Source: Candidatus Hadarchaeota archaeon (GTDB lineage: Archaea; Hadarchaeota; Hadarchaeia; Hadarchaeales; Hadarchaeaceae). Taken from it: a stretch of 14,255 nucleotides of DNA. Location of the stretch: NCBI GenBank assembly GCA_040755315.1, contig JBFMBF010000028.1, positions 1-14,255 of the forward strand, in the 5' to 3' direction. Numbering within the stretch: the stretch's first letter is position 1; each line of letters opens with the position of its first letter. A model generated the notes under the pieces. It was not told where the DNA came from. It saw only the letters and a list, made by a program, of their open reading frames with translations, and made no database searches. Position numbers and translations under genes: made by a program. This document shows, one piece after another, positions 1 to 14,255 of the stretch.

Positions 1-43
1 TATTCAGAATGCGGCGGCTAATTTAAATCAAACGCTCAAATGC

Positions 44-547
44 TTATTTGAGCGCCCTCATCCGCGCTAGAATGTTTTCCTGTTTTTCATCGCTCAGGCT
101 GAGAACCATCGGGAAGGCCACGGCCTCCTCAAGCGAGAAGTGCCGCTTCATAAAAGTAATCATGTTGTTTCCTAACAGTACGGAAAGGTCCCTCAATTGT
201 TTGTTTTTGCGCTTCACAGCTCCACTTATCAGTCGGTTCACCGTGGAAGATATCATAATCCAGTCGTCGTGTTCAAACTTCACCAGCGGGAAGAGGTCGT
301 TGAACGCCAGTATGTGAATGTCGCTTTTCGGCAGCTCGTCGAGTGCCGGGAACAAAAATTTGGTTTCCTTCATGAAATGGGGGCCAAACTGGTTCGCGAT
401 TTCTACCAGCTTTTCCAACGAGTCCCACACCTCATCCCCCATGTTTGGGTTCCGCAGCACATCCTCAACCGGAGCTATGTCCATCAGTATTCTCTCGTGG
501 TCGTCCAACAGAATTTTTACTATCTCGTTTGACTTCGCGTTTTTCAT
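44..547 (-). CDS. Hemerythrin-like (HHE cation-binding) domain protein, 167 aa
   Basis: Helical protein with the two-repeat H...HxxxE pattern: H17 (DDHERI), H57/E61 (HFMKETKFLFP), H93 (EHDD), H136/E140 (HFSLEEAVAFP). Confidence 0.8.
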   Translation of the reverse strand: MKNAKSNEIVKILLDDHERILMDIAPVEDVLRNPNMGDEVWDSLEKLVEIANQFGPHFMKETKFLFPALDELPKSDIHILAFNDLFPLVKFEHDDWIMISSTVNRLISGAVKRKNKQLRDLSVLLGNNMITFMKRHFSLEEAVAFPMVLSLSDEKQENILARMRALK

Positions 548-649
548 GATTACACTAATGTGAATATCTTTCTTATTAGTAAGCTTTTGGTGTCATGTCG
601 CCGTTATCACAATTTTTTAATAGCACGAGGGAGTTATTTCTTGGAGAGG

Positions 650-1261
650 ATGGAGAAAAAAGGAACAGTTTATGGCGGCTCGATTGGCATTTCCGCTGTG
701 ATCATCATTATTGTTGTCTCCATTGGTGCATCTTACATTTTAATTAACAGAGGCGCCGGACCGAGTGGAACCAGCGGCGGAACGGGAGAAACAGTGAGCC
801 TGACAGACATAACGTTGTCCGAAGCCGTTACGCGAGCCAAGAGTGACGCAACTGCCCGCGGTTACACAGACGCACAGCTGACTTACAATGTTTCTGCCGC
901 GAACTTCACGCGTGACGGCAAGGCGAGCTGGAGCATCAAGCTTTTCTCATCCAGCAGAAATGCAGAGATATCTTATGCTAGCACTGGCTTCGAGTTTGTG
1001 ATGGAAAATGCCTCTTCGATGCAACTGCTCACAAGCTTTGCAGATTCCTCCCAGATTGCGTCCAATAATCAAGAGATTTGGAGTTTTGCGGACAACCAGC
1101 AGAGCTCAACAGTTACAACCCTGATTGACACATACTTGGGCGGGATAGCTCCATATCATGGAAACAAAGCTTGGAAAATCACTGTCACATACGGGCCGCC
1201 CACCGACCGTGAAAGCACCAACTGGTGGGTTGCCATATCGACTGGCGTGAAGATTTCATGA
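650..1261 (+). CDS. Membrane-anchored/secreted protein with probable tandem PepSY-like folds, 203 aa
   Basis: ATG at 650 follows GGAGAGG. N-terminus is MEKKG plus a hydrophobic helix (ISAVIIIIVVSIGASYILI), then a G/S/T linker. ITLSEAV..AK and WKITV...WVAISTG resemble PepSY repeats. N-glycosylation sequons NVS, NFT, NAS. Confidence 0.6.
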   Translation: MEKKGTVYGGSIGISAVIIIIVVSIGASYILINRGAGPSGTSGGTGETVSLTDITLSEAVTRAKSDATARGYTDAQLTYNVSAANFTRDGKASWSIKLFSSSRNAEISYASTGFEFVMENASSMQLLTSFADSSQIASNNQEIWSFADNQQSSTVTTLIDTYLGGIAPYHGNKAWKITVTYGPPTDRESTNWWVAISTGVKIS

Positions 1262-1317
1262 GTGCTAGCTTAAACCTTGCAGACAAAATATTTTTTGTTA
1301 AACTAAAGTGATTAACT

Positions 1318-1332
1318 GAAAGAGAATTATAA
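1318..1332 (+). promoter_or_regulatory. Putative BRE-TATA promoter of moeA-mobB-moaA
   Basis: Purine run GAAAGAGAA followed by TTATAA (1327-1332), 33 nt before the ATG at 1360; no SD, consistent with a leaderless transcript. Confidence 0.5.
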
Positions 1333-1359
1333 CTGGCGGCGTTTAATTGTAATGGGAAA

Positions 1360-2604
1360 ATGCACAGGTTTCTTAAGATTGTGAGCCTGGAGGAGGCTAA
1401 AGCCGCCATCGGCAGCTATTGGCGCCCAGACCCTCGCATCGCATCGACAAGACTGGGGGATGCTGCCGGGAGGGTTCTGGCGGAAGACATAGTTTCAAAA
1501 ATCGACGTTCCTCCTTTTGACAGAGCGACCTACGACGGCCACGCCGTGAAGGCCGCGGACACTTTTGGAGCGAGCGAAAAGGCGCCGAAGCGGTTGCGGC
1601 GTTCGGGTCGGCTGAGAGCCGGGCAGTGGCCGAGGTCGAAGCTCATGAGCCGGAAATGTGTGGAAATCTCAACTGGCGCCCCGATTCCAGATGGGGCGGA
1701 CGCAGTCGTGATGTATGAAAACACCTCCGCTGAAGGCGCGCGGGTTCTGGTCAACAGGCCAGTGGCCCCAGGTGAAAACGTCCTCCGGAAAGGCTCGGAC
1801 ATCCGCGCGGGGCAGAAGGTCTTGAAAAGGGGGACGGTTCTGACGGAGGTAGAAATTGGGGCAATCGCCGCCGTTGGTGTTGCAAATGTCAAAACCTTCG
1901 CCAGACCGAGAGTCGCAATAATATCAACAGGGTCAGAACTCGTGGCGGCTGGGCGGACCCTCGGGCGCGGCAAAGTGTACGACGTGAACGGGTGGGCCAT
2001 CGCGGCGGCCGTCAGGACATGTGGTGCGGGGCCCTTTTACCTAGGGATTGTTAAAGACAGCGCCCCGGCGATTAAATCCGCAATTGACAAGGCGCTCCGT
2101 CTTTCTGAAGTTGTGATAATATCGGGCGGCACTTCAGCAGGGGCCGGGGATTTGGCCCCAAAAATAGCCGACGGCATGGGGAAGCCTGGCCTCGTTTTCC
2201 ACGGCCTCGCGATGAAGCCGGGAAAACCAGCGTTTGCCGCTGTGGTCCGCGGGAAACCTATTTTCGGACTCCCGGGCTATCCTGTTTCCGCCCTCATGGT
2301 TTTCCACCAGCTGGTAGCAGGTTACATCATGGAACTTTCCGGGCTCTCCGGGCGCGGCGGGCCAGCCATGCAGGCGAAGCTGGCGGAGAAAGTGATTCTG
2401 GCAAGGGGAAGGAGGGAGCTCATCCCCGTGAGGCTCACGGGGAAAGCCGGTGCCATGGTCGCGAAGCCCGTTCTGAAGGGCTCTGGAGCCGTGACTTCGC
2501 TGCTGCTGGCGGACGGCTACATAGACGCCGCGGCGGAAAGGGAATTTATTCCGGAGGGAGAAACTGTCAGGGTGAACCTGTTCGGAGGATGGAAAGGTGA
2601 TTAA
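1360..2604 (+). CDS. moeA: Molybdopterin molybdo/tungstotransferase MoeA (gephyrin E-like), 414 aa
   Basis: Motifs GRVLAEDI, PPFDRATYDG, ISTGAPIPDGADAVVMYE, STGSEL, SGGTSAG, MKPGKP, GLPGYPVS, GSG. Confidence 0.96.
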   Translation: MHRFLKIVSLEEAKAAIGSYWRPDPRIASTRLGDAAGRVLAEDIVSKIDVPPFDRATYDGHAVKAADTFGASEKAPKRLRRSGRLRAGQWPRSKLMSRKCVEISTGAPIPDGADAVVMYENTSAEGARVLVNRPVAPGENVLRKGSDIRAGQKVLKRGTVLTEVEIGAIAAVGVANVKTFARPRVAIISTGSELVAAGRTLGRGKVYDVNGWAIAAAVRTCGAGPFYLGIVKDSAPAIKSAIDKALRLSEVVIISGGTSAGAGDLAPKIADGMGKPGLVFHGLAMKPGKPAFAAVVRGKPIFGLPGYPVSALMVFHQLVAGYIMELSGLSGRGGPAMQAKLAEKVILARGRRELIPVRLTGKAGAMVAKPVLKGSGAVTSLLLADGYIDAAAEREFIPEGETVRVNLFGGWKGD

Positions 2605-3328
2605 GGTCATACAGGTCGTTGGAGTGCACGGCGCCGGGAAGACCATGGCTGTTGAGGTCCTTGTCAGGGAGCTGGTCCGGAGGGGCCGCCGCGTCGGGAC
2701 CGTGAAACACATCACGGAGAAGGACTTCACGATAGACCAAGCCGGAAAGGACACTTGGGTCCACGCGAGAGCCGGGGCGAGCGCTGTTGTTTCAGTCGCC
2801 CCGGGGGAAACTGCGTGGGTTCTGAAGCGTCGGGAAGAGCTGGGCGAGGTTCTGAACGAGATGAAGGATGTCGAAATCGTGGTGGTTGAGGGGTTCAGAA
2901 GCTTCAAGGGATACCCAAAAATCATTGCCGCCAGGACGGAGAAAGACGTGGAAGAGGTCGCGGACGAGTTTTCCGTGGCCGTGGTCGGGGCTTCCGGCCG
3001 AGGACTCCCGAGTTTCAGCTTGGACGATGCGGCGAAGCTGGCAGACTTCGCAGAGCTGAAGGCCCTGCCGCCGATGCCGGAACTCAACTGCAAACGTTGC
3101 GGCTACAACACCTGCGTCGAGCTTTACGCAGCTGTCCTGTCGGGGAAGGCCAAGTTAGAGAGCTGCCAGACCCTGCCCACAAAGGTAATTGTCAGGGTGG
3201 ACGGGAGGGAGCTGGCGTTGAACCCGTTCGTCCAAGAAATCGTCCAGCGCACGATCCAAGGGATGGTTTCATCTTTGAGGGGCGGCGAAGGCGGGATAAT
3301 CGAGATCAGGGTGATGAAGCGTGATTGA
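2597..3328 (+). CDS. mobB: Molybdopterin-guanine dinucleotide biosynthesis protein MobB with C-terminal 4-Cys Fe-S domain, 243 aa
   Basis: GTG start overlapping the moeA stop. P-loop GVHGAGKT, VKH, GKDT, VEGF. C-terminal NCKRCGYNTC...C (RnfB/AcsC-type FeS motif) and the LNPFVQ tail seen in archaeal MobB. Confidence 0.92.
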   Translation: MIKVIQVVGVHGAGKTMAVEVLVRELVRRGRRVGTVKHITEKDFTIDQAGKDTWVHARAGASAVVSVAPGETAWVLKRREELGEVLNEMKDVEIVVVEGFRSFKGYPKIIAARTEKDVEEVADEFSVAVVGASGRGLPSFSLDDAAKLADFAELKALPPMPELNCKRCGYNTCVELYAAVLSGKAKLESCQTLPTKVIVRVDGRELALNPFVQEIVQRTIQGMVSSLRGGEGGIIEIRVMKRD

Positions 3329-4241
3329 CAGGTTCGGGCGGCCAGTGAAGGGGCTCAGAGTTTCCATCACGGAGCGATGCAACTTCAACTGTTTCTACTG
3401 CCACAAGGAGGGTTGCCCGCCTTCGGCTTCTGAGATGACTCCTTCTGAAATTGGGAGCATCATCAGGGTTGCCGCTGATTTCGGGGTTGAAAAGGTGAAA
3501 ATAACCGGGGGTGAGCCGCTCGTCAGGGGGGACGTCGTTGATGTGGTCTCCGCGGTCTCCGTGCCGGGAATAAAGGATGTTTCTATGACGACAAACGGGG
3601 CCATGCTCGCGGATATTGCCCATGAGCTCGCGGAGGCCGGGCTTCACAGGGTAAACATAAGCTTGGACACTCTGGACCAGGCCAATTTTTCAAAAATAAC
3701 CGGCGATGGCTCTCTTTCAAGTGTTCTTGCCGGGGTGGACGCGGCGCTTGAGGCCGGATTGAACCCTGTGAAGTTGAACATGGTAGTACTCGCCGGGGTG
3801 AACGACGGCGAGGTCGAGCGTATGATAGCTTACGCCTCCGAACGCGGCGCCATCCTTCAGCTGATAGAGCTCATCGATTTGAACGGGATGGAATTCTCGA
3901 CGTACCACAAGGGGCTGAGCGGCGTGGAGCAGAAGCTGCGCTCCATGGCCGTGGGAATAAACACCCGCCGCTCGATGCAGGCTAGGAAAAAATACATCCT
4001 GCCAGCGGGGGAAGTGGAACTCGTCTGCCCAATGCACAACACTGAGTTCTGCTCCCACTGCACGAGGCTGCGCCTGACCGCCGACGGCCGCTTGAAGCCG
4101 TGCCTGATGAGGAACGACAACCTAGTGGATGTGATTTCATTTGTCAGAAAGGGGGATACAGATGGCGTGCACGAAGCTTTCCGCGAGGCTATAGCGCGCC
4201 GTGAGCCATTCTTTAAGGCTTGGACGTCGGCGCCGGTGTAA
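3321..4241 (+). CDS. moaA: GTP 3',8-cyclase MoaA (radical SAM), 306 aa
   Basis: DRFGR, LRVSIT, CNFNCFYC (CxxxCxxC), TGGEP, TTNG, RVNISLD, second cluster FCSHCTRLRLTADG..KPCL. GTG start overlaps the mobB stop. Confidence 0.97.
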   Translation: MIDRFGRPVKGLRVSITERCNFNCFYCHKEGCPPSASEMTPSEIGSIIRVAADFGVEKVKITGGEPLVRGDVVDVVSAVSVPGIKDVSMTTNGAMLADIAHELAEAGLHRVNISLDTLDQANFSKITGDGSLSSVLAGVDAALEAGLNPVKLNMVVLAGVNDGEVERMIAYASERGAILQLIELIDLNGMEFSTYHKGLSGVEQKLRSMAVGINTRRSMQARKKYILPAGEVELVCPMHNTEFCSHCTRLRLTADGRLKPCLMRNDNLVDVISFVRKGDTDGVHEAFREAIARREPFFKAWTSAPV

Positions 4242-4250
4242 AGACGCGTG

Positions 4251-4363
4251 TCAATGAGCGGTGAGGGCATAACTTTTTCCAACCATCTCAAAAGCTCAAC
4301 GTTGATGTCCTTCTCATCGCGAATCTTCACGAAATGCAAGTACACTTTCCGATTTTTTAATGA
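4251..4363 (-). pseudogene. 3' remnant of a DUF5655-like small gene
   Basis: Minus strand reads SLKNRKVYLHFVKIRDEKDINVELLRWLEK; restoring one A in a 5-A run continues SYALTAH-stop (TGA at 4253-4251). This matches the H.VKI...DID.EL..WL..AY ending of DUF5655-type proteins. An in-frame stop lies just upstream. Confidence 0.5.
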
Positions 4364-4407
4364 CTACCGCTAACCATTTAATTTTGCTGCATGAAATCAC
4401 AGTTGTC

Positions 4408-5202
4408 ATGAAATTTGCGCTGTTGTTTGCATATGACGGCTCGCGATACTTCGGCTTTGCCCGTCAGCCAGGAAAGGCGACAGTGGAAAGCGAGGTGCTT
4501 AAGGCCCTGCGCGGCTGCGGAGTGTTCAGCAGTCTAACCGAGGCGGGGTACAGGGCGGCGTCAAGGACAGACAAGGGAGTCAGCGCGACGGGACAGGTGA
4601 TATCTTTAAAAACAACATCCAAACCGGACATCTCGCTTGTAAACACTGGACTTCCGGAAGACATCTCGATTTTGGCTGCAGAGGAAGTGGAGCCCGACTT
4701 CGACGCTAGGAAGATGGCAGTGGAAAAGCGTTACAGGTATCTCTGCGATGCCCCGCCAAATTTCAGTCTCGGCACGGCACAAAAGGCGGTGAAAATGTTT
4801 TGTGGTAGGCACGACTTCTTCAACTTTTGCAAGAGGGAGCCGGGGAAGCCGACCGAAATGAAGCTCATTGTCACTATTAAATCCGGAAAGCCGCTTCGCC
4901 TCGACTTCCACGGCGATAGGTTCCTATTGCAGCAGGTCAGGAGGATTACTCAGGCCATCCTTCAGGCGGGGCGAGGGGACATCTCGCTTGAGGTAATAGA
5001 AGCAATGCTTAACAGAATGGTTGACCGTTCTCTGCAGCCAGCTCCTCCCGAAGGCCTGTTTCTTTTGGGTGTGGAATACACAGGGCTTAAGTTCAAGCCG
5101 GATGTTGAGGCAGTTGAAAGGTTTGAGTCATATCTGGGGAAGAAAGGAGCGCCTATCCACAAAGAGATGGCTGTGGCCCTGCGAGGCCTCCGACGGAGCT
5201 GA
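4408..5202 (+). CDS. truA: tRNA pseudouridine(38-40) synthase TruA, 264 aa
   Basis: AYDGSRYFGFARQP, catalytic SRTDKGVSA, RYRY, GRHDFFNF, FLLQQVRRI, APPEGLFL. Start set at ATG 4408 because TTTAAT at 4377-4382 lies 31 nt upstream. Confidence 0.95.
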   Translation: MKFALLFAYDGSRYFGFARQPGKATVESEVLKALRGCGVFSSLTEAGYRAASRTDKGVSATGQVISLKTTSKPDISLVNTGLPEDISILAAEEVEPDFDARKMAVEKRYRYLCDAPPNFSLGTAQKAVKMFCGRHDFFNFCKREPGKPTEMKLIVTIKSGKPLRLDFHGDRFLLQQVRRITQAILQAGRGDISLEVIEAMLNRMVDRSLQPAPPEGLFLLGVEYTGLKFKPDVEAVERFESYLGKKGAPIHKEMAVALRGLRRS

Positions 5203-5203
5203 G

Positions 5204-5743
5204 TTACGATTTCTTTTTAAGGGTCACGTCGAGCACGCCGTTGATGTAAGACACGTCCGCGCTTTTCGGGTCAACTTTTTCTGAAAGCTCCACTTCCTTG
5301 TAGTACTTCCGCTCAGGCGTGTCTACCGAAATCACGAGACTTTTTTCAGTTGTTTTTAGTTTTATATCCTTCTTTTCCACTCCCGGAACCTCTGCGACAA
5401 CCCTCACGACATCCTTGCCAGTTATGATGTCCACGACGGGCTCCCTTTTCTCTGTGGTTTTCGGGGCAGGCTCCCCAGGCTTAACATTGCCGAAAGTTCT
5501 GATCTTGGGGACACCATCAGGCCCTATCGTGATGGAATAGCCGTAGACCATCGGGCCGAAGCTCTTGACGATTTCTCCATCTTTTAACCTCTTTTCCTTG
5601 AAGAGCCTCTCAGGCACTGACGGCGGCATTTCCTTGAACATCTCGGAGAACTCTTTTGACATCTCTTCAAGCGCCTTGTCAAAGTCTTTCATGACGTTGC
5701 GAAACGATTTCCTGCGTCGAAACCATTCCTCAAACGGGTCCAT
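5204..5743 (-). CDS. hsp20: Archaeal small heat shock protein Hsp20, 179 aa
   Basis: GPMVYGYSITIGPDG.P.IRTFGNV, REPVVDI, VVAEVPGVEK, YYKEVEL, SYINGVLDV (alpha-crystallin domain). Start at 5743 is preferred from promoter geometry; 5758 is an alternative. Confidence 0.93.
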   Translation of the reverse strand: MDPFEEWFRRRKSFRNVMKDFDKALEEMSKEFSEMFKEMPPSVPERLFKEKRLKDGEIVKSFGPMVYGYSITIGPDGVPKIRTFGNVKPGEPAPKTTEKREPVVDIITGKDVVRVVAEVPGVEKKDIKLKTTEKSLVISVDTPERKYYKEVELSEKVDPKSADVSYINGVLDVTLKKKS

Positions 5744-5769
5744 TTTTATCACAAACATTCACGCGCAGA

Positions 5770-5780
5770 TTATTAAATAA
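5770..5780. promoter_or_regulatory. Palindromic bidirectional TATA element shared by hsp20 and the M48 gene
   Basis: TTATT-A-AATAA perfect inverted repeat centred at 5775, 32 nt from each divergent ATG (5743 and 5807). Confidence 0.6.
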
Positions 5781-5806
5781 GTTTCACCAGTTGATTTCGG
5801 ACCACC

Positions 5807-6523
5807 ATGCGGCTCGAAACTCCAAATTTCATCAAGGTGAACGGCGACCAACTGCGATACAGCGTCGAGCGGCGGAGGGTGAACCACGCGCGGCTGGAGT
5901 TCAGGGCAGACGGGCTGCTGGTTGTACTGCCAAAAGGAATGGATGAGGCGGAGTTGTTTGAAGAAAAGAAGAGATGGATCGCCAGAAAGCACAGGGAGAT
6001 AAGGGGGGTGCTGGAAAAGCTGGAAAGCATGCGAAACGGGAAAAAAGTCTTCCCAATCTTCGGAGAGATATTCGAGTTCCGTGATGGCGAGTCGCTTAAA
6101 GTCGATTTTGCAAACAAGGTTGTCGAATGCAACGCGCAGGATTCAAGGCACTGCCGTCGCCTCGAGCGCATAATGAAAAGGGAACTGCTTGTTGAACTGG
6201 AACCCGTCGTCAAGGAGTACAGCGATAAGTTCGGCGCCAAGTTCAACCGGATAACTGTGAAGAAGCTGAGGAGCAAGTGGGCAAGCTGCTCCTCAAGGGG
6301 CAACCTGAACTTCAGCCTCTGGCTTGCCTGCCTACCGCACGAGCTCATAAAATACGTGAGCTGCCACGAGGTTGCCCACCTTATTGAGATGAACCACAGC
6401 AGGAGATTCTGGGAGCTGGTCGGTAAAGAGTTCGGCAACTACAAGGAGCTGGAGAAACGCCTCTCGGAGAATTCATTTCTCGTCCGCGAGTGCATGAACT
6501 CAACCAAGATTGATTTTTTCTAA
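5807..6523 (+). CDS. M48/YgjP (DUF45, SprT-like) zinc metallopeptidase-family protein, 238 aa
   Basis: KWASCS.RGNLNFS, IKYVSCHEVAHL.EMNHSRRFW (HExxH), N-terminal LLVVLP...KKRWI. Confidence 0.9.
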   Translation: MRLETPNFIKVNGDQLRYSVERRRVNHARLEFRADGLLVVLPKGMDEAELFEEKKRWIARKHREIRGVLEKLESMRNGKKVFPIFGEIFEFRDGESLKVDFANKVVECNAQDSRHCRRLERIMKRELLVELEPVVKEYSDKFGAKFNRITVKKLRSKWASCSSRGNLNFSLWLACLPHELIKYVSCHEVAHLIEMNHSRRFWELVGKEFGNYKELEKRLSENSFLVRECMNSTKIDFF

Positions 6524-6873
6524 CTGCCAATGCTGGCCAGAAGGCTCTTCCCAAAATTCGTGAGCCGGTAAATAAGAAAATTTTCTTGTTTGCTGGAGGA
6601 GACCAGCCCGGCTTCCTTAAGGAGATTCAGATGATAAGACAGTTTTGAATATCTGACGCGGAGTAGCGAGACCAAAACACAAACGCAAAGCTCCTTGACC
6701 ATCAGTGCCCTTAAAATCCTGAGCCTTATTGGGTTAGACACGGCTTCAAGCGCCTTCAGAGTAGTTTTTGTCTCGGCGTTTACATTTGATTTTAGCCGCT
6801 CCAGTGTTTTTTTGGATATTTCATAGTCGCTTGGAAATCTGCATGGGAGTCCTCTACTCTGAGTTTTCTTCAT
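6520..6873 (-). CDS. arsR: ArsR/SmtB metalloregulator, likely As(III)-sensing, 117 aa
   Basis: SNPIRLRIL, alpha3 motif ELCVC, LSYHLNLLKEAGLV winged HTH; 9 nt downstream of acr3. Confidence 0.88.
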   Translation of the reverse strand: MKKTQSRGLPCRFPSDYEISKKTLERLKSNVNAETKTTLKALEAVSNPIRLRILRALMVKELCVCVLVSLLRVRYSKLSYHLNLLKEAGLVSSSKQENFLIYRLTNFGKSLLASIGS

Positions 6874-6882
6874 GCTGCTCCC

Positions 6883-7938
6883 TCAAGAGAAAAAGCCCCT
6901 AGTCCGCTTGCAGAGCCAGACCAAAAACAACATTATTGGAACCTCGGTCAGAACTCCTACAGTAGTAGCGAGCGCCGCCCCAGAGCCTACGCCGAAAAGT
7001 GTTGTGGCGACGGCGATTGCAACTTCAAAGTGGTTGCTGCCAGCGATTATTGCGGCTGGCGCGGCGTCTTCATAACCCAGCCGAAGAGTACGCGCAACAA
7101 AGTATGATATCGCGAAAACAAGCAGGATATTGACCAAGATTCCAACAGTGATTATTCCAATAATCACCGGAAGCTCGATAATTAACGTTCCTTGGTAGCT
7201 GAACAATATCACCAGAGTTACAAGCAGCGAGATTATGGCCATTTTGCTGAGGGCAGGCACAAATTTTTCCTTGAACCACTTCTCACCCTTTCTTTTAATG
7301 GCGTAGTCCCGCGTGTAGTGGCCTGCCAAAAGAGGGGTCCCGATATAGACAACCACTGCGAAGGCAATCGTCGCCCACGGAACAGGTATACCGGATACAC
7401 CCAGAAGGAACGTCGCCAAAGGGGCATAAAGTGCAACCATCGTCAGGGAATTTATGGCGGTCATGACCAGTGTGTGCGCCATGTTCCCCTTCGCCAGATA
7501 ACTCCACACCAGGACCATCGCTGTACAGGGAGCCACGCCAAGGAGAATCATGCCCGACTGGTACTGCTGGATCTGTCCCGCGCTCAGGAACTGCCCGAAG
7601 ACCACGCTAAGGAAAAACCACGCGAAGAATGCCATGGTAAAGGGCTTGACCAGCCAGTTCATGAAAAGCGTCAGGCCTATGGGCTTGGGTGACTTGACCG
7701 CCCGCTTTATTTCGTGGAACGGGATTTGGATCATTATCGGAAAAATCATGGCGAACAGTGCTATCGCGATGGGGATGGAGATGTTTGCGACCTGGAGCTG
7801 AGCAAGGAAAGTGGAGACCTGGGGAAATGTTTTGCCGATGACAATACCTGTTAGGATGCAGATAACTACCCAGACGGTCAGATACTTTTCCCAAATCCCC
7901 AGCTTTTTTTCTTCCAGCATTCTGCGAGGCGTGCACAT
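6883..7938 (-). CDS. acr3: Acr3 arsenite efflux transporter, 351 aa
   Basis: EKYLTVWV, NWLVKPFTM, GVAPCTAMVLVW (conserved Cys), GSNHFEVAIAVA, VGVLTEVP, about 10 hydrophobic segments. Start 7938 fits the TATA spacing; 7920 is an alternative. Confidence 0.95.
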   Translation of the reverse strand: MCTPRRMLEEKKLGIWEKYLTVWVVICILTGIVIGKTFPQVSTFLAQLQVANISIPIAIALFAMIFPIMIQIPFHEIKRAVKSPKPIGLTLFMNWLVKPFTMAFFAWFFLSVVFGQFLSAGQIQQYQSGMILLGVAPCTAMVLVWSYLAKGNMAHTLVMTAINSLTMVALYAPLATFLLGVSGIPVPWATIAFAVVVYIGTPLLAGHYTRDYAIKRKGEKWFKEKFVPALSKMAIISLLVTLVILFSYQGTLIIELPVIIGIITVGILVNILLVFAISYFVARTLRLGYEDAAPAAIIAGSNHFEVAIAVATTLFGVGSGAALATTVGVLTEVPIMLFLVWLCKRTRGFFS

Positions 7939-7939
7939 C

Positions 7940-7970
7940 TATTTCAAATTTTTTTGAACTACTATTTAAG
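7940..7970 (-). promoter_or_regulatory. acr3 promoter with candidate ArsR operator
   Basis: Minus-strand TTAAATA (7969-7963), 31 nt before the ATG. Inverted repeat TTCAAA-N4-TTTGAA (7943-7958; extends imperfectly to 7940-7961) lies between the TATA box and the start. Confidence 0.65.
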
Positions 7971-7992
7971 GCTATTTCATGAATTCGGACGC

Positions 7993-8553
7993 TCAAGCGC
8001 CACTTTTTTCCATTGTTTTCAAACACTCGGCGGGGATTCGGTCTGCGAGGTACACCTTTTCCGAAGCCTTCACGATTTTCACGCCGCGTTCTTTCGCCTT
8101 CCTGACGTCCACCACCAGCACAGCCGGTTTGGCCGTGTGCCGCCCGCCGACCTCGAGCGCATTTTCCACCTTCGCTGAAAGGTGCACCATCTTTCTGTCC
8201 ATTGGTTTCAACCCTTCGGCCAAGATCTGGGCGACCATCTCAGGGGAAGTGCAGTGGTAGAGCATGTCCACGTTGGCCTCCGGGAAGTCCAGCTTCACGT
8301 CAACAGAGTGGCCGTAGCGGGCCCTGATGAGTCTGCCCTTCAGCTCGTACCTCCCTCTCGGATCGAAGATAGCAATCTCCCGGATGTTGCTCGGCTCCAC
8401 CCAAGGCGCTTTTTCCCTGAGTATCTGCGTGAGCTTCTCCACCTCCACGAAGCCTTCAGCCGTGCGCTCGATGTCCGGGTCGTGGCGTAGGTGGTATGCC
8501 ATCAGCCTGCTCAGCCTGTCCCTCTGGATGTCGTCGATCTCCATGTTGCTCAC
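7993..8553 (-). CDS. kptA: RNA 2'-phosphotransferase KptA/Tpt1, 186 aa
   Basis: LSRLMAYHLRH, GRYE, IRARYGHS, LYHCT (usually HGT), GLKPMDRKMVHLS, VYLADRIP. GTG start overlaps the upstream TGA (GTGA); ATG 8544 is an alternative. Confidence 0.93.
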   Translation of the reverse strand: MSNMEIDDIQRDRLSRLMAYHLRHDPDIERTAEGFVEVEKLTQILREKAPWVEPSNIREIAIFDPRGRYELKGRLIRARYGHSVDVKLDFPEANVDMLYHCTSPEMVAQILAEGLKPMDRKMVHLSAKVENALEVGGRHTAKPAVLVVDVRKAKERGVKIVKASEKVYLADRIPAECLKTMEKSGA

Positions 8554-9677
8554 CCAACCTTTTTGTAAACCTTCCTGTAAACACTTCTGTATTTACCAGC
8601 CTTCTTTGGTTTCGCCAGCATGGCCTCCTTCTCCTCCTCCGTCTCCCTTCTGCAGGCCGGGCATAGGAGAATGAAGTTTGAAACATCGTCCTCACCTTCC
8701 GGGTCCACCTTATACGCTTTGACCCTTTCCTCGGTCAGGCAGGCCTCGCACCTCTTCCCCAGCACCACTGCAATGAATGTGAAGAAGAGCCCGTCCGCGA
8801 GCCTCTGCAGCTTTTCCCTGCCTTCCACCTTCATCCTCCATTCCTCAGGGATTGCCGATTCGCCGAGAAAGGCACCGGAGATCGCCCCCGTCATCGCCCC
8901 GATGGTGTCTGCATCACCGCCGAGCGAAACCGCGTTTACAACAGCCTCCCTGAAGTCTTTCGGGCTGCTCAAGAAGGAGTAAATTGCGGTCAGTACCGAG
9001 TTGAAAGCCTCTCCGCCATTGCCCAGCCTCTCCACGACCTCCGACGGCTTCCCCCCGTCCAGTAGCAGCTGGATCGCCTTCAGCTTCTCCAGATAAACCT
9101 CATTCTTAGCCACTGCCATAAGCGTCTGTATGAACTCCTGGGCGGTGAACCCCTCCGACGGGTCACTTCCTGTGGCAAACGCGACAGCGAACGCTTGCAA
9201 AACCGCGCCCTCAATCCCTAGCTCATGTACATGAGTGATCTTGCTTGATTCCTCGGCCACCGACCTCAGGAGTTCAGCGTCATGATGGCAGGAGATGGCC
9301 ACTGGCGCAATCCTCATTGCGGCGCCGTTCCCGTATGAACCTTTGCCACCTATCGCCTCCTTTGCGGGAGCATCCCAGGCCGCTCCTTCTTTAATCTTCT
9401 GAAGCACAAAAGTCGTCGATATCCCGTAACCTCGGCTCGGGTCGTAATTCTTCGCGAAGAGCTTGGCCGCATGCTCCGCGTCAAATCCTCTAAGCTCCAC
9501 TAGGGACTCTGCAAGGTCCATCGCCATCTGGGTGTCGTCGGTGAACTTCAACTCGCCTTTGGCCGCAGACTCGACTTCTTCCCTGCTTGTCGCCCCACGC
9601 CCCTCAAAATGCCTGCCAACTGCATCTCCAACCGCCGTCCCAAACATCGCCCCCCTGAACTTCGCCTTCAGGTTCAT
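8550..9677 (-). CDS. ADP-ribosylglycohydrolase (DraG/ARH3 family) with C-terminal HNH-like Zn finger and basic tail, 375 aa
   Basis: GDAVG, TDDT, GNGAAMRIAP, ITH, GGDADTIGAMTGAISGA (metal-binding acidic motifs intact). ATG 9677 follows GGTGAG-ACT. C-terminus CEAC...NFILLCPAC then KPKKAGKYRSVYRKVYKK. Confidence 0.9.
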   Translation of the reverse strand: MNLKAKFRGAMFGTAVGDAVGRHFEGRGATSREEVESAAKGELKFTDDTQMAMDLAESLVELRGFDAEHAAKLFAKNYDPSRGYGISTTFVLQKIKEGAAWDAPAKEAIGGKGSYGNGAAMRIAPVAISCHHDAELLRSVAEESSKITHVHELGIEGAVLQAFAVAFATGSDPSEGFTAQEFIQTLMAVAKNEVYLEKLKAIQLLLDGGKPSEVVERLGNGGEAFNSVLTAIYSFLSSPKDFREAVVNAVSLGGDADTIGAMTGAISGAFLGESAIPEEWRMKVEGREKLQRLADGLFFTFIAVVLGKRCEACLTEERVKAYKVDPEGEDDVSNFILLCPACRRETEEEKEAMLAKPKKAGKYRSVYRKVYKKVG

Positions 9678-9687
9678 AGTCTCACCG

Positions 9688-10476
9688 CTAAAACTTCTCC
9701 GTCTCTTCCCCGAGGTCGAGCTCTCCTTCCTTGCCGAAAACCGCCTGGATTGCGCTAACAAGTTCCGTGATTCCCCGGTGGTCGGCCGCCGAAACAGGCA
9801 TGAGCTCTCCCGCGAAGCTGACCTTCTCCACGGCTTCAAGGAGGCCGAGAGCTGCTTCCCTGCCGAGTGGGCTCGGTTCTTCCTCAATTGCGTCGAGAAG
9901 TAAATCCCGGCGATCCGCCCAGCTGACTGCCCTCTCCCTGTCTTCCCGACCAACTGCATCTATCTTTGTAAGCAGGTTGATTTGGGGAGTCCTGAACCTA
10001 GCCAAAACGGATGTAGCGAGCATCAGCATGGAAACAAAGGAGCTTGCCCTCTTGGCGAGGAACGAGTCGATCAGAAAGAGGACGATGGAATCTCCTCGCG
10101 GGCTGAGTCCGCCCACCACGGCCGGGCCTGTCTCCCTGAAGGCGAAGAGTTCCATCTGTCCTGGCGTGTCAACAATGACATAATCCGGGTTCTGCGCAGC
10201 GATTGTTTCACCTATTCGCGGGAGTTCGTTCACGACAAGGTCCACTGCCACTATCAGGGCCCCGTTAGGTCCCAACCTGTACTCCTTCATGACCTGCGAG
10301 AGGGAAATCTGGGGCCTGATGTCTATCTCAGGGGTGTAAGGCAGCCACTCCGCTCCTGGGTCCAGATTCATGATGGGGCACCTGAGGCCGTGCGACTCGA
10401 AATCTTCGGAGAGTGCCGCTGCGAGGGTGGACTTCCCGCAGCCTGCCGGCCCGAGGAGGTAGATGAAGTTTGTCAT
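9688..10476 (-). CDS. GPN-loop GTPase, 262 aa
   Basis: GPAGCGKST (G1), NLDPG, LGPNGAL (GPN loop), DTPGQ (G3), TKID (G4), SA (G5). Confidence 0.94.
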   Translation of the reverse strand: MTNFIYLLGPAGCGKSTLAAALSEDFESHGLRCPIMNLDPGAEWLPYTPEIDIRPQISLSQVMKEYRLGPNGALIVAVDLVVNELPRIGETIAAQNPDYVIVDTPGQMELFAFRETGPAVVGGLSPRGDSIVLFLIDSFLAKRASSFVSMLMLATSVLARFRTPQINLLTKIDAVGREDRERAVSWADRRDLLLDAIEEEPSPLGREAALGLLEAVEKVSFAGELMPVSAADHRGITELVSAIQAVFGKEGELDLGEETEKF

Positions 10477-10518
10477 GTTCCTACATAATGTTGTACTTGC
10501 ACATGACTATTTTTCTCT

Positions 10519-10526
10519 TTTTTAAA
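10519..10526. promoter_or_regulatory. TATA-like box between the GPN operon and the tRNA-like RNA, possibly bidirectional
   Basis: TTTTTAAA with palindromic TTTAAA core. On + it lies 31 nt before G10550, the first base of the 11-bp stem. On - it lies about 45-50 nt before the GPN ATG. Confidence 0.5.
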
Positions 10527-10542
10527 CCACCCTCACCCAAAA

Positions 10543-10720
10543 CTACGGCGGCAGTGCGGCGGTCCGGCCGTAGCTTAACAGCAGAGCGCCCGTCCGTAGA
10601 ACAGGAAGATGCGGGTGCAACTCCCGCCGGCCGGACGCACGGTCGCGTTCCCGGATGCGGCGGCCGCACTGCCCAAAAATGAAACGCCCGACAACATTTT
10701 GGTCGCCGGGCAAGCCGTAG
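10543..10720 (+). ncRNA. Larger structured RNA enclosing the tRNA-like domain
   Basis: Nested helices: 10543-10549/10714-10720 (7 bp); 10550-10560/10663-10673 (11 bp perfect); 10562-10570/10628-10636 (9-bp extended acceptor); hairpin 10642-10661 with three G-U pairs; hairpin 10686-10711. GC-rich island within AT-rich flanks. Confidence 0.65.
10564..10635 (+). tRNA. Non-canonical tRNA-Tyr(GUA)-like cloverleaf, probably a tRNA mimic rather than a translating tRNA
   Basis: CCGGCCG-TA-GCTT-AACAGCA-GAGC-G-CCCGT-CCGTAGA-ACAGG-AAGAT-GCGGG-TGCAACT-CCCGC-CGGCCGG-A. Has C1:G72, A73 and GTA anticodon, but C33, no D-loop GG, T-loop TGC, a C-A mismatch in the anticodon stem, and no CCA. Confidence 0.8.
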
Positions 10721-10724
10721 CTTA
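10567..10724 (+). repeat. 11-nt direct repeat GCCGTAGCTTA (10567-10577 and 10714-10724)
   Basis: Exact copy of the cloverleaf's acceptor/D-arm junction downstream. The core CCGTAG also occurs in the anticodon loop (10594-10599), and its reverse complement CTACGG is at 10543-10548. Confidence 0.75.
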
Positions 10725-10824
10725 TACCCACCCGTGTGAATAACAATATGTTTGATAATTCTAAAAAGTTTTTGGTTAAACAATGATGGTGCTGCTCACG
10801 AGAGGTGAGCTATCCACTAAAAAA

Positions 10825-13230
10825 TTAAATCTTGAAGCGGCTTGACAGCGAAGCATCGTGCGTGATTTTTCTCCGGTCTTCGCTTAGGTCTTCAAACATC
10901 TTCTTGGCAAGCAACCTTCCGCGCAGGTTGCCTAGTTCATGGTGGGAACCGTTCGTCAGTTCGGCTATCTGCCTGGTCACCCAAAAGCCGTATGTGTTCC
11001 GCCCGTATAAGTAAGGATTTGTATTCACGACAACCGTGTAAATCCCCGCTTTTCGGATCATCTTTGAAACAGCTAGGGCGTCATTGGTCGCCATGTAGTC
11101 ATACTTCCCATCGTCTATTCTCACTTTGTCAAAAATCCTGACCTCCTCCGCTTCTAGGCTCCTGTTCAGCGGGACGTTCGCGCAGCCGTCGGTTATTATC
11201 GCGATCACCGGCACGGTCGCCATGTCCCGCCGCTTGGTCTCCCTCAGGACCTCCAGCGCCTTCAGCATCCCGGCCGCGAGTGGCGTGTACCCGCTTATGG
11301 CCAGCGTGGATAGCTTGCTTGCGACGACCTTCAGGTTTGTTATCGGGTGCTGGACCACGACCGCCCCAGTGCCCTTCAGCGCCACTATCCCGACCTTGTC
11401 CCTGCCGCGGTAAGCGTCATTGTGCAACTTCAGTATTGCCTGCTTCGCCTCGTCGACGCTGAACGCCATGGACCCGCTCAAATCTATGACGAAAACTATC
11501 GTCATCGGCGCCCTGTATAGCCTGGACTTCTCCCGGACATCTTCCAACGCGATTTTCAGTGCGGCCCCAATCGGCCTCTCCCTGTGTTTTTGCCTCCTTG
11601 CGGCCACCCTGATAGTCGCGGGCAGATGAATGTCCTGCGGCCTGCCTGTCGGGTACCTCCAGCCGTAAGCCCTGCCGCGATTGAGCGTTGTCACCGCCTC
11701 CGCCCTTTTTCCAGCGGCGCTGCTGGTGACGCCCCTCACCCGCCGTTTAACCTTGAACGATAGCTTGGACGGCGGAAGAACGCTCTTTTCCATTTTCCCG
11801 ATCATGGGCGCGCCCTTGGTCACGTCTGGCTCCATCAAGGCGGCATCCACAGTTGGTATTCCGCCTGTGTCCGATCTCGGCTCTGGCTCCTCAAAAATCT
11901 GGTCTCTTTCTCCACCACTGACGGGCTCGCCGCCTCTGGATGCCGCGCTTTCCTCGGCCGGCTTCTCAGGCTTCCCCTCAAGTATGAACATCAGTCTGGC
12001 AAGGGCCCTGGAAAAAATTGAATCGCGTTTGGCTACCGTTCCCTTGAAAGGGTCTGTCTTGCTAAGGTCCGCCCCTTTTTTTGTCGCGAAAGACGGCCGT
12101 TTTCTCTCCAGTCCCTCTTGGTCCTCTAGGTCTTTTTCATTGTCTTCAGTTCCTTCAGGCGGCTTTGCCCTCGACATGTCTTCGTCAAAATATTTGGATT
12201 CATTTGATTTTTTCTTCAGGACCTCCTTAATTTCTTCGGGCGTGGCCGGCTCGAGGAACCCGCCCTCCCTCGTCCTGTGGCCCAGCGCAAGCTCGGCCGC
12301 CAGAAGAACGTCGACCAACGTGACCGTCTTCCTGTTTTCAAACGCCGCTAGGGTGGACGCCGCCTTGGCAATGACGATGTCCGGCCTCAAGCCGTCCACT
12401 TTCAGTTCCAAACATGCCAGGCTTATCGCTTCGAGAAGCGACTCTGGCATCTTCACGTTTGGCAGGATATCCCTCGCCCGAACGATCCTTTGGGCCAGCT
12501 CCTCCTCGCGGGGCTTGTATTTCTCCCTAAACGCCACGGAATCTTTCTCGAACTCAATGTTTTTCTTGACCACCTCTATCCTATCTCTTGCGGAATTTAT
12601 TTTTTCAACGCCGACTGACAGGGAAAAGCGGTCCAGCAGCTGGGGCCTCAGCTCCCCCTCCTCAGGGTTCATTGTCCCTATAAAAACAAACCGAGAAGGG
12701 TGGCTCGCGGATATCCCCTCCCTTTCGACGACGTTCCAGCCCGTCGCTGCGGCGTCCAGCAGGTCGTCCGCGATGTGGTCCGGCAGCAGGTTGATTTCGT
12801 CGACATAAAGGATATTCTGGTTAGCCTGCGCCAGGATGCCGGGCTCCAGCGCTTCGATGCCCATCTTTATCACCTTCTCCACATCCAAGCTCCCGACGAC
12901 CCGGTCCTCAGTGGCGCCCAGCGGCAGGTTGACGACCGCCATCTCCCGCTCCTCAGTAGGCAACTCCTCCCCCCTGTTGCGGCGTTCGGAGCACTTCTGG
13001 CACAAGCTTGAAAAATCGTGGGCGTCGCAGTTGAACTGGCAATCTTTTACGACCGTTATCTTCGGCAGGATGTCTATCAAAGCTCGCACCGCGGTTGTCT
13101 TCCCCGTACCCTTCGGACCTCTGATTAGAAGCCCGCCGATTTTCGGGTTGATGGCGTTTATCAGGAGAGCAAGCTTAAGCTTGTCCAGCCCCACCATTGC
13201 TGAAAAAGGAAAAATTATTCGTCCCCGCAT
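10825..13230 (-). CDS. ChlI/BchI-type AAA+ ATPase fused to a VWA domain (ChlD-like chelatase subunit), 801 aa
   Basis: FPFSAMVG, Walker [24 protein letters not shown], Walker [24 protein letters not shown], long charged linker, MIDAS DLSGS...TPL...ITDG. ATG 13230 follows GTGAT-CAC. Confidence 0.9.
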
Positions 13231-13240
13231 GTGATCACTT

Positions 13241-13885
13241 CTATATCTCGCGCATGGTGTTGACCACGTCTGCAACCGCACACTCAAGAAGCTTTTCCCC
13301 GAGGTACTTGCTCAAGCGAACGCTGAACTTTGAGACTTCCTGCGCCTGCTCCTCCGCCCAGGGATACCTTCCCCTTGCCTCCGACAACCCCACAAATCCT
13401 ACCTCAGGGTGCTTCGCGAAGTCCATGTGTTCGACAAGTTTGGAAGAGTTCGTTATCTCTATGGCGGCGCCCATGCTCAGTTCTCCGGTAGCCGCGTGCG
13501 GTCCCTCCAGGTCAATGAGAGTGTTGTTCATCACCAGTCGCACCCCGAGCTTTGCCTCAATTGCCGGGAGTTTTTCTTCAATCGGGTTGTTCCCACCGTG
13601 GCCGTTCACGAGCACGGCCGCCTTTATCCCGATGGCCCGCTTCGCGTTCCTGAGGGCTATCTCCAGCTCGTCCAAAACCTCATTCATTGACTGGTGCCGT
13701 CCAGTGTCGATTCCAGGCAGTTCATAGGAAGAGTAAAGCACGCCGATGAACTTTGCGCCGGTCCTCTTCGCCGCCTCCTCTGCGACAAAAGTTGCCAGCT
13801 TGGCGTCCGTGTCCTCTGGCAAGGCCGCTCCGTGCCTCTCCTCGTGTGAACCCAGCGCCATTATTCCGATGTCATCCAGTTGCAT
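13241..13885 (-). CDS. arfB: Creatininase-family FAPy-monophosphate deformylase ArfB (archaeal riboflavin/F420 pathway), 214 aa
   Basis: [40 protein letters not shown], and the ArfB-like segment [16 protein letters not shown]...LGEKLL. Confidence 0.85.
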
Positions 13886-14016
13886 TCAAACACCCTACAC
13901 ACTGGATTCTTTTGGTGGCGTTTTATTTGTTGTGCTTTGGGTTTTGACATCGCATGATTACAACTTTTGGCTGACCAAAGATTTAACCAACAACTGAGAG
14001 TAATTTTGGTGATTCT

Positions 14017-14157
14017 ATCTCACAATGTCCAGGGTGTGGCCGAGAAGTTCCATCTGGAATGTATCTTTGTCCGTACTGCGGCGTCAAGCACTGCAGAGAA
14101 TGCGGGCAGAAGATGCCAAAGGATGATATAGGGGGGTGCATAATTCTTTCTCCCTGA
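14017..14157 (+). pseudogene. Small multi-CxxC (double zinc ribbon-like) ORF with ATC at the expected start position, 46 codons
   Basis: ISQCPGCGREVPSGMYLCPYCGVKHCRECGQKMPKDDIGGCIILSP-stop. GGTGAT-TCT-ATC copies the SD spacing of other genes here. No ATG/GTG/TTG lies in frame before the first Cys. Confidence 0.55.
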
Positions 14158-14255
14158 CGCCCTAGATGGTTCGTGATAGACCCAGTGGAACTGGCAAGGA
14201 TAGCAGTGAACAAGACGATGGTTCAGGAACGCAAGGGACGTGGCAGAAAGGGCTA

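What the first reader, a model, noticed from the sequence alone, without database searches (positions are those of the whole stretch)
10543..10720. tRNA-like domain locked inside a larger multibranch ncRNA
Seen: the acceptor stem continues as U-A73 and G-C74, burying the discriminator. It sits in a three-way junction closed by a perfect 11-bp helix (GGCAGTGCGGC/GCCGCACTGCC) with a side hairpin (10642-10661) whose three G-U pairs favour the + strand. A further hairpin and a 7-bp outer helix follow. A TATA-like box lies 31 nt before G10550, the spacing seen for leaderless genes in this window, predicting an RNA of at least 124 nt (10550-10673). Established: bacterial Y RNAs and tmRNA embed tRNA-like domains in larger RNAs. 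Inference: this could be an undescribed archaeal tRNA-mimic ncRNA class; I do not recognise it as SRP RNA, RNase P RNA or a C/D or H/ACA guide.
Basis: partly seen in the sequence, partly recalled or inferred. Interest (0 to 1): 0.85.

Follow-up and report, generated by a model that had tools for sequence, protein, structure and literature searches.

The report
Caged tRNA with its own anti-tRNA
In uncultured Hadarchaeota archaea, odd transfer-RNA genes, many built so that they would misread the genetic code, each come paired with a tiny opposite-strand gene whose predicted RNA matches that tRNA's own anticodon arm, which looks like an undescribed RNA-only poison-and-antidote module.

Summary
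The structure is real: an atypical tRNA-Tyr-like domain (10564-10635) enclosed by an 11-bp helix that starts at the predicted +1, with compensatory changes in two congener paralogues. The 3' tail repeats the tRNA's 5' half up to the anticodon, and on the minus strand reads as a ~65-nt gene: promoter-like block, anti-anticodon segment, hairpin, U-tract. I found 30 such odd tRNA cores in 15 Hadarchaeota genomes behind one shared 32-bp promoter; 26 of 30 have a flanking copy identical to their own positions 27-36, across many different anticodon arms. Differences favour G-U pairing with the antisense strand (20 vs 8), and one inverted unit keeps the order antisense-hairpin-U-tract. Of 29 distinct cores, 15 have or would splice to 8-nt anticodon loops and 6 have body/anticodon mismatch. 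Best reading: a stress-induced miscoding tRNA held in check by a cognate anti-tRNA, working like TisB/IstR-1. The window copy looks partly defused (GUA, cognate; relatives GUG). Expression and toxicity are untested; six Asp-type cores look cognate. Not Y RNA or tmRNA.

The parts
10520..10551 (+). 32-bp shared promoter unit (TATA-like box 10520-10526, conserved spacer, predicted +1 at G10550), preceded by a pyrimidine tract instead of a purine-rich BRE
   Evidence: Pattern matches in 34 of 66 phylum genomes, reversed-pattern control 1 match in total; 225 distinct sites collected; a stricter exact pattern gave 61 stretches in the GTDB contig scan, all titled Hadarchaeota/Hadesarchaea. +1 is inferred from spacing.
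10550..10560 (+). 5' strand of the 11-bp caging helix
   Evidence: Pair probabilities 0.97-1.0; 2 two-sided and 2 one-sided changes in 3 copies; 9-13 bp leader-trailer duplex in 19 of 19 caged members versus -3.3 to -7.9 kcal/mol in 8 non-caged controls.
10564..10635 (+). Atypical tRNA-Tyr-like core: C1:G72, A73, short variable arm, C33, G55, no G18G19, one C-A mismatch in the anticodon stem, no encoded CCA; acceptor extended by 10562-10563 pairing with 10635-10636
   Evidence: read directly from the sequence.
10596..10598 (+). Anticodon GUA; the third base is G (GUG) in both congener paralogues, in the window's own tail, and in 8 of 8 related environmental contigs that cover 10598
   Evidence: contigs laid at 80% likeness; some may be from other organisms.
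10642..10661 (+). Side hairpin of the cage (8 bp, three G-U); length and sequence vary widely in the family
10663..10673 (+). 3' strand of the caging helix
10675..10684 (-). U-tract (A-rich on +): predicted terminator of the antisense RNA
   Evidence: A 10-nt window with 8 or more T on the minus strand follows the antisense segment in 21 of 25 distinct members. Termination is inferred.
10686..10711 (-). GC-rich hairpin of the antisense RNA, just before the U-tract
   Evidence: Fold of the minus strand; same order kept in the inverted unit of L229.
10714..10736 (-). Anti-tRNA segment: on + it repeats core positions about 4-13 and 26-36; on - it pairs with the core over 22 bp in two blocks (10 bp over the anticodon loop and stem including three G-U; 12 bp over acceptor 5' strand and D stem), -32.4 kcal/mol
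   Evidence: Predicted RNA about 10739 to 10675, ~65 nt (inferred).
10762..10776 (-). BRE/TATA-like block of the antisense gene
   Evidence: A CCGAAA..TTTTTA-like block lies 38-44 nt upstream of the complement of position 36 in 21 of 23 members; host tRNA genes carry similar blocks upstream (by eye).
9688..10476 (-). Neighbour: GPN-loop GTPase, divergent; followed by ADP-ribosylglycohydrolase and Tpt1. Not part of the module
   Evidence: Pfam; in congener G001 the orthologous gene trio has a different upstream neighbour and no module.
10825..13287 (-). Neighbour: ChlI-type AAA/vWA gene ending 50 nt before the antisense promoter; not part of the module

Best explanation
A two-RNA module that works like a stress-induced toxin-antitoxin pair. 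A regulon promoter drives a pre-tRNA whose ends are locked in a long helix (slow or delayed release by RNase P/RNase Z; inferred). Once released and CCA-tailed, the tRNA in most family members would miscode: 8-nt anticodon loops give +1 frameshifts, and body/anticodon mismatch gives missense (for this subfamily, a Tyr-type body with a His anticodon). A convergent standard-type promoter makes a ~65-nt RNA that starts at the anti-anticodon, kisses the loop, unzips the anticodon and D/acceptor 5' strands and neutralises that module's own tRNA. Shown: the layout, the tracking of each copy with its own core, the fixed promoter-like block and U-tract, the odd decoding anatomy. Inferred: transcription of either RNA, processing, charging, toxicity, and stress induction. 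The window copy is a drifted member: anticodon GUA now fits its Tyr body, so it is probably harmless.
For: 26 of 30 odd cores have a flanking copy identical at positions 27-36; two housekeeping tRNAs picked up by the same screen reach only 7 and 8 of 10. In 25 distinct pairs, core/copy differences at 22-36 are 20 G-U-compatible for the antisense strand, 8 incompatible, 14 transversions (one-sided p = 0.018, kin not independent). Minus-strand promoter block at a fixed distance in 21 of 23, in two different layouts (downstream in caged members, in the 5' leader in others). In L229 the unit is inverted yet keeps antisense-hairpin-U-tract order and pairs at -45.4 kcal/mol. For 4 of 5 modules of this genome the predicted RNA pairs better with its own core than with any of 36 other tRNA calls. 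15 of 29 distinct cores have 8-nt loops (7 directly, 8 after a BHB-type splice I inferred), 6 have mismatched identity; G37a-type loops are known +1 frameshifters and C1-G72 is an archaeal TyrRS determinant with tolerance to anticodon change (PMC11122139 passages). Decay pattern fits addiction: 29 of 30 cores keep a partner, the exception (L065) has a broken 1:72 pair and broken splice helix; partner units without a core and repeat-to-repeat deletions removing both functions are seen by eye (L076, L041, L038, L074, L149). The same promoter drives MazE, HEPN, DUF4258, RadC, nuclease, OB-fold and integrase genes.
Against: No expression data: nothing here shows either RNA exists. A repeat's reverse complement pairs with the original by construction, so the duplex ranking (own best or tied in 22 of 25) shows only that copies track cores. 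Six Asp-type cores (GUC, G73, canonical splice motif) and the window core itself look cognate, not miscoding. In the window the antisense pairing (-32.4) is beaten by one intron-containing host tRNA call (-35.0). The cage is not partner-specific in every member (own trailer ranks first in 8 of 19; median -18.1 vs -13.6). C33, G55 and loss of G18G19 in this subfamily may bar translation altogether. The G000 C8 'copy' is a plain partial duplication without a U-tract. No mobility gene or empty site was shown; no hits in IMG/VR for three patterns.
Confidence: 0.5

Rival explanations
1. Host-beneficial stress tRNAs: the same two-gene layout, but the tRNAs are spare, decoy or deliberately error-prone adaptors switched on with the DNA-uptake/DNA-damage regulon, and the antisense RNA only silences leak expression.
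For: The promoter is shared with what look like host genes (pilin-like, OB-fold, nuclease, RadC); six cores look cognate; stress-induced, aminoacylated spare tRNAs are known in Anabaena (PMC8421152 passages); two modules sit just upstream of the CCA-adding enzyme gene.
Against: Patchy presence (15 of 32 genomes whose promoter sites I examined), changing locations and anticodons, frequent decay, and strict one-to-one partner tracking are not what a conserved host function predicts.
Confidence: 0.22
2. Antisense-controlled processing switch: the tRNA fold is a cleavage/termination signal (RNase P/Z, splicing endonuclease) that controls the transcript, and the small RNA toggles its folding; the tRNA never works on the ribosome.
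For: In the leader layout an ORF follows the core directly (13-member uncharacterised family, zinc-ribbon ORF, CCA enzyme); 0 of 29 cores encode CCA; this subfamily lacks U33, U55 and G18G19.
Against: 19 caged members, the window included, have no conserved co-oriented gene; anticodon arms are diversified in decoding-relevant ways and the antisense always starts at the anticodon.
Confidence: 0.13
3. The repeat is a DNA-level feature (recombination/attachment site at the anticodon loop, or gene-conversion scar) of a small mobile cassette; no antisense RNA is made.
For: The repeat ends at the anticodon loop, a known integrase crossover site (recalled); repeat-to-repeat deletions exist (L074, L149); promoter units occur in cassette-like arrays (L038).
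Against: G-U bias, fixed promoter-like block plus hairpin plus U-tract on the opposite strand, and the inverted L229 unit, which could not act as a direct repeat; the layout does not match attL/attR geometry of a tRNA-targeting element.
Confidence: 0.1
4. A single stable ~124-nt tRNA-mimic ncRNA bound by a protein.
For: The cage is stable and covaries; both processing sites are paired.
Against: Cores are interchangeable and occur uncaged in a second layout; no Ro60/TROVE match in 66 genomes; does not explain the cognate antisense unit.
Confidence: 0.05

Closest known systems
SOS-induced type I toxin-antitoxin pairs (TisB/IstR-1, SymE/SymR, DinQ/AgrB)
   Same: Separate promoters, toxin gene in a stress regulon, antisense RNA from its own promoter (PMC11951105 passages); inert, end-paired primary transcript (recalled for type I toxins).
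   Different: The controlled product is a tRNA, not a peptide; archaeal; target is an anticodon loop.
Type VIII toxin-antitoxin systems (SdsR/RyeA; CreTA)
   Same: RNA toxin with RNA antitoxin (definition in PMC11951105).
   Different: CreA represses transcription through Cascade (abstract starts); neither toxin is a tRNA; here direct pairing to the anticodon arm is predicted.
Allo-tRNAs of Acidobacteria (Mukai et al., PMC5389517)
   Same: Missense tRNAs with identity/anticodon mismatch, lethal when induced in E. coli, often near toxin-antitoxin genes (passages).
   Different: 8/4 or 9/3 acceptor branch versus standard 7/5 here; bacterial; the word 'antisense' occurs 0 times in that main text (supplements not seen).
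SufA6/SufB2 +1 frameshift suppressor tRNAs
   Same: Extra base 3' of the anticodon giving an 8-nt loop (PMC11122139 passages).
   Different: Those are single selected mutants; here 8-nt loops recur in a natural gene family with a partner RNA. The window copy itself has a 7-nt loop.
Stress-induced long tRNA arrays (Anabaena trn operon)
   Same: Extra, atypical tRNAs silent until stress (PMC8421152 passages); a C33/G55 GUG tRNA like this core occurs in a soil-metagenome tRNA cluster (L007).
   Different: Single caged genes with one antisense partner each, not a repressor-controlled polycistron.
Bacterial Y RNA (YrlA) and tmRNA
   Same: tRNA-like domain inside a longer RNA.
   Different: YrlA mimics D, T and acceptor arms in a permuted order and binds Ro60 (PMC4201824 passages); here a full, unpermuted cloverleaf and no Ro60 match.

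Membership tests
Housekeeping archaeal tRNA-Tyr | C1:G72, A73, GUA anticodon, short variable arm | tested here: met
Housekeeping archaeal tRNA-Tyr | Invariant U33, U55, G18G19 and being the genome's Tyr decoder | tested here: not met
   C33, G55, no GG; a canonical intron-containing tRNA-Tyr lies on contig C13.
Y RNA / YrlA | Rfam match and a Ro60 (TROVE) partner | tested here: not met
   No such Rfam match to E 10; TROVE 0 of 66 genomes, controls ring in 2 of 14; genomes are incomplete.
Y RNA / YrlA | Permuted tRNA-like domain with closed acceptor stem-loop between T and D arms | tested here: not met
   Standard 5'-D-anticodon-T-3' order versus PMC4201824.
tmRNA | Tag ORF and free CCA acceptor end | tested here: not met
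   ARAGORN calls no tmRNA; no CCA.
Allo-tRNA | 8/4 or 9/3 acceptor/T-stem | tested here: not met
   All 29 cores parse as 7/5 (the parser looked only for 7/5).
Split or permuted archaeal tRNA | Complete separate halves joined through a bulge-helix-bulge | tested here: not met
   The core is already complete; the tail lacks part of the D arm and acceptor and forms no such motif with it (by inspection).
Type VIII toxin-antitoxin | Antitoxin is an RNA encoded beside the toxin RNA and specific for it | tested here: inconclusive
   Sequence signals support a cognate antisense gene; no transcript seen.
Type VIII toxin-antitoxin | The RNA is toxic and is neutralised by the partner | not testable with these tools
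   Needs expression tests.
Sulfolobales Orc1-2 DNA-damage regulon promoter | ANTTTC element bound by Orc1-2 | tested here: inconclusive
   Consensus upstream of the TATA box is A-A-T-T-T-T-C-C, resembling ANTTTC (PMC6061795 passages); regulator not sought; such a short motif is weak evidence.

The most novel reading that the evidence does not exclude
Hadarchaeota carry a diversified family of RNA-only addiction or stasis modules in which the toxin is a miscoding or frameshifting tRNA released from a caged precursor and the antidote is a dedicated small RNA that starts at the anti-anticodon, each anticodon arm forming its own incompatibility group, all wired into a DNA-uptake/DNA-damage regulon.
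Probability: 0.45. Interest if true: 0.93.

Novelty: categorically new. Interest (0 to 1): 0.83.

Why it matters
A tRNA gene with its own dedicated antisense inhibitor is a layout I did not find described (paper searches; the library lacks most subscription papers). If toxic, it formally joins type VIII toxin-antitoxin systems but by a mechanism unlike either known member, and it would give a concrete, testable role to miscoding tRNAs, which Mukai et al. could only associate with toxin-antitoxin loci. It supplies natural 8-nt-loop tRNAs and natural anti-tRNAs as switchable parts for code expansion. It also matters for annotation: tRNA finders count these cores as ordinary tRNAs (up to 6 of about 41 calls in this genome), distorting tRNA inventories of Hadarchaeota. 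Even under the milder rivals, antisense control of individual tRNA genes would be a new regulatory layer in archaea.

Tried and rejected
Outer 7-bp helix: rejected. Pyrrolysine/selenocysteine tRNA: no CUA/UCA anticodon, standard arms. Permuted/split tRNA and attL/attR geometry: do not fit (inspection). Y RNA: TROVE searches empty. Link to neighbouring Tpt1/ADP-ribosylglycohydrolase/GPN genes: congener locus lacks the module and paralogues sit beside unrelated genes. BLAST-type DNA search found only 2 of 41 genomes; the covariance model scored ordinary tRNAs at 35-54 bits, so 62 of 66 'matches' are mostly plain tRNAs and were not counted; members were picked by reading. IMG/VR scans with three patterns: 0 hits. 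Metagenome scan: one hit, a tRNA-cluster gene without the flanks. Sequencing runs: no RNA holder listed. Automated orphan-unit scan was too strict (20 units, one false orphan) and a genome-wide PWM scan recovered only 2 of the 6 modules among 7 candidates, so orphan examples are by eye. In one search the script first chose a chance site for the window's tail; I reset it to 10714-10736 (7 of 10 identical). Dropped before the G-U count: two housekeeping controls, L065 (no copy), L229 (inverted), and three duplicates. One search had a one-column slip in the structure string; one search is the corrected run. Body assignment by nearest host tRNA is weak (scores 24-34 of 38, host labels unreliable because of non-canonical introns). 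Look-ups of earlier findings gave nothing on this feature.

Full report
Observation. The window holds one tRNA-like gene, 10564-10635 on + (ARAGORN tRNA-Tyr GTA; Rfam RF00005 53.3 bits, no other family near threshold). The extended acceptor stem, the 11-bp closing helix (10550-10560/10663-10673), and the side hairpin with three G-U pairs are all there; the region folds better than 200 of 200 shuffles (z -3.1). The core is atypical (C33, G55, no G18G19, no CCA) and is not the genome's housekeeping Tyr or His tRNA, both of which exist elsewhere. The 7-bp outer helix is not supported: its 5' strand lies upstream of the predicted +1 inside a promoter motif, the same 7-mer occurs at another promoter of this genome, and other members show no consistent leader-tail pairing.

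Homologues. A DNA search of 41 related genomes found two full-length paralogues in one congener, beside unrelated genes. In the three-way alignment 97% of cells pair and 7 of 34 pairs change on both sides, 2 of them in the closing helix (only three related sequences). Both paralogues have anticodon GUG. A covariance model searched over 66 phylum genomes mostly returned ordinary tRNAs, but reading the hits exposed the same architecture around different tRNA cores. All share a 32-bp promoter unit that matches in 34 of 66 genomes (reversed-pattern control: 1 match); a stricter exact pattern gave 61 stretches in the GTDB contig collection, all titled Hadarchaeota. I collected the sites of 32 of those 34 genomes (and the laid genome): 225 distinct sites, 29 with a tRNA-like core within 480 nt, of which 2 are ordinary tRNAs far from the promoter. 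With three members whose promoter missed the pattern, the set is 30 odd cores in 15 genomes, 6 genera, 2 families. This genome has six modules (C28, C38, C11, C17, C8, and C35 found later and not in the counts). There are two layouts: caged (19 members, like the window) and leader-type (core 60-240 nt downstream of the promoter, often followed by an ORF).

Downstream of the cage the sequence repeats the core's 5' half up to the anticodon (10714-10736). Across the family the copy tracks its own core: 26 of 30 are identical at positions 27-36, against 7 and 8 of 10 for the two housekeeping controls; the others are the window (7 of 10), L050 (8), L065 (none) and L229 (inverted). Read on the minus strand, the copy is the 5' part of a small gene: a CCGAAA..TTTTTA-like block 38-44 nt upstream of the complement of position 36 in 21 of 23 members, resembling blocks before host tRNA genes, then the anti-anticodon segment, usually a GC hairpin, and a U-rich tract (8 or more T in 10 nt in 21 of 25). 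Core/copy differences are biased toward those an antisense strand tolerates as G-U (20 vs 8, p = 0.018; kin not independent). In L229 the unit is inverted and still reads antisense, hairpin, U-tract. For 4 of 5 modules of this genome the predicted RNA pairs better with its own core than with any of 36 other tRNA calls; the window is the exception (-32.4 versus -35.0 for one long intron-containing call). The duplex ranking (own best or tied in 22 of 25) is partly circular and I use it only as a measure of tracking.

What the cores would do. Of 29 distinct cores, none encodes CCA; 15 have an 8-nt anticodon loop (7 directly, 8 after a one-base-shifted bulge-helix-bulge splice that I inferred, helix 4/4 in four of them); 6 pair an anticodon with the wrong body (Tyr-type C1:G72/A73 with GUG in two; short-arm, non-G3:U70 bodies with Ser or Ala anticodons in four, two of these with ambiguous loop size); 6 are Asp-type with GUC, G73 and a canonical splice motif and look cognate; one is unresolved; one is the window. 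G37a-type 8-nt loops are known +1 frameshifters and C1-G72 is an archaeal TyrRS determinant that tolerates anticodon change (PMC11122139, passages). Other identity rules used here (A20 for Arg, G3:U70 for Ala, G-1/C73 for His) are recalled. The window's anticodon is GUA, cognate to its body, whereas both paralogues, its own tail and 8 of 8 related environmental contigs covering 10598 have G there (80% likeness, some may be other organisms); one such contig spans core and tail with a tail that matches the window-type anticodon arm. So the window copy looks like a defused allele whose partner has drifted.

Context. Of 225 promoter sites, 204 have an ORF of 55 aa or more starting nearby, 140 within 15 nt. 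Pfam on 43 of 63 cluster representatives gave OB-fold, thermonuclease plus lamin-tail, RadC, integrase, LAGLIDADG, DNA methylase, Schlafen, HEPN, DUF4258, DUF2283 and four MazE-type hits; 19 had no family. This reads as a DNA-uptake/DNA-damage and mobilome regulon (inference). The bases before the TATA box resemble the Sulfolobales ANTTTC damage element (PMC6061795, passages), a weak lead. Modules are patchy and move: the congener's GPN-ARH-Tpt1 locus has no module. Partner units without cores and deletions between the repeats occur (L076, L041, L038, L074, L149, L072, by eye), while the only core without a partner is damaged.

Mechanism. Most likely (0.5): induced transcription gives a caged pre-tRNA that matures slowly into a miscoding tRNA; a convergent small RNA starting at the anti-anticodon captures it; when induction outruns the antidote, or the module is lost, translation fidelity collapses and growth stalls. 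This is the logic of TisB/IstR-1 (PMC11951105, passages) with a tRNA as the toxin. Rivals: host-beneficial stress tRNAs silenced by the same antisense (0.22), a processing switch (0.13), a DNA-level repeat (0.10), a stable mimic RNA (0.05). The existence of a cognate antisense gene is common to the first three (about 0.85 together). Nothing here shows transcription, processing, charging or toxicity.

Comparison and novelty. It is not YrlA (PMC4201824, passages; TROVE 0 of 66), tmRNA, an allo-tRNA or a split/permuted tRNA. Closest in spirit are allo-tRNAs, which are lethal missense suppressors often near toxin-antitoxin genes (PMC5389517, passages; supplements not seen), type VIII systems such as CreTA (search listing and abstract starts), and the Anabaena trn operon (PMC8421152, passages). 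Seven paper searches returned no description of a tRNA gene with a dedicated anti-anticodon RNA; I saw listings and abstract starts only for those not named above, and most subscription papers are outside the library. Rfam finds only the tRNA family in 11 member loci. Spread outside Hadarchaeota was not testable beyond the promoter scan and three viral scans.

Verdict. Real, conserved, and stranger than first described: a two-gene tRNA/anti-tRNA module, architecture well supported, function inferred. Interest 0.83.

Noticed in passing
window 10520-10551 and 225 sites in 32 genomes: A highly conserved 32-bp promoter unit specific to Hadarchaeota drives mostly leaderless genes for pilin-like proteins, a membrane OB-fold protein, nuclease, RadC, Cas2-like small proteins and toxin-antitoxin parts; it looks like an undescribed competence or DNA-damage regulon, regulator unknown.
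   Followed up: partly
L038 (G055 C26) 150-5450: Cassette-like array: the promoter unit recurs before small HTH/toxin-antitoxin ORFs and three tRNA modules, with a conserved linker before several units; could be a recombination-built array.
   Followed up: partly
L134 and L141: Two leader-type modules lie directly upstream of the CCA-adding enzyme gene (Pfam).
   Followed up: no
L160:545-1306 (-) and relatives, 13 members: An uncharacterised protein family without a Pfam match follows several leader-type cores or the bare promoter.
   Followed up: no
L007 2667-3200: Soil-metagenome contig with a cluster of degenerate tRNAs beside a Pth2-like ORF (label recalled); one has the same C33/G55/GUG signature as this subfamily, with a 6-bp anticodon stem and no cage.
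   Followed up: partly
Asp-type cores (L062, L087, G000 C38): The intron can form an alternative hairpin that hides the splice helix, and its loop carries a CCGUR motif like the anticodon loop of the window's subfamily; a possible splicing switch.
   Followed up: no
window 7993-10476: Tpt1, ADP-ribosylglycohydrolase and GPN GTPase form a co-oriented trio kept in the congener; possible RNA end-repair operon.
   Followed up: partly
window 44-547 and G000 C38 7027-7530: The hemerythrin-domain ORF has a near-identical second copy at the end of contig C38; duplication or assembly overlap.
   Followed up: no
L006 (G001 C46): The two paralogues flank a sulfate-reduction/siroheme/SepCysS-like cluster (labels recalled from sequence).
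   Followed up: no
L058, L072, L076, L232, L260 downstream of the promoter: A recurring palindrome (GCGAACGTTCGC) follows the promoter at several sites, including two decayed modules; possible operator or small insertion scar.
   Followed up: no
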